Shown here: positions 1 to 64,000 of the stretch, in pieces
Position numbering within the stretch: position 1 is the stretch's first letter
Layout of the letters: every line of letters starts with the position of its first letter
Origin: an uncultured bacterium
GTDB lineage: Bacteria > Actinomycetota > Acidimicrobiia > Spongiisociales > UBA5794
Assembly: GCA_963801165.1 (NCBI GenBank)
Contig: CAWDDT010000006.1
Coordinates: 288,001 to 352,000 of the forward strand
Length of the DNA: 64,000 nt
Direction of reading: 5' to 3'
The notes under the pieces: generated by a model
Told to the model about the DNA's origin: nothing
The model's database searches: none
Seen by the model: only the letters and a program-made list of their open reading frames with translations
Position numbers and translations under genes: made by a program

Positions 1-359
1 GACGCAGACGGGCTCGAATCGAGCAATTCATCGAGCTGTGCTTTTGGGATAGCCAGCAGCGTCGTGTCCGACCTCGCCCGGACCGAGGCGTTGCGCGGGG
101 CGTTCTCCAACAATGCCATCTCGCCGACAACACCATCGGTCTGCACGGCCAGCAGCACTTCACCACCAACCGACGTCTTGACGATCTCGATCTGGCCGTC
201 CATCACGATAAAGGCACGATCACCTTCATCTCCCTCGGAGAACAGAAGCTCCCCGGCGGCCAACCGAACCTCTTCGCTCCCGCGGCAAAGCCGTTCCAGA
301 TCCTGCTGAGGCAACTCTGAAAAGAGCGGAACCTCCCGCAGACGCTCCAGAAGACTCAT
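1..359 (-). CDS. cNMP-binding domain protein, probably the N-terminus of a sensor kinase (runs off the window edge)
   Basis: Manual translation MSLLERLREVPLFSELPQQDLERL...LFSEGDEGDRAFIV...GEMALLENAPRNASVRA shows the cNMP beta-barrel signature. Its ATG overlaps the upstream stop (ATGA). Confidence 0.85.
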   Translation of the reverse strand, partial: MSLLERLREVPLFSELPQQDLERLCRGSEEVRLAAGELLFSEGDEGDRAFIVMDGQIEIVKTSVGGEVLLAVQTDGVVGEMALLENAPRNASVRARSDTTLLAIPKAQLDELLDSSPSA

Positions 360-2014
360 GCGGTCTCGAGATACCTGTGTATCAGGCTCACCGCCACCGC
401 CCCCTGGCCAACGGCGGAGGCGACCCGGCGGATCACGTTGGCTCGCACGTCACCCGCAGCGAAGATGCCCGGGACGCTCGTCTCGAGAAGAAACGGGTCC
501 CGGCTCAGCGGCCACAACCGCGGCCAGGCCCCGTCGACCATCAGATCGCTGCCGGTCAGCACGAAGCCCCGCTGATCCCGCAGCACCACACCGTCGACCA
601 GTTCGGAATGTGGCCGGGCGCCGATGAAGATGAAGAGGCCACCAGCGTCGCGAGTGACCTCGGAGCCATCCCCCCGGTCGCGGAGTGTCACCTTTTCCAG
701 ATGCCCCTCGCCGGCAACACCGGCAACCTCGGCGTGCAGACGCACCATGATGTTGGGGGTGGCGGCGATCTGATCGATCAGGTATTGCGACATCCTGGCT
801 TCGATTGATTCGCCGCGCACAACCAGCGTCACGGTTCCGGCGAATTTCGATAGCATCATCGCGGCCTGACCGGCCGAGTTGGCGCCGCCGACGACCAGCA
901 CATCCTCACCCCGGTAGGCCACGGCCTCGGCCACCGCCGCGCCATACCAGATCCCGGCGCCGATGAGTGTCTCCGCTCCCGGCACGTCCAGGGTTCGGAG
1001 GGTCATACCGCTGGCAATGAGCAGAGCCCGACAGCTCAGTTCTTTCCCGTTGTTCAGGGTCACGATCTTGGTGGGGTCCTCGACCCGCACCCCGGTAGCC
1101 TCCACTGCGGTAAGGATCTCCGCTCCGAGCCGCTTAGCCTGCGCCGTGGCCCGCCTGGCGAGGTCGCCACCGCTGATGCCCTTGGGGAAGCCCAGGTAAT
1201 TCTCGATTCTGGAGGATTGCCCCGCCTGGCCGCCCGTGGCGTGCCTTTCGATCACCGCAGTCCGCAACCCCTCGGATGCCCCGTACACGCCGGCACCGAG
1301 CCCGGCCGGACCGGCTCCGATGACCACCAGGTCGTAATGGCTCGTCAAGGCCTCCGTTTGCAGTCCGGCATGATCCGCCAGTGTGCGGTGGTCTGGTCGC
1401 TCGAGCCTGGTCCCGTCGGGGAACACCACGAGCGGCAGTTCTGCGCGCCGATCGCCCGCCCCGGCAATAGCTCGAGCTTCCGGCTCGGTTTCCACATCCA
1501 TGAACCGGTACGGGACTTGATTGCGGGAAAGGAAGTCCTTTACGTCGTAGCTGTCGGGGGACCAGCGCACGCCGACCAATTTGATCCCGTCGTAGGGGGT
1601 GGGGACAGCGGCCCGCCAGTCATCGAGCAACTCGTCGAGTACCGGGTACAGGTGCTCCTCCGGCGGATCCCACGGCTTCATCAGGTAGTGGTCGAGACCG
1701 ACCTCGTTGATCGCAGAGATGGCGGCATCGGTATCGGCATACGCCGTCAGCAGAATCTTCTTTGCGTCGGGATAGTCCGGCACGACGCTTGCCAGGAACT
1801 CGGTGCCGCTCATCTCCGGCATCCGCTGGTCGACAACGAACAGCGCCACAGTGTCGCCCCGCCCGGTCAGCTCGGCCAGGGCATCGAGGGCTTCCGAGCC
1901 GGACTCGGCACGCACGATGCGATAGGACTCGCCGTATTGCCGGCGCAGATCGCGAGCTACTGCAGCCAGCACCTGCGGGTCGTCGTCCACCGCGACAATC
2001 ACCGGCTTACTCAC
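356..2014 (-). CDS. Fused response regulator receiver / thioredoxin-disulfide reductase-like flavoprotein
   Basis: Receiver motifs VDDD, VDQRMP and KP; FAD/NAD motifs GAGPAG, GGANSAGQ and GIFAAGD. Confidence 0.92.
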   Translation of the reverse strand: MSKPVIVAVDDDPQVLAAVARDLRRQYGESYRIVRAESGSEALDALAELTGRGDTVALFVVDQRMPEMSGTEFLASVVPDYPDAKKILLTAYADTDAAISAINEVGLDHYLMKPWDPPEEHLYPVLDELLDDWRAAVPTPYDGIKLVGVRWSPDSYDVKDFLSRNQVPYRFMDVETEPEARAIAGAGDRRAELPLVVFPDGTRLERPDHRTLADHAGLQTEALTSHYDLVVIGAGPAGLGAGVYGASEGLRTAVIERHATGGQAGQSSRIENYLGFPKGISGGDLARRATAQAKRLGAEILTAVEATGVRVEDPTKIVTLNNGKELSCRALLIASGMTLRTLDVPGAETLIGAGIWYGAAVAEAVAYRGEDVLVVGGANSAGQAAMMLSKFAGTVTLVVRGESIEARMSQYLIDQIAATPNIMVRLHAEVAGVAGEGHLEKVTLRDRGDGSEVTRDAGGLFIFIGARPHSELVDGVVLRDQRGFVLTGSDLMVDGAWPRLWPLSRDPFLLETSVPGIFAAGDVRANVIRRVASAVGQGAVAVSLIHRYLETA

Positions 2015-2195
2015 GGCAGCCCCCTCATGTTTTCAAGCGAAGTCGCCATCGCCAACAATCTCATCCGTGCCTCCCTCGTACCTCACGACACGATCCACAA
2101 GATAGTGAAGCCGACAAACCGCCGCCCGAATGAGACGGGCGGCGTTACCTTCGGCGCCACTAGAGTCGATAGCGTCGGCAGCGTGGGAGTGTGTG

Positions 2196-3914
2196 ATGAT
2201 CGGGCAGGAATCTCGTGATCTCGTTGCGCTCAACGCGGATGTGGTCGGCTACAGCGCCCTGGTCGCAGATGACCCCGCCGCTACGACCGCCACAATGACC
2301 GACTACCGCCAGCTGGTGGAGAACAGAACCAGCGAGAACGGCGGCACCCTGGCCAATTTCGTCGGCGACAACTTCATGGCCCTTTTCGAAGACGCCAAGG
2401 CCGCGTTGCGAGCAGCAATCGCCATCGCCGCCGCCGCCGAGCAGTACAACGCTGATCTCCCGGCCTCGCGCCGCGTTCGCTTCCGTATGGGCATGGATGT
2501 TGGCCCCGTCACCGGTATCGAAGGTGATTATCTCGGCGACGCTCTCAACATCGCAGCCCGTATCCAGGCCATCGCCCCGGCCGGCGGCCTGGCCGTTTCG
2601 GGCCGTGTCTACCACGCTCTCGACGAGCCTGCCCTGCGGTTCCGGCCGATGGGTAGGCAGCGGCTCAAGAACATACCGGAGCAGGTAGAGGTCTACCGGT
2701 TCGCCGACTTGCCCAGCGACGGTACCCAGCGTGTTGCCCACGGCTCACTGTCGCTCGAGATACCTACGCTCGCAATTCTCCCCATTCATGCCGAAACGGT
2801 CGATGAGACGGTACGGGGCACCGCAGCGATGATCCGTCTCGACCTCGTCCACCGGCTCTCCATGATCCCCGACCTGGAAGTGATCGACGCATTGGGTGAG
2901 CCCGGGAGCGGCCCCGATACGACCGCCCGGTATATGGTCGAAACCGGTGTCCACCAGTTCGGGCGCAACCTCCGGGTCTTCGCCATGCTCTTCGACGTGG
3001 ACACGATGAACATCGTCAAGTCACACAAGTGGATGACCACCGTCGACGATCTGTTCAACCTGTCAGAGAAGCTGGCCGAGGAAGTGGCTCAATCGGTGGA
3101 GGTCGAGCTGGTCGTCGGTGAACCGGCGCGGCTCTACGCCGAACTCGATGACCCCGCCGCCATCGAGAAGATCTACCTCGGCTGGTATCACCTGCGAAAC
3201 GACACGAAGGAGGGCTGGCAACGGGCGCTCGACATGTTTGCAGACGTCGCCCGCACCCACCCCGGCCACACATACGGGTCGGTTCTGTCGGCCTTCGCCT
3301 GGTGGCTAGGCGCGGTCAACGGCTGGGCCACGGACACGCAGGCTGCGCTCGACAAGGCGATGGCGCTCGCCAAACAGGGCGCGGCAGTGGGAGACCTGAC
3401 CGGCATGGCGCAGGCCGTAGAGGCAGCGGTGTTGATGGCGCGAGGTTCCGTCGACGAGGCCCTGGTGAAGCTCGACAACGCCGAGATCGTGCGCCCCACC
3501 TGCGACATCACCTACGGCCTCCAGGGCAGTCTGCGACGCTACCTGGGACAGTGGGAGCAGGCAGTCGAGCTGCTCGACGTCGCCATGCAGCTCACCGGGA
3601 TCAACAAGCCGTGGTACCCGACGGTCAAGGCGGCGTCGCTCTTTGTGGGCGGAAGGGTCGAAGAGGCCGCATCGCTGGCTCAGGGAGTCCTCGACTACCA
3701 ACCGAACAACCTGGAAGCACTGCTCGTGCTGGCCGCCGCCCAGGTCGAGCTGGGCATGGACCGCCGGGCGCGGGCGACGGCCGAGCTGATCAAAGAGCGG
3801 TTTCCCTCTGTCGACGTCGAGGACTGGCTGGACAAGACGCCGTATCACCGCCGTGATGTCGTAGAGCGGTGGAAGGTCGATATGACCTCGGCAGGGGCGA
3901 TCGTGGGCGCGTAA
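2196..3914 (+). CDS. Class III adenylate/guanylate cyclase with TolB-N-like and TPR regions
   Basis: ADVVGYS, GDNFMA and GDALNIAARIQ cyclase motifs; helical TPR-like C-terminus. Start chosen at ATG 2196 within ORF 2130..3914. Confidence 0.85.
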   Translation: MIGQESRDLVALNADVVGYSALVADDPAATTATMTDYRQLVENRTSENGGTLANFVGDNFMALFEDAKAALRAAIAIAAAAEQYNADLPASRRVRFRMGMDVGPVTGIEGDYLGDALNIAARIQAIAPAGGLAVSGRVYHALDEPALRFRPMGRQRLKNIPEQVEVYRFADLPSDGTQRVAHGSLSLEIPTLAILPIHAETVDETVRGTAAMIRLDLVHRLSMIPDLEVIDALGEPGSGPDTTARYMVETGVHQFGRNLRVFAMLFDVDTMNIVKSHKWMTTVDDLFNLSEKLAEEVAQSVEVELVVGEPARLYAELDDPAAIEKIYLGWYHLRNDTKEGWQRALDMFADVARTHPGHTYGSVLSAFAWWLGAVNGWATDTQAALDKAMALAKQGAAVGDLTGMAQAVEAAVLMARGSVDEALVKLDNAEIVRPTCDITYGLQGSLRRYLGQWEQAVELLDVAMQLTGINKPWYPTVKAASLFVGGRVEEAASLAQGVLDYQPNNLEALLVLAAAQVELGMDRRARATAELIKERFPSVDVEDWLDKTPYHRRDVVERWKVDMTSAGAIVGA

Positions 3915-4111
3915 AGCCGGCCGTCGTTTCCCAGCGCGATTCCAAGACTCGCATCGTTCCTGCAGACCTCGCCCGTGCACTAGCACCGTCGCCGACCCCC
4001 TGACCGCGTGGTGATCGAAGCAGCCGTCGCCGCCTGGGAGCGGCTGCGTGACAGGCACGGTGACGAGGTCGTCGGCTGTAACGCGAGGCCGTTCCCCGGC
4101 ACCGACGGATA

Positions 4112-4151
4112 GGCGAACCGGCGATCGGCGAACCGGCGATCGGCGAACCGG
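4112..4151. repeat. 15-bp tandem repeat (GGCGAACCGGCGATC) x ~2.7
   Basis: Directly visible in the intergenic sequence. Confidence 0.85.
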
Positions 4152-4169
4152 TCCAGGCGGCGGCGTCGC

Positions 4170-4841
4170 TCAGTCCGGGCGCGCCGGCGTCGCCACCACC
4201 ACCTCCGAGGGGACACCCCAGGCGGTGACGACCCGACGATGCAGTATGCGCCACGTCTGGCCGGGTTCGAGGCTGGTGGGCCGGCAACCACCGACCACCC
4301 TGGGAGCCCGGGCCCACAACCATTGCCAGCCCCGGCTCACCGCCTTGCTGATCGGCGTCGTGCCCGGGGTCAAGCCGACGGTGCACAGCTTTCCGCCCGT
4401 GGCAAGCAGCCGCGACGCCTCGCTGAGGATCCCGGCGGTAAATTCGGCATCAAGCAGGTCAAACACGTAGACGGCGACAAACCGATCGAAACCCCCATCC
4501 TCTCCCGGCAGGGGAAGGCTCCCGTCCACCCGGTGAACATCGGCTCGCTCGACCCAGGGCGCCAACCGCCCCGAAGCCAGCCGCACCATCGTGTCACTGA
4601 CGTCGAGCCCGAGATATGTCGCAGCAGGAGCGAGATGGTCATCGAGTAGTTCCCGGGCGAAGGCACCCGTACCGCAACCAAGCTCAAAGACGCGCCGGGC
4701 GGAGTCGAACTCGCCATGCTCGATGAGGTCTTTGACGGGCGGCGCCTCGTAGAACCGCTGCCAGTCCTGCATCCGACCGATGCGGTTGTAAACGCCTCGC
4801 GCTTGCTGTGGGGTGAGGGCACCGCCTTCGCCGGTAGCCAT
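4170..4841 (-). CDS. Class I SAM-dependent methyltransferase
   Basis: VFELGCGTG motif I, GLDVSDTM, FDRFVAVYVFD. Confidence 0.88.
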   Translation of the reverse strand: MATGEGGALTPQQARGVYNRIGRMQDWQRFYEAPPVKDLIEHGEFDSARRVFELGCGTGAFARELLDDHLAPAATYLGLDVSDTMVRLASGRLAPWVERADVHRVDGSLPLPGEDGGFDRFVAVYVFDLLDAEFTAGILSEASRLLATGGKLCTVGLTPGTTPISKAVSRGWQWLWARAPRVVGGCRPTSLEPGQTWRILHRRVVTAWGVPSEVVVATPARPD

Positions 4842-5041
4842 AGGCTTCCGATACTACGTGCGATCGCTCCGGTGTTCGTCGTCGCAGAGCCGCGAGGATC
4901 GGCTTGATATGTCGACCAGGGTTCTGGCGCCCCGCGCCGCCGTCCACGCGTTCCACGACAGCCGCCAACGCTGATGCGTAGGCTGTGATCGGCCCCGCCG
5001 ACGATTCCTCGAGCGGGTTGGGAGAGACGAAAGGAACCCAC

Positions 5042-5833
5042 GTGAAGGATCTCAACACTCGCGTCTCGGCCAAATGGCTGCGACGTCTTGTTCTTTCGAC
5101 GGTGATCGCCATGATCATGGTGCCGACTGCCGTCATCGCTTCTGGTGGCGCATTTGTCGACGACGACACAAATATCTTCGAGAACGACATCAACTGGATG
5201 GCCTCCTCTGGTGTGACCCTCGGTTGCGACGCAGCCAACAATCTGTACTGCCCCAATGACAACGTCACACGCGGCCAGATGGCCGCCTTCATGCATCGGT
5301 TGGCAAAGTACCTTGGCGCCGAGGACGGCACACCGGCACAAGCCGACAACGCAACCCACGCAGACGACGCAACTCACGCAGACAACGCAGACGCCCTCGG
5401 TGGCGTGGCCGCCGTTGACGTGTTGCCGGGCGGTACGCTCCCTGCGGGCTCCGTCCTACGAGGCACGCTCAACGTCGGGGGCACCGCAGCCAACCCTAAC
5501 GATCTGGCGACCGCGGACATCTCATACGGGTTCGACATGGGATCGCCGCTCAGCGTCGTGGTCATCGACGCGGGTGGTACTCCCCCGGACACATGCCCCG
5601 GAACGGCAAACGATCCTGCGGCCGATCCCGGGTACATTTGTATCTTCTCGACCGTGGACGCGAACACAACGCTGGGCGGCGACAACGACTCGTTCTCCTT
5701 CGGCGTGACGGTGTACACCCGATCTGATGCTGCGGGCGACTTCTACACGATCGCAAACTGGGCAGCAACCGCACCCGGGCCGGCGCCGGCAGCCGCGACG
5801 CCGCACCAATCCACGTCGGCCAACGGGTCATAG
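5042..5833 (+). CDS. Secreted S-layer homology (SLH-like) domain protein
   Basis: Signal peptide; FVDDD...FENDINWMASSGVTLGC...YCPNDNVTRGQMAAF resembles SLH; AAAGGA RBS before GTG 5042. Confidence 0.75.
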   Translation: MKDLNTRVSAKWLRRLVLSTVIAMIMVPTAVIASGGAFVDDDTNIFENDINWMASSGVTLGCDAANNLYCPNDNVTRGQMAAFMHRLAKYLGAEDGTPAQADNATHADDATHADNADALGGVAAVDVLPGGTLPAGSVLRGTLNVGGTAANPNDLATADISYGFDMGSPLSVVVIDAGGTPPDTCPGTANDPAADPGYICIFSTVDANTTLGGDNDSFSFGVTVYTRSDAAGDFYTIANWAATAPGPAPAAATPHQSTSANGS

Positions 5834-5876
5834 CCCGACCTGAGGCCGAGCGCCGCCAGCGGGCGTCGATCATTGC

Positions 5877-5914
5877 CAGCAGCGGGGGTCGTCACGAGAC
5901 GACCCCCGCTGCTG
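5877..5914. terminator. Stem-loop, probable terminator
   Basis: CAGCAGCGGGGGTCGTC-ACGA-GACGACCCCCGCTGCTG, a perfect 17-bp stem after the SLH gene. Confidence 0.65.
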
Positions 5915-6170
5915 CGGTTACGGCCTCTGCACCTGGTACACACCTAAGGTCGCGCATCCAACCCCGCAATGGCCGGGAGATTCACTGAGCCGTCATTCGA
6001 CGTTCGAAAGCCGTCAATTTCCAGCGCCCCGTAGTGCCGCGACCGTCGCTAGGGTTGGTTGCGGTCTGAAACGCTGAAGGGGTTAGACGCAGTGGGGAAA
6101 TGCGACTTTGGGTGGACCGAGACTCGATCCGTCATCCTCGTTGCTACGCACGTCCTCTGAAGGAGGCAAT

Positions 6171-9100
6171 GTGAAACGAAAGCTATGGACCGTGCTCGCG
6201 GTCTTCGCAATGGTGGCTGCGCTGCTGCCATTGAGTGCCATAGCGGCGGTAGCCGCCCCGGGCACTTCGGTATTTATCAATGAGATCCATTACGACAACA
6301 CGGGGTCCGATTCCGGTGAGGCGGTTGAGGTCGCCGGTCCGGCGGGAACCGATCTGACCGGGTGGAGCATCGTGCTCTACAACGGGAACGGCGGCGCCTC
6401 CTACAACACGACCGCGCTTTCGGGCACACTGGCAGATGACTCCAACGGCTACGGGTTTGTGGTTCTGGACTACCCGTCGAACGGCATCCAGAACGGTGCA
6501 CCCGATGGGTTGGCACTGGTCGACGCCTCCAACAATGTGGTCCAATTCCTCTCCTACGAGGGAACCTTTGCTGCCGTGGGCGGCGCTGCCGACGGGATGA
6601 CCAGCACCGACATTGGTGTGTCGGAAGGTGGATCCGATCCAGCGGGCGAGTCACTGCAGCTGACCGGAACCGGATCGGCCTATGAAGACTTCACCTGGGC
6701 AGGATCGGCGACGAGCACTTTCGGTGCCGTGAACACCGGCCAAACCCTCGTGACCGCTACCTCTTCACCGTTCATCAATGAGATCCATTACGACAACACG
6801 TCTACCGATACCGGTGAGGCGATTGAGGTCGCCGGTCCGGCGGGAACCGACCTGACCGGGTGGAGCATCCTGCTCTACAACGGAAACGGCGGCGCCGTCT
6901 ACGACACCATCGCTCTGTCCGGAACCATCCCCGACCAGGACTCAGGATATGGAACTCTCTCGTTCCCCCGGGCGGGCATCCAGAACGGCTCACCCGATGG
7001 GCTCGCTCTGGTTGATGCATCCAACGGCGTTGTGCAGTTCCTCAGCTATGAGGGCAGCTTCATCGCTGTTGGCGGCGCTGCCGACGGGATGACCAGCACC
7101 GACATCGGGGTTGAGGAAGCCTCGAGCTCTGCGGTTGGCGACTCGCTCCAGCTGACCGGTTCGGGAACGGCCTACGAGGACTTCACCTGGGCAGCATCAC
7201 AGCCCAACACGTTCGGTGCCGTCAACACCGGCCAGAGCTTCGGGATCGTGCTCAACGCTCCCGTTGTTGTCGACTGTGGTGACACGCTCTTCTCGACGGA
7301 GGGCTTCGAGGCAACGAGGACGATCGAAGCATCCGATGCCGACGGCACGGTTGTCGACATCGCGATCACTTCTTCCCCCGTCGCAGGCATCACCCTCGGC
7401 GATCTGGTGCCGGCGAGCGGCGTCGGAGAGACGGCATCGGCCGTCGTGACAGTTGACGCCACCACGGCACCTGGTTCCTACGGTGTCGAGCTGACCGCGA
7501 CCAACGACGACGCCGAACCACAGACTGCGACGTGCACGTTGGACGTCACGGTCGACCCTATTCTGTCCATCGGTACGGTCCAGGGCTCGGTGAGCGACAC
7601 CGACAACGGGGCAACGTTCGACTCGACGTACGTCGGTGACTACGTGACCATCCAGGCCGTCGTCACCCAGCAGGTCCTGAGTCGCACGAGCTCGGGAGAC
7701 AACAGCTACGGCTACTTCCTGCAGAACACCGCAGCGACGGCAGACGGCGACCCGAATTCGTCGGACGGCATCTTCCTGTATACGGGATCCTTCGACGATA
7801 TCTACGTCGGGCCCGGTTACTACACCCCGCAGGTCGGCGACGAGCTCATCATCCGGGCCAAGGTGAGCGAGTACTTCCACCTGACCGAGCTGTCGAGCGC
7901 AAGCCTCGTGTCAATCGTCAGGACCGGTGTCGACGTCGATGCGGAGACGCCCGCGTTCGTGACGAATCCGCCCGCCGACCTCGATGACGCCAACCGATAT
8001 TGGGAGCGCCATGAGGGCATGCGTGCGGAGATCCCCTCCGGGAGCTTTGCACTCGGTGGACGTGACGTGTTCGCTAGCACGGCCGATGGTGAGGTGTGGG
8101 TGGCAACACCCGACAGCCCCATCGCGTCGCTCAGCGGCTATGCCCGCAGGGCGTTCCGCGACGAGCGCAACCTGGCCTCCGGGGTGGCCCCCGGCAACGG
8201 CTACCGCATCGTGATGGGCAGCCTGGGCATCAAGGCCACCGCGGGTGACAACACGGCGCTGATCGCACCGGTGCGGACCTACGACACGCTTACGGCACCC
8301 GCCGTCGGCGGTGTGTACTTCTCGTTTGCGAAGTACCAGATCCAGGTGGGTTCGCAACTCGAGCTCGATGCGGGTCTCAACCCGGCGAACGACTACCCGC
8401 CTCGGACACCCAACGTGGAGGGGCAGTACAGCCTCACCACATTCAACATGGAGAACCTGTACGACTATCGGAACGACCCGTTCGACGGGTGTGACTTCAC
8501 AACCGACACCGGTTGCCCGGGCGTCACCCCGCCGTTCGACTACGTGCCGGCAAGCGATGCGGCCTACCAGACGCGTCTCGGTGAGATCGCCTCGCAGGTG
8601 ATCAACAGCCTCCATGCCCCCGACGTGGTGTATGCGCAGGAGCTCGAGGATCAGGACATCTGCTCGGTCGACGTGTCGTGGACGCTCGTCTGCGGCGCCA
8701 CCAACAACGCCGACGGCAAGCCCGACACGCTCCAGGAGCTGACGACCAAGATCTATGCCCAGAGCGGCATCATGTACGACACGGCGTACGACCGTGACGG
8801 GGCTGATGACCGCGGCATCGTCAACGGCTACATGTTCCGGACCGATCGAGTCGAGCTGCTGCCGGCCGATGCGAGCGATCCCGTGCTCGGGTCCGACCCG
8901 CAGGTCGTCTACCGATCCGACGGGCTGGGCTTCAACACGGACGTGCAGAACCCGAAGTCGCTGAATGCGGATCTTCCGGGCGATGTCGACACGTCGACCG
9001 GCACCGATGGTGACCTGGTCTTCACCAGGGCTCCCCTTGTCGGGCACTTCCGGATCTGGCAGGAGGCCGTCGGGCTCGGGGCGTACACCGACGCCTATCT

Positions 9101-9782
9101 CATCGACAACCACTTCAGCAGCAGCCCGGACGCCCGAGTCGGTCAGCGGACCGAGCAGGCGAACTACAACGCCGCGATCGTCGCAGCCCTGCAGGACGCA
9201 AATCCGGGGGTGCGAGTGGTGGTCGGTGGTGACCTGAACGTCTATCCCGACAGCGACCAGCTCGCCGGGTTGTACGCCCAGGGCATGAGCAACCTGTATT
9301 ACACGCTGCTGGCAGCGAACCCCATCGCCGCCTACAGCTACGTGTACCAGGGACAGGCGCAGACGCTGGACCAGTTGTTCGTTACTCCGTCGGTGCTCTC
9401 GGATCTTTTCGAGATGAGGGCAGCGCACATCAACAGCGACTGGCCATCCGATTACGTGGGTGACGGCGCTCACGGTACGAGCGACCATGACCCACAGGTC
9501 GCCCGGTTTGCATTCAGCGAGAACGTCAGTCTCGACACGCTCGCGGCATTGGTGCAGTACTACGCCGACAACGGGATGATCACCGGCAACCAGACGGAGA
9601 CCATCCTGCTCAACAGGCTGGAAAAGGCACGCAGGTTCCTGCAACGGCACCAGATCAGCGCGTACAAGGCGCAGCTACATGCCTTGATAAACCAGGTGCA
9701 GGGCTTCTCGCCGCAGTTCATCGACCCGCACGCGGCCGATGTGCTGTCCTACGACGCGCACCTGCTGCTGGCGATGGCGTAG
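6171..9782 (+). CDS. Extracellular endonuclease, ExeM/NucH-like (2x lamin-tail domain, OB-fold, EEP domain, FIMAH-like tail)
   Basis: Signal peptide; two FINEIHYDN repeats; EEP motifs TFNMENL, NHFSS, GGDLN, LDQ, SDHDP; AGGAGG RBS before GTG 6171. Confidence 0.9.
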   Translation: MKRKLWTVLAVFAMVAALLPLSAIAAVAAPGTSVFINEIHYDNTGSDSGEAVEVAGPAGTDLTGWSIVLYNGNGGASYNTTALSGTLADDSNGYGFVVLDYPSNGIQNGAPDGLALVDASNNVVQFLSYEGTFAAVGGAADGMTSTDIGVSEGGSDPAGESLQLTGTGSAYEDFTWAGSATSTFGAVNTGQTLVTATSSPFINEIHYDNTSTDTGEAIEVAGPAGTDLTGWSILLYNGNGGAVYDTIALSGTIPDQDSGYGTLSFPRAGIQNGSPDGLALVDASNGVVQFLSYEGSFIAVGGAADGMTSTDIGVEEASSSAVGDSLQLTGSGTAYEDFTWAASQPNTFGAVNTGQSFGIVLNAPVVVDCGDTLFSTEGFEATRTIEASDADGTVVDIAITSSPVAGITLGDLVPASGVGETASAVVTVDATTAPGSYGVELTATNDDAEPQTATCTLDVTVDPILSIGTVQGSVSDTDNGATFDSTYVGDYVTIQAVVTQQVLSRTSSGDNSYGYFLQNTAATADGDPNSSDGIFLYTGSFDDIYVGPGYYTPQVGDELIIRAKVSEYFHLTELSSASLVSIVRTGVDVDAETPAFVTNPPADLDDANRYWERHEGMRAEIPSGSFALGGRDVFASTADGEVWVATPDSPIASLSGYARRAFRDERNLASGVAPGNGYRIVMGSLGIKATAGDNTALIAPVRTYDTLTAPAVGGVYFSFAKYQIQVGSQLELDAGLNPANDYPPRTPNVEGQYSLTTFNMENLYDYRNDPFDGCDFTTDTGCPGVTPPFDYVPASDAAYQTRLGEIASQVINSLHAPDVVYAQELEDQDICSVDVSWTLVCGATNNADGKPDTLQELTTKIYAQSGIMYDTAYDRDGADDRGIVNGYMFRTDRVELLPADASDPVLGSDPQVVYRSDGLGFNTDVQNPKSLNADLPGDVDTSTGTDGDLVFTRAPLVGHFRIWQEAVGLGAYTDAYLIDNHFSSSPDARVGQRTEQANYNAAIVAALQDANPGVRVVVGGDLNVYPDSDQLAGLYAQGMSNLYYTLLAANPIAAYSYVYQGQAQTLDQLFVTPSVLSDLFEMRAAHINSDWPSDYVGDGAHGTSDHDPQVARFAFSENVSLDTLAALVQYYADNGMITGNQTETILLNRLEKARRFLQRHQISAYKAQLHALINQVQGFSPQFIDPHAADVLSYDAHLLLAMA

Positions 9783-9806
9783 GCTGCCACGCTCCAACTG
9801 GACGAA

Positions 9807-9839
9807 ACAGGGACGGGCTCTGGAAGAGCCCGTCCCTGT
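9807..9839. terminator. Hairpin between convergent genes, probable bidirectional terminator
   Basis: ACAGGGACGGGCTCT-GGA-AGAGCCCGTCCCTGT, a 15-bp perfect stem. Confidence 0.75.
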
Positions 9840-9907
9840 CGTTGGTTGCCCGACAACTGCCCACAACGCTTCGCCCCGCTGTGACGCGTTTGCCTACCGA
9901 CCGATGC

Positions 9908-10876
9908 TCAATCTCCCCGGCGGGCTCGGATCTCGGCCGAAAGGGCCGGCACCACCTCGTGCAGGTCGCCGATCACCGCGAAGTCGGCCTTCGTGACCAT
10001 GTTCGCCTCGGCGTCCGTGTTGATGGCAAGAATCGCCTTTGACCCCATCGCCCCGACCCAGTGCTGAATCGCACCCGAGATGCCGCATGCGATGTAGAGC
10101 CTGGGGGCGATCCTCGTTCCGGTCTGGCCGACCTGGTCCGAATGGGGACGCCAACCGTTGTTGGTAGCCACCCGGGAGCAGCCCACCACGCCACCCAGCA
10201 GACCGGCCAGTTCCTCGAGAGAGGCGAAGCCATCTTCCGACCCGACCCCGCGACCACCGCCAACGACGACAGGTGCGGTGGCGAGGGTCATTCCCTCCGT
10301 AAGCACAACCCGGTCGACGACGCGGGTAACAGCGTGCGTGTCATCGAGCTCCGGGGTAAACGTGCGGACATCGCCGGGGACCGGAGACGGCTCCGGGTCG
10401 ACTCCGGGAGGGGCGTATGTAATCAGCTTCACGCCCGCAGTCAGCTCGGCCCGCTCGAGCAACGAGCCACCCCAGCGCAGCCGAGTGAAGCGCCATGGCT
10501 CGCCGGGGGCGACCGCGGTGACGTTGACCACCAAGGGCTCTCCCATCCGGGCCGCCGCCTGTGCCAGCGTCTCGTTGCCCCGATCGGTACCGGCCGCGGC
10601 GACGACGGCGGCCCCGGTCGCAGCCACCACCTGAACGACGGTCTCCGCCCACGAGTCCGGGCCGTAATCCGAGAGAACCGGGTGTTCGGCAACGTGGACC
10701 ACGCCAGCCCCATAGGTCGCGGCCTCGCCGGCAATTCCGGCTCCGGCGGCGCCGATCACCAGCGCCTCCAGCCCGATGCCGAGCGAGGATGCCAGCTCGC
10801 GCCCGGCCGTCAGAGCCCCCCAGCTGGCAGGAGCGGCTTCGCCCCGATCGTGATCTATGAGCACGAGGACCGACAT
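9908..10876 (-). CDS. etfA: Electron transfer flavoprotein alpha subunit
   Basis: VVGGGRG, QVGQTG, LYIACGISGAIQH, AINTD. Confidence 0.95.
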   Translation of the reverse strand: MSVLVLIDHDRGEAAPASWGALTAGRELASSLGIGLEALVIGAAGAGIAGEAATYGAGVVHVAEHPVLSDYGPDSWAETVVQVVAATGAAVVAAAGTDRGNETLAQAAARMGEPLVVNVTAVAPGEPWRFTRLRWGGSLLERAELTAGVKLITYAPPGVDPEPSPVPGDVRTFTPELDDTHAVTRVVDRVVLTEGMTLATAPVVVGGGRGVGSEDGFASLEELAGLLGGVVGCSRVATNNGWRPHSDQVGQTGTRIAPRLYIACGISGAIQHWVGAMGSKAILAINTDAEANMVTKADFAVIGDLHEVVPALSAEIRARRGD

Positions 10877-11640
10877 CAGACGACCCCCAGTTCCTCGAGC
10901 ACATCGACCACTCTTGACGCGGCGGAGGCCCCCTCCCCCAGCATCACCGTCTCCGACATCTGTTCGACGGGGGAGGACAACTCCACCATCCGTTGCGGGC
11001 CGGCCGGCGCAGTCCCTTCCGACTTCTCGACCTGGGCCTTCCTCGATGCCAACCGACCCTTCAACGTCGGGTAGGACGGAATGTTGATGCCCTCGCGAAC
11101 CCCCACCACCGCGGGCAGGGGCAGCCGGTACACCTCGAACCCGGCATCAACCCCGCGCCGGACCACGGCCGTCCCGCCGTCGATCTCGATCCCCTTGGCG
11201 CCGTTGACCATGGGACGACCCAGGGCGTGAGATACACGAATCCCAACCTGATACCCACCCGAGTCGGCCGACTCGTTCCCGAACAGGATCAAATCGAATG
11301 GTCCGGCACCGTCCTCGGCGGCGTGGATCGCCTCGACGATCGAGACGGCGGTGCGCATCGGATCCCAGTCGGAGCTGTCGGTGGTGACCAGAATCGCCGA
11401 CCCTATCCCGACACTGACCGCATAGCGAAGCTGTTCTTCGGCTTCGGGGGGACCGACGGTGAGGACGGTCGAGTCACCGCCGTGGTCGGTGGCCAACTTG
11501 ACCGCTTCCGCCACTGCACATTCTTCGTGCGGGCTCATGGTGAATCCTAGATGCTCGGTGTCGATTGCCTGCCCGTCGGGGCGGAGGACGATCCGGGCCC
11601 CGGGCGCGGGCACTCGCTTGATGCAGACCAGGATGCGCAC
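10876..11640 (-). CDS. etfB: Electron transfer flavoprotein beta subunit
   Basis: MRILVCIKRVP, DLILFGNESAD; adjacent to etfA. Confidence 0.95.
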   Translation of the reverse strand: MRILVCIKRVPAPGARIVLRPDGQAIDTEHLGFTMSPHEECAVAEAVKLATDHGGDSTVLTVGPPEAEEQLRYAVSVGIGSAILVTTDSSDWDPMRTAVSIVEAIHAAEDGAGPFDLILFGNESADSGGYQVGIRVSHALGRPMVNGAKGIEIDGGTAVVRRGVDAGFEVYRLPLPAVVGVREGINIPSYPTLKGRLASRKAQVEKSEGTAPAGPQRMVELSSPVEQMSETVMLGEGASAASRVVDVLEELGVV

Positions 11641-11641
11641 G

Positions 11642-14167
11642 TCAGATCTTCATGCGTTCGTCGTCGGGGTCGAACAGCGGCTTGCTCCCTACCCGGGCCA
11701 CGGTCACCGGATATGTCTCGTTCATGTACATCACCTGAAGCGATGACCCCTCGACGGCATGTTCCGGCGGCAGGTACGCCATCAGCAGATACGCTCCCAA
11801 CGACGGTCCGGCGCCGGCCGAAGTGACCCGGGACACCCGGCCTTTGGCGTCGACAATCCGCTCGCCGTCCAACGTGAGAATCGGCTCGTTGCCGCCTGCC
11901 GGATAGCGGGCAACGCCGGAAGCGCTCGTGTGGTCATCCACGGTCAACGTGCACAGCACCGTTACCGGGTCCGCCTCCCGTGCGGCGAGGTAGGCATCCT
12001 TACCGATGAAATCGGCCTTCTTGACCTTCCGTCGTGCCAGCCCTGCCTCCACCGGGGTGTACTCCGATTCCAGCTCGGCACCCATGAGGCGGTAGCCCTT
12101 CTCGAGCCGGCCGGTGGTTCCGTATACCCCGATGCCAACGGGCCGAACGTCGAACGGCTGCCCCGCATTCCACAGAGTGTCCCACAGGCGGAGACCGTGC
12201 TCCATGGCGGTGTAGACCTCCCAGCCGTTCTCCCCCACGTACGAGATGCGGAACATCCGACACGGGATCCCGTCGATGAGCACCTCCCGGGTGGTCCCGT
12301 AGGGGAACGCGTCCTGGGACAGGTCGGCGTCGGTCACGCTCGCCATCATCGCCGCAGCGTCCGGCCCCCAGACTCCTATCGTGGTGAGCGCGGAGGTGCG
12401 GTTCTCGAACTGGACCGATCCGTCCCCCGGCTGGTTGCGCCGGAACCAGTACTCATCACGGCCACCGTCGAAGGCTCCGGTCACGATCCGGAACCGGTCC
12501 GGAGCAAGCCGCAGGATCGTCAGGTCGGAGCGGAAGCCGCCGTTCTCGGCCAGGACCGGGGTATACACCGCACGACCGACAGAAACGTCGCATTTGTTGA
12601 CCGTCATCCGCTCGATGTATTCGAGGACGCCCGGACCTGAAACGTCGAAGATCTGGAAGGCAGTGAGGTCCACCATCCCCACCTTCTCTCGCATGTGAAG
12701 GTGCTCCCCGTTGATGATCGGCGACCACCATCGGCCGTCCCACTCGTCGGCGCGGTCGGCGACCCCGTACCGGGCGACGAGATCGGAGTTCGACTCGTAC
12801 CACTGGGGCCGCTCCCAACCCCGGGCGTCGTAGAACACCGCGCCCAGGGCTTCCTCCCGCGCGGCAAACGGTGCACGGTTCATCCCGCGCTCGGTCTCCC
12901 ACTGCTCGCGGGGATGGACAATGCCGTACGTCTTGTTGAAGTGCTCGCCGCAGCGGGCGTAGATGTGGTGCTCGGTGCGCTCGTGCGGGTAGAAGCGGGC
13001 AATGTCGGACCCGTGCGGGTCGCAGATATGGGGATACCCGAACGTCATCCATTCAGCGACCAGCTGGGCGATCGCCGGGCCTTCCTTGACCCACACGGCC
13101 GCCGCCGACCACAGGTTCTCGACCTCGACGGTCTCACCCAACACCGGCATGGCGTCGGGAGTGAGCGAAAGCAGCCCGTTGATGGCGTAGCGAATCTCGG
13201 CCGTCTCCAGGATCTCCCCCATGATCTCGAGGGCGTCCTCGAGCTGGGGATCGAAGTCGTCCTGGGTAAACGGCAGCTCGGTTGGTGACAGGGCTGCCTC
13301 GTCGTTCGATGGGATGTCGTCCGGGTGATGGAAGATGGGTCGGTGGGCATAGCTGCCGACCTCCATCGAACCCGCCGACTGCCGCTCATACATGAAGGTG
13401 TCCATGTCCCGGACGATGGGATAGCCGATCTCGTTGCCGGTTTGCTGGAGGATGTCGATCGGCCCCACATCGGCCATCTGGTGCACGGCGGGGGTCAGCG
13501 GGATCCTGGCACCGGCCATTGCTGCGATGCGGGGGCTCCACACGCCACAGGCGACGACCACGTGCTCGGCCGCGATCCGGCCCTGGTCGGTGACGACGGC
13601 GGAGATCCGGGGCCGCTTGTAGGGAACCGGTTCGGTCTCGAGGTCGAGCACCTCCGTGTTGGCGAAGACACGCAACACGCCGGCATCGCGGGCCTTCTCT
13701 CGCATAATCGTCCCGAACCCGAGCGAGTCGACCACGGAGACGCTCGGAGTGTAGAAACCGCCGAGAATCACATTGGGGTCGACGAATGGGACCAGTTCAA
13801 CAACTTCCTCCGGGGTGAGCAATCGTGACTCGATGCCCCAGGCGGTGGCCGAGGTCATGCGGCGGCGCAGCTCCTCCATGCGCGCCTCGGTGCGGGCGAC
13901 CTCGATGCCGCCGCTGGTTGTGTTGAGCCTCGCGTCCCCGTACTGGCGCTGGCTCTCCACGGTGAGTAGCGCCATCTCTTTGTTGTGGTCGGTGGGAAAA
14001 ATGAAGTTGGAGGCGTGACCTGTCGATCCCCCCGGGTTGGGCAGGGGTCCCTTGTCGATCAGGATTATGTCGGTCCATCCCAGTTCGGCCAAATGACCCA
14101 CAAGGGAATTGCCGACAATCCCGGCACCGATCACCACCACCTGCGCACGATCCGGAAGCTCGCTCAC
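11642..14167 (-). CDS. Dimethylglycine dehydrogenase-like flavoprotein (DAO + GcvT folate-binding)
   Basis: IGAGIVG, GSTGHAS, GWERP, RISYVGENGWE, RLEKGY; AAGGAG RBS before GTG 14167; co-operonic with etfAB. Confidence 0.88.
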   Translation of the reverse strand: MSELPDRAQVVVIGAGIVGNSLVGHLAELGWTDIILIDKGPLPNPGGSTGHASNFIFPTDHNKEMALLTVESQRQYGDARLNTTSGGIEVARTEARMEELRRRMTSATAWGIESRLLTPEEVVELVPFVDPNVILGGFYTPSVSVVDSLGFGTIMREKARDAGVLRVFANTEVLDLETEPVPYKRPRISAVVTDQGRIAAEHVVVACGVWSPRIAAMAGARIPLTPAVHQMADVGPIDILQQTGNEIGYPIVRDMDTFMYERQSAGSMEVGSYAHRPIFHHPDDIPSNDEAALSPTELPFTQDDFDPQLEDALEIMGEILETAEIRYAINGLLSLTPDAMPVLGETVEVENLWSAAAVWVKEGPAIAQLVAEWMTFGYPHICDPHGSDIARFYPHERTEHHIYARCGEHFNKTYGIVHPREQWETERGMNRAPFAAREEALGAVFYDARGWERPQWYESNSDLVARYGVADRADEWDGRWWSPIINGEHLHMREKVGMVDLTAFQIFDVSGPGVLEYIERMTVNKCDVSVGRAVYTPVLAENGGFRSDLTILRLAPDRFRIVTGAFDGGRDEYWFRRNQPGDGSVQFENRTSALTTIGVWGPDAAAMMASVTDADLSQDAFPYGTTREVLIDGIPCRMFRISYVGENGWEVYTAMEHGLRLWDTLWNAGQPFDVRPVGIGVYGTTGRLEKGYRLMGAELESEYTPVEAGLARRKVKKADFIGKDAYLAAREADPVTVLCTLTVDDHTSASGVARYPAGGNEPILTLDGERIVDAKGRVSRVTSAGAGPSLGAYLLMAYLPPEHAVEGSSLQVMYMNETYPVTVARVGSKPLFDPDDERMKI

Positions 14168-14179
14168 GTGTCTCCTTCC

Positions 14180-14189
14180 TGATATATCA
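14180..14189. promoter_or_regulatory. Palindrome TGATATATCA, candidate GntR operator
   Basis: Perfect AT-rich palindrome between the divergent dehydrogenase and GntR genes. Confidence 0.55.
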
Positions 14190-14250
14190 TTAGCGTACGA
14201 TTCATGTTGCAGGATCGTCAAGTCATCCATGGACTCCAGAAGGCGACACC

Positions 14251-14892
14251 GTGACCGTACCGAATGCCACCAATCCCCGTCCCAACCAGGCTGACCTCGC
14301 CTATGAGACGGTACGCGACCTGCTGATCCGCCTGGACGTCCCGCCCGGTGCCCCGATTGTCGAGGCCGACCTCATGGCTCGCACCGGGTTCGGACGAACC
14401 CCGCTCCGGGAAGCGCTCAACCGTCTCGAGTCGGAGCAGCTCGTCAACATCTTCCCGCGCCGCGGCACCTTTGCTGCAGACATCAATCTCGCCGATCTGG
14501 CGCTTATCACCGACCTGCGCCAGGAGCTGGAGGGTCACGCCGCCGCCCGGGCCGCCGTGCGGGCGACGCAGCCGGAACGAGCCTCGCTACAGGCGTTGGT
14601 GCACGAGATGGAGGAGGGCACCGAGGCGCAGATGGAGTTCGACACCAGGATTCATCGTGCCATCTACGCCGCCGCCCACAACCGGTTCCTCGAAGAGACC
14701 GCTACCCGCTATCACAACCTGTCGATGCGCATCTGGCGTCTCTTCGTGGACCGGCTCCCCGATCTCCGCACCCACATCGAGGAGCATCAGACCCTCATCG
14801 CAGCCATCGTCGCCACGGACGCCGACCAGGCCCGTGCCATAGCCCGCCAACATGTCCGCGGCTTCGAAGAAGCAGTACGCATACTGCTGTAG
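14251..14892 (+). CDS. GntR/FCD family transcriptional regulator
   Basis: GRTPLREAL HTH, PRRGTF, FCD domain (DTRIH...HN...EEH...H). Confidence 0.93.
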   Translation: MTVPNATNPRPNQADLAYETVRDLLIRLDVPPGAPIVEADLMARTGFGRTPLREALNRLESEQLVNIFPRRGTFAADINLADLALITDLRQELEGHAAARAAVRATQPERASLQALVHEMEEGTEAQMEFDTRIHRAIYAAAHNRFLEETATRYHNLSMRIWRLFVDRLPDLRTHIEEHQTLIAAIVATDADQARAIARQHVRGFEEAVRILL

Positions 14893-15055
14893 AACCGTGG
14901 GCTGGCATTTACCAGCCATCCGCCCGCGCACTTGCACCGGAGGGAATTCACCCTCCCCCTGGGAGGGTGAGCGGCCGCCGCAAGCGGCTCACCGGGGAGG
15001 GCCTTCCTCCGCTCCCGGCCACATTGGCCTGCCGCTAGCTCCCGACCCGCTCCTC

Positions 15056-15904
15056 TTACCCCAATGCTTCGAGGCTGGACTCGACGTATTGGGCTATGTC
15101 GCGGAAGGAGGTGACCGCTACCGGCCGGTCTGTCTCGCCCAGGAGCGGGACGTGGGAGAACCCGTGGGCGGCGATCTCGGCGATGGCACCGGCGATAGGT
15201 GAGCGCACACGCAGCGCCACCGGGTCGGGGGTCATGATTTCCCCGACTTCGATCTGGTCGAGGTCGCTGCGGTCGCAGCCGATCTTCTCGAGAAGGTCGT
15301 ATTCGGTGAGGACGCCCACGAGGGATTCGCGACTGTCGACAACTAGCACCGAACCGATGCCGCGGGCCCGCATATGGTGCGCCGCCACATCGGCGGTCTC
15401 GTCTGTGGTCACTGTTACGGGCGGGTTGGTGGGGAGCCCCGTGAAGTCGACAAACGACAGCCCGTGTTGTAGCTCGGGCTCGTCGGCGGCTCCCAGCCGG
15501 GCCGAGAGCAGATCTGCCATCGCGGTCATTACTACGTAAAACGAGAGGTTACCCACGAGCGTTTCCTCGTCGGTGACCGGCACGTTGCGCACCCACCAGT
15601 CGCTCATGATGGCAAGCCCCTGCCACACGGAATCCGTCGACCTCATCGTGCGCACCCGGATCGTCATCTCTTCAGTGATCGGCCGATCCCAGGTGCCGGG
15701 TCGCCCGATTACTCGATGCAGTACGTCGCGCTGAGTGAACACTCCGACAACCCGCCCGGAATCGACGACACACGCGCACGCCCGGTGGGCGGCTCGCATC
15801 TTGCCGACAGTGGTAGCCACCGTCGCGTCGCGGACAACCGCCACATAGCGGCTGAGATCCACGTCCGTGACCGGCATCGCGGCCAGGCTGTCAGCAATGT
15901 TCAT
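15056..15904 (-). CDS. CBS-domain protein (four CBS domains)
   Basis: VVGVFTQRD, LVGVLTEYD, IMTPDPV; start set at MNIADS. Confidence 0.85.
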   Translation of the reverse strand: MNIADSLAAMPVTDVDLSRYVAVVRDATVATTVGKMRAAHRACACVVDSGRVVGVFTQRDVLHRVIGRPGTWDRPITEEMTIRVRTMRSTDSVWQGLAIMSDWWVRNVPVTDEETLVGNLSFYVVMTAMADLLSARLGAADEPELQHGLSFVDFTGLPTNPPVTVTTDETADVAAHHMRARGIGSVLVVDSRESLVGVLTEYDLLEKIGCDRSDLDQIEVGEIMTPDPVALRVRSPIAGAIAEIAAHGFSHVPLLGETDRPVAVTSFRDIAQYVESSLEALG

Positions 15905-15965
15905 GGTCGACCTCTTCTCTCTTCGTCGCGCCGCAGTCCGCCGCCCATCATGCCATCTCGCCCCA

Positions 15966-17525
15966 TTACGCCGAATCCCGCTCGGCGGCGATCTCGGTCC
16001 GACGGCGCGCCATGAATTCCTGCAACTCCTCGACCACGGCATCGTCGAGCGGCGGGGGCTCGTATCGAGCGAGCCGTTCCTTCCACACCTTGTTGGCCCG
16101 CGCGACCGAGTCTTCGGCCCCCTCCTCACTCCACTGCTCGAAGCTGTCGTTGTTGGCCAGTTCGGACACCCAGAACGCCGACGTGTAGTTGTCGAAAGTG
16201 TGCGGGTTGTCCAGGAAATGCTTCCCCGGCCCGTTGCCGAGGATCGCATCCAGCGCCAGGCCATTGTCGGATAGATCGACGCCGGATATCAACGCCTGGG
16301 CCGCGCCCAGCTGATCATCGTCGAGAACGAACTTCTCGTAGCCGGCGACCAGCCCGCCCTCCAGCCACCCGGCCGCGTGCAGCACGAAGTTGACACCGCC
16401 GAGCAGCGTCGGACTGAGCGTAAGCGCGGCTTCATAGGCCGCCTGTGCGTCGGGAACCTTGGATGCGGTCAGGGTTCCTCCGGAACGGAACGGCACGGCG
16501 AGCCGTCGGGCCAGAGCAGCCACCGTGTACAGGACCAGAGCCGGCTCCGGAGTTCCGAACGTAGGCGCACCGGACTGCATCGACATCGACGACGCAAACG
16601 AGCCGAACACCACCGGGGCACCGGGGCGGACCATCTGGCAGAAGGCCATCCCGGCCATGGCCTCGGCCAGGGTCTGGGTGGCCGTTCCCGCCACCGTGAC
16701 GGGAGACATTGCCCCGGCGAGGATGAACGGGGTGATGATCACCGCCTGCCCCGCCTCGACGTAGGTGCGAGCTGACGCCAGCATCGAGAAGTCCCAGGAG
16801 AGCGGCGAGTTGGCGTTGATCAGCGAGAGCAACACCGTGTTGTTCTCGACGGTGTCGGCACCAAAGAGGATCCGGGCCATGTCCACTGTGTCACGGGCCC
16901 GGTCGGGATGGGTGACCGACCCCATGAACGGTTTGTCACTCAACCGCATGTGTGCGTAAACCATGTCGAGGTGGCGCTCCTCCACCGGGAGGTCGACGGG
17001 CTCGCAGACGGTCCCACCGGAGTGGTGCAAATTGCGCGAGACGTATGCCAGCTTCACCAGGTTCTCGAAGTCCTCGTAGGTCGCATAGCGGCGACCCCCG
17101 TCGAGGTCGCGTACAAATGGCGGCCCGTAGACGGGAGCGAATACGACATGCGGTCCACCTATGGTGACCGACCGCTCCGGTTTGCGAGCCAGTTGTGTGA
17201 AAGAGCCCGGGGCGTACTGCGCGATGAGGGAGCGGCACAGCCCGCGCGGAAAGCGCACTCTTGTTCCTTCGACCTCCGCTCCCCCGTCACGAAAGATCCT
17301 CAATGCCTCCGGGTAGTCGACGATCTCCACCCCGACGCGCTCGAGGATCGTGTCGGCGTTCTCCTCGATCAGCGACAGACCCTCCTCGCTGATCACCTCA
17401 TACGGCGCCAGGGAGCGGGTCAGAAACGGTGCTTGCTGCATTTCGGAGGCCGCAACGCGCGCCGCCCGGCGGGCCTCGCTACCGCCCCCGCGCCGGCGCC
17501 CTGTCCTATTGGTTCGGTCGGTCAC
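15966..17525 (-). CDS. MttB-superfamily methyltransferase without pyrrolysine (MtgB-like, probably glycine betaine:corrinoid)
   Basis: HHSGGTVCEPVD, INANSPL, GAPTFGTPE, HAAGWLEGG; no in-frame amber codon. Confidence 0.9.
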   Translation of the reverse strand: MTDRTNRTGRRRGGGSEARRAARVAASEMQQAPFLTRSLAPYEVISEEGLSLIEENADTILERVGVEIVDYPEALRIFRDGGAEVEGTRVRFPRGLCRSLIAQYAPGSFTQLARKPERSVTIGGPHVVFAPVYGPPFVRDLDGGRRYATYEDFENLVKLAYVSRNLHHSGGTVCEPVDLPVEERHLDMVYAHMRLSDKPFMGSVTHPDRARDTVDMARILFGADTVENNTVLLSLINANSPLSWDFSMLASARTYVEAGQAVIITPFILAGAMSPVTVAGTATQTLAEAMAGMAFCQMVRPGAPVVFGSFASSMSMQSGAPTFGTPEPALVLYTVAALARRLAVPFRSGGTLTASKVPDAQAAYEAALTLSPTLLGGVNFVLHAAGWLEGGLVAGYEKFVLDDDQLGAAQALISGVDLSDNGLALDAILGNGPGKHFLDNPHTFDNYTSAFWVSELANNDSFEQWSEEGAEDSVARANKVWKERLARYEPPPLDDAVVEELQEFMARRRTEIAAERDSA

Positions 17526-19522
17526 GCTGGATCCCTCCTTCCCCTTCGACGCTTTCGTGTCGCGGTGATGGCGGGAAGGTTCACCACCGCGGCCAGGTTC
17601 GGGTGCTCTGCGGGGCCGCTCGGCAGCGCCATGGCCGCCACGAAATGTTCCTGGAATCGGGGGGCGACCGCTGTCTCGATCTTGTCGATCTTGTGTACAA
17701 CGTCTTCGATCTCGGTCCGGGCGGCTCCATTCAGCAGGGCGATGATCGCACCGCTGCCGGCGGCGTTCCCGGCGGCCGACACCCGCGTCAGGTCACAGTC
17801 CGGAATGAGCCCGAGGACCATGGCGTGCAACGTGTCGATGTGGCTACCGAAGGCACCGGCCAGACGAATCTGGTCAACATGATCGACACCGAGGTGGTCC
17901 ATGAGCAGCTGCACGCCGGCGTGCAGCGCCGCCTTGGCAAGCTGGATGGCCCGAATGTCGTTCTGGGTGACGCTCACCGCATTGCAGACCCTGTACGAGA
18001 ACGTTCGGTCGTCGGACACGATCCGGTCGGTGCGCTCGCCCGCGTCGGCGACGAAGCTGCCGTCGGTGCCGACCAACCCCGCCAGATACAGCTCGGCGAC
18101 GGCCTCGATGATCCCCGATCCACAGATTCCCGACACACCGACCGCAGCGACGTCGGCCTCGAAGCTCTCCTCGTCGGACCAGGTGTCGCACCCGATGACC
18201 TTGTAGCGCGGCTCGAGCGTCAGCGGATCCACCCGCACCCGCTCGATCGCACCGGGGGCGGCCCGTTGCCCGGCTGAGATCTGCGCTCCCTCGAAGGCGG
18301 GCCCGGTCGGGCTCGACGCCGCCAACAAGCGCTCCCGGCCTCCCAGCACGATCTCGGCGTTCGTCCCCACGTCCACCAACAGTTGGATCCCGTCGGCCCG
18401 ATACGGCGCCTCGGAGAGAATGGCCGCCGCGGTGTCGGCGCCGACGTGCCCGGCGACACAGGGAAGGGCATACAGCCGGGCCGCCCGGGGAACGTCCAGA
18501 TCCAGATCGGCAGCGTCGGTGTCGATGGCGTCTGCGGTGGCGAGGGCAAACGGAGCCGTCCCCAGCGGTCTCACGTCGAACCCGAAGACAAGGTGGTGCA
18601 TGATCGGGTTGCCCACCAGGGTGAGCTCCAGGACGTCCTCCCGGGCTACGTCCGCTTGATCTACGAGCTCGCCGATCATCAGATCCAGTGCTTCCCGCAC
18701 CGCGTTGGTCAGCTCCGCGGATCCTTCCGGGTGCATCATGACGTACGAGACCCGGCTCATCAGGTCTTCGCCGAACCGGATCTGAGGGTTCATCCTCCCC
18801 GTCGACGCGATCGTCTCCCCGGTCCGCAGATCGCACAGGTAACCCGCCAGCGTGGTCGAGCCGACGTCGAAGGCCGCACCGAGGGCAACATCCCGGAACC
18901 CCGGCCAGGCGGCCACAACGCGGGCACCGTCCCGCACCGCAACGGTGATGCCTTCCTCGGGAACGGAAAGCGCCGATCTGATGTCGGCGATCGCCGCGGT
19001 GGTGACCGTCAGCCCGTCGAGATGCCACTCGGTGAGAAGCGCCCGAAGCGTGCGCTGCACGTCCCCCACCGAATCGTCCAGGGTGGGCGGCGGCACCTCC
19101 AGGTAATAAAGGCGGAGCACCGGGTCCAGTGTGATGGCGGCGACCTCGACCCTCTTGCGGACCACTTGACGGTGGAGCTGGCTGTCGGCGGGAACGTCGA
19201 CAACCACGTCACCCGCGATACGTGTCTTGCACCCCAGCCGCCGCCCGACGGCCAGGCCCTTGCGCTCGGCGTAGCGTTCCTCGTCTTCTGTGAACGGGGT
19301 GAGGCTCGCATCGGTTGACCCAAGACCATGGGCGGGGGTGTTGCCCGACACAGGGACGATCTGGCAGCGGCCGCAGATGCTACGGCCGCCACAGACCGAA
19401 TCGAGATCAACGCCGAGGGCGCGGGCGGCGTCGAGAACACTCGTGCCGCGCTCAAACTCCCCTCGTCTCCCCGATGGGGTGAAGACGATGCGGGCCTTGT
19501 CAGGTCCCGTTGCCATCGCCAC
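17522..19522 (-). CDS. Reductive activator of corrinoid proteins (2Fe-2S + ASKHA, RamA/RACo-like)
   Basis: CGGRSICGRC, DVGSTT, DVGTNAE, GPAFEG, GICGSG, AGAFG. Confidence 0.92.
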   Translation of the reverse strand: MAMATGPDKARIVFTPSGRRGEFERGTSVLDAARALGVDLDSVCGGRSICGRCQIVPVSGNTPAHGLGSTDASLTPFTEDEERYAERKGLAVGRRLGCKTRIAGDVVVDVPADSQLHRQVVRKRVEVAAITLDPVLRLYYLEVPPPTLDDSVGDVQRTLRALLTEWHLDGLTVTTAAIADIRSALSVPEEGITVAVRDGARVVAAWPGFRDVALGAAFDVGSTTLAGYLCDLRTGETIASTGRMNPQIRFGEDLMSRVSYVMMHPEGSAELTNAVREALDLMIGELVDQADVAREDVLELTLVGNPIMHHLVFGFDVRPLGTAPFALATADAIDTDAADLDLDVPRAARLYALPCVAGHVGADTAAAILSEAPYRADGIQLLVDVGTNAEIVLGGRERLLAASSPTGPAFEGAQISAGQRAAPGAIERVRVDPLTLEPRYKVIGCDTWSDEESFEADVAAVGVSGICGSGIIEAVAELYLAGLVGTDGSFVADAGERTDRIVSDDRTFSYRVCNAVSVTQNDIRAIQLAKAALHAGVQLLMDHLGVDHVDQIRLAGAFGSHIDTLHAMVLGLIPDCDLTRVSAAGNAAGSGAIIALLNGAARTEIEDVVHKIDKIETAVAPRFQEHFVAAMALPSGPAEHPNLAAVVNLPAITATRKRRRGRRDPA

Positions 19523-20405
19523 CCCTTTTGCGCCGTCCGCTGCGGCGCCGCTCGAGCTGGTCGGGAGAGCGGTGGGTCGTGATCCAGCGGAACATGTCGG
19601 GGTCGTTGCCGAGCAACACGTCCCCGGCCATCACCGCCGCCTTCACCTCGTCGTAGAGCGGATTGGTTATCGCGGAAGTGAGCCCGGCCGTCATCGCCAT
19701 TGTGAGGAACGCACCGTTGATGAGCTCGCGCCGGGGCAGGCCGAAGCTTATGTTGGACGCCCCGCAGGTTGTGTTGACGCCGAGCTCGTCACGCAGCCGC
19801 CCCAACAACGCAAACACCTGGCGTCCGGCGGTGCGTATCGCCCCTACCGGCATGACCAGGGGGTCGACGACCACGTCCTCCCGAGGAATCCCGTAATCCG
19901 CGGCCGCAGACACGATCTTGCGCGCAACCTCGAACCGCACATCCGGGTCCTCGGAGATACCGGTCTCGTCGTTGGCGATAGCGACCACCGCGGCGCCGTG
20001 GCGAGCGACCAGCGGCAGCACTTTGTGCATCACCTCGTCTTCCCCGGTCACCGAGTTGACGAGCGGTTTCCCCTGGTAAGCCGCGAGACCCGCCTCGAGC
20101 GCGGCGACGATGGACGAGTCGATCGACAGCGGCACGTTGACGAGCGCCTGTACCCGTTTGATCGTTTCGGCAAGGATTGCGGGCTCGTCCGCCAGCGGTA
20201 TCCCGGCGTTGACGTCCAGCATGTGAGCGCCGCTTTCGACCTGTGCGACCGCGTCCCTCTCGACACGGGAGAAGTCGCCGGCCTTCATCTCCTCGGCGAG
20301 CACTTTGCGCCCGGTCGGATTGATGCGTTCGCCGATGATCACAAACGGTTCCTCGGACCCGATCGCCACCTCACGGCCTACGCCGGACAGAACGGTCCTT
20401 GTCAT
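19500..20405 (-). CDS. Methyltetrahydrofolate:corrinoid methyltransferase (pterin-binding)
   Basis: IIGERINPTGRK, LDVNAG, LSIDSS, GASNISFGLP. Confidence 0.92.
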   Translation of the reverse strand: MTRTVLSGVGREVAIGSEEPFVIIGERINPTGRKVLAEEMKAGDFSRVERDAVAQVESGAHMLDVNAGIPLADEPAILAETIKRVQALVNVPLSIDSSIVAALEAGLAAYQGKPLVNSVTGEDEVMHKVLPLVARHGAAVVAIANDETGISEDPDVRFEVARKIVSAAADYGIPREDVVVDPLVMPVGAIRTAGRQVFALLGRLRDELGVNTTCGASNISFGLPRRELINGAFLTMAMTAGLTSAITNPLYDEVKAAVMAGDVLLGNDPDMFRWITTHRSPDQLERRRSGRRKRGGDGNGT

Positions 20406-20752
20406 CCCCGATCACTCCCATCTTGTGAATCGCCTGCATCGGGGCGGAAGCCGCCGTTGTCGACGTACTGGAGAAGAACTTTGTTGGTGAATCGGCTTTC
20501 CAGCTCATCGGCCGCTTCGTCGGCCGCTGCCTCCAGATCGGCGCCGCAGGGCGTCTCGGTCTTTCGCCATTCACCCAGGTACTCGTTCGTTGTGCGCTTC
20601 CCCGCACGGGTAGCGGCTTTGTCGATCGCTCTCTGGAACCGCTCAGTCAGCTGGACGCTCGTCTTCTTGCGCCCGTTCCGGGCTGTCACCTGGGCTGGGA
20701 TGTCTCGCCAGGAGATGGTGATGAGTCGGTTTCCCTCGCTCATCCGTCTCAT
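20402..20752 (-). CDS. Virulence_fact-family small protein of corrinoid methyltransferase clusters
   Basis: WRDIPAQV...RFQRAIDKAA...YLGEW; gene context. Confidence 0.8.
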   Translation of the reverse strand: MRRMSEGNRLITISWRDIPAQVTARNGRKKTSVQLTERFQRAIDKAATRAGKRTTNEYLGEWRKTETPCGADLEAAADEAADELESRFTNKVLLQYVDNGGFRPDAGDSQDGSDRG

Positions 20753-21342
20753 ACGACCGACTCCAAACGAATGAGCGAGGTTTGCAGGTGCCCGTAGCCA
20801 ACGATCAGACGCTCATAGCTGAGCCGGAGCTTGGCCGCCGCGCTTCGCCCGGCTCGTTCCGCCTCGAGATCGTCTGTCTGGCCGAGATGAACGACCCGTC
20901 GGTAGTTGCCGAAGTACATGGGGTATAGCTCGGGGTGCTTGTCCAGGCCGAGCCCGCGCATCACCAGCCGGTCGAAGTGGCGGGCGAGGAAATCCGTGAG
21001 GTAGAACGTGCCCGGCTCGGCGTCTTGGACGAGGGCGAACACCGGTGACGTAGCGAAGAACTCGTAGCAGTGGGCGCCGGGCAGCCGTTCGATCCCTTCC
21101 TGATCGAGCAGCCGGTCGAGCCCGCCGCCGGTACCGCAGTCACCGTAGGCAACGAAGATGTGCTCGTAGCGTTCCCGGGCCCGGGTGATGCGGTCGGCGA
21201 CGGCTCTGGGAATCCGGTCCGGGTAATTATGTAGCGAGGCGGGGAGACACTCGACGCTGAGCGTGTCGAGCTTGTTTCGGTTGATGATGTCCTTCAGCTC
21301 GCCGGCCAGCGCCCCGCAAGCGATGACTAGCGTACCCTGCAT
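20749..21342 (-). CDS. DUF1638 protein
   Basis: IACGALA, LHNYP, YGDCGTGG, HCYEF, FYLTDFL. Confidence 0.85.
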   Translation of the reverse strand: MQGTLVIACGALAGELKDIINRNKLDTLSVECLPASLHNYPDRIPRAVADRITRARERYEHIFVAYGDCGTGGGLDRLLDQEGIERLPGAHCYEFFATSPVFALVQDAEPGTFYLTDFLARHFDRLVMRGLGLDKHPELYPMYFGNYRRVVHLGQTDDLEAERAGRSAAAKLRLSYERLIVGYGHLQTSLIRLESVV

Positions 21343-21343
21343 A

Positions 21344-22048
21344 TCAGGCGTCCTCCGCGTCCAACGCTCTTCGTTTCTCGATGAGCTTGGTCGCCGTGTC
21401 GGCGGCAACGGCCGCGTCCCTGCAGTACGCGTCGGCGCCGACCGCCTGGCCAAACTCCTCGTTGAGGGGAGCCCCGCCGACAAGTACGATGTAGTCGTCA
21501 CGGATGCCGGTTCTGACCATCTCGTCGATGACGACCTTCATATAGGGCATCGTGGTGGTCAGCAGCGCAGACATACCGAGGATGTCGGGCTTGTGGGTCT
21601 CGAGGGCCTCCAGGTACTCCTCCACCGAGGTGTTGATACCGAGGTCGATCACTTCGAGACCTGCGCCCTCGAACATCATCGTGACCAGGTTCTTGCCGAT
21701 GTCGTGGATGTCACCCTTGACGGTTCCGATGACCACCTTGCCGACCTGTGCCGCCCCGGTCTCGGCCAGGAGAGGTCGCAAGAGCGCCATCCCCGCCTTC
21801 ATGGCGTTGGCGGCAAGCAGCACCTCGGGGACAAAGAGGATCCCGTCGCGAAAGTCGATGCCGACGATGCGCATTCCCTCAACCAGGGCCTTTTCGAGAA
21901 CGGCTTCGGCGTCCCAGCCACGGTCGAGAAGGATGCGGGTGCCTTCCGCAATTTCATCGGCCAGGCCGTCGTACACGTCGTCGTGCATCTGGTCGACAAG
22001 CTCGTCATCGGCCAGTGTGGATAGGTCGAGTTCCTCTTCCTCAGACAT
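21344..22048 (-). CDS. Cobalamin-binding corrinoid protein
   Basis: GTVKGDIHDIGKN (DxHxxG), MSALLTTT, VGGAP. Confidence 0.95.
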   Translation of the reverse strand: MSEEEELDLSTLADDELVDQMHDDVYDGLADEIAEGTRILLDRGWDAEAVLEKALVEGMRIVGIDFRDGILFVPEVLLAANAMKAGMALLRPLLAETGAAQVGKVVIGTVKGDIHDIGKNLVTMMFEGAGLEVIDLGINTSVEEYLEALETHKPDILGMSALLTTTMPYMKVVIDEMVRTGIRDDYIVLVGGAPLNEEFGQAVGADAYCRDAAVAADTATKLIEKRRALDAEDA

Positions 22049-22262
22049 ATACACCTGGCTTCCCGCTGCGCCGAGCGGGATCGTGCTCGCTTGCGCGACC
22101 GGTCGGCCGCGTCGGATGGCCGGACACCTTAACGCGCTCGTTCCTCCGTTGCGACCATTTCCCGAGTCGTGAACTACTCGACTGGAGCCCAGCGTCAGGA
22201 CGACCACGTCCCCGTTCGGTGACGATTCCCGGCAGTCTTGCCCCCAGGACTACGAAAGGATC

Positions 22263-22545
22263 CTGCACGAGGATGCACTGAGCTCGCTCTCGTGTCTGCA
22301 TGCGGGCACAGTCGTCTATGTCGCCTGGATAGTCTCCCCCGCACCGGATAACCCCGGTGAACCGGTTGCGATCTCGCCCGGCGGAGGCCGGATGGGCACC
22401 CTGATGGACGGCGCACTCGACCATGCGATAGTGGACGCCGTTCGTGGCGGCCACCAAGGCAGGCGGCCGTCGACATTCCACTCGGGCCGGTTGCCCGCCA
22501 AACGCCACCGCCGAGCTCGGGGTCCTGTCGGCGGGCCGTGAGCCT
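22263..22545 (+). pseudogene. Degraded XdhC/CoxI-family N-terminal remnant
   Basis: After a GAAAGGA RBS the frame reads (CTG)HEDALSSLSCLHAGTVVYVAWIV...VAISPGGGRMGTLMDGALDHAI, resembling actinobacterial XdhC N-termini, then degenerates. End approximate. Confidence 0.5.
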
Positions 22546-22635
22546 CCCGGCACCACGAGGTGGTCGGAGCACGCCCACGGGCAGGCCACTTTTGCGCCAC
22601 CGGCCGGTCGGCGACGGAGGGCTAGCATCCCCGCC

Positions 22636-23451
22636 ATGGTGGACGGTGCCATCTTCATCCCCGACGGGAACAAATACGTGCCTACCGGGCTGGCCCGAGG
22701 CGGTTGGAGTGACGACGCTCAGCACGGTGGTCCACCGTGCGGGCTGCTGGCTCATGTCATCGAATCGGTGCCGACCGATCACCCGATGCAGACGGTGCGG
22801 ATCACCGTCGACCTCATCCGCCCGGTCCCGATGGCTCCGGTCACCGTTGCCACCAGCATCGTCCGGCATGGGCGGCGTATCCAGCTCGTTGCCGCCACCA
22901 TCGAGGCGGACGGGGTCGAGGTCGCTCTCGCCCGTGCGCTGCGGATCCGGATCGGCGAGGTGGCACTTCCCGAGCCACCCGGCACCACCTGGGTCGCCCC
23001 ACTCCTGCCTGAGGAACTCGCGGTTCTCGACATCCCCCACTGGCACGAGGAGGAGCATCCGCTGACTCGCTACTACGTCGACGCGATCGAGATCCGCTCG
23101 GTGGGCGACAGCTTTGTGCAAATGGGCCGGGGCGTCTCCTGGATTCGTCTCCGCTACCCCGTGGTTGCCGGCACCCCCAACTCGCCGCTGGTACGGGTCG
23201 CCGCCGTCGCCGATCTGGGCAACGGCAACTCCATGGCGCTCGATCCCGTGCACTACCTCTACGTCAACCCGGAACTCACTCTGCACCTCCACCGCCTCCC
23301 CACAGAGGATTGGGTGGGCATGGACTCACTCGCCCTCCAGCACCCCACGGGCATCGGTCTCGCCGACACTCTGCTGTTCGACACCACCGGCCCCTTCGGG
23401 CGTGTCACCCAGTCCCAGCTGATCGAGAAACACGACCGACCCGGCGCGTAA
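22636..23451 (+). CDS. Acyl-CoA thioesterase-like double hot-dog protein
   Basis: GGWSDDAQHGGPP, RITVDLIRPVP, ADLGNG, YVNPELTLHLHR. Confidence 0.88.
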   Translation: MVDGAIFIPDGNKYVPTGLARGGWSDDAQHGGPPCGLLAHVIESVPTDHPMQTVRITVDLIRPVPMAPVTVATSIVRHGRRIQLVAATIEADGVEVALARALRIRIGEVALPEPPGTTWVAPLLPEELAVLDIPHWHEEEHPLTRYYVDAIEIRSVGDSFVQMGRGVSWIRLRYPVVAGTPNSPLVRVAAVADLGNGNSMALDPVHYLYVNPELTLHLHRLPTEDWVGMDSLALQHPTGIGLADTLLFDTTGPFGRVTQSQLIEKHDRPGA

Positions 23452-23530
23452 GTGAGCTTCGCACGTGCCGGACCGAAGCCGGCCACCTGCCCCGAGGGCG
23501 GCAACAGGGATTACCAGTTTGCGAACCTCT

Positions 23531-24511
23531 CTAGTAGCCGACGGAATCGACAATATTGCCACTGGGATCGAGTACGAAGACGGTGTCTCCGGAATTGTTC
23601 CAGATACCCGACCCGATGTTGCACCAATACAAGGTCGAGTCGCTGTCGGTGCCGCAGCCGCTGTGAATACGAATAGTCTCTCCCGGTCCGAGCACGAATC
23701 CGTTCGGGAAGCTGTAGCGATGGGAGGCCGACTCATCCTTGACCCCCCACCCGGTGAGGTCTACGTCGTTTGTCCCGCTATTTATGATCTCGACCCATTC
23801 GTCATTGAGGTTGGTGCTGTCGTCGCCATCAGCGTCGTATCGGATCGTCCCAACTCTGATATTTCCGCTCGCAGCCGGTCCACATGCGTCGGAAGCCCAC
23901 ATACCGACTCCATCAGCTACTGCCTGAGCTTGGGCGTTCTCCAAGGCGCCTGCCATTGCAGTGTCGGGCTCGTACCTCCGAGCGACGGCGAGCCCTTCCC
24001 GCACCAGAACCTCGTTGACGAAGATGTCGCCCGCGTAGACGTAGCGCAGTAACCGGTCGTATTGGTCACGATCGCTGGTATCCGATTGCAGGGTCACGGT
24101 CCGGCCGGCGACGAGTTCGCTGAGCCGGGCCGAAGCTTCGGCTGCCAGGCATTCGCCAACCTCCGGTGTGTTGATGCCGATCAGGCGAAGTGGCTCCTCG
24201 ACGCCATCGACGATCACTCGAATGGTGTCCCCATCTGTGACAGAAACCACGGCCACTCTAGGGCCGCCAATAGGAATCGGCTCCGACGCGACCTCCGTGC
24301 TCGGCGCTGTCGTTGTCGTTGTCGACCCAGCCGTCTCTCCTGTCGTGCTGACAGAGGTGATCACCGTTGTTAGGTCGCCGGCGTTGTCGCTGACCAGCCG
24401 AACGCCCTCATCCTCGGCGGCAGTTGTACAAGCGGAGAGCATCAACAGTGCCAGGAACACGATCACGCCATATCTAATGGACTGCAGGATCAGCACCCCT
24501 CTCTCGGACAC
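23531..24511 (-). CDS. Lipoprotein: thermonuclease (SNase) + lamin-tail domain
   Basis: Lipobox LSAC; VTDGDT, RLIGINTPE, DQYDRLLRYV; LTD motifs EWVEIIN, DLTGW, IWNNSGD. Confidence 0.9.
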   Translation of the reverse strand: MSERGVLILQSIRYGVIVFLALLMLSACTTAAEDEGVRLVSDNAGDLTTVITSVSTTGETAGSTTTTTAPSTEVASEPIPIGGPRVAVVSVTDGDTIRVIVDGVEEPLRLIGINTPEVGECLAAEASARLSELVAGRTVTLQSDTSDRDQYDRLLRYVYAGDIFVNEVLVREGLAVARRYEPDTAMAGALENAQAQAVADGVGMWASDACGPAASGNIRVGTIRYDADGDDSTNLNDEWVEIINSGTNDVDLTGWGVKDESASHRYSFPNGFVLGPGETIRIHSGCGTDSDSTLYWCNIGSGIWNNSGDTVFVLDPSGNIVDSVGY

Positions 24512-24913
24512 TGTTCATTCTCGCCCGGCAACCGACGACGCTGAAAATTGCTCGCCCGGGGGGTTCCGTCGACCTGGGTGAAATCGGCCTGTCGAATGGA
24601 CATTGGATAGGCGGTTCATTCCATCGGATGCCATCATCCGCGCACTCTCTGAGGTCCTGCCTGAGGGCGAAGGCCCGCTGGCGAGCCCCCCGGCCAAGAC
24701 GGACCAAGGGTTGGTGCATTCAACCACGTGAGAGGGTCGGTTCATCCGACGGTGCGGGCACAGAGACAAGGGTGCAACGAAGAGGTCGGGGAACCCACTC
24801 ACGCATCGTTGCTGGGGCAACCGTGCTTGTCCGCGTCATAGCCTCAGTGCAGGCGTCCCCGGTAGCTGCACTCGAGGTCCGTGATCGACGCCGCGCCGTA
24901 TGTCCGTAGGCCT

Positions 24914-25414
24914 GCGCACGTGTCGAGGCATCACCGCTGAGGGTCAAAGTGGGTCGAGGCGGGTCCTGAGCACACAGAACTCATTGCCTTCGGGGTCGGC
25001 CAGGACATGCCACCCCTCCTCCCCCGTCTGGCCGATATCGGCCGGGCGAGCGCCGAGTTCGAGAAGCCGCTCGAGCTCGGCGTCCTGATCGCGGTCGGTG
25101 GCGTTGACGTCGATGTGCAGTCGGGACTTCCCCTCCTCCGGCGGATCCCTGCGACTGAGGATGATCGTCGGCTGCAGACCACCGAACCCTACGTCCGGCC
25201 CGATCTCCAACGTCCCGTCGTCCTCTCGATCGAGCACGACGAAGTCAAGGACCTCACACCGGAACCGCGCCAGCACCTCAGGGTCGCGGCAACCCAGCAC
25301 GAGCTCACTGATACGACATGCCATTGAAAAAGCCCTCTCTCAACTTGGGAACTGCCGACGCCACCGGCGAACCTCCTAGCGCCCAGCAGCGTAAACAACC
25401 CGGCGATCGTACCG
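24914..25414. repeat. ~500-bp segment duplicated in direct orientation at 37382-37820
   Basis: The VOC gene plus both flanks are shared (gcgcacgtgtcgaggcatcaccgctgagg; cccagca.cgtaaacaa...cgatcgtaccg). Confidence 0.9.
24944..25324 (-). CDS. VOC/glyoxalase family protein
   Basis: KSRLHIDV, LLELGA, VLADPEGNEFC. Confidence 0.9.
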   Translation of the reverse strand: MACRISELVLGCRDPEVLARFRCEVLDFVVLDREDDGTLEIGPDVGFGGLQPTIILSRRDPPEEGKSRLHIDVNATDRDQDAELERLLELGARPADIGQTGEEGWHVLADPEGNEFCVLRTRLDPL

Positions 25415-25473
25415 ATCGCTTCTCGGAATCGGTCGGTCAAACGCGCACCGGCAGGACGCTTCGCACGTTCCGG

Positions 25474-26676
25474 TCATGTTTGTCCCGCTACAGCCGAAGC
25501 GTTCGCACTTATGAGCAGAGTGATGATGGCGATCAGGCCGAGTGCCACGGAGATGCTGGACATCGCCGCGACGGCACCGATGAGGGGCGGTCCGACGAGA
25601 AAGCCGGCATGACCGAATATGGCGGTGGCACCTATTCCCCCGGCCGGTGTCGAGCCCCTTGCGGCTGCGGCAGTGAAGACGACCGGGATGATGTTTGCGT
25701 ATCCCAGACCCATAAAGGCCAACCCGACGATCACCGATACCGGCTGCCCGACGACAAGCCCGGCTCCCAACCCGATCGCTGCGAGTACGGCGCCAAATCC
25801 GAGAAGTCGCTCCGCTCCCAACCGCAGACTGAATCGATCGCCGGCCAATCGACCCACCGCCATGGCCACTGAGAAGACACCAAAGCCGAGTGCGGCTACC
25901 GAGGTGCGGGCTCCCAGTTCGTCGTGAATCAACGTTCCGCTCCAGTCAAGCACGGCGCCCTCTCCGAGCATTGCCGCAAATGCAATCAGTCCGAGGACAC
26001 TGATTCCTCTTGCTGTTCGTCGGCGCACGTGCCGTGTGGTGTCGATCGCAGACGAAACCGAAGCGGGCAGGCTGGGTTGGACCGCCACCGTAACCAAGAC
26101 CGCCAGCATCACGGCCTGAACAGACGGCCGAATGCCGAGCTCGAGGAGGGCGGCTGCCAGGAGCGAACCGGCCAGGACCCCGACGCTGTACAGGGCGTGA
26201 AGCGATGACATGATCGGTCGACCAAGACGTACCTGGATGTCCGCCCCCACCGCGTTCATGGCGACGTTCATTGCACCGAGTGAGGCGCCGAAGACAATCA
26301 ACGCGACGACAAGCTGAGGCGCGTTGTGAGCAGCCAGAGGCAGAGGTAGCGCCGCCGCCATAGCTCTTGTTGCCCACTTTGTAGTCGTGTGGGCACCATG
26401 GCGCGCCGATATCGCGCCCGCGAACCGCATCCCTGCCGCTGCTCCTGCGGCAAGGACCAACAGCACCAGCCCCAGCGCTGCCTCACCCAGTGACAAGGTG
26501 TCCCTGACGTTCGGGATGTGGGCAACCCACGTCGCCAGCATGAGCCCGTGAGCAACGAATATCGCGGCGAGTCTGGTCCGTTGCCGTTCCAAATCACCCA
26601 CCACGACCTCCTGTGCGGGGTCGACCCATCCAACTGTCGGCGTGGCGTCGAGGGACGGGCACGGATACCCGTTCAC
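25474..26676 (-). CDS. MFS transporter (start uncertain)
   Basis: About 12 hydrophobic segments, AMNVAMN, EGAVLDW, GRLAGDR. Confidence 0.88.
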   Translation of the reverse strand: MNGYPCPSLDATPTVGWVDPAQEVVVGDLERQRTRLAAIFVAHGLMLATWVAHIPNVRDTLSLGEAALGLVLLVLAAGAAAGMRFAGAISARHGAHTTTKWATRAMAAALPLPLAAHNAPQLVVALIVFGASLGAMNVAMNAVGADIQVRLGRPIMSSLHALYSVGVLAGSLLAAALLELGIRPSVQAVMLAVLVTVAVQPSLPASVSSAIDTTRHVRRRTARGISVLGLIAFAAMLGEGAVLDWSGTLIHDELGARTSVAALGFGVFSVAMAVGRLAGDRFSLRLGAERLLGFGAVLAAIGLGAGLVVGQPVSVIVGLAFMGLGYANIIPVVFTAAAARGSTPAGGIGATAIFGHAGFLVGPPLIGAVAAMSSISVALGLIAIITLLISANASAVAGQT

Positions 26677-26723
26677 CCACGCGACGACCCACGCCGTGTA
26701 TCAAAGAGTGAGCGCCTCTCAGG

Positions 26724-27938
26724 TCATGGCATTTCGTTGCGGCGAGCGAACCCCCCTAGGAACTCCGCGCTCGGCTTCGGAGTCCGCACTTGCGTGCGGT
26801 GGTCGACGTCTACGAGACCAAAGCGCATTGAGTAGCCACGGTTCCATTCGAAGTTGTCGAGCAGGCTCCAGTGGAAGTAGCCGCGCACGTCGATTCCGTC
26901 TTCGAGACAACCGCGAAGACTCTCCAGCGCACCACCGATGTACTCGATGCGTTCACGGTCGTCGTCGGTGGCGACCCCGTTCTCGGTAACGAGAACTGGG
27001 AGACCGGTCAGCTTCGCCGCCCTCCTTGCCGCCTCACCAACTGCGGCCGGGTAGAACTCGTAGCCCATCGGCGTCAGCCGGGTTCCGGGCGGGTAGGGGA
27101 AACCGCCCTCCCCATCCTCCATCTCTTTTGCGCCGTACGTGGGCTGAGCCCACATACGGGAATACGAGTGGACGCCGACGTAGTCGTCGCCATGTGTGGC
27201 TTCGTAGAACTCACCTTCCCATTCCCGGACGATCGGCACGCGCACCAGCTCCTCTTCCGAGCCGTCGAAGACCCACACCTGACACGCAATGCCGATACCG
27301 ACCTGAACATCGGGGATGTTGGCCCGGATAGCTGCTCTGCCGTCATGGTGAGCCGCAACCAGGGTCGGCGCCGCCTTCTCGGCAGCCTCCTCTCCGCTCA
27401 TTGTGCGGTGTGCGATCCATCCCGGCAGTGTCTGGCCGCGCCGGTAGCCGATGTTGGCGTCCAGGTCCGGCTGGTTGATGGTCATCGCATAGGTGATTTC
27501 GTCTGACAATTCTCTCGAAATGAGGTCGCAGTAGTTGGCGAAGCGCGCTGCAGATTCCGACCACAGCCACCCACCCTTGTGCGCCATCCAGCGGGGCAGC
27601 GTGTGGTGAAGAAAGGTAACGAGCGGCTCGATGTTTCGTTCCCGACACGCCTCCAGGACGCGTCGGTAATGCTCTACCTGAGCGTAGGAGATCTCGCCCT
27701 CCTCCGGCTCGATGCGCGACCATTCGATTCCGAAGCGATAGGCGTTCAACCCGAAACCGGCAAGCAGGTCGAGATCTTCCTCATAGCGGTTGTAGTGATC
27801 ACATGCGTCGCCGCTGGGTTCAGTGACCGGCGACCCGGGGGTGTGTTCCATCTCCCACCAGTCACTGGCGTAGTTGCCACCTTCGACCTGATAGGCCGCG
27901 GTTGAAGCGCCCCAGAGGAAGCTGTTGTTGAGTTTCAT
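26724..27938 (-). CDS. Glycoside hydrolase family 1 with atypical acid/base residue (TINQP)
   Basis: FLWGASTAAYQVEG, YRFGIEWSRI, VTENG, WSLLDNFEW. Confidence 0.93.
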   Translation of the reverse strand: MKLNNSFLWGASTAAYQVEGGNYASDWWEMEHTPGSPVTEPSGDACDHYNRYEEDLDLLAGFGLNAYRFGIEWSRIEPEEGEISYAQVEHYRRVLEACRERNIEPLVTFLHHTLPRWMAHKGGWLWSESAARFANYCDLISRELSDEITYAMTINQPDLDANIGYRRGQTLPGWIAHRTMSGEEAAEKAAPTLVAAHHDGRAAIRANIPDVQVGIGIACQVWVFDGSEEELVRVPIVREWEGEFYEATHGDDYVGVHSYSRMWAQPTYGAKEMEDGEGGFPYPPGTRLTPMGYEFYPAAVGEAARRAAKLTGLPVLVTENGVATDDDRERIEYIGGALESLRGCLEDGIDVRGYFHWSLLDNFEWNRGYSMRFGLVDVDHRTQVRTPKPSAEFLGGFARRNEMP

Positions 27939-27966
27939 GACTTTCCTTCGTCTCGTTGTACAAGCG

Positions 27967-28854
27967 TCAAGACTTGACCGCCCCGGTGAGCACTCCTCGA
28001 ATGAACGCCTTCTGCGCCACCAGGAAGACGATCAGTGGTGGGATCATCAGCAGCACTGCGCCTGCGGCCATCACCGTCACGTACTGCCCATAACCGCCAC
28101 TCAGGTTCGCGAGAATGGCCGTCAGGGGCTGCATCGTGGGGTCGGGAATGATGACGAGTGCCCGTAGGAGATCATTCCAGACCCAGAGGAAGTCGAAGGT
28201 CGCCAGTGACGCCAAAGCCGCTCCCGAGAGCGGAATCACAACCCGGAACAGCACATGTCGCGCCTTTGCTCCGTCGACACGCGCCGCTTCCACGAGCTCT
28301 CCCGGGATCTGGGCAAAGAAGTTGCCAAGGAGGAAGATGGCAAACGGCATCACTGCCGATACATGGCTTAGCCAGATCCCGGGAAAAGTGTTGATGAGGT
28401 GCAGGGTTTTGAGAATGTTCAGCGTCGGGACGAGCGTGATCTCAGGCGGTACTACGAGCAACCCCACCATGGCCGCATAGAGCCACCTGCGGCCCGGCAG
28501 GTCGGTCCAGATGAGTGCAAAGGCGGCGAACGACGAGACCACCACAACGAGAATCACCGTCGGGACGGTTATCAACAGGCTATTGACGAAGGCTCTGAGG
28601 AATCCCGATGCCCCCAGGGCCTCCTTGAAGTTCCCGAGCGTGAGGTTCGGGTTGCCAATCGTGGTCCACCATCCGGTGGATGTCGCATCGGTAAAGGGGC
28701 GGAATGAGCTGATGACGAGCCCGATCAGTGGCAGGACCCAGACGAGAATCGCCACCACCATGAAGACGCTGAAGACCGCCCGAGGGACCCGCGTCAGCAG
28801 CAGATTGGCACCGGCCGCCGTTTGACCTCGTGTCTGAGTGCCGGTGTCACGCAT
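27967..28854 (-). CDS. Carbohydrate ABC transporter permease (MalG-like)
   Basis: EAA loop ELVEAARVDGA; WVWNDL. Confidence 0.93.
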   Translation of the reverse strand: MRDTGTQTRGQTAAGANLLLTRVPRAVFSVFMVVAILVWVLPLIGLVISSFRPFTDATSTGWWTTIGNPNLTLGNFKEALGASGFLRAFVNSLLITVPTVILVVVVSSFAAFALIWTDLPGRRWLYAAMVGLLVVPPEITLVPTLNILKTLHLINTFPGIWLSHVSAVMPFAIFLLGNFFAQIPGELVEAARVDGAKARHVLFRVVIPLSGAALASLATFDFLWVWNDLLRALVIIPDPTMQPLTAILANLSGGYGQYVTVMAAGAVLLMIPPLIVFLVAQKAFIRGVLTGAVKS

Positions 28855-29812
28855 GGCCTTCGACCCCACCGGTTCTCCGAGCCAGCGAATAGCCAACGAT
28901 AATCAGCGCCGACATCGCAACCACGATCGCGGCGCCGTATTGCGGCTTGAGCGACACGAAACTCTGCTGAAAGAACAGCAATGCAAGTGTGCGACTTCTT
29001 CCCGCGGGCCCACCTCCGGTCATGACGAACACAACGTCGAAGACTTTCAGTACTTGGACAAGCTGGGTTGTGAGCAGAAACGACAGCGGGAGCCGGATCG
29101 AGGGCAGGGTGACGTGCCAGAAAAGCCGCCACCCGAAAGCACCGTCCACCTTGGCGGCTTCGACGATGTCGTCGGGTACGCCCTTGAGTGCGGCAGCGAT
29201 GATGACGACCGAGAGCCCCGTGGCACTCCATACCCATGTCGCCATGAGGGCATAGTTCACCGTCGACGGGCTGCCGAGCCACGACTGATCGGTCCCGAGT
29301 GCTGCGTTGAGCAGTCCGACATCTGGAGACGGCGCATAGACAAACAGCCAGATGACGCCGAGCACAGTTCCCGACAGGACCATCGGGAGGAAGAATGCGC
29401 CCCGGACGATGGTCTGGAGTCGAGATCGGTCGGCGGCCAGCGCCACGACCAACCCGATCAGGATGCACGCCGGCACAGCGAAGATCATCCACCCCAGGCT
29501 GTTGAACAACGCACCGGTTGGCGGGAAGTGGGAGAAGTCGGCGAACTTGGCGTCGCCGACCAGCCGCTGGTAGTGCTCCAGACCGACAAAGCCGCCGATC
29601 GTGAATCCCGGGCCTTCAGCCACGCTCATTCGCAGCGTATAGAGGATCGGAATCAGGAGAAACACGACGACGATCAAGAGCGCAGGGGCAACCATCAACG
29701 CCCCGGCGCCCGCGGACGTGCGGCGCTGTTTCGCAAAACGGGTTGCAATTCCCACACTCACGACGACACCACGCCGGCGGCTGCGAGGTCGCCTGGGGCG
29801 AGAACGACGCAC
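28847..29812 (-). CDS. Carbohydrate ABC transporter permease (MalF-like; start uncertain)
   Basis: IVEAAKVDGA, VMTGGGP. Confidence 0.92.
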   Translation of the reverse strand: MRRSRPRRPRSRRRGVVVSVGIATRFAKQRRTSAGAGALMVAPALLIVVVFLLIPILYTLRMSVAEGPGFTIGGFVGLEHYQRLVGDAKFADFSHFPPTGALFNSLGWMIFAVPACILIGLVVALAADRSRLQTIVRGAFFLPMVLSGTVLGVIWLFVYAPSPDVGLLNAALGTDQSWLGSPSTVNYALMATWVWSATGLSVVIIAAALKGVPDDIVEAAKVDGAFGWRLFWHVTLPSIRLPLSFLLTTQLVQVLKVFDVVFVMTGGGPAGRSRTLALLFFQQSFVSLKPQYGAAIVVAMSALIIVGYSLARRTGGVEGHA

Positions 29813-29898
29813 GTCCCCGCCCCATGTAGGCCGCGATTGCAGCAGCCGACGAGGCTCTCGCTGCGCTTCGGTCTACGGCCTTGTACTCTCATCGTGCT

Positions 29899-31182
29899 CT
29901 ACCCGAGGCTGTCCTGAGCCACAGACTGGAAGTCCTCCAGCTGCGAGCTGATGGTGCTCGGATCGAGGATCACAGCACCGAGCAACTCGATCCACTGTGC
30001 CTTGAGATCGTTCGAGATCAGCTCAGTAGTGCCGTCGACCGTTGCCAGCAGCCCGGATGTCTTGCCGAGCAGGCCGGTTTCGGACGACGAATCCACATGC
30101 ACATTGGCGACGGAGTATCCGCTCTCGAGAAACAGCGTTTGGCCGTCTGTGCTGGCAAGGTACTGCGCCAACTCTCGGGCCGCCGGGCTATCGGTCAACA
30201 CGACGACGACATCGGAGTACACCATGGACGCGTTCTCACCGGCCGACTCTGTCGGGAACATGACATAGTCGATGGTCTCGCCCTCGACGAGATTCTCGTT
30301 CACGGCCCCGATTGCGAGACCCCCACCCCAGCTGCCGGCCTGTACGAACGTGGCATCGGCGTTCTCTCCGAAGACACGAGCGAAACCGTCAACCAATCCC
30401 GTCCCCAGAGCACCCTCGGGTCCTCCGGCGGCGTAGTCGGCGCCGTAGTAAGTGGTCATCTTCTCCAGCGCGGCCGAGACGCTCGGATCGGTGAAGGGAA
30501 CGTCGCCCGCCCAGAGTGCCGTGTTCTGTGCGGCCCCGTAGCTTGCGGTGTAGATGACCGCAAAGAGCATATCGAGTGTCCAACCGTCGGCTCCGATTCC
30601 CGCCACGCAGGCCTCGCCGGAGGCAGCCATTGAATCGCAATATGCTACGAAGTCGGCCCACGTTGCCGGAGGCTCGGTAACGACCGCTGGGTTGTACCAG
30701 AGCGCACTCCCGATATCGGCGCGAGTCGGGAACGCATACGGAGTCCCGTCGACGCTGAACGCGCCGAGCAGCCCGTCGGCGAAGTTGCTCGCGAGCTCAT
30801 CCTGCATGAAGTCGAGCGGCACGAGCGCTCCCTGGGCCGCGAAGTCGAGGAGCCCGTTGCCTGTCGGCAGAACCGCTAGATCCGGTGGAGACCCGGCGGC
30901 GATCCTGGTCGACAGTGGTGCCAACACATCATCGACACCTTCGTAGACGACTTCGACTCCCGATGTCTCGCGGAACCCATCGAGAACCAACTCGAAGGCA
31001 TCTGCTTCGGTCGCACGCCAGGGTCCGATGATCTGCAGGCTCGCCGATTCAGCCGCCGGTGCGACTGTGGACTCGGTGGGCTGCGTCGTCACAGTTGATC
31101 CGGCGGAGTCGTCGCCGCCCCCGCAAGCAGCCGCAATGAGCGCTAGCGCCACCAGCACAATGGCGAAGCGTGTCCGTTTCAT
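29899..31182 (-). CDS. Carbohydrate ABC substrate-binding lipoprotein
   Basis: Lipobox IAAACG, AGSPPDLA; operon context. Confidence 0.9.
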   Translation of the reverse strand: MKRTRFAIVLVALALIAAACGGGDDSAGSTVTTQPTESTVAPAAESASLQIIGPWRATEADAFELVLDGFRETSGVEVVYEGVDDVLAPLSTRIAAGSPPDLAVLPTGNGLLDFAAQGALVPLDFMQDELASNFADGLLGAFSVDGTPYAFPTRADIGSALWYNPAVVTEPPATWADFVAYCDSMAASGEACVAGIGADGWTLDMLFAVIYTASYGAAQNTALWAGDVPFTDPSVSAALEKMTTYYGADYAAGGPEGALGTGLVDGFARVFGENADATFVQAGSWGGGLAIGAVNENLVEGETIDYVMFPTESAGENASMVYSDVVVVLTDSPAARELAQYLASTDGQTLFLESGYSVANVHVDSSSETGLLGKTSGLLATVDGTTELISNDLKAQWIELLGAVILDPSTISSQLEDFQSVAQDSLG

Positions 31183-31192
31183 GTTCTTCCTT

Positions 31193-32254
31193 TCAATCAG
31201 GGGCTGGTTGCCCCGTTGCCCGCTTCTTCTCTCTAGGAGAAACCTGTTGAGTCGTGCTCCGCACGATGAGAGTGGTCGGGAGTACGAGCTCGTCCGCTTG
31301 GTCCTTGCCGTCGACGATGCCAAGCACCTTCCTGGCGGCTGTCGCGCCCATGTCACGCAGCGGCTGTCGTATGGCCGTAAGCGGTGGGTCCGTTTCCCGC
31401 ACGAGCTCGGAGTCGTCGAACCCGACGATCGCTACGTCCTCTGGGATGCGGCGGCCGGAACGATGTAAAGCACGTAGGGCACCGATCGAGTACCGGTCGA
31501 ATACGCAGAACAAACCCTTGAGATCAGGCTGTGCTGCTAGGAGTTGCTCCGACGCGCCCTCGCCGGACACGGAAGAATCGTCATTCCCGAACCCGACAAG
31601 AGCTTCGTCATAGGCAATGCCCGCGTCCTCCAGGGCTGCCCGGTAGCCCAGAAGGCGCTGATCGAAGACCGGTATGCCGGGCGTGCGCGTAATGGCACCG
31701 ATCCGGCCCTGGGTCGAATCTATGAGGTGCCGGACTCCTTCCCTGGCACCGCCGAAGTTGTCGGCCCGGACCGATGGGAACGAGGGACGATGCTCATAGT
31801 CGTCGACGAGCACCACCGGCATACCCTCGGCGTTGATCCGTTCGAGGTAGTCGAGCATGCCCGGCGGAAGAATTGCCACGAAGCCGTCTACTGCACGCGA
31901 TTTGATGATGCGTCGTGCAAGCTCGTCTCGGGATTCTGGATCGGACCCGACGCTCGCCAACGTCACCGTGAGGCCTGCCTGCCCGACCGCTTCGACGACA
32001 CCTCGCATGACGTGAACTGTCCACTCCCACCACATCCCGGCTGGGACGAGCACACCGATCGATCCGGCCTTTCCGTTGGCCAGGGATTGAGCTCTGGCGG
32101 CGGGAACGTAGCCCAGCTCATCCATCGCAAGACGGATGCGCTCGACGGTGCCGGCGCCTAGCTCCCCCTTGCCGTTCAAGACTCGCGACACGCTTGTCTT
32201 CGACACCCCGGCCTGCCGCGCTACGTCGGCCATCGTCGCTCGGCGAACAGTCAT
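31193..32254 (-). CDS. LacI family transcriptional regulator
   Basis: TMADVARQAGVSKTSVSRVLN; IPEDVAIVGFDD. Confidence 0.95.
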   Translation of the reverse strand: MTVRRATMADVARQAGVSKTSVSRVLNGKGELGAGTVERIRLAMDELGYVPAARAQSLANGKAGSIGVLVPAGMWWEWTVHVMRGVVEAVGQAGLTVTLASVGSDPESRDELARRIIKSRAVDGFVAILPPGMLDYLERINAEGMPVVLVDDYEHRPSFPSVRADNFGGAREGVRHLIDSTQGRIGAITRTPGIPVFDQRLLGYRAALEDAGIAYDEALVGFGNDDSSVSGEGASEQLLAAQPDLKGLFCVFDRYSIGALRALHRSGRRIPEDVAIVGFDDSELVRETDPPLTAIRQPLRDMGATAARKVLGIVDGKDQADELVLPTTLIVRSTTQQVSPREKKRATGQPAPD

Positions 32255-32282
32255 TCGGTCCAAACCTCCCAATGGGAAATGC

Positions 32283-32318
32283 GCAACCGGTTCCGCAACC
32301 GGTTCCGTAAGCGGTTCC
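32283..32318. promoter_or_regulatory. Three tandem 12-bp LacI-type operator-like boxes
   Basis: GCAACCGGTTCC GCAACCGGTTCC GTAAGCGGTTCC directly upstream of the LacI gene; CG-centred palindromes. Confidence 0.7.
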
Positions 32319-32416
32319 AAAGTACCAATCCTGGGACCATCCGTCAAGGGAGGAGCGCCGCCAGCAAAGAAGCCGGGGCGGCCAATGGGCGGGATGCACC
32401 GGCGTACCGGTGTCGC

Positions 32417-33388
32417 TCAGACCGTGGGATCTACTCCTCGAGCCCTGATCTCATCGAGCCAGCTATGGGCGGCAAGCGTATGGGAATGCGGCAGCAGGTC
32501 GCTCTGCGTTCGCCCCGCCCGAACACAGCGCTCGACCTCTTCCACCTCAGGCAGAAGGCCGTGCCCATCCCCGTCCAGCTCGATCACGGTCGGTTCATCA
32601 CCCGGTCGAGTGACAACCAGCTGACGGCTCAGATGGAACGGCGCCCGGATAGAAATCGAGCCGGCGGGACCGGCGACAACGGCCTCGCTTGGTGCCGCGT
32701 TGATGAACGAGACGCCAAGCACAGCCACTGCACCATTGCGATGACGAGACAGCACACGAGTTTCGAGGTCCACCCCGGTCGGTCCGATGGTGACTTGGGT
32801 TTCCGTCTCGAGGGGCGGGCCGAGAAGAAGCAAGGCAAGATTGATCGGATACACACCGATGTCCGCCAGCGCACCGCCACCGAGGTCAGCGTTCATCCAC
32901 CGACGCCGAGGGTCCGTGTCGGCCAGGTATGACATGTTGGCCTGTACGTAGTTGATCGGTCCGGTCGCGCCCGTGTCTACAAGCTGCTGAATCCTCTCGA
33001 AGAACGGCTGGAAACGCATCCACATGGCTTCCATGAGGAACACGCCCGATTCCTCGCTCGCCCGCATGAGGAGCCGCGCTTGGTGCGCATCGAGTGCAAG
33101 TGGCTTCTCGCACAAGACGGCCGTACCACGGTCAATGCAGCTCATGACATTGGCGAAGTGTCGGTCGTTGGTGGTCGCCACGTAGACGACGTCGACGTCA
33201 TCAGCGGCGGCAACCGCCTCATGAGAGGACTCGGCGCGGCCTGAGCCGAGCTGATCCGTGAGCTCGGCCGCGGCGCCCTCCCGGGATGAGCCAACGGCGG
33301 CCACGATCCGACCCGACGATGTAAGAACGTCCGCCATCGCCCGCGCCATGCCACCAGTGCCCATAATGCCCCAATGCAGTGGCGTCAT
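32417..33388 (-). CDS. Gfo/Idh/MocA oxidoreductase
   Basis: WGIMGTGGMA, VLCEKP, GGGALADIGVY. Confidence 0.92.
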   Translation of the reverse strand: MTPLHWGIMGTGGMARAMADVLTSSGRIVAAVGSSREGAAAELTDQLGSGRAESSHEAVAAADDVDVVYVATTNDRHFANVMSCIDRGTAVLCEKPLALDAHQARLLMRASEESGVFLMEAMWMRFQPFFERIQQLVDTGATGPINYVQANMSYLADTDPRRRWMNADLGGGALADIGVYPINLALLLLGPPLETETQVTIGPTGVDLETRVLSRHRNGAVAVLGVSFINAAPSEAVVAGPAGSISIRAPFHLSRQLVVTRPGDEPTVIELDGDGHGLLPEVEEVERCVRAGRTQSDLLPHSHTLAAHSWLDEIRARGVDPTV

Positions 33389-33595
33389 CGGTGTTCTCGA
33401 CGCGGTGCGACCGGCAACACCCGCGGCCACACCGCGGAGCCGCTGTCCGGCCGCATAGTTGTTGTCGTCACGCAGATCACAGGAGCGAACAGTAGCGGGA
33501 GCCTCCGCTAGCTTGGCTTCACGTCCGCCGCAGTTCTGGCGATCAGTTTGACGAACGTCCCGATTTGTGGCCCGGCCCATGTCGTCTCCTGATCG

Positions 33596-34255
33596 TCACC
33601 CGCTTCGTGAGTTCTTGGGATGGAGGTGGTAGCGGAGGTGGGTGACGAGTGGCGAGTGAATCGCCTCCGCGATCTCGATTCCGATTCGATTGGTGTCGAG
33701 GCCGTCGAGTAGCGGTGTGCCGCCACCGAACACCACGGGCGCCAGGTCGATAGCCAGCTCGTCGACTAGACCGGCGTTGAGATACTGGACGATGACGTTG
33801 GCTCCTCCCGAGATCCGGATGTCGTCTTCGCCCGCCACCTCACGTGCCTGCTCGAGGGCACCCTCTATCCCATCGTTGACGAAGTGGAAGGTCGTGCCGC
33901 CGGGACGGACCCAGGGCTCGCGGACCGCGTGGGTGAGCACGAACACCGGCGTGTGGAAGGGCGCCTCCTCGGGCCACATCGCTTCGCCCAACTCGAACAT
34001 CCGCTTGCCCATGATGCTCACACCGGTGCGCTCGAACGTCCTGCGCACGATGTCGTTGTCCTCCCCGGTCTCCCCACCCTCACCAAGCCCCAGGCGTTGT
34101 TGGAAGTACTCCTGCTGCAACAGCCAGTTCTGCATCTGAGACCACTTCTCCGCCCAACCCAGATGCTCGGGATCGAAGGCATGATCGACATCCATCCCCT
34201 CCGGCGCCATGTAGCCGTCGAGGGTCATACCTACGCTGACAAAGACCTTGCTCAC
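33596..34255 (-). CDS. Dihydrofolate reductase-like (RibD C-terminal) protein
   Basis: MTLDGY, IMGKRMF, ISGGA, AGLVDE. Confidence 0.9.
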   Translation of the reverse strand: MSKVFVSVGMTLDGYMAPEGMDVDHAFDPEHLGWAEKWSQMQNWLLQQEYFQQRLGLGEGGETGEDNDIVRRTFERTGVSIMGKRMFELGEAMWPEEAPFHTPVFVLTHAVREPWVRPGGTTFHFVNDGIEGALEQAREVAGEDDIRISGGANVIVQYLNAGLVDELAIDLAPVVFGGGTPLLDGLDTNRIGIEIAEAIHSPLVTHLRYHLHPKNSRSG

Positions 34256-34722
34256 GATTTGCCCCTGTTTCTTTCAACATGGGCAGCAAGGCGAGACAGC
34301 GTCTGCTCGGCGCCCTCGATGGCGTGGAAACGCTCTACGGCGCGATCCCGCAGCTCCTTGGTCTTGAACACCGAGCGGAGGGTGACCTCGCAGTCACCGA
34401 CCTGCTCGTCAAAGGTCACCGTTGAGACGAAGGCGTCGGGATCGTCCCTCCTCGACCCGTGACGCATGACGATCCGCTCCGGCAGTGAGATCTCGAGGTA
34501 CTCGACGTGATTCGGATAGTCGGTGCCATCGGGACCATGCATCGTGTAGTCCCACACACCACCGGGCCGGAACTCGAACGCATGTGTCGTCGTCGAGAAC
34601 CCTGTTGGCCCAAACCACTTCGACAGATGACGGACCTCGCTGAACGCCTCGAAGACGAGATCCCTCGGCGCCTCGATCGTCCTCGAGACGACGACCTCCC
34701 GATCCTTCTCCTCATCCGTCAT
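34252..34722 (-). CDS. SRPBCC/AHSA1 family protein
   Basis: SRTIEAPRDLVFEA, WFGPTGF, GPDGTDYPN. Confidence 0.9.
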   Translation of the reverse strand: MTDEEKDREVVVSRTIEAPRDLVFEAFSEVRHLSKWFGPTGFSTTTHAFEFRPGGVWDYTMHGPDGTDYPNHVEYLEISLPERIVMRHGSRRDDPDAFVSTVTFDEQVGDCEVTLRSVFKTKELRDRAVERFHAIEGAEQTLSRLAAHVERNRGKS

Positions 34723-35056
34723 CCTTCGTGCCCTCCTTCATCGTCTTTACGTATTCGTTGAGACGGTCGAAGCTCTCGTTCCAGAACTCCTCGAAACCGC
34801 CGGTCCATTCATGGATCTTGCGCAGCCCACCAGCATCCAACCCATACACACGTTGTTTGCCAACCTGGTGCACATGAACCAGGCCAACCTCTCTCAACAC
34901 GCGCAGGTGTTTCGAAGTGGCCGGTTGTCTGAGGCCGATCTCGTCGGCGACACCGCCAACTGAGAGCTCGCTGTGTTTGAGCACAGTGAGAATCCTCCGA
35001 CGCTGCGGCTCGGCAATTGCATTGAAGACATCAGAGGTAGTGGCGGCTCGTGCCAT
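34712..35056 (-). CDS. ArsR/SmtB family regulator
   Basis: FNAIAEPQRRRIL, TSKHLRVLREVGLV. Confidence 0.92.
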   Translation of the reverse strand: MARAATTSDVFNAIAEPQRRRILTVLKHSELSVGGVADEIGLRQPATSKHLRVLREVGLVHVHQVGKQRVYGLDAGGLRKIHEWTGGFEEFWNESFDRLNEYVKTMKEGTKDDG

Positions 35057-35063
35057 GAAGGCA

Positions 35064-35091
35064 AGCATATTCCTATATAGGCACGTGTCAA
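35064..35091 (-). promoter_or_regulatory. Sigma70-type promoter with overlapping palindrome; probably leaderless ArsR mRNA
   Basis: TTGACA-N16-TATGCT, 7 nt before ATG 35056; CCTATATAGG palindrome in the spacer. Confidence 0.65.
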
Positions 35092-35297
35092 ACTCGGCGA
35101 AGACTGCCAGTGCAACGAGACATAGTCACAACCATCCCGGGCAACCGAGGGAGCGTTCGACTTCGACCTCTAGGGTGTGCTCGTGTTCCTCGGCTGTCAC
35201 GGCAACGGCCTGCGGATCCTGGATGTCGCAGACTGAATACGGGCGAGGAGACCGAGTACAACTTCAGGCGAACGCGTCAGACCGAATGTGCTCGCAG

Positions 35298-35723
35298 CTA
35301 TCCGCCCCGGCCACCATCGTCGAGGTCACTCCATACCTCCCCTTGCTGGTTGACATACCGTGCGTTGTGTGCGTCACGGAGTCGCCACAGTGGATAGAGC
35401 GGAGAACGCGAAGCGCGACAGGACTGCCAAACGAGATCGGTTGTCGCACCGGGCATCCTGGCCAGGCTTGTTGCCGTTTCCGCATTTATCGCGAGGTGCT
35501 CGCTGCCGCCTGGTAGTACCGCCCATTCGGCCACTTCCTTTGACGATGCGTCTACGGTCGCAACGCCCGTCCGTGATCCCTGCGGCCCAAAGACAACCAG
35601 GTAATAGTGCTTGCCAACCTTGTCGAGACGCTGGACTCGTACAACGTCCGCCCGCACGGACTCTTCGATCCCTATTCGGGCGCGAGCCAGCGATACCGCC
35701 TCAGCCGCCTCATCGGAAATCAA
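35298..35723 (-). CDS. Hypothetical protein paralogous to the C-terminal domain of the upstream protease
   Basis: VQRLD..YYLV and LVW..CR.S.SP.YP blocks are shared with 35748..36965. Confidence 0.75.
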   Translation of the reverse strand: MISDEAAEAVSLARARIGIEESVRADVVRVQRLDKVGKHYYLVVFGPQGSRTGVATVDASSKEVAEWAVLPGGSEHLAINAETATSLARMPGATTDLVWQSCRASRSPLYPLWRLRDAHNARYVNQQGEVWSDLDDGGRGG

Positions 35724-35747
35724 GGACCCTTCGTCCTTCCCCTGTCG

Positions 35748-36965
35748 CTAGATCCCGCGTCCTGCCGGATGGAGTTGCGTAAAGACCGCGCCATCAACCC
35801 GAATGTACAGTCGGTGCCCGCCAATGGTCACCATGTGGAAGGGATAGAACGGGCTGAGCGATTCCCGGCAAGGCTTCCAAACAAGGGTTGGGTACAAGCA
35901 ATACGCGTCGGGCCGGACCCGCACACGTCCCAGAGGTTCATCCAGGTCGAATACCCGGCCGGCGATCATTTCGACAGCTCGACGTGGATCGAGCATCTCG
36001 AATACCGTCTGTGCTCGAGACAATGCCCCGGTCTCCCGGTAGTCGCCGAAGCGTCCGTCCACACTGACGAAAGCGCTTGCCCGGTCGTTCGAAACCATCG
36101 GGACCAGGTAGTAGAACGTATCCGTGACATCAAGTCGCTGGACCAGGTGTGGCTGCGACGGCTCTGTTCCTTCGAGGATCCGACCCCAATCCTCGCGACG
36201 GCGCAGCCCGTATTGCTCGAGCCCGCGGATGGCGAGCTCAATGGCTTCCCCGCCATCCAGAAGCCGCTCTCCAGACAGCCGCTCTGGACGCGGGGCCTGG
36301 TCTCCCAGCCGTTGTGCCGGCGGATCCGGATCGCAAACGGCGACAAAGTCACCCTTCCAATGCCCGGAGGGGACGCCCGTCATATAGGTGGATTTCCAGG
36401 TTGCGTACGCGATGTGTTGGTTGTCGATGCCGTGATTCCCACCCGTTCCGCAGCCATCACCGCCCGAGTGCGGTGGTGGCGGTGGTGGAGGAGGAGCCGA
36501 TGGAGCGTACCAACTCGGACAAGGCGGCCACGGGTTGTTGACATCGAACGCCGTGATCGTGTAGCCCGTATCGGATGACGACGACGGTGCCGCGCTCGCG
36601 TCAAACCCTCGGATGACGATCCAGTGGTCCCACCCGAATACCAGAGCTGCTGGAGCAACTTGATAGTGGTGGATAGTCCATACGAGTTTGCGAGAGATGG
36701 TGTCCTCGGTGGAGGGTGAGTACGTGACGAACCAACCGCCGAAGCCGGCGGGTCGCCGGTCGTTGAGGGTCCATTGCAGGCCGTCGGGGGCGGTATACCA
36801 TGCCGACTCGATCGTGCTGTGGTTGTGATTGTCCGTATACAGGTCGTCTTGGTCGAGCAAGCCTGCGCCGATCGAGTCGAGAATCATCTGGGCGCATGCG
36901 GCACCGCAGTAGTAGTCGGTGTCTTGCTGGTGGTAGGCGACGGTCAGGTCTTCCTGGGTGGCCAT
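35748..36965 (-). CDS. C39-like papain-fold cysteine protease with uncharacterized C-terminal domain
   Basis: QQDTDYYCGAACAQM, HWIVIRG, VNNPW; GGAG RBS before MATQED. Confidence 0.75.
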   Translation of the reverse strand: MATQEDLTVAYHQQDTDYYCGAACAQMILDSIGAGLLDQDDLYTDNHNHSTIESAWYTAPDGLQWTLNDRRPAGFGGWFVTYSPSTEDTISRKLVWTIHHYQVAPAALVFGWDHWIVIRGFDASAAPSSSSDTGYTITAFDVNNPWPPCPSWYAPSAPPPPPPPPHSGGDGCGTGGNHGIDNQHIAYATWKSTYMTGVPSGHWKGDFVAVCDPDPPAQRLGDQAPRPERLSGERLLDGGEAIELAIRGLEQYGLRRREDWGRILEGTEPSQPHLVQRLDVTDTFYYLVPMVSNDRASAFVSVDGRFGDYRETGALSRAQTVFEMLDPRRAVEMIAGRVFDLDEPLGRVRVRPDAYCLYPTLVWKPCRESLSPFYPFHMVTIGGHRLYIRVDGAVFTQLHPAGRGI

Positions 36966-37411
36966 GATCTCCTCCGATCTGAAGCCATCCGTGGTGTAAC
37001 GACACGACAAGCAGCTCGCTATGCGACGCAGCCCTGACCACCGCACACACCCCGGCCCGGCGGGGCGGACCTGCGCACTCCACCGCGTCACACGTCAGCT
37101 CGGAAATCGCGCCGTCGACACCGCGCGAGTTACCCGTAATTATCCTCCGCGTAGCTGTGGACGGTCGCGGATGTTTTCGCGAGCTGGTTGACCACCACGG
37201 TTGGCACCGCCAGTGCCGAGACCCGTGGCCTCTTGACCCGAGCTGGAAAAGCGGGGATCCGAGGATACTGGGGAAATGTGCAACACATGCCCCTGGCCTC
37301 AGCGTTCTTCAGCCGGAAAACGCCATTCTCCAACCGCACGACCTCAGTTTTCCCCGGGAAGTGCCGTCTGTCCGCAACCCGGCGCACGTGTCGAGGCATC
37401 ACCGCTGAGGA

Positions 37412-37729
37412 TCAGAGTGGGTCGAGGCGGGCCTCGAGCAGACAGAACGTGTTGCCTTCGGGGTCGGCCAGGACATGCCCCCCCTCGTCCCCCGTCTAGC
37501 CGACATGGGCCGGACGAGCACCGAGTTCGAGAAGGCGTTCGCGTTCAGCGTCCTGATCGCGGTGGGTGGCGTTGACGTCGATATGCAGCCGGGACTTCCC
37601 CTTCTCCGGCTCATCCCTGCGACTGAGGATGATCGTCGGCTGCGGACCGCCGAACCCTGCGCGCGGCCCGATCTCGAGCGTGCCGTCGTCCAGGCGATCG
37701 AGCACGAGCTCACTGATACGACATACCAT
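37412..37729 (-). pseudogene. VOC family pseudogene (copy of 24944..25324)
   Basis: 63-nt in-frame deletion between AGCACGA microhomologies, plus a CAG>TAG stop at 37496-37498. Confidence 0.88.
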
Positions 37730-38045
37730 TAACGAAACCGCCCTCGGCCTCGGAACTGCCGGTGAGGCCACACGCGTACCTCACGCCCCCAGCACCGTAA
37801 ACAATCCCGCGATCGTACCGGACGAGGAGACCACGGGAGAAGTGATTTCCGGGCTGCCCATGGTGACACGAACCGCCTCCGGACCGCTAGGGCGCGACGT
37901 GACGGCGGATGGTGGTTCTACTGGGCGACAATCGGCTGGGGGCGGGGTTCGGGCAGAACATGGTGGCGTCCTCAAAGATCGACCCACCAACGGTTGTGAC
38001 GCTGCGGCAGAACATGGTCTTGTCGCGAAGGAGATACGGAAGTTC

Positions 38046-39431
38046 TTAGGCCTTCACCCGCTCGATCGAGCGGTCCGCACGCAGCACAACGAGCCGTGCC
38101 GCCGCTGACGGCGTGAAGCGCTCGCTGGCAAAGACAACCGCCTCTCGTTTCGTCGCAAATACTCGCTTCGAGATCGCCTTCCCGCGCACTCGATGCACCT
38201 GCCAGCCGCCCGCTGCTCTCGGCTCGACTGTGTCGGTGAGCGACTTCGTGTCGGGGAATGCGTATAGACCCGGCCGACGCGGCAACCATTCGAGATGAGC
38301 GCGATCTGCCGGGATACCCGGCGTAGCTGCGGCGTCGGGTGTCAGCGGCGACGTGGCCCAGAATGTTGTGAACGGCTGCGTCCAGTCGACGGCCTCTGCG
38401 TACGACATCACGGTGCTCCGAGCCGAGTCGATGGCAGCGTCTGTCGACTGACGCCCCAGGAAGTGGAGCCCCTGACGTAGCATGCGCAGCCCCACCGTGA
38501 GCAGCGGTGGACCGAGATTGGCGGCCCGTACCAGTGAGTCGGCAGCCGCCTCCAGGTCACGTTGTTGCGGGTCCCAGAGCATCTGCAAACCGTGGATGAT
38601 GGCGGCATCGGGCAGATAGCTTTTCCAGTTCTCGAAATTGCCGGGCCAGTAATGGAGCCGCCCGTACTCCCCTGCCTTGAGCAGGTAATAGCCTCCGATG
38701 GCCGCGCCCGTAGGATCCGCGAGCTTCTCGAACAACAGACGCTCCGCGGCAACCATTCGACCGGTCTCGACCTCGCCCCGGCTCAGATACCGAAGCACCG
38801 AATCAACCTGGCGGTCGTGTTTGGACGCGAGGTCCGAGGCAATCGATACGCTCACGGCCATTCCTCGCCCGTCCGTAGCCATAGGGGCGACCGGCCGGAT
38901 AGCGATCGAGGCTAGCGATTCAGCCGGGAGGACAGAGACACGTGGCGTGGCCGCTGGTGATCCGATAAGCACGTAGTTCATGCCGCGCGGCAGGAGGTCT
39001 TTGAAGGTGATCTTCCAGGAGATCAGGTCCGACTCGCTGTAGCTGGCGGGCCACGGCTGCGGGTTCGCCCCCCATAGCTGAACCCAGGGTGTCTCTGCTG
39101 CGCTCCGGCGGTGGCTCCGGTACCGTTCCGGGGCGGGCGCTTGCCCGGCGGCCGTCTCCCAACTCAGCCACTCGTGCTGCGACGGCGGCGCTGGGATGTC
39201 GACCTCCCCTTCGCTCGAGGCAGCCACCTGGATCAGACGTCCCCCCGGGAATCTGGCCCGCACCACGTGTCGCTCGCCGGTTACCTCGACACCGGTCACA
39301 TCGCCTACCTGTAGCGACCTTTCTATGAGCAGCTCACCCGAGTCCGCATCGATGATCTCGGCAGTCAGGAGAGCCCCGTCGAGCCGGTTGCCGCCCGTGG
39401 TGTTGATGACCCTGATGTCGAGATGAGTCAT
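38046..39431 (-). CDS. Caspase-associated hypothetical protein with C-terminal DUF2188-like domain
   Basis: ATGA overlap with the caspase stop; tail VEPRAAGGWQV...FATKREAV...LVVLRADRSI resembles DUF2188. Confidence 0.7.
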   Translation of the reverse strand: MTHLDIRVINTTGGNRLDGALLTAEIIDADSGELLIERSLQVGDVTGVEVTGERHVVRARFPGGRLIQVAASSEGEVDIPAPPSQHEWLSWETAAGQAPAPERYRSHRRSAAETPWVQLWGANPQPWPASYSESDLISWKITFKDLLPRGMNYVLIGSPAATPRVSVLPAESLASIAIRPVAPMATDGRGMAVSVSIASDLASKHDRQVDSVLRYLSRGEVETGRMVAAERLLFEKLADPTGAAIGGYYLLKAGEYGRLHYWPGNFENWKSYLPDAAIIHGLQMLWDPQQRDLEAAADSLVRAANLGPPLLTVGLRMLRQGLHFLGRQSTDAAIDSARSTVMSYAEAVDWTQPFTTFWATSPLTPDAAATPGIPADRAHLEWLPRRPGLYAFPDTKSLTDTVEPRAAGGWQVHRVRGKAISKRVFATKREAVVFASERFTPSAAARLVVLRADRSIERVKA

Positions 39432-40558
39432 TCCTCGAGCTCCCATGCGATCTCGGGGTGAGGTGGCTGCGGATTCACCGTCGCTTCATAGGGACGCCAT
39501 CGCCGTGAGAACGTCGCCCGGCCTTGGTACTCCTTGACGGGGAGGCGTATGTGCCACGGTTCAGCACCGTCGAGTCGATGCGCGACGGGTTGACCGGCCC
39601 CCGCCTCGAAGATCGACAGCTCGACACCATCGGTCTCGTGGCCCGGGACGAGCATGATCGTCACAGGGATATCACCAGGACTGTCGGTGCAGTGAATGAG
39701 CGATTCGCGCCGTCCTCCTTCCGGCTGCGAGGTCTGTCGCGGGGCGCCCTCGTGCGCCTGCGCGTATGACATCGCCGCTTCCACACCTTCGGCGAGGTGG
39801 GAGGTGGAGACCCACCACGCACCGCGTCTCGGCCGGCATCCCATCCCCCGGAACGACGCAAGGATCGCTTGGGTAAACGCAGCCACACCCGCTACCTGTC
39901 CATAGGCCGGGTCGGTGGGCAACGTGGCGTAGAGACCGAAGGAATCAACGGCCAGATTCTGGTCAGCCAGCCAATCCGGGATCACCTCCCCGAGTTCGTT
40001 GCCGACCCGAAGAGATTCGAGGGAGACCTGACGACAGGCATCCGCAAAGAAACACTGGATCTTCGCCCGACAAGATGTAGCCATCGCCACGCGGGAGTCG
40101 TCGAAGTTGATTGCATTAGCGAATGGCTGACTGTCCGGGTCGCCGAAATCGGCGACGAGTAGTCCCAGGTGACCTCTCATCAGCCCGTGGCCGCAGAAGT
40201 AGAACATGGCGACGTTGTCTTCATTGCGGTTGCAGCGATCCACCCATTGCCGGAAAGCCGGCCGCAACTCTTCCATGGTTGGTCGTCCGATCCGTTTTGC
40301 CCGGGCCGAGCCGGGGGGTCGGAATCTGCGCGTCGGCGAGACGAGTAAGTCCAGGCTGCCCAGCGGTGCCTCGGAGTTCGTTAGCTCATCCCGGAGAAAG
40401 GTGGCAAACGCCAGTGCGGATTCGGGTGGAGAACTGAGTTTGGCAGTCAGGTTGAGGCCGGCCACGCGAGGGTCATCGATGTAGTCGTATTCGCCGACGC
40501 CGACAACGAGCGCGTGGGTGCGGGGCTCGGCCGATCCGTCGTCGTACAGCGCAGTCAT
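39428..40558 (-). CDS. Caspase-like protease (peptidase C14)
   Basis: ALVVGVGEY, FYFCGHG (His), FADACR (Cys). Confidence 0.9.
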   Translation of the reverse strand: MTALYDDGSAEPRTHALVVGVGEYDYIDDPRVAGLNLTAKLSSPPESALAFATFLRDELTNSEAPLGSLDLLVSPTRRFRPPGSARAKRIGRPTMEELRPAFRQWVDRCNRNEDNVAMFYFCGHGLMRGHLGLLVADFGDPDSQPFANAINFDDSRVAMATSCRAKIQCFFADACRQVSLESLRVGNELGEVIPDWLADQNLAVDSFGLYATLPTDPAYGQVAGVAAFTQAILASFRGMGCRPRRGAWWVSTSHLAEGVEAAMSYAQAHEGAPRQTSQPEGGRRESLIHCTDSPGDIPVTIMLVPGHETDGVELSIFEAGAGQPVAHRLDGAEPWHIRLPVKEYQGRATFSRRWRPYEATVNPQPPHPEIAWELEE

Positions 40559-41643
40559 GCGAGATCGATCACGATGCCGGGGCTCGCGGCTTCGGGGTAG
40601 CTAACCGTGTAGCGATGCCGTTCCATGAGGTGCGGATCATCCCAGACGTCGTTGAATCGAGTCCGGTAGTTGAACAGGAGCTGGGGTCCCGATTCAGGGC
40701 GTTGTCCGCATGCGATCACCCGCGCCACGGCTTCTCTGTCCGGATGCCGGTAGTACGCGCCATTGCTGGAGAAGATGAACCGAGGACACGACACTTGCTC
40801 GACCATTCTTCTCGACACATTCTTCTTACTGCCGTGATGCGGCAGTTTGAAGGCGTCGAGCTCGAGCCGCTCCGATTCTCGCAGCGCCAACAGCCGGCCG
40901 AGAGAGTCCTCTAGAACGTCGGCGTGAGCATCACCGGCGAGCAGAACCGCGACCTCCTGACCATTGTCGGTGTATTCGGCGAGGAGGGCGATGGTCGTGC
41001 CGTTAGCGACGCTGCGATCCGGTGCGAAGGGTGCATCCTTCAATGCATCGAAGTCGAACGAGCCGAACGTCTCCCATCCCGGTAGCTCCTCCGGCACCGA
41101 CGCCGGCACCTCGGGGTCCAAGCCGGCTTCACGCACCACCCTGCTCCACCCCGGCCGGAGGGCGGCGAGCTGCGCCCGGCCCGGGGAGAGCACCGTCATA
41201 CGGAGCCCTCCCGCCAGTTTGCGCGACACCGGTGCCCCTAGGTCCGCGACGGCGATCGCCGGACCGAAGGGTCGGCTCCCGTTCCAGGTTTGGTTGCGAT
41301 CGAGGATTGCCTTGGTGAGTCGTTCGCCTGCGATCGGCCCGAACACCTCGTGCTCTTCCGACAGATGCGGGAATCCGTTGAACCAGATGTCGTCGATTGC
41401 CAGGTTGGTGTCGTTCTCGAGCAAGGTGACGATCCCATCGATGTGGTCCGCATCTATATGGGTCACCACAACGAGATCCACCCGGCGATCGCCCACGGGT
41501 AGGTCCTCGAGGCATCGGAAGACGCTCTCGCTCGTATCTGACGTACCGCCGTCGACGAGGATTCGATGGGGAGCGGCCGGATCGCCGTAGACGATCCAAA
41601 GCGCGTCACCCTGACTCGCCGGCAGCGCGCTGAGACGGAACAC
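40555..41643 (-). CDS. MBL-fold metallo-hydrolase (ComEC/Avs1a-like)
   Basis: QGDA, LVDGG, THIDADHIDG, LLAGDA, KLPHHGS, HP. Confidence 0.88.
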   Translation of the reverse strand: MFRLSALPASQGDALWIVYGDPAAPHRILVDGGTSDTSESVFRCLEDLPVGDRRVDLVVVTHIDADHIDGIVTLLENDTNLAIDDIWFNGFPHLSEEHEVFGPIAGERLTKAILDRNQTWNGSRPFGPAIAVADLGAPVSRKLAGGLRMTVLSPGRAQLAALRPGWSRVVREAGLDPEVPASVPEELPGWETFGSFDFDALKDAPFAPDRSVANGTTIALLAEYTDNGQEVAVLLAGDAHADVLEDSLGRLLALRESERLELDAFKLPHHGSKKNVSRRMVEQVSCPRFIFSSNGAYYRHPDREAVARVIACGQRPESGPQLLFNYRTRFNDVWDDPHLMERHRYTVSYPEAASPGIVIDLA

Positions 41644-41764
41644 CTACGCACCTCCCCCCGATCGCTGGTTGACATCCTTCACCCGATCTTCGCCCATCCT
41701 ACCCGGCTGGATCCGAACCGGTCAGTACCCGCAGACGGCTCTCGCCGAGATTCGACTCGTCCGT

Positions 41765-41812
41765 TCGTCGGCTGACCGGGTTTGAACCCGCGACCTCTTG
41801 ACCCCCAGTCAA
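41765..41812 (-). repeat. att site: displaced 3' half of tRNA-Pro
   Basis: 23-bp exact core GCGACCTCTTGACCCCCAGTCAA at 41790-41812 and 50734-50756, within a ~48-bp imperfect repeat. Confidence 0.9.
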
Positions 41813-41937
41813 CGAGGGACCTTGACGGATGGTGTCGAGCAATGATGAGTTGCCAGCGAAAACCCGGTGTGACCAGGGATTACGGTGCCAGGTCGTGCTC
41901 GGTGATTCCACTGCGTGTTACCTGGTTCTCCAGTCGA

Positions 41938-41956
41938 TAGGCGCCAGATAGGCGCC
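41938..41956. promoter_or_regulatory. Putative integrase arm-type sites (TAGGCGCC x2)
   Basis: Identical pair with an 11-bp period also at 50629-50647, inside the opposite end. Confidence 0.7.
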
Positions 41957-42294
41957 AGCGCCGGCCCCGGCCTCGAGAAGTCACGCTATCCTCGCTGCAG
42001 TTGAACCCACACGACCTCCCTCGGGGCGGCGGGCTGCATGACGGATTCAAGGTGCTTCGAGCCGTGCCCACCGGGGAGCAGGAGGCGACGGAAGACCCTG
42101 TGATGCGCAGGGAGGTCACCCTTTCCGACGTCGACTCTTGTCTTGGCGTAGATCGTGTCGTTCCTCGTCTCATCGTGACCCAAGTGCCCGGCGACCGGCG
42201 CTCGTACCTCTGACGCACCGGTGGGGCGGTCGGTCGATCTGTGCAGTGCTCGGCACCTTCGCCATCTACGCGCCTCCGGCGAATCTTCAGGGCT

Positions 42295-43014
42295 TCAGGC
42301 TGGATTGCAGGGGTCGTCCCCGGCATTCATGATGGGCGCATCCTCGTTCAGCTGCTGCAGCTGAACGAGCGCGCGGACGCCGGGCCCTTCTGGAGCGTTT
42401 TCGGTTGAGAGCCGGATCCAGAGACTGGCGTCGTCGAGGGGTAGCGCGAGGTTGGGCTGTACGTGAGTGAGACGCCCGGTGGCGCCTGTCGTGACGTTTG
42501 AGAGCGACCCGAGGGGTACCTGATCCTGCCCGCTGCAGGTACCGAGTTCGATCGCGACTTGCGTAGCGGGAGCAGAATCTCGGACGGTGAGCAGCAACCA
42601 GACTACCGGATCGATTGCGGCTGGTTCGTCAACGACTACGAACGTAAGTGTGGCCGACAAGCCGTTCGCCGCCGGCAGGTCGTAGGTTGCAGCGGCCGTT
42701 GGGCCGGAGAACTGGCGGGCATCCGACGCCAGCTCCTCATTCCGAGCCTTCATCGCTTCCAGAGCGGTTTCAACACGTTCGAGCTCCGCCTGCGCTACGT
42801 CCCTGTCCGCCTCGACAGAAGAGACAGCTGCTCGGAGCTGAGCGATCTCTTGACTCGCCAGCTCCGGTCCGTCCGCTAAGGCTCCACGAGCCCCGTTCGA
42901 CCCGGCCGACTGGAGCACCCACCCGGCCGTGAGGCCGAGAGCGAAGACGAGCGCAAACAATCCAAGCCGAGAAATCCACCGCATAGCGCGCGGCCGTCCT
43001 GAGCTGCCGTTCAT
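42295..43014 (-). CDS. Membrane-anchored hypothetical protein (TM, coiled coil, beta-rich domain with 2 Cys)
   Basis: ATGA overlap with the upstream gene; LGLFALVFALGLTAGWVL; heptad segment. Confidence 0.7.
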   Translation of the reverse strand: MNGSSGRPRAMRWISRLGLFALVFALGLTAGWVLQSAGSNGARGALADGPELASQEIAQLRAAVSSVEADRDVAQAELERVETALEAMKARNEELASDARQFSGPTAAATYDLPAANGLSATLTFVVVDEPAAIDPVVWLLLTVRDSAPATQVAIELGTCSGQDQVPLGSLSNVTTGATGRLTHVQPNLALPLDDASLWIRLSTENAPEGPGVRALVQLQQLNEDAPIMNAGDDPCNPA

Positions 43015-43649
43015 TGCGGAGTGGCTCTTGTTAGCGATGCTGCAATCATGGCAGCCCCGGCAAGTCCCCCGGCGATTCGCCACGTGGCCCGCCACCATTG
43101 CGACAGCAGTTGTTCGACGGCGCGTTCCAGGCCGGGATGACCTGACGGAGCGACAGCTCCCAACCAGAATGCGAACGCTCGGCCCGCGCCGAAAGCGAGC
43201 CCTGCTTCCAGGCCGTGGCCGTTGAGAGCAGCGACGATCAAGGCAACCCACAGCAAGGACGACGAGACGACCGTCCACCAGCCCAGGCCCAAGAGAAACC
43301 CAAAGAGAGGGACCCCGACAATGCGACGCTGAGCGGTATGCCGCCAAACCTGGTGACGTCGCGGGGAGAACACGCGCGGGCGACCTGTCAATGACGTCGC
43401 GAGAACGAACCCACCCAGCAATGTGAGGGCAACGCGATAGGTGGAGCCGTCAGTAGCCACGTCCGGGACCAGCCTGTCCAGGGTCGCGAAGGAGGCAACG
43501 GCGCCGGTCATTGCGCCGAGCGTGAAGAGAACCGATCGAGTGATTCGCGTACCTGGTCGACCGACCTGACCGCCGCAGATGGCGTTGATCCCTCAGCCGG
43601 TCGCCGTCATAGCTACCGCTGCCAACAGAGCAAGTACCACGCTCGCCAC
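43011..43649 (-). CDS. MauF/DsbD-like membrane protein with in-frame TGA at codon 19 (probable selenocysteine)
   Basis: GGAGG RBS, GTG 43649, MASVVLALLAAVAMTATG-TGA-GINAICGGQ... continues in frame into ORF 43011..43511; RHQVW, GFLLGLGWWT and FGAGR motifs. Confidence 0.7.
43547..43576 (-). promoter_or_regulatory. Candidate bacterial SECIS hairpin
   Basis: GCGGCGGTCAGGTC-GGTC-GACCAGGTACGC, 17-46 nt after the TGA, apical GGUC loop; folded by hand. Confidence 0.5.
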
Positions 43650-43671
43650 GGAACCTCCCTTCATCAAACCG

Positions 43672-44127
43672 CTAGCAGGCACTTAGAACCCTGGCGCAGA
43701 TGCACCTCACGCCGGCGTCGTTGTCACAATCGCAGCAGATGGTGGTCCGACACGGTGATTGGGTTGTACAGACCCAGCAGCTCATGCCCGAGCCCCAGCT
43801 GTTGGGCTTCGTGCAAGGCGAGTTGCAGGAACTCCCTGAGCAACTGCAGCCATTGGTGCTGCATCCGGTGCCACAGCAAGGCGATGGCCCACAATACTGG
43901 GGACAGCATCCACCTGTCGGTGAACCACAGCTCGCCGCAGTGGCTGACGCGGGGCGGAACAGCGCGCCGTGCGCAAGTGTGTAGGCAAGTCCGTAGAAGG
44001 CTGCATCCGCGGCGCGCCTGAGGAATCGTCGCCGATCCATCGCACCCGCCACACGGGTCGCGGCCGCCACCGCCTTAGGGTGGTCTTCATGCCCGGGATG
44101 TGGCGATGATCGTCCATGGTGTCGCAT
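43672..44127 (-). CDS. Tat-exported cysteine-rich miniprotein (20 Cys in ~89-aa mature part)
   Basis: MDRRRFLRR twin-arginine motif, h-region, ASA cleavage site; CC, CWVC, CCDC, CIC. Confidence 0.85.
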   Translation of the reverse strand: MRHHGRSSPHPGHEDHPKAVAAATRVAGAMDRRRFLRRAADAAFYGLAYTLAHGALFRPASATAASCGSPTGGCCPQYCGPSPCCGTGCSTNGCSCSGSSCNSPCTKPNSWGSGMSCWVCTTQSPCRTTICCDCDNDAGVRCICARVLSAC

Positions 44128-44128
44128 T

Positions 44129-44725
44129 TCAGCCCCCGTCCTCGCCACGACCCTGAAGGACTCGGTTCGTCGGTCGTGGCGAAGGTGACACCGCTGACCA
44201 AGCCAGAGCCTCGAGATCCTCTATTGAGTTGACCAACGACTTGGCAATGACCGTTCCCGTTTCGTCGATCACGTGTACGAACGGCGTGCCCCGGATGTCA
44301 AGGGAATCGAACACCTCCGCATCAACGACACCGGCAACAAGCTTCGTGGCCGGGAGTTCGCCGGTCACAGTGTCGTCGTCTTGGCGCTGCAACCACACGA
44401 ACTCGAGACTCTCGTTCCATCCTGCAATGAAGGAGTCCAGATCAGGAAGGAGGGCCTGGCATATTGGGCAATCTGGCAGTGAGAATATCGCGATGACGGA
44501 CCGCTTGTTTGCCGACCCGTTCCATTCGAGTCGATGCTCGCGCCCGTTGCTAGTGAAACTGATCGGTGGGGCCTTGGTTCCAATCGCGATCCCTCCGAGG
44601 TTCACCCGTCCTCGGCCGCCGAGATACACGAGACCAATCTGCCGGTACAGCAATAGAAGCGCCACACTCGAGAAGACGGCAATGAACCACAGCAGGCCAT
44701 ACGAGAGCCAGAACAGATCGCTCAT
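44129..44725 (-). CDS. MauD-like membrane-anchored thioredoxin
   Basis: LLLLYRQIGLV, GIAIGTKAP, CPIC, GTPF, KSLVNS. Confidence 0.85.
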   Translation of the reverse strand: MSDLFWLSYGLLWFIAVFSSVALLLLYRQIGLVYLGGRGRVNLGGIAIGTKAPPISFTSNGREHRLEWNGSANKRSVIAIFSLPDCPICQALLPDLDSFIAGWNESLEFVWLQRQDDDTVTGELPATKLVAGVVDAEVFDSLDIRGTPFVHVIDETGTVIAKSLVNSIEDLEALAWSAVSPSPRPTNRVLQGRGEDGG

Positions 44726-45252
44726 GGCGCCGACCTCAACTGGAGGCCGAGCTCTTCGAGCACGTTAGGTACGGCAACGACCAGGACAGAACCGAGCAGG
44801 GCCAGCATGTAGAGGAGCGCCCCTTCCGCCGCGCCCAGCCTGCCGAACATCATCGGTGACGGCATTGCCCAGATCACACCGGCCCCGGCGATCAACACGG
44901 CGTTTCGAACGAGAGCAAGGTTGCCCGTTCTAAGGTGCCCTATGCCGCAGCCGCAGGCCGAGGCTACCCCCGCCCGAACATTGGCCGCGATGGCCGCCGT
45001 GAACCCAGCGAGCGTGCCGCCAGCGAGCACGGCCCCAGCTACTCCAGGGATCGACGGCATCAAGAGAAAGGTGGCAGCCAACAGCTCCAGAAAGGGAATC
45101 CCATATGAGACTATCTTGCGAAAACGCGAACGACGCATCAGCCAGACATATCCGGAGAGGGCACGAACAAATTCGTCGCGTGACCGCAGCTTCGCGATGA
45201 AGGAGAGAAGAAAGACGAACCCAAGTGTGAGTCGGATCCATTCGACGTACAC
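44722..45252 (-). CDS. MauE/DoxX family membrane protein
   Basis: FLLSFIAKL, CGCG, LVRN; AAGGAGG RBS before GTG 45252. Confidence 0.88.
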   Translation of the reverse strand: MYVEWIRLTLGFVFLLSFIAKLRSRDEFVRALSGYVWLMRRSRFRKIVSYGIPFLELLAATFLLMPSIPGVAGAVLAGGTLAGFTAAIAANVRAGVASACGCGIGHLRTGNLALVRNAVLIAGAGVIWAMPSPMMFGRLGAAEGALLYMLALLGSVLVVAVPNVLEELGLQLRSAP

Positions 45253-45378
45253 AATCTCCCTCCTTCTGGACAACGATACACACGCATAGCCCAGAATGGG
45301 GGAGCCGCGCAAGAAATCCCTCCTGATCCGGTGGTCGAAGCGCCGTGCCCGGGTCGCAAAGCGTCGTCCTTCCGCATG

Positions 45379-48120
45379 TCATCGGGCGGTGCTACGGGTG
45401 CTGTCTCGGTTTCGGGTGCGTTCGGCGTTGTGGCGTTGTCTGGCGGCTTCGATGCTCTGGTTGATCTTCTGACAGATCTCGTGGTCGTCGTCGGAGCCGT
45501 GAGCTGGCTTGTCGACGTCGTGGTCGGGTGGGTGCGTCCCGGCTTGCAGCTCGACTCCGAGCGAGGAGGTCAACACCCTGCCGGCTTCGAGGCGTGTTCG
45601 TTGGGCGATGGCGGGTTGGTCGATCCAGTGCCGGACCGCGGCTTGGGTAAGCACGTCGGCTGCTGTCTCGCCGTCGTTGGTGACGACGTAGGCGTGGTTG
45701 GAGGTTCGGCCCCGTGTCAGCGGCGTGTAGAGGCCGCGGCTGTCGGTGGGGCCGTCGACGAGGAGGAGCCCGGTGTCGACGGTGCGGCCTTGGGTGGCGT
45801 GGCTCGTCTGCGCGTAGCCCAGCTCGAGGTCCTCGGCGGCGTAGTCGGCGGGTAGACGAACCCTGCCAGCCCTACCGGCGACGGTGACGGCGCCGTCGGG
45901 GTGGATGGCTTCTATGGTCCAGTGGTCCCGGTTCTTCACCATGACGCCGCGGTCGGTGCGTAGGGTGCGCTGGTTGTGGCGGGTGACGACTTCGTCGCCG
46001 ACAAGCAGCCGCTGGCGGCCGAGGCCGAGGGCAGGCCCGTTCGGGTCGAGCTCACCGGTGGCAATGCGTCGTTGTTGGGTTAGCTGGTTGAGACAGTGGA
46101 CGGTGTGGTTGGTGTTGGCCATCAACGCTACCGACTCGCCCCGCCGCCGCGCCTCATGCCAGGCGTCGACGATGGCTGTCTCCATGGCGTTGGGGGTGCC
46201 GTCGTGGAGGCGACCGTGACGCTCATACTCCGCCAAGACGGAGGCATCTCCAGTACGAATTCGCCGGGTGGCGTCGGCTTCCCATTGGTGGGTGAAGCGG
46301 TGGATGTGGTCGAGTTCGACAGCTCCGTGGGTGTCGATGAGGCGGGCGAACATGCCGCCCCGACCGACGGCGGAGAACTGGCGAGGGTCACCCACCATCA
46401 CCACCCGCCATCGTTCCACGTCGGCGAGACAGGTGAGGGCGGCGAGTTTTGGTGTTGAGACGGTGCCGGCCTCATCGACGATCACCGTCGAGCCCCGCGG
46501 GAGATCGTATGGCGGTTGTGGTGGTCGGTCGGGCCGGGCGTGTTCGTAGAGGAGCTTGTCGAGGGTGTCGGCTGGCATGGTGGTTTCTGTGGCGAGCACC
46601 TCGGCGGCTGCTGCGGTGGGTGCCACCCCGAACACCGTCTGACCGCGGTCTTGTAGGTAGGTGACGGCTGGGGTGAGGGCGGTGGTCTTGCCGGATCCGG
46701 CGGGTCCGACGATCAGCTCCAACGGTGCCCCACCGGATGCCGCCCGGCACGCTTCGGCTTGACCCGCGCTCAGACCCTGCGTGTCTAGGCCCCGGGGTCG
46801 GGTGTTGATGATGTCGGCGAAGCGGCGCTGGCGTTGAGCCCACTCCACGATCCGTTCCTCCTCCTCGAGAATGGCGTGGGTGGTGAGGGCCCGGTCGAAG
46901 GCAGCTTCGCTGATCGGGCGCCCATCACGGCGCAACACAGCACCAGACGGCACTGGTGGGGACAGATCGACACAGCGGTTAGCGGCGACGTGGTTGGCGA
47001 GGTCCTGCAAGAAGCTGCTCAGACGATCCGGTTCGACCGTGATACTGGTGGGGACCTGGGCGGCGAGCTCACGGACCAGTTCGGCGGGACGCCACGTCGA
47101 CTGCCGCTCTGCCAACGCCCCTAACGCCGCCTCCACCATTCCGGCCATTGTCGCCTGGTCGATGCCGGTCGCCTCGCGGACACGACCCACCACGGCGGCG
47201 ACGAGGTGGTGTGGTTCGTAGCTGAGGGCTTGCAACCTGCTGCGCCACCCGGCGTGCAACTCGCCGGCTGTGTGACCGTGCGTTTTGGCGGGGCGACTAT
47301 CCAGCACAGCTTCTCGTTCCAGGCGCCACCGTTCCCGTGGTGTCGGCTCCCGCCCGAGGTCGCTACGGAACCGGTCCAGTTTCTCGTCGACACGCGTCTC
47401 GATGTCGCGGCTGCGTTGGGAGAACTCGGCCAGCACCCCCGCATCGACACCGACCATCTCAGAGATCCCATTCACTGGAGGCTGCCAGCGGACTCCGAGG
47501 CGGCGGGTCAGCTCGGCCCGCAACCCGGCGTGATACAACCCCGACAGGGTCCGCTGATCCATCTTCAACGTGCGGGCATCGAGCGCCAACCACCGTCCAT
47601 CCGGAGAGCGGACTCGGTTGGCGATCACCGCATGGGTATGCAGCTGCGGGTCGAGGCGACGGCTGGTGTGCTGACGGAATACCCCCACCACGATTCCTTC
47701 GGCGTCGACACACACCACATGACCCCGCCGCCGCAACCGAGTGTGCGCCTGCGACTCGATCCAGTCGAGCACTGCGTCGACGGCCCGGTCATGCGCCTCC
47801 GTCACCTGCGCTCGCAGTTGTTGGTCGCCGATGGCGAACAGCACCGACACCGACTTCGGCGCCGAAAACGTCGCATCGAACCCCCGCACCGAACCGTCGC
47901 CGAAGCGGCGGCCCAACCGCTCACCGCTCATCGGAGCCAGTCCGGCCATCACCGCCAAGAACGCTTCATCATCGACTTGCCCTCCGAGACCGAGCATCCG
48001 GGCGCCGTGTCCGAACCAGCGACCCGGCGGCTCACCGCTGTCGAGGTAGTACGACGGGAGCTGCTCGGTGTAGTAGCGACCAGCCTCGGTGCCCTTCAAC
48101 GTCGTCACCCGCACCGTCAC
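45379..48120 (-). CDS. MOBF (TrwC-like) relaxase-helicase
   Basis: YY..YY, FSAPKSVS, HTSRRLDPQLHTH, GPAGSGKTT, VDEAG, GYAQTSHATQG. Confidence 0.95.
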   Translation of the reverse strand: MTVRVTTLKGTEAGRYYTEQLPSYYLDSGEPPGRWFGHGARMLGLGGQVDDEAFLAVMAGLAPMSGERLGRRFGDGSVRGFDATFSAPKSVSVLFAIGDQQLRAQVTEAHDRAVDAVLDWIESQAHTRLRRRGHVVCVDAEGIVVGVFRQHTSRRLDPQLHTHAVIANRVRSPDGRWLALDARTLKMDQRTLSGLYHAGLRAELTRRLGVRWQPPVNGISEMVGVDAGVLAEFSQRSRDIETRVDEKLDRFRSDLGREPTPRERWRLEREAVLDSRPAKTHGHTAGELHAGWRSRLQALSYEPHHLVAAVVGRVREATGIDQATMAGMVEAALGALAERQSTWRPAELVRELAAQVPTSITVEPDRLSSFLQDLANHVAANRCVDLSPPVPSGAVLRRDGRPISEAAFDRALTTHAILEEEERIVEWAQRQRRFADIINTRPRGLDTQGLSAGQAEACRAASGGAPLELIVGPAGSGKTTALTPAVTYLQDRGQTVFGVAPTAAAAEVLATETTMPADTLDKLLYEHARPDRPPQPPYDLPRGSTVIVDEAGTVSTPKLAALTCLADVERWRVVMVGDPRQFSAVGRGGMFARLIDTHGAVELDHIHRFTHQWEADATRRIRTGDASVLAEYERHGRLHDGTPNAMETAIVDAWHEARRRGESVALMANTNHTVHCLNQLTQQRRIATGELDPNGPALGLGRQRLLVGDEVVTRHNQRTLRTDRGVMVKNRDHWTIEAIHPDGAVTVAGRAGRVRLPADYAAEDLELGYAQTSHATQGRTVDTGLLLVDGPTDSRGLYTPLTRGRTSNHAYVVTNDGETAADVLTQAAVRHWIDQPAIAQRTRLEAGRVLTSSLGVELQAGTHPPDHDVDKPAHGSDDDHEICQKINQSIEAARQRHNAERTRNRDSTRSTAR

Positions 48121-48204
48121 AGTGCCACCTCCACCCTGTCACCGCAGGTGTGCACTCGTCTGTCCTCGAATCGCCGCGGGTGGGTACACATGGGATCTCC
48201 GTCC

Positions 48205-48600
48205 TCAGGTGGAGCTGGGCTGCGAGTCGAAGAGGTCGAGCTGATCTGCGATACGGTCCCGGCGTTTTCGAGTCGGCCTTGTCGTCGGTGAGCGCTGAGC
48301 CGGTGGTTCTTCGGCCAACTCGCTCGGGCGTGGTTTCGGTGGTTCGGCCGGCAGTACGGCTTCCCTGGTCTCTTCGATCCGGCCGGGGCTGTCGAAGTAG
48401 GCGAGTTCAGCACCGATCAGATCCTCGAGCGCCCGCCGTGGCACCCGCAACACATGACCCAGATCGATCACCGGCAGACCCGACCGTCCATCGGTCTCCC
48501 GCCACTCCCTCGCCATTGCATACGCCTTGGTCCGCCCGATCCGCAGCAGCACGCCAGCTTCCTCCACGGTCAGAAGAACCGGGACCGTCTCACCAGACAC
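48205..48600 (-). CDS. Excisionase-like helix-turn-helix protein
   Basis: LLTVEEAGVLLRIGRTKAY...LRVPRRAL. Confidence 0.85.
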   Translation of the reverse strand: MSGETVPVLLTVEEAGVLLRIGRTKAYAMAREWRETDGRSGLPVIDLGHVLRVPRRALEDLIGAELAYFDSPGRIEETREAVLPAEPPKPRPSELAEEPPAQRSPTTRPTRKRRDRIADQLDLFDSQPSST

Positions 48601-48697
48601 AACCTGCCACCTTTGATCTCACTGCCTACTCCTTGTATCATACACAGAGTTTCAGCGCACTACCACCACAAGTCACAAGTTGTGTATGCTTTTGGTG

Positions 48698-49435
48698 ATG
48701 ATCCCACAGCCCAACCCACCACCGCCCGAGGACATCGACCTCAACCAGGTGGTCGCCTACAACATCCGCGAAGCCCGCCAACTACGCAGCTGGACCCAAG
48801 AAGACCTCGCCGACCGGCTCGAGCCATACCTCGGCCAGCGACTCACCCAGGCCGGTGTCTCCTCCATCGAACGGGCCTGGGACGGGGAACGGCGCCGCGA
48901 GTTCGACGCCCACGAACTGCTCATCTTCGCCATGGTTTTCGACCTACCCATCCTCTGGTTCCTCCTCCCACCACCCGGCGACCACCGGATAATGCGCTCC
49001 ACCACCCGACCCATCGACGAGCTGTACACATGGCTGCTAGGACAGCCCCACCAACTCGAACCGCTCTATGAACGGCTCCGGCAGATCGGTATCACCGAAC
49101 CCACCACAGCCGAACAGACCATTGAGAAGATCACCGGGATCCCCGCCGACGCAAAACAGTGGAGCTACCGGGAACGCCGCAAGGAACTCCTCTTGGCGCT
49201 CCTCAACGAACACGCCGACTCGCTCGACAACGCCGTCGAAGAACTCGGCCGGGTCGTCGACCACCTCCGGCAGGTGGGCATCCGTGGATTCATCGCCGAA
49301 CACACCGGCGACGAGGACTTCACCTATCCGGACGGGCGCGCGCCAACCCTGGAAACTCAACCGGCCACCGGCGTGGACAAGACGACACCAGGCGGCACCA
49401 ACGAACACCGTAAGTCAGCGGGAGAAACAGGATGA
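48698..49435 (+). CDS. XRE-family regulator of the element
   Basis: NIREARQLRSWTQEDLADRL HTH; divergent from the excisionase; TATGCT just upstream. Confidence 0.85.
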   Translation: MIPQPNPPPPEDIDLNQVVAYNIREARQLRSWTQEDLADRLEPYLGQRLTQAGVSSIERAWDGERRREFDAHELLIFAMVFDLPILWFLLPPPGDHRIMRSTTRPIDELYTWLLGQPHQLEPLYERLRQIGITEPTTAEQTIEKITGIPADAKQWSYRERRKELLLALLNEHADSLDNAVEELGRVVDHLRQVGIRGFIAEHTGDEDFTYPDGRAPTLETQPATGVDKTTPGGTNEHRKSAGETG

Positions 49436-49469
49436 GAGGCCACCCCCTTACGAATAAGGAAGACAACAC

Positions 49470-50642
49470 GTGACTGAGAAGAGGCGACCCAGAGGTACGG
49501 GCTCAATTCGCGAGCGTGGCGAGCGCTACCAAGCCATCTACTCATACATTGACGGAAGCGGGAAGCGTCGTCGTCGCTCCAGGACCTTCGACACTAAAAC
49601 GAGGGCGCGGAAGTGGCTGAACGATCGTCTCGCCGATGTGGGACACGGCCGAATCGCTGATCCGCGCGTAGTCTCCGTCGGTGAGTACCTTCAGAACTGG
49701 CTCGGATCCCTCGGCATGCAGCAGCTCGAAGCTGCAACCGTGTCCTGGTATCGGTCGGCGGTGGTCCGGCACATCGTCCCGGAGCTTGGCACGGTCAAAC
49801 TCTCGAAGCTGTCGGCGGTGCAGATCGAATCGTTCCTCGCTGACAAAGCCAAGTCAGGTCGCCTTGACGGTGCCGGCGGTCTCGGCCCTGCGTCGGTGCG
49901 GCGACTACAGGTGACATTGCACAAGGCGCTCGACGCTGCGGTACGCAAGGGGATGCTCGCCACTAACCCGGCCGACCTCGCGGATAAGGTGAAGGTCCCG
50001 CCGCGCGATGTAACGGAGACGGTGTGGAGTCCGGCGATGATGACGACGTTCCTCTCAGCGACGGCGTCTGACCGACTTCACCCGATCTGGCAGACAGCCT
50101 GCATGACAGGATTGAGGCGGTCTGAGCTTGCTGGCCTGCAATGGCCCGACATCGACCTCGACGGCGGACTGCTGAGCGTGAAGCGGGCTCGAACTCAGGT
50201 GGACGGCCAGCCGGTGGTGAAAGGCCCGAAGTCGGCGGCGTCACGTCGGATCGTGGATCTTGATTCGGAGACGGTCATCGTCCTGAGACGGTGGAAGGTC
50301 GCACAACTTGAGGAACGTCTACGGGCTGGCACAGCCTGGCAGCCCGGAGACTGGGTGTTCACCAATCAGATTGGGGCACCGTGGCGACCCGACAGGCTCA
50401 CACGAGCGTTTGTGGACCGGGCGAGCGCCCTGGGCCTTCCAGCGACCGACGTCAAGGGTCTGAGACACGCTCACGCCACAGCCTTGCTCCGGGCCGGTGT
50501 CCATCCCAAGGTCGTGCAAGAAAGGCTCGGCCACTCGTCGATCAGCGTAACAATGGACATTTACTCGTCGGTGTTGCCTGGAATGCAACGTGAAGCGGTC
50601 GAGAAGCTGGCGTTGCTGATGGACTCGTTAGGCGCCCCGTAG
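49470..50642 (+). CDS. Tyrosine recombinase / integrase
   Basis: TGLRRSE, KGLRHAHAT, RLGHS, DIYS; adjacent to the tRNA. Confidence 0.95.
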   Translation: MTEKRRPRGTGSIRERGERYQAIYSYIDGSGKRRRRSRTFDTKTRARKWLNDRLADVGHGRIADPRVVSVGEYLQNWLGSLGMQQLEAATVSWYRSAVVRHIVPELGTVKLSKLSAVQIESFLADKAKSGRLDGAGGLGPASVRRLQVTLHKALDAAVRKGMLATNPADLADKVKVPPRDVTETVWSPAMMTTFLSATASDRLHPIWQTACMTGLRRSELAGLQWPDIDLDGGLLSVKRARTQVDGQPVVKGPKSAASRRIVDLDSETVIVLRRWKVAQLEERLRAGTAWQPGDWVFTNQIGAPWRPDRLTRAFVDRASALGLPATDVKGLRHAHATALLRAGVHPKVVQERLGHSSISVTMDIYSSVLPGMQREAVEKLALLMDSLGAP

Positions 50643-50682
50643 GCGCCCAACACCTACCGCCGAGGCCACCCCTTACGTGAGT

Positions 50683-50704
50683 AACCCCCTGTTACCAGGG
50701 GGTT
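50683..50704. terminator. Hairpin between integrase and tRNA
   Basis: AACCCCCTG-TTAC-CAGGGGGTT. Confidence 0.6.
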
Positions 50705-50710
50705 TGCTCG

Positions 50711-50784
50711 TCGGGCTGGCCGGATTTGAACCGGCGACCTCTTGACCCCCAGTCAAGCGCGCTGCCAAGCTGCGCCACAGCCCG
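50711..50784 (-). tRNA. tRNA-Pro(GGG)
   Basis: CGGGCTGTGGCGCAGCTTGGCAGCGCGCTTGACTGGGGGTCAAGAGGTCGCCGGTTCAAATCCGGCCAGCCCGA folds as a cloverleaf; CCA not encoded. Confidence 0.96.
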
Positions 50785-50871
50785 ATGCCGGATTACCGGC
50801 AGACGGCAACGATAGTGCATCAAGCACCCTTGCGGAACTCACGGGTCGGTGCCTTCGCTACGCTCTGCGTC

Positions 50872-51510
50872 GTGACCACACCACCCCAACATCACACGCC
50901 CCCGTCGACCCCTGCGGAATGGGATGAGCGCTATCTATCGGCCCCCGACAGGATCTGGAGCGGGGAGCCAAACGGGTCCCTCGTCGACGAGATCTCGGGC
51001 TTGCCACCGGGACGGGCGCTTGACCTGGGATGCGGCGAAGGCGCCGACGCCATATGGCTGGCCAGGCGGGGCTGGCAAGTAACCGGCATCGACATGTCGC
51101 AGGTGGCACTCGACCGAGCCGCCGCGGCCGCTCGTGGCGCCGGTGTCGACGTCGAATGGGTGTGCGGGGATTTCTTCGGTAACCCACCCGGCCGTGATAC
51201 CTACGATCTGGTCACCGCCCACTACCTCGCCCTGCCCAAGGCGCAGGCAGACACCACATTGGCCGCCCTCCTCGATGCAGTCGCCCCCGGCGGCACGCTC
51301 CTGTTCGTCGCCCATGCGGTCTCCGACGGCGACCCGGCCCACACTCCCGGCCGTGACCCCGCCGCATACGTCCAACCCGACGATGTCGTCGCACAGCTCG
51401 GGCAGGGATGGGAGCTCATCGTTCACGAGACCAGGAAGCGCACGTCTCCGGCAGCGGCGCAGTCGATGCACACTCACGATGTGATCCTCCGGGCCGCACG
51501 GAAGGATTGA
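50872..51510 (+). CDS. Class I SAM-dependent methyltransferase
   Basis: WDERY, WSGEPN, LDLGCGEGAD. Confidence 0.9.
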   Translation: MTTPPQHHTPPSTPAEWDERYLSAPDRIWSGEPNGSLVDEISGLPPGRALDLGCGEGADAIWLARRGWQVTGIDMSQVALDRAAAAARGAGVDVEWVCGDFFGNPPGRDTYDLVTAHYLALPKAQADTTLAALLDAVAPGGTLLFVAHAVSDGDPAHTPGRDPAAYVQPDDVVAQLGQGWELIVHETRKRTSPAAAQSMHTHDVILRAARKD

Positions 51511-51524
51511 CGGCGCGTCGGGCG

Positions 51525-52262
51525 CTAGGCCAGCCGGATCACGTCGGATTTGGCAAAGATCGGTCCCACCCGCAGTCCCAGCGACTCGGCGGCATACAGC
51601 TCGGCGGGCACGCCGATGTCGGCCAGATACAACTCACCGACCACATCGGGTCGTTCCGGCGAGCGCAAGCCCTGCTTGGGAAGCGCCAGCGTCATGGTGG
51701 CCGTCGCCCGGACCACCGGGGCGAAGACCTTGCCCGTCGTGCCATCCAGACCGGACGGTAAATCGAGCGACAGCACCGACGCCATGCTCGAGTTTGCCCA
51801 CTCGATCAATTCCCCTGTGATCCCGCGTGGTGCGCCCTTCAAGCTGTATCCGATCAGACCGTCGATGATCAGATCGGGCGGTCGCACCGGCGGCATCTCA
51901 CCAACGGTGAGCGGCACGCCGATGTTCTCGAGAACCCGCAGCTGCTGAGCGGTCACCTCGGACATGTGCTCCGGCTCCCGCGTGGCCACAACCCCGACGA
52001 GTGATCCGTAGGAGTGCAGCCGGCGGGCGGCCACCAGGGCACCGCCGCCGTTGCCACCGGGCCCGGCGAGGATGATCACCGACCGGCCCCGACCGTCACC
52101 GTCGAGAAAGCGGCCCCGAGCCAGGTGCGCCAGACTGCGGCCCGCGTTTTCCATCATCCGCACGAGATCGATCCCGAAGTCGTCGACCATCGCCCGGTCG
52201 ACCTCTCTCATCTGCTCCGTCGTGAGGAACGGTACGTCCCCTTCCAGCCACACCGTGTTCAT
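51525..52262 (-). CDS. nnrE: NAD(P)H-hydrate epimerase (stand-alone YjeF N-terminal)
   Basis: MMENAG, GPGGNGG, DGLIGY, LDLPSG, ADIGVP. Confidence 0.88.
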   Translation of the reverse strand: MNTVWLEGDVPFLTTEQMREVDRAMVDDFGIDLVRMMENAGRSLAHLARGRFLDGDGRGRSVIILAGPGGNGGGALVAARRLHSYGSLVGVVATREPEHMSEVTAQQLRVLENIGVPLTVGEMPPVRPPDLIIDGLIGYSLKGAPRGITGELIEWANSSMASVLSLDLPSGLDGTTGKVFAPVVRATATMTLALPKQGLRSPERPDVVGELYLADIGVPAELYAAESLGLRVGPIFAKSDVIRLA

Positions 52263-52413
52263 CTTGCTCCTTCTCCGCAATCCGCAACGTGCACATGCGC
52301 TCTTCGTCTTTCCCGGCCGATCCCTTGAATCACTCGTCACGAATGACCGCGGTCCCACGCACTAGGGACCTTTGCCACTGTTCCGGCCGGGTTTGGTACG
52401 GCACAGTGGGCTT

Positions 52414-52719
52414 GTGACTTCAACAACTATTGAATCAATTTCACTTGAAGAGCGGGCGACGCTGCTGTCGGCACTGAGTGACCCGATCCGGTTGCGGATC
52501 ATGGACACCCTCGGTGCCGAGACATGCTGTGTCTGCACACTCCAGGAGACTATCGCCATCGCACCCAACCTCCTGTCGTACCACCTGCGGGTGTTGCGCG
52601 AGGCGGGACTGGTCGAAACCACCCGTCGGGGCCGCTGGGTCGACTACCACCTCTCCCCCACTGCGGGCACAGCCATCGCATCCGCCCTTCCGCTCCCTCT
52701 CCGGTGGGAGGAAAGATGA
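52414..52719 (+). CDS. ArsR family metalloregulator
   Basis: ALSDPIRLRI, CCVC, SYHLRVLREAGLV; TTCAA-N6-TTGAA inverted repeat at 52419-52434. Confidence 0.9.
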   Translation: MTSTTIESISLEERATLLSALSDPIRLRIMDTLGAETCCVCTLQETIAIAPNLLSYHLRVLREAGLVETTRRGRWVDYHLSPTAGTAIASALPLPLRWEER

Positions 52720-53765
52720 CCAGCGCCACCCTCACCGCCAACCGGCCCCGCTTGAAGACGTGGCTCGGGCTCGGCGCCGCCGCGGTCGGCTGGATCATCG
52801 CCTACCGGGTCAACGCCCCGATGTGGCGGTGGCTGCTCACCCACGTCGCACATCTCGACCTGGAAGGCAAGACCGGCTCTGCCGCCGAGTTCTTCCTCGC
52901 CGACACCGTAAAGATCGCCCTGCTGCTCGGCGGCATCATCTTCGCCGTCACCGTGCTCCGCTCCTTCATGAGCGTTGAGCGCACCCGGGCACTGCTCGGG
53001 GGGCGCCGTGAAGGGGTAGGCAACGTCGCCGCTGCCGGCCTCGGTGTGGTCACCCCGTTCTGCTCGTGTTCGGCGGTTCCCGGGTTCATCGGGTTTGTCG
53101 CCGCCGGGGTACCCCTCGGCATCACCATGAGCTTTCTCATTGCCAGCCCTATGGTCAACGAGATCGCCATCGTGCTTCTCTACGGGCTGTTCGGGTGGCG
53201 GATCGCCGCGCTCTACGTCACAGCCGGTCTCCTCGTTGCAATCGTCGCCGGGTGGGTCATAGGTCGGATGCATCTCGAGCACTGGGTCGAGCCATTCGTA
53301 TTCGAGACCACGCTGCGGGGCAAGCCCGTCGACCTTGCCGGTTCGCTGTCCTGGAACGACCGATTCACCATCGGGCGGGAAGAGGTCAGGACCATCATCC
53401 GCAAGATCTGGCCCTACCTGCTCGTCGGTATTGGCATCGGCGCCGTCGTGCACGGATGGGTGCCCCAGGACTTCTTCGTCCGCTACGCCGGACCGGACAA
53501 TCCGCTGGCCGTTCCGGTCGCCGTCGGGCTCGGCGTCCCCCTCTACTCCAACGCCGCCGGGGTGCTGCCGCTCGTCGAGGCGCTCCACTCCAAAGGGCTC
53601 GCCATGGGCACCGTCCTCGCCTTCATGATGTCGGTCGTCGCCCTGTCGCTCCCCGAGATGGTGCTGCTCCGCAGGGTGCTCAAGCCCCGCCTTCTCGGCG
53701 TGTTCGTCGGCGTCGTCGCCTTCGGAATCCTCTGTGTCGGCTTTCTATTCAATCTCATTCTGTAA
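52716..53765 (+). CDS. ArsP/DUF318-type permease
   Basis: TPFCSCS, FLIASP, GVPLYSN, SLPE. Confidence 0.9.
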   Translation: MTSATLTANRPRLKTWLGLGAAAVGWIIAYRVNAPMWRWLLTHVAHLDLEGKTGSAAEFFLADTVKIALLLGGIIFAVTVLRSFMSVERTRALLGGRREGVGNVAAAGLGVVTPFCSCSAVPGFIGFVAAGVPLGITMSFLIASPMVNEIAIVLLYGLFGWRIAALYVTAGLLVAIVAGWVIGRMHLEHWVEPFVFETTLRGKPVDLAGSLSWNDRFTIGREEVRTIIRKIWPYLLVGIGIGAVVHGWVPQDFFVRYAGPDNPLAVPVAVGLGVPLYSNAAGVLPLVEALHSKGLAMGTVLAFMMSVVALSLPEMVLLRRVLKPRLLGVFVGVVAFGILCVGFLFNLIL

Positions 53766-53796
53766 TAGCTCATTTTGTAATATCTCATTCTGTAAT
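53752..53796. repeat. AT-rich 15-bp tandem triplication spanning the permease stop
   Basis: ATCTCATTCTGTAAT / AGCTCATTTTGTAAT / ATCTCATTCTGTAAT. Confidence 0.9.
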
Positions 53797-53806
53797 AAGG
53801 AGAACC

Positions 53807-54046
53807 ATGAACATCAAAGTGCTCGGATCGGGCTGCCCCAACTGCCAGACCCTCGAGAAGCGGACGGTCGAAGCGGCCGGCCAGCTCGGCATCGAAGCTG
53901 CCGTCGAGAAGGTCACCGACTACGGCGACATCGCCTCATACGGCGTCATGAGCACCCCGGCCCTCGTCATCGACGAGCAGGTCGTCATGTCCGGCCGCGT
54001 CCCCACCGTCCCGGAACTGGTGACCATGCTGGCGACCGCCAGCTAG
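53807..54046 (+). CDS. Small redox-active disulfide protein (thioredoxin-like)
   Basis: MNIKVLGSGCPNC...YGVMSTPALVID; AAGGAG RBS. Confidence 0.92.
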   Translation: MNIKVLGSGCPNCQTLEKRTVEAAGQLGIEAAVEKVTDYGDIASYGVMSTPALVIDEQVVMSGRVPTVPELVTMLATAS

Positions 54047-54052
54047 AACCGC

Positions 54053-54208
54053 CTAGAGGCGGTGAATGAGCCACATCACGCCCTGAATCAGCCGGAAGGT
54101 CAGATACACAGCAGTCAAGATCACAATCGTGAGAAACCCGATGGGCCACTTCTCGTCGTCGGCCCCGCCGTCGGGCGTCGGTTCGGGCGGCGTGTCCCGG
54201 TCAGTCAT
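54053..54208 (-). CDS. 51-aa single-pass membrane protein (below the ORF-track cutoff)
   Basis: MTDRDTPPEPTPDGGADDEKWPIGFLTIVILTAVYLTFRLIQGVMWLIHRL. Confidence 0.6.
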   Translation of the reverse strand: MTDRDTPPEPTPDGGADDEKWPIGFLTIVILTAVYLTFRLIQGVMWLIHRL

Positions 54209-54264
54209 CGTCGCCCCCGCTTGCGAACCCTGCGGTAATCGGCACGCCCTACTCGAAGGGAATT

Positions 54265-54314
54265 CCCTCTCCCTTTGGGAGAGGATGCCGAGCGAAGCGA
54301 AGGCAGGTGAGGGG
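54265..54314. repeat. REP-like palindromic element
   Basis: CCCTCTCCCTTTGGGAGAGG...CGAGCGAAGCGA...TGAGGG, the same family as at 58.6 and 62.5 kb. Confidence 0.8.
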
Positions 54315-54329
54315 ATGTAAGCGCCTCGC

Positions 54330-55865
54330 TCATACCGGGGGGACGCCGTGGCGGCGGTCGGAGAAGGTGCGGGTCTTGCGGGCGGCGTAGGTGAGACGCC
54401 CGGTGATCTCGGTGCGGAGATCTTCTGGCTCGACGACGCCGTCGACTATCAGCTCCGACGCCAGCAGCATCAGGTCGACATCCTCGCTGTACTCGGCCTG
54501 CTTGGCAGCAACAAAGGCCTCCCGCTCGTCCTCGGGCAACTCCTGGATCTTGTTGTAGTAGACGGCGTTCACAGCCGCCTCAGGCCCCATCACCGCGATT
54601 TCTGCCGTCGGCAGGGCAATGGTGGCATCGGGGCGGAACCCGGGCCCTGAGAAGGCGTAGAGGCCCGCTCCGTAGGCCTTGCGCACGATGATCGACAGCC
54701 TGGGCACGGTCGCCTCGGCAATGGCGGTGAGCATCTTGGCGCCAGCGCGGATGATCCCCTGCCGCTCGACGTCGGTCCCGATCATGAATCCGGGCACGTC
54801 GGCGAAGAACAGCAGCGGGATGTTGAAGGCGTCGCATAGCCAGATAAACCGGGCCGCCTTGTCGGCCGAGTCGACGAACAGCACACCTCCGAGATGCTGC
54901 GGCTGCGAGGCGACGATACCGACCGACTGCCCGTCGATACGGGCCAGCGCCGTGATCACCTCGGGGGCGAACAGCTCTTTGATCTGGAGCAGGCTGCCCT
55001 CGTCGACTATCCCCCGCAGAAATTCGACCATGTCGTAGACGGCATTCGGTTCCTCGGGGAGGATGTCGGCCGGCCGGTAGTTCGGGTCGGGCTCGCTGGC
55101 GTCATAGCGGGGCGGGAGCGTGCGGTAGTTGTCCGCCATGTAGCTGAAGTAGAAGCGGGCCCAATCGATAGCCTCGGCGTCGGACTCCACCAGCACGTCG
55201 CCGCAACCGGAGGTCGTGCAGTGCATCCGGGCGCCGCCCAACTCCTCGAGCGTCGTCCTCTCCCCTATCACCATCTCCGCCATTCGCGGTGACCCGAGAT
55301 ACATGGAGGCATTGCCCTCCACCATCACCACAACGTCACAGAACGACGGGATGTACGCCCCGCCTGCCGCCGACGGGCCGAACAGACAGCAGATCTGCGG
55401 CACCCGCCCCGACAACCGCACCTGGTTGTAGAAGATCTTCCCGGCGCCTCTCCGGCCGGGGAACAGGTCGATCTGGTCGGTGATCCTCGCCCCCGCCGAG
55501 TCGATCAGATAGAACACCGGCAGCATCTCGTCGTACGCGTACTCGAGGGTGCGGATCATCTTCTCGACGGTCAGCCGCCCCCAGCTGCCCGCCTTCACCG
55601 TCGGGTCGTTGGCGATGACCGCGACCGGGCGCCCATCGACGGTGCCCCGGCCGGTCACAACACCGTCGGCACCGTGCTCAGGGGTCACCGCATTGGCCAG
55701 CAGCCCGTCCTCGACAAAGCTCCCCTCGTCGAGCAGGAGTGCCACCCGATCACGAACGAACAGCTTCTCCTGCTGGACCAGCTTGTCGTGGTGACGTTGC
55801 GGGCCGCCCCCCTGTGCCGTCGTCGCGGCGTCGCGAAACCGCTCAAACGGTCCGGCGTCGCTCAT
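54330..55865 (-). CDS. Acyl-CoA carboxylase carboxyltransferase (beta) subunit
   Basis: DSAGARI, AAGGAY, DVPGF, RKAYGAG, AVMGPE. Confidence 0.95.
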   Translation of the reverse strand: MSDAGPFERFRDAATTAQGGGPQRHHDKLVQQEKLFVRDRVALLLDEGSFVEDGLLANAVTPEHGADGVVTGRGTVDGRPVAVIANDPTVKAGSWGRLTVEKMIRTLEYAYDEMLPVFYLIDSAGARITDQIDLFPGRRGAGKIFYNQVRLSGRVPQICCLFGPSAAGGAYIPSFCDVVVMVEGNASMYLGSPRMAEMVIGERTTLEELGGARMHCTTSGCGDVLVESDAEAIDWARFYFSYMADNYRTLPPRYDASEPDPNYRPADILPEEPNAVYDMVEFLRGIVDEGSLLQIKELFAPEVITALARIDGQSVGIVASQPQHLGGVLFVDSADKAARFIWLCDAFNIPLLFFADVPGFMIGTDVERQGIIRAGAKMLTAIAEATVPRLSIIVRKAYGAGLYAFSGPGFRPDATIALPTAEIAVMGPEAAVNAVYYNKIQELPEDEREAFVAAKQAEYSEDVDLMLLASELIVDGVVEPEDLRTEITGRLTYAARKTRTFSDRRHGVPPV

Positions 55866-57187
55866 ATTTCCCTCCGGTTATGGCGGCGGCGTGACGTCAG
55901 AAACAGCGGTGTGCCCATGAAGTCGAACTCTTCCCGCAGCCGGTTCTCCAGATAGCGTAGGTAATCGTCGCCGATCTCACCGCCTCTGACGAACAGGATG
56001 ATGCTGGGCGGGTCGGTGCTGCTCTGGGTGGCGTAGACGATCCTGGGGCGCTTGTTCTTCCGCACCGGTGGCGGATGCGATTCCTGCCATTGCCGTATCA
56101 GCCGGTTCAGTTCGGCGGTCGGGATCCGCTGCCGCCGGTTCTCCAGCACGGCGTGCACGGCCTTCGGCAGCCGTTGCAACCTGCTCCCCGTCTTCGCCGA
56201 GATCCGCAGCACCGGCGCCCATCCGACAAAGGCGAGCCGATCCGCCACAGAATCCTCGGTGTGAGCCCGCTCCTCGTCGCTGATCGCATCCCATTTGTTG
56301 AGCAATACCACCAGCCCGGCACCGGCGTCGCGTATCTCCTCCGCCAGCCGCTGCTCCTGATGGGTCGCCCCTTGAGTGCCGTCGACGACCAGCAGCGCCA
56401 CATCTGCACCGTCGAGCACCTCCCGGGCCCGCAGCACGGCGTAATACTCGACGTCGTCCTTGATCTTGGTTTTCCGCTTGATCCCGGCCGTGTCGATGAT
56501 CTCGACCGGCTCCCCATCGAGCTCGACCACCATGTTGATCGGGTCGCGGGTGGTGCCCGGAACGTCCGAAACCAGCACCCGCGCGGCGCCGGCGAGCTGG
56601 TTGAGCAACGTCGACTTCCCGACATTGGGCCGCCCGACGATGGCCAGCCGGGCCAACCGTGGCTCGTCGTCCAGGTCCTCATCGAACACGGGCAGCTTGT
56701 CCACCAGCGCATCGAGAAAGTCGCCGCTGCCACGGCCGTGCTGGGCGGAGATCGGGACCGGCTCCCCGAGACCGAGCGCCCATAGGTGATCGAGCGCCTC
56801 CTCCTGACGGGGCCCGTCCACCTTGTTGGCGGCGAACACGAACGGCACACCGCTGCGCAGCAGCATCCGGGCGACACCCTGGTCGTCGTCGACCAACGCC
56901 CCGGTAGCGTCGGTGACGAACACGGCGACGTCGGCCCCGCCGAGCGCCACCTCGGCCTGCTCCCGGATGTTCATGGTGAGCTCCTCGCCGGGGTTGAGCT
57001 CCCAGCCACCGGTGTCGATCAGCAGGAACCGGTTGCCCTGCCACTCGGCGGTGAACTCACGCCGGTCCCGGGTCACCCCGGGCTGCTCGTCGACGACAGC
57101 CAGCTTTCTGCGCAAGATCCTGTTGACCAGCGTCGATTTGCCGACGTTGGGTCGCCCGATGACTACCACCACGGGCAACCGGCTCAT
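55862..57187 (-). CDS. der: Ribosome biogenesis GTPase Der
   Basis: Two GRPNVGKS G-domains, DTGG/DTAG, NKVD/NKWD, KH-like tail. Confidence 0.97.
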   Translation of the reverse strand: MSRLPVVVVIGRPNVGKSTLVNRILRRKLAVVDEQPGVTRDRREFTAEWQGNRFLLIDTGGWELNPGEELTMNIREQAEVALGGADVAVFVTDATGALVDDDQGVARMLLRSGVPFVFAANKVDGPRQEEALDHLWALGLGEPVPISAQHGRGSGDFLDALVDKLPVFDEDLDDEPRLARLAIVGRPNVGKSTLLNQLAGAARVLVSDVPGTTRDPINMVVELDGEPVEIIDTAGIKRKTKIKDDVEYYAVLRAREVLDGADVALLVVDGTQGATHQEQRLAEEIRDAGAGLVVLLNKWDAISDEERAHTEDSVADRLAFVGWAPVLRISAKTGSRLQRLPKAVHAVLENRRQRIPTAELNRLIRQWQESHPPPVRKNKRPRIVYATQSSTDPPSIILFVRGGEIGDDYLRYLENRLREEFDFMGTPLFLTSRRRHNRREI

Positions 57188-58557
57188 CGCATCACCCCGG
57201 CGAGGAGCCCGGCGACGGTAGGTGGCACCGTCTCGATCGGGGCGTCGATGTCGGCAACGTCGACGTCGTCGAGGAACCGGCCTCCGGGCGCCGCCGAGTT
57301 GGGGACCAGGTACTTGCGGGCTGGTTGCCCATCTGCGGCAATCGCCGCCGACACGTCACGACCGACGATGAGACCGGCCACAGCCACGTTTCCACCGAAG
57401 AAGTCGTTGGTCACCGGTAGCACCCGGAGCGGGACACCGGCGAGCGTCTCGAGACGCCCCAGCACCGGCTCGAACGCCCGTGCTCCGTACTCACCCGTGA
57501 CGATGACCACCGGCCCGTCGGCCCCTGGCAGACCGCTGGCAAAGGCGCCCCTGGTGGTGCGATAACCCTCGGCCGGTGCCGCCGGCAGGGTCGTCCAGGC
57601 GCCGGTGACACCCGGGAAGCTCGTCCGCAGCCCGGCCTCGGCGGCTTCGAGCTCGTCGTAGAAGGCCCGAATCATCCCGATGCCGTTCTCGTGCTGGTCG
57701 AACTCCTCGTAGTGCTCCGACGCCGGCACCGCTCGCCCCGCCACCAGGTACATCTCGTCGGAGGCAAAGAACATCCGCCGCCCCACCATCGCCTGAGCCT
57801 TCTCCTGCCAGAAGTCGACGATCTCCAGGTCGGCGGCGGCGTCCTCGGGCGTGTGCACCCGCAGCGTCGTCTCCTTGCCGTACTTGGACAGCCCCAGCGG
57901 GACGATCCCCACCGACGCCAGCTGCGGATACGCGATAAGGATCTCGGCGAGGGTCTCCTCGAGGACGCTCCCCGAGTTGACGTCCGGGCACAGCACGATC
58001 TGCCCATGCACCTCGACACCCGCCTCCAGAAGCGCCCGCAGCCAGCGCAAACTGGTTGCCCCACGGGGATTGCGCAGCATCTGCGCCCGGAGATCGGGGT
58101 TTGTGGCGTGGATCGACACGTACAGCGGGCCGAGACGCTCCTCGACCACCCGGGACAGATCGAGCTCGGTAAACCGGGTCAGCGTCGTGAAGTTGCCGTA
58201 CAGAAACGACAGCCGGTAGTCGTCGTCCTTCAGGTACAGCGTGGTGCGCATCCCCGGTGGCAACTGGTAGATGAAGCAGAACTCGCAGTGGTTGTCACAT
58301 GTCTGCACCCGGTCGAACACCGACGAGTTGAGCCGTAATCCCAGCGGGGCGCCCGCAGCCTTTGTGATGTCGAGAGCCGACGTCGCCCCGTCTCGACGCA
58401 CCTCGAGTTCCACATCGGCCTCGTCGACGAGCTGCTGGTACTCAATGACGTCGGTCAGCACGACCCCGTTGACAGACAACAGCTCATCGCCCGGCCGCAG
58501 ACCTGCGACCGCGGCGGGACTACCGGGCACAACTTCGAGAATCGTCGGGTTCGACAT
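57184..58557 (-). CDS. DUF512 protein (PDZ + radical SAM-like)
   Basis: CDNHCEFC, KDDDYRLSF, ENGIG. Confidence 0.92.
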   Translation of the reverse strand: MSNPTILEVVPGSPAAVAGLRPGDELLSVNGVVLTDVIEYQQLVDEADVELEVRRDGATSALDITKAAGAPLGLRLNSSVFDRVQTCDNHCEFCFIYQLPPGMRTTLYLKDDDYRLSFLYGNFTTLTRFTELDLSRVVEERLGPLYVSIHATNPDLRAQMLRNPRGATSLRWLRALLEAGVEVHGQIVLCPDVNSGSVLEETLAEILIAYPQLASVGIVPLGLSKYGKETTLRVHTPEDAAADLEIVDFWQEKAQAMVGRRMFFASDEMYLVAGRAVPASEHYEEFDQHENGIGMIRAFYDELEAAEAGLRTSFPGVTGAWTTLPAAPAEGYRTTRGAFASGLPGADGPVVIVTGEYGARAFEPVLGRLETLAGVPLRVLPVTNDFFGGNVAVAGLIVGRDVSAAIAADGQPARKYLVPNSAAPGGRFLDDVDVADIDAPIETVPPTVAGLLAGVMR

Positions 58558-58644
58558 AGAGGACGCAAGCATAGAACGCCCGCGTACTCCCGACTGCGGC
58601 TGGGGCGATCCTCATCGAACAGGACGACAAACCGCAACCGACTC

Positions 58645-58861
58645 TTTCCTTCTCCCTCTGGGAGAGGTGCCAAGCGAAGCGAAGGCGGTGAGGGCCCTTT
58701 TTCCTTCTCCCTCTGGGAGAAGTGACCGAGCGAAGCGAGGTCGATGAGGGCCTCCTTCCCTCACCCCCTGGGAGAGCTGCCAAGCAAAGCGAAGCCGTAA
58801 CCCGCTCTTTCCTTCTCCCTCTGGGAGAAGTGACCGAGCGAAGCGAGGTCGATGAGGGCCT
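58645..58861. repeat. Cluster of four REP-like elements
   Basis: Repeated CCTTCTCCCTCTGGGAGA(A/G)GTG..C(G/A)AGCGAAGCGA..GATGAGGG units. Confidence 0.88.
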
Positions 58862-58869
58862 TCTTTCCG

Positions 58870-59349
58870 TCAGGTCGAGGTGACCACACCTTCTGCGGCG
58901 TCGACCAGAACTCGCCAGAGGTAGTTGCCGAAAGAACGAGACGGCAGCAGTAGATACGAAGGGCTTCCCTCCACGTCGTCCCGGACCAGTTCGGTGGCGA
59001 CACCGGCGATCAGAGTCCGTGCCGCCGCCCCGTTCGGGAACATGTCGTCGGACAGGTCGAGCGCACAGACCGCGGCCAGCACGTCCATGGCATGGTCGCC
59101 GGAAAGCCGGAACACCGCCCGGACATGCGACAGATCGACGTCAGCAGGGGCGGTGCCGTTCATCACGGTCGACTCCCCCGGTGTGACCGACCACTCCAGC
59201 GACTTCCCCGACAGGCGAGCCGTTCCCGGAGCAACATCGGCTTGGAAGCGTCGGGTCAGCCGGACTCCAGTCTCATCGGTCAGCGCGACGTCGGGCCCCG
59301 GCAGAAACGCCGGTTGCCGGACGGGGGAAGAGAAACGTGGTTCAGCCAT
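58870..59349 (-). CDS. soxG: Sarcosine oxidase gamma subunit
   Basis: VDLSH, RLSG, CALDL, RSFGNYLW; operon position. Confidence 0.8.
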   Translation of the reverse strand: MAEPRFSSPVRQPAFLPGPDVALTDETGVRLTRRFQADVAPGTARLSGKSLEWSVTPGESTVMNGTAPADVDLSHVRAVFRLSGDHAMDVLAAVCALDLSDDMFPNGAAARTLIAGVATELVRDDVEGSPSYLLLPSRSFGNYLWRVLVDAAEGVVTST

Positions 59350-62167
59350 TGAGACGCTCCCCTTCCGTGTCGAAGTGCGCGTGGTGCTCCATCACCCGCA
59401 CCCCGGTGTTGGTTCCGTCGGGAAGCCGGACTGTCAGCACTGTCCCCGGGTCCGCATGGGGGCCGGCCACCTGCCCCAGACAAATCGACCTGCTGAGTGT
59501 CGGCGACCACCGGCTCGAGGTGATCCGCCCGATGATGGTGTTGCCTGAGACCAGCTGGCACGCCTCAGGGGGAACGAGCAGAGAATTCTCCGGTTGGAGC
59601 GCAACCAGCCGAACCCGGTCCTCGTCCCGTGACTGCCAGACGAGCTCCGGCTTGCCGGCAAAGTCGGGCTTGTCGAGCGCGATCAACCGGTCGATGCCCG
59701 CGGAGAAGCCCTGGGTGAGCCCGTCGGTGTCCTGGCCAACGATGAAGTGGCCTTTCTCCAACCGCATGATTCGCTGCGCCTCGACGCCGAACGGGGCGAC
59801 ACCGAGATCCTCCCCTGCGGCGACGAAGGCGTTCCACACATGCCGTGCATACCCGGCGGGGGCGTGAATCTCATAGCTCAGCTCGCCGGTGAAGCCGATT
59901 CGCAGCACGATGCAGTTCTCGACCCCGGCGACGGTGCCGGTGCGCACCCGCATGTAGCAGAACGTGTCCCGATCCAGGTCGATGTCGGTGAGACGGGCCA
60001 GCAGCTCTCGCGAGCGAGGACCGGCCACGTTCATCGACCCATACCCGTCGGTCACTGCGATCATCCGAACATCCCAACCGCGTGACTGGATCCAGTCGTC
60101 GAGCCAGTCCCATACCCGCCCCGCGCCACCGGACGTCGTCGTCATCAGCCACCGGTCGGTGGCAAGCCTCGCCACGACACCGTCGTCGAAGATGACACCG
60201 TCGTCGGTGCACATGACTCCATAGCGGACCGAGCCGACGGCGAGCTTCTGCCACTTGTTCGTGTAGACGAATTCAAGAAGATCGGGGACATCCGACCCGC
60301 TCAGCTCGATCTTGCCGAGCGGGCTCACGTCGATGATCCCGACGTTCTCGCGGACGTTGACCACCTCTGCGTGCGGGTCACCGTAGTGCGCGGGGCGGAT
60401 CCATTGACCGGCGACCAGCGGTCGCGCCCCATTCTCCTCATGCCACTCCTGCATCGGGGAATGCCGCACCGGCTCGTATCCGCGGCCGGCGAGGACGCCC
60501 AGGCTCAGAGGAGCATACGGGGGACGCCACGTCGTTGTGCCTGTCTCGGCGATCGAGCGACCCGTCGCCGCAGCGTGCAGCGCAACCGCGTTGGCCACTT
60601 CGAGCTTGCCCTGGCCGGGTCCCATGGTGACGGTCGTGTACCGCTTCGTCAGCTCCATGCTGTCGTACCCCTCGGCGACGGCCGCTCCAATGTCCTTCGA
60701 GCTGATGTCCTCCGAGAAGTCCACGAAACCGTGCGTCGCACCCCGGTACAGCTCGGGATGGTCCGCTGGTGGCAGCGGTGCCACGGCACGGGCCGGAAGC
60801 CTGGGCGGGGGCGGTGCCGCACTGGTGGGCAGCGCCGACCGCCATGCGGCCCGGGTGATCAGCGCCCGCTCGCCGGCCTCGCGGCCCACCGCCCTACCGT
60901 GCTCGACCAGCTGATCCGTCGTCCCGTCCCCCACGATCCCTCCGGTCGCCATCACGTCGTCGGGCAGGGGGCCGGGTAGATAGCGAGCCGCCCTCGGTGC
61001 GTACTCGGGTCGTGAACCCGCCATGTTGAGCAACGCCGTCGGCGTCGTCCACCCGGTAGCGGTTACGAGGAGGTCGGCGTCGATCTCGGACCCGTCCGCC
61101 AGTTCGACACTGGAGACCGAACCGCGGCCCCGGGCGCGGGCGATGCCGCCCACGCTTCGGGCATCGACGACCGTGACGTCCGCACCGACAGAGGCGAGGT
61201 CGGCTGCCGCGGCATCGCCGGACTCGTTGGCGGTGAAGACCACGGCTTTTGCCCCCGGCTTGACGGCATACAGGTTGATCAGCCGCCGCACCCCGGTAGA
61301 CAGCATTACCCCGGGAAGGTCGTTTCCCTCGAACACAAAGGGACGCTCCAGCGTCCCCGCCGCGACCACCAGCATCTTCGCCCTCGCCTTGATGAGCCTC
61401 TCGGTCACGGTCGGGTGGCTACGTTCCAGGATCGCCACCCAGTTGTGGTCGTAGCGACCGGTAACCACCGAATCGGTGAGCACCTCGATGTTGCCGGCGG
61501 AGCGGACGGCCTGCCGCAGCCGGTCCAGGTGCTCGAGATCGGTGCCGTTGCCCCACCGGAGATGCCCACCCAGCTGATGCTCTTCCTCCACCAGGATCAC
61601 GCGGGCGCCGGTCTGTGCCGCCGCAACCGCAGCGGCCATGCCGGCCGGGCCACCTCCAGCAACAACGACGTCGGGATGGGCAAACCTGTGGTCGTAGCGG
61701 TCGTCGGGAGGCCGGTTGGTGACCTCCCCGCCGGGAGAGAACTGGCGGAGCACCTTCTGGTATTGCGGCCACAGCCCCCTCGGAGCCATGAAGGTCTTGT
61801 AGTAGAAGCCTGGCGGGAGAAACCGGCTCAGCCCCCGGTTGGCGGACCGGACGTCGAATTCGAGCGAAGGCCAGGTGTTCTGAGAAGTCACCCGCATCCC
61901 TTCCTTCACGAGCCGGTGGCCGCCCCGCACGTTCGGTTCGTCTCCCACCTGAACCATGAGGTTCGGGTCGAGGAAACTGGCAAGAAGCATCCCCCGGCGC
62001 CGGTGGTATTTGAAGCTCCTGGCGAACACCGATACCCCCGCGGCGGCCAGTGCCGACGCGATCGTGTCTCCGACATACCCGACATGCGTCTTGCCGTTCC
62101 AGGTGAAGGCAATGCGTTGGGACCGGTCGATAACCTCGCCGGGGCGGGGAGCAAGACGGTTTTTCAT
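59342..62167 (-). CDS. soxA: Sarcosine oxidase alpha subunit
   Basis: GDTIASAL, RSFKYHR, GFYYKTF, KRYTT, GcvT domain. Confidence 0.93.
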   Translation of the reverse strand: MKNRLAPRPGEVIDRSQRIAFTWNGKTHVGYVGDTIASALAAAGVSVFARSFKYHRRRGMLLASFLDPNLMVQVGDEPNVRGGHRLVKEGMRVTSQNTWPSLEFDVRSANRGLSRFLPPGFYYKTFMAPRGLWPQYQKVLRQFSPGGEVTNRPPDDRYDHRFAHPDVVVAGGGPAGMAAAVAAAQTGARVILVEEEHQLGGHLRWGNGTDLEHLDRLRQAVRSAGNIEVLTDSVVTGRYDHNWVAILERSHPTVTERLIKARAKMLVVAAGTLERPFVFEGNDLPGVMLSTGVRRLINLYAVKPGAKAVVFTANESGDAAAADLASVGADVTVVDARSVGGIARARGRGSVSSVELADGSEIDADLLVTATGWTTPTALLNMAGSRPEYAPRAARYLPGPLPDDVMATGGIVGDGTTDQLVEHGRAVGREAGERALITRAAWRSALPTSAAPPPPRLPARAVAPLPPADHPELYRGATHGFVDFSEDISSKDIGAAVAEGYDSMELTKRYTTVTMGPGQGKLEVANAVALHAAATGRSIAETGTTTWRPPYAPLSLGVLAGRGYEPVRHSPMQEWHEENGARPLVAGQWIRPAHYGDPHAEVVNVRENVGIIDVSPLGKIELSGSDVPDLLEFVYTNKWQKLAVGSVRYGVMCTDDGVIFDDGVVARLATDRWLMTTTSGGAGRVWDWLDDWIQSRGWDVRMIAVTDGYGSMNVAGPRSRELLARLTDIDLDRDTFCYMRVRTGTVAGVENCIVLRIGFTGELSYEIHAPAGYARHVWNAFVAAGEDLGVAPFGVEAQRIMRLEKGHFIVGQDTDGLTQGFSAGIDRLIALDKPDFAGKPELVWQSRDEDRVRLVALQPENSLLVPPEACQLVSGNTIIGRITSSRWSPTLSRSICLGQVAGPHADPGTVLTVRLPDGTNTGVRVMEHHAHFDTEGERLNG

Positions 62168-62421
62168 CCGCTCCCCCGATCTCGAACCTCTGTGATCTCG
62201 TTGGTCACCGTGTCGCGTACGACAGAAAGGTATCGACGGCAGCCTGCGGCGTGGAACCACTGCTCGACCGCCGATCCCGCGGCGTTGTCGTGGAAGTACA
62301 GATAGTCACGCCACATCGCCGCAGTCGCCTCCTGGGGGTCCGGCCGGGTGTGTTGCTCACCGTGGTAGGTGAACTCCGACGAATTGCGCAAACCGCAGTG
62401 CGGACACGGGATCAGCAGCAT
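62164..62421 (-). CDS. soxD: Sarcosine oxidase delta subunit
   Basis: IPCPHCG, WFHAAGC, RDTVT. Confidence 0.93.
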   Translation of the reverse strand: MLLIPCPHCGLRNSSEFTYHGEQHTRPDPQEATAAMWRDYLYFHDNAAGSAVEQWFHAAGCRRYLSVVRDTVTNEITEVRDRGSG

Positions 62422-62473
62422 CGTCTGCCCTCTCCGCGCAACGAAACCGGACCCGGTGCGCCGTCGCCCACAA

Positions 62474-62695
62474 GGCCCTCATCGCCTTTCGCTTCGCTCA
62501 GGCACTTCTCCCAAAGGGAGAAGCAACAGGAACCACTCACAACGCCCTCGCTCGCTTCCCCCTGCCCTGTGAGAAGCGCCGACCAAACCGAAACCGATGA
62601 GGTACCGCGAATTCCTTCTCCCTCTGGGAGAAACACCGAGCGAGGCGAAGCCGATGACCGCCGACGAATTCCTTCTCCCAGAGGGAGAAGGAATA
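62474..62695. repeat. REP-like cluster between soxB and soxD
   Basis: Copies in both orientations (CTTCTCCCAAAGGGAGAAG; CCTTCTCCCTCTGGGAGAA; CCTTCTCCCAGAGGGAGAAGG). Confidence 0.85.
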
Positions 62696-62714
62696 GGAAT
62701 CACCCAGCACACCT

Positions 62715-63971
62715 TCAGTGCCCAACGGCCGCTGCTCCTTTCTCGCCTACTAGACGGCCATTCTCGAAACGATCCAGGGAGAAGGGTGCGATCAGCGGCG
62801 GGACGGTCCCCGTGGCGACGAGCCGGGCGATCTGCTCGCCGGAGACGGGTGCGGCCTTGAAGCCGTAGGTCCCCCAACCCACGTCGACAACGAAACCGTC
62901 GACCGGCGTGAATCCCATGATCGGGGCGAAATCCGGGGTCATGTCGCACAAGCCTGCCCACTGTCGGAGGAGCTTCATCCTGGCGATCGCCGGCATCAGC
63001 TCGAGCACGTGCTTCGCCAGGTTCTCGGTGAACTCCAGCGAGCCGCGGGTCGAATACGACGCAAATGGGTCGACGGACGCTCCGAAGACGAGCTCGCCCC
63101 GGGCGGTCTGGGAGACGTAGACATGCAGCGATCCCGACACGACCACGGGACCGAGGAAGTGCTTGACGGGCTCAGTCACCGCCGCCTGGAGCGGACGGGT
63201 CAGGATCGGCAGCCGCACGCCCGCCATGGCGGCGATGAGGGAACTCCAGCCGGCGGTGCAGTTGATCACCGTCCCGGTGGCGATCCGCCCGCGGGTGGTT
63301 TCCACTCCGGTCACGGCGCCGTTGGAGACGTCGATGCCGGTCACCTCGGTGTCCTGGTGGATGTGAACACCGTGGGCGTTGGCGCCGCGGGCATAGCCCC
63401 ACACCACCGCATCGTGCCGGATGATGCCGCCGGGAGGGTGCCACAAAGCCCCGACGATCGGATAGCGGGCGGTGGCGGTGATATCCATGAACGGTACGAG
63501 ACGTTTGATCTCGTCGGGCCCGATCACGCTCGAGTCGATGCCCTGGGCCTTGTTGACCTCCGCCCGCCAGTGCATCGTGCGCAGCGAGCTGTCGTTGTGG
63601 GCCAGAGTCATGTGCCCGCGCTGTTCGAACATGACGTTGAAGTTGAGCTCGGCCGCCAGACCCTCATACAACTCAACGGACCGTTGGTAGAAGCTCGCCC
63701 CCTCGGGAGTGAGATAGTTGGAGCGGACGATCGCAGTGTTGCGCCCCGAGCCACCCGAGCCGATGTAGCTCTTCTCGATCACCGCCACATCGGTTATGCC
63801 GTGGTTGGCAGCCAGATAGTAGGCAGTGGCCAACCCGTGCACTCCACCGCCGATGATCACCACCTGGTACGAAGGCTGGAGCTCGTGATGGTCGACTACC
63901 CGGGGCCAATCCTGCCGTCCGAGCCCGTGGCGCAGCAGCGCCAGTGCCGAGTAGCGTGTCCGTCTCGTCAT
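62715..63971 (-). CDS. soxB: Sarcosine oxidase beta subunit
   Basis: GGGVHG, GSGRNT..RSNY, RHDAV, GWGTYGFKA, AAAVGH. Confidence 0.95.
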   Translation of the reverse strand: MTRRTRYSALALLRHGLGRQDWPRVVDHHELQPSYQVVIIGGGVHGLATAYYLAANHGITDVAVIEKSYIGSGGSGRNTAIVRSNYLTPEGASFYQRSVELYEGLAAELNFNVMFEQRGHMTLAHNDSSLRTMHWRAEVNKAQGIDSSVIGPDEIKRLVPFMDITATARYPIVGALWHPPGGIIRHDAVVWGYARGANAHGVHIHQDTEVTGIDVSNGAVTGVETTRGRIATGTVINCTAGWSSLIAAMAGVRLPILTRPLQAAVTEPVKHFLGPVVVSGSLHVYVSQTARGELVFGASVDPFASYSTRGSLEFTENLAKHVLELMPAIARMKLLRQWAGLCDMTPDFAPIMGFTPVDGFVVDVGWGTYGFKAAPVSGEQIARLVATGTVPPLIAPFSLDRFENGRLVGEKGAAAVGH

Positions 63972-64000
63972 GGGTCTCGGTGGGTCGCTTGGGCTTGTTC

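Follow-up and report, generated by a model that had tools for sequence, protein, structure and literature searches.

A MauE-MauD-MauF-like gene cassette with a cysteine-rich twin-arginine precursor on an integrative mobilizable element of an uncultured bacterium

Introduction

The mau cluster of Paracoccus denitrificans (plasmid 1; L018 in our survey) is among the known systems closest to the locus described here. In both, genes for MauE and MauD, or their relatives, are followed by the gene of a small, putatively Tat-exported, cysteine-rich protein, which in the mau cluster is MauA, the light chain of a TTQ dehydrogenase. The actual roles of MauD and MauF have been a standing question since the 1990s.

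A preprint on MauE (10.64898/2026.03.05.709764) describes the protein as a DsbB-like oxidase that complemented a dsbB deletion and replaced DsbB in two assays, its CXC motif being required according to mutagenesis. The MauEs assayed were stand-alone generalists from Calditrichota and Thermodesulfobacteriota, and MauE is argued to be a generalist, MauA being found in only 10.2% of MauE-bearing species; an earlier study cited there had proposed that MauE is a reductase. The DsbA/DsbB and VKOR/DsbA-like pairs are comparable to our cassette in that a membrane, quinone-linked oxidase works with a thioredoxin-fold carrier, but they belong to other families, are housekeeping systems and serve many substrates, whereas the cassette is co-inherited with a single client.

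In Streptomyces, the 2020 decRiPPter study (PMC7794033) reported, in its accessible text, uncharacterised candidate RiPP families that contain mauE, in one case also mauD, and precursors with at least 8 cysteines. Like our locus, these families place MauE/MauD homologues beside a small cysteine-rich precursor in genomes with no other mau genes; unlike it, they come with no mention, in that text, of a Tat leader, a MauF homologue or a mobile element. The preprint and the decRiPPter paper were the only prior descriptions returned by our literature search. Here we describe five genes, g1-g5, which we read, with a probability of roughly 0.68, as a self-contained oxidative-folding cassette together with its client, forming the sole cargo of an 8.9-kb integrative mobilizable element.

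Organization of the Locus and the Mobile Element

The window, i.e., the whole stretch of DNA analysed, comprises 64,000 nt from an uncultured soil bacterium (UBA5794; GCA_963801165.1, contig CAWDDT010000006.1, positions 288,001-352,000 of the forward strand), and all coordinates given below refer to it. The five-gene operon proposed in the initial annotation was recovered as five co-directional, mostly overlapping ORFs on the minus strand (42295-45312). Its upstream end had been placed at 45252, which proved to be an internal GTG; g1, a member of the MauE family (44722-45312), starts at the TTG at 45312, with AGGAGG located 7 nt upstream. It is followed by g2 (44129-44725), which encodes a MauD-like thioredoxin-fold protein, g3 (43672-44148; alternative ATG start at 44127), which encodes a twin-arginine precursor, g4 (43011-43511), which encodes a membrane protein related to MauF over the C-terminal half of the latter, and g5 (42295-43014), which encodes an anchored orphan protein of 239 aa. 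The overlap between g1 and g2 is an ATGA, g2 and g3 overlap or abut, 160 nt separate g3 from g4, and g4 and g5 again share an ATGA. Since the ATG of g5 lies on the stop codon of g4, a listing of this gene as a 350-aa ORF overstates it. The 4-nt overlaps suggest that translation of these genes is coupled. A scan of the locus for promoters and terminators produced nothing usable. Four DNA sequencing runs that contain this DNA were identified, all of them from a single soil study, whereas the search returned no RNA run.

The element that carries the cassette is bounded on the left by a 43-nt stretch that duplicates the 3' part of a tRNA-Pro gene (41770-41812) and is 93% identical to the right repeat (50714-50756). 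The latter lies within the tRNA-Pro (GGG) gene that forms the integration site (50710-50784, minus strand; located with ARAGORN). The 8.9 kb between the repeats hold eight genes: g1-g5, a TrwC-type relaxase with an SF1 helicase domain (45379-48120, minus strand; PF08751, 7e-81; AAA_30, 6e-52), a helix-turn-helix regulator (48680-49435, plus strand; HTH_3, 2.4e-4) and a tyrosine integrase (49470-50642, plus strand; Phage_integrase, 7.6e-21). It has an integrase by a tRNA gene, is flanked on either side by direct repeats of the tRNA end, encodes a relaxase and lacks genes for a mating pore. It thus qualifies as an integrative mobilizable element, and the cassette may have been spread by it, as was initially supposed. 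Genes for a metallo-beta-lactamase-fold protein and a caspase were considered as members of the element and rejected, as they are located outside the left repeat. The same genome contains a sibling element with a different cassette.

The MauE and MauD Homologues

g1 matched PF07291 (MauE) at E = 2.2e-22; its score of 80.2 bits exceeds the Pfam gathering score of 27, and the match spans positions 5-126 of the 128 in the profile. It carries Lys41, Glu76 and, as originally annotated, a CGC motif (residues 120-122). Membership of the same Pfam family, a CXC motif in the loop that precedes the final helix and a Lys and a Glu in the first two helices are likewise given for MauE in the preprint (10.64898/2026.03.05.709764). 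A highly conserved Phe-Gly after the CXC is also described there, whereas in g1, as in its orthologue at locus L001, the CGC is followed by Gly-Ile-Gly, the Phe having been replaced by Gly. Unlike the MauEs that were assayed, g1 is one of four genomic copies, lies on a mobile element and is associated with a single client.

g2 matched TIGR02661 (MauD) with an E-value of 3.3e-12 over 88% of its length. Since its 46.3 bits fall below the equivalog cut-off of 188.6 bits, we consider it a MauD-like relative and not an equivalog, and it is ~28% identical to the MauD of the mau cluster; the Redoxin profile matched it at 3.7e-5. The protein has a hydrophobic N-terminal anchor and a CPIC motif at residues 86-89, and its gene directly follows mauE (g1) with a 4-nt overlap. 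In a tblastn search with g2, 32 plasmid records were matched; among the 30 matches listed (24-32% identity), 19 corresponded to genes annotated as mauD, in agreement with the MauD-like, CPIC-bearing protein that had been recognized at the outset.

The g3 Precursor and Its Family

The 158-aa product of g3 begins with a leader of ~69 aa that includes DRRRFLRR, continues into a hydrophobic stretch and ends at a predicted cleavage site between ASA and T. The predicted mature part (residues 70-158; 89 aa) holds every Cys and Trp of the precursor, exactly 20 and 2, the numbers given in the initial annotation, so that 22% of its residues are Cys. TatC is encoded by the host, and we tentatively assign g3 to the Tat pathway because of its motif, the profile TIGR01409 having failed to match it and Pfam TAT_signal having matched 1 of 63 family members with an E-value of 9.6. 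Relatives of g3 amounted to 74 representatives at E ≤ 1e-3 among 1.84 billion proteins. None of the 63 aligned members matched a Pfam family, and the family is without a name. A tblastn search with g3 against 72,556 plasmids gave no match, and sequence-profile searches of the PDB with g3 alignments returned signal-peptide or chance matches, with no light chain listed. The motifs C124-W125 and C138-C139-D140-C141 are invariant in the family, Trp125 and Asp140 being present in 63/63 members, while the position of W118 is occupied by Tyr, His or Phe in 17 of the 63.

Cysteines of the mature part were even in number in 59 of the 63 aligned members as counted by script. A zero count for one further member, P0005, was a parsing artefact, and its true count of 20 brings the total to 60/63; the remaining three members have odd counts, which counts against the folding reading. 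The predominance of even counts supports the initial proposal of up to 10 disulfides, which also fits the oxidase activity described for MauE in the preprint (10.64898/2026.03.05.709764).

A different use of these cysteines is conceivable, since a mature part so rich in Cys, with CxC and CC motifs, could also be a metallothionein-like, metal-thiolate protein that is loaded in the cytoplasm and exported folded, the Tat system being the usual route for cofactor-loaded proteins. g1 and g2 would then act as a reductase or isomerase that keeps or reshuffles the thiols of g3, and such a reverse direction of electron flow is possible in view of the earlier proposal, cited in the preprint (10.64898/2026.03.05.709764), that MauE is a reductase. 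We consider this explanation unlikely in view of the even counts, of the two assays in which MauE replaced the oxidase DsbB (same source) and of the absence of any metal transporter or chaperone gene from the element. Moreover, the AF2 model of g3 is confidently beta-rich (mean pLDDT 82, with values of about 85-94 for most mature residues), with beta-sheet and not the coil expected to wrap around a metal cluster, and aromatic and acidic residues are among those that are invariant.

Comparison with MauA and Other TTQ-Dehydrogenase Light Chains

Profile comparison with MauA succeeded for the leader and failed for the mature domain. The leader of the g3 family aligned with that of MauA in hhalign (89%, E = 2e-6, 36 columns), both being long twin-arginine leaders with a conserved region before the RR; the g3 family was also linked to a second Cys-rich family (95.7%), which was in turn linked to MauA (95.8%). 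When a leader-only HMM was run against 36,267 segments of the element's own genome, 16 of which have a crude Tat-like motif, g3 was the sole match at E < 0.01. In contrast, PF02975 matched 0/63 members even at E ≤ 10, and hhalign of the mature parts gave an E-value of 0.86 and a probability of 0.05%. That the g3 leader resembles the MauA leader, as judged from these profiles, is new here; homology of the mature domains is unproven.

Structural comparisons were equivocal. Among 48,161 comparisons with the g3 model, the two best were TTQ-dehydrogenase light chains, namely those of aromatic amine dehydrogenase (2agl_D; Z 3.6, rmsd 3.4, 62 aligned) and methylamine dehydrogenase (3c75_M; Z 3.2, rmsd 3.3, 63 aligned). 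Their Z values are weak, on a level with those of unrelated entries at 2.8 and well short of the customary 7-8. Foldseek found no match to the g3 model in the PDB at E ≤ 0.001, and no light chain of an amine dehydrogenase appeared when its 796 best chains were compared again, the highest Z being 2.8. For a replicate AF2 model that had a different family member as its first sequence, the structural comparison covered the long leader helix (residues 1-48). A forced profile alignment of the g3 family with MauA was collinear over CxC-SGxS, W, CC and RCxC and paired W118 with one of the two Trp residues that we take to form TTQ in MauA; g3 ends before the C-terminal segment of MauA that holds the second. 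The two proteins also differ in their cysteines, with 20 in g3 vs. 12 in MauA (12 invariant Cys columns in the MauA alignment).

These data bear on the possibility that g3 is a genuine but strongly diverged TTQ-dehydrogenase light chain, i.e., a small redox or catalytic subunit acting alone or with g5 as a substitute for the heavy subunit, in which the invariant Trp125 (with Asp140) would give rise to a protein-derived quinone or cross-link. Such an identity would agree with the MauA-like leader, the rank of 2agl_D and 3c75_M, the collinear alignment and the invariance of both residues, and also with gene order: the order MauE-MauD-light chain occurred in all four amine dehydrogenase clusters that we fetched, and g3 occupies the place of the light chain. 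Nevertheless, we judge it improbable. The mature domain gave no profile match, the Z values are tied with unrelated entries, the second TTQ segment is lacking, the residue paired with the first TTQ Trp is replaced in 17/63 members, and, because cysteine counts are even, g3 has no spare Cys for a Cys-Trp link. In addition, the element has no flavoprotein or radical-SAM gene, and searches of the host's genome (98.19% complete, 5.59% contamination) for MauA (PF02975), MauB (PF06433) and MauG (PF03150) gave no matches, which extends to the genome the lack of MauB and MauG first noted for the element. As controls, the MauA and MauB searches found both proteins on the Paracoccus denitrificans plasmid, and the PF03150 search matched 4 of 14 control genomes. 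Compared with the mau cluster, the genome lacks the heavy subunit, MauG, amicyanin, MauJ, MauM and MauN.

With its MauA-type leader and MauA's place after E and D, g3 may be a distant cousin of MauA and not an unrelated client, so the initial suggestion that the machinery had been repurposed is not established.

The Products of g4 and g5

The description of g4 as MauF-like stood in part. hhalign of the g4 family against MauF gave 92.5% (E = 4.8e-7; 88 columns), with coverage restricted to MauF residues 139-234, and genuine MauF was matched at 3e-15 and 4e-23 by an HMM that we trained on the F proteins of five cassettes. However, g4 has 166 aa and no Cys, and it is without the N-terminal half of MauF (~280 aa), in which the conserved Cys residues are located; the space upstream cannot accommodate a longer g4 ORF, and no Pfam family was found for it. 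The cassette F protein, half-length and free of Cys, is also encoded after the client, whereas MauF leads the operon in the mau cluster.

g5 carries a membrane anchor at its N-terminus as well as a coiled-coil stretch and, towards the C-terminus, a beta-rich domain in which two Cys residues (160 and 236) are conserved. It matched no Pfam or NCBIfam family, and a search of 5.8 billion proteins returned just 2 matches, its own copy and P0091 (47%); the gene in the same position at L001 is about 25-26% identical. Its structural neighbours in the Atlas all scored below 0.8 with TM < 0.5, and prediction of a complex between g5 (100-239) and mature g3 gave scores of 0.44, 0.03 and 0.02.

Related Loci and the Host Genome

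A survey of the neighbourhoods of g3 relatives showed that the order E-D-miniprotein-F, on one strand, is kept in six of seven loci with a family member (the window, L001, L017, L029, L030 and L031), of which L029-L031 alone are independent tests of gene order since our own HMMs for E, D and F were trained partly on the window, L001 and L017. The seventh locus, L032, is a partial match at a contig end and is without these neighbours. L017 comes from an unpublished genome (G001), while L001 and L029-L032 were found with narrower g3 alignments, a search of genome and metagenome contigs with the first g3 alignment having returned no relatives. The g3 relatives that have E, D and F as immediate neighbours span two phyla, and other E-D-F cassettes each have a Cys-rich Tat protein of their own. 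The cassette is not unique: its order recurs, its neighbours are shared by other Cys-rich families, and Streptomyces clusters of a related kind are described in PMC7794033. We read it as a variant of a type to which genome mining had already drawn attention.

If MauE is a generalist, as argued in the preprint (10.64898/2026.03.05.709764), where MauA is given for only 10.2% of MauE-bearing species, the cassette could be a general disulfide-bond system for the host, with g3 as one of many clients or as an unrelated passenger. We regard this as very improbable. The host already has a MauE and DsbA-like pair adjoining topA, because of which the cassette appears to be additional and not housekeeping, as well as two further MauE loci; a search of its genome for VKOR gave no match. 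The association of g3 relatives with E, D and F neighbours across two phyla, the 4-nt overlaps between genes and the pairing of other E-D-F cassettes with Cys-rich Tat proteins of their own also argue against a generalist role.

Proposed Mechanism and Biological Significance

For the folding cassette that we favor, we infer the following sequence of events. The g3 precursor, with its long leader of the MauA-leader type, would be exported through the host Tat system, and outside the membrane the anchored g2 would use its CPIC motif to introduce disulfides into the 20 Cys of g3. g1 would then re-oxidise g2 through its CGC loop and pass the electrons to the membrane quinone pool. g4 would be a non-redox helper, perhaps as a scaffold or in the handling of leader or substrate. 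Signal peptidase would release a beta-rich protein of 89 residues with about 10 disulfides, and g5, which occurs with the closest relatives only, would be an anchored accessory protein. Tat normally carries folded proteins, which makes the formation of the g3 disulfides outside the membrane less certain.

As to what the mature miniprotein does, a secreted antagonistic or protective factor can be suggested tentatively, and a role as a redox or cofactor protein seems unlikely, as does one as a metal binder; the chance that its function lies outside all three is a little short of even. A broader proposal would make MauE-MauD-MauF a leader-addressed maturation system, with a logic like that of RiPPs, for many unrelated-looking, Tat-exported, hyper-disulfide miniproteins, MauA being the one client that has been studied. 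The g3 family would then be sister to the TTQ light chains, with its invariant Cys-Trp and Cys-Cys-Asp-Cys forming a protein-derived redox cofactor or cross-link without MauG, and g3 a free-standing extracellular redox miniprotein that spreads on small mobilizable elements; taken as a whole, this is doubtful and would be a surprise to us.

If its 89 residues do hold ten disulfides, the miniprotein would be extremely densely bridged for a protein of bacteria, and the 8.9-kb element brings together this client and the machinery that would fold it. A compact cassette that folds knotted miniproteins could be useful for the production of disulfide-rich peptides. The cassette also makes it possible to test the roles of MauD and MauF, and whether substrates are sent by their leader into an oxidative-folding route reserved for them. 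As read from sequence, these results suggest that MauE-MauD-MauF is no mere peculiarity of methylamine metabolism; it looks like a transferable toolkit for several families of exported, Cys-rich proteins that have a MauA-type leader in common.

Organization of the cassette

The cassette comprises five open reading frames (ORFs) arranged in tandem, all of them minus-strand: g1 (44722-45312), which starts at a TTG with AGGAGG 7 nt upstream; g2 (44129-44725); g3 (43672-44148), with its start at GTG 44148 or ATG 44127; g4 (43011-43511); and g5 (42295-43014). ATGA overlaps were found at the g1/g2 and g4/g5 junctions, g2 and g3 overlap or abut, and 160 nt separate g3 from g4. A 350-aa ORF from a mechanical ORF list was rejected as g5, since it extends back through g4; the start was instead placed at ATG 43014 (239 aa) because it fits the g4/g5 junction and the homologues at locus L001 and protein hit P0091.

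The first gene product belongs to the MauE family (PF07291, 80.2 bits versus a cut-off of 27) and carries CGC at residues 120-122, Lys41 and Glu76, with Gly at the position directly after the CXC where, in the accessible portion of a preprint on MauE, Phe is usual (10.64898/2026.03.05.709764). The second, g2, has a membrane anchor and a thioredoxin fold with a CPIC motif; it matched the NCBIfam MauD model at 3.3e-12, well below the equivalog cut-off. In a tblastn search it matched 32 plasmid records, and the 30 listed were 24-32% identical, 19 of them annotated as mauD. No Pfam or NCBIfam family was found for g4, yet its profile aligned to genuine MauF (92.5% probability, E 4.8e-7, 88 columns) over MauF residues 139-234 only, and an HMM built from five cassette F proteins matched two genuine MauF proteins that it had not been trained on (3e-15 and 4e-23). 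Since g4 contains no cysteine, it cannot serve as a thiol relay. The product of g5 is an orphan, with two hits among 5.8 billion proteins, one being g5 itself; it is anchored at its N-terminus, continues into a coiled-coil stretch and ends in a beta-rich domain in which two cysteines are conserved.

The g3 miniprotein and its relation to MauA

The N-terminal part of g3 contains DRRRFLRR, a hydrophobic stretch and ASA followed by T. The initial annotation had described 20 Cys and 2 Trp in ~89 mature residues, and our count was exactly 20 Cys and 2 Trp in the 89 residues after the ASA/T boundary. An exhaustive profile search of 1.84 billion proteins returned 74 representatives of the family at E<=1e-3 (33 at 1e-10 and 4 at 1e-30). 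Besides the window protein and P0001-P0002, the family alignment (n=63) took in 60 of the 73 hits P0003-P0075; the 13 excluded were P0014 (126 aa) and 12 that looked truncated or frameshifted (P0017, P0032, P0035, P0037, P0054, P0058, P0061, P0062, P0066, P0067, P0073, and P0074). None of the 63 members matched a Pfam family, even at E<=10, apart from TAT_signal in one (E 9.6), and where the source gave a name it was hypothetical protein. C86, C103, C108, C124, W125, C138, C139, D140, C141, C149, and the first arginine were invariant. Full disulfide pairing predicts even numbers of cysteines; accordingly, the mature part had an even number in 59/63 members by script, or 60/63 counting P0005 (mis-parsed by the script; true count 20), while the other three were odd, and the commonest counts were 18, 20, and 22. 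An AlphaFold2 model based on the family alignment (mean pLDDT 82, ~85-94 for most mature residues) showed five strands.

The expectation that neither MauB nor MauG accompanies the element was borne out genome-wide: the light chain (PF02975), heavy chain (PF06433) and MauG (PF03150) had no match in the bacterium's own assembly (98.19% complete, 5.59% contamination, 13 contigs). As PF02975 and PF06433 were silent in all control genomes, a Paracoccus denitrificans plasmid record was used as the control, and the identical search detected them there at 3.6e-54 and 2.4e-212, respectively.

All four amine dehydrogenase clusters fetched have the order heavy chain-MauE-MauD-light chain, and g3 therefore holds the light-chain position. 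In a profile-profile comparison with four light chains, the g3 family aligned at 89% probability (E 2e-6) over a 36-column leader only, which includes the conserved stretch preceding the twin arginines; with leaders removed, there was no signal between the two (E 0.86). A control search with a leader-only HMM covered all 36,267 long open segments in the bacterium's own genome, 16 of which have a crude Tat-like motif, and returned only g3 below E 0.01. A forced profile alignment keeps CxC-SGxS, Trp, CC and RCxC in the same order, but has no statistical weight. In an exhaustive structural search of 48,161 chains, the best two for the g3 model were the light chains of aromatic amine dehydrogenase (2agl_D; Z 3.6, rmsd 3.4, 62 residues aligned) and methylamine dehydrogenase (3c75_M; Z 3.2, rmsd 3.3, 63 residues), scores that tie with unrelated rows at 2.8 under the rule of that search, and Foldseek against the PDB gave no match at E<=0.001. 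Common descent of the mature domains is therefore possible but unproven, and the shared MauA-type leader is the firmer result.

Distribution and mobility

A g3-family member with E, D, and F homologues on one strand and in the same order was present at 6/7 loci; in addition to the window, these were the metagenome contig L001, L017 of the unpublished genome G001, L029 of a Gemmatimonadota MAG, and L030 and L031 of Actinomycetota MAGs. At the seventh, L032, a partial match lies near a contig end, with E, D, and F absent from 6 kb upstream. In L001, the closest metagenomic relative, the MauD gene is split in two frames at 7302-7986, through a frameshift or through misassembly. Among the cassette loci, g5 occurs only in the window and L001. 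At two unrelated loci, F has an ECF sigma factor gene as its neighbour (L017, 3793-4377; L029, 7300-7896), which hints at envelope-stress control. In a 401-genome sample of the phylum, 13 genomes matched; the mature domain matched only in the bacterium's own genome and G001, and the others matched in the leader region alone.

The proposed link of the cassette to an integrative mobilizable element is borne out by the sequence. Matching 43-nt repeats (93% identity) were found at 41770-41812 and, within tRNA-Pro, at 50714-50756. The interval they enclose holds nothing beyond the cassette and the genes for a TrwC relaxase-helicase, an HTH protein, and a tyrosine integrase. Judged by its sequence, this is an 8.9-kb integrative mobilizable element with the cassette as its sole cargo. 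The flanks of L029-L031 showed neither an integrase nor a relaxase. Outside the left repeat, metallo-beta-lactamase-fold and caspase (Peptidase_C14) genes overlap by 4 nt (39428-41643, minus strand) and may form a defence-type pair. Elsewhere in the window, a direct ~300-nt repeat (24895-25414 and 37363-37820; 88% identical, 12.4 kb apart) is accompanied by shorter flanking repeats.

The bacterium's own genome has four MauE-like loci. One (L027, 4366-9867; contig C13, about 166365-171866) encodes MauE, a MauD-like protein, a client of 127 aa with 17 Cys, and an F-like protein, and adjoins a TrwC relaxase 83% identical to that of the window and an HTH_17 excisionase-like gene; no tRNA lay within the 19 kb read. 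The two cassettes can barely be aligned with each other, and the C13 locus looks like a sibling of the window's element in which the cargo has been exchanged for another of like design. At another (L022, contig C4, 1462-2735), a MauE with canonical CGCFG and then a DsbA-like thioredoxin protein directly follow topA, plausibly a housekeeping pathway. VKOR was not found in this genome and TatC is present; the host may depend on MauE for general disulfide formation.

Leader-only genome matches led to further Cys-rich precursors. One separate twin-arginine family (A7; 176 aa, ~10 Cys, no Pfam match) occurs in six genomes (L006, L007, L008, L011 from an unpublished genome, L013, and L014). MauD lies directly upstream of the client in 6/6, an F homologue occurs in 5/6 (half-MauF being among the neighbours), and four of the 3.2-kb loci include MauE; the MauD of L014 scores 1e-30 on TIGR02661, and the short loci gave no sign of a heavy subunit. 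The A7 leader scored 95.8% against MauA and 95.7% against the g3 family. A further E-D-Cys-F cassette at L005 (G144:C73, 90-2467) has a client of ~100 aa unlike the others. No E, D, or F gene lay within 1.5 kb of the small Cys-rich Tat-like proteins at L004, L009, L012, L015, and L016, and L010 was rejected as an unrelated 518-aa protein.

Proposed function and prior art

The accessible portion of the MauE preprint, from 2026, reports that MauE proteins of two phyla could stand in for DsbB in two E. coli assays, that function needs the CXC motif, that 8.2% of entries are fused to thioredoxin-like domains, and that MauE mostly occurs without MauA; it also notes that MauE had earlier been proposed to act as a reductase (10.64898/2026.03.05.709764). 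By analogy with these findings, g1 would be a quinone-linked oxidase, g2 a carrier acting on the client, and g3 that client. According to the portion accessible of the decRiPPter study, three Streptomyces candidate RiPP families, uncharacterised and with precursors of at least 8 Cys, occur with mauE, one also with mauD, in genomes without other mau genes (PMC7794033). In the literature as accessible to us, with the decRiPPter precursors compared by description alone, we found no description of the g3 family, the shared leader, the half-MauF partner or carriage on a mobilizable element. The anatomy of the cassette is clean, and its generalisation is testable.
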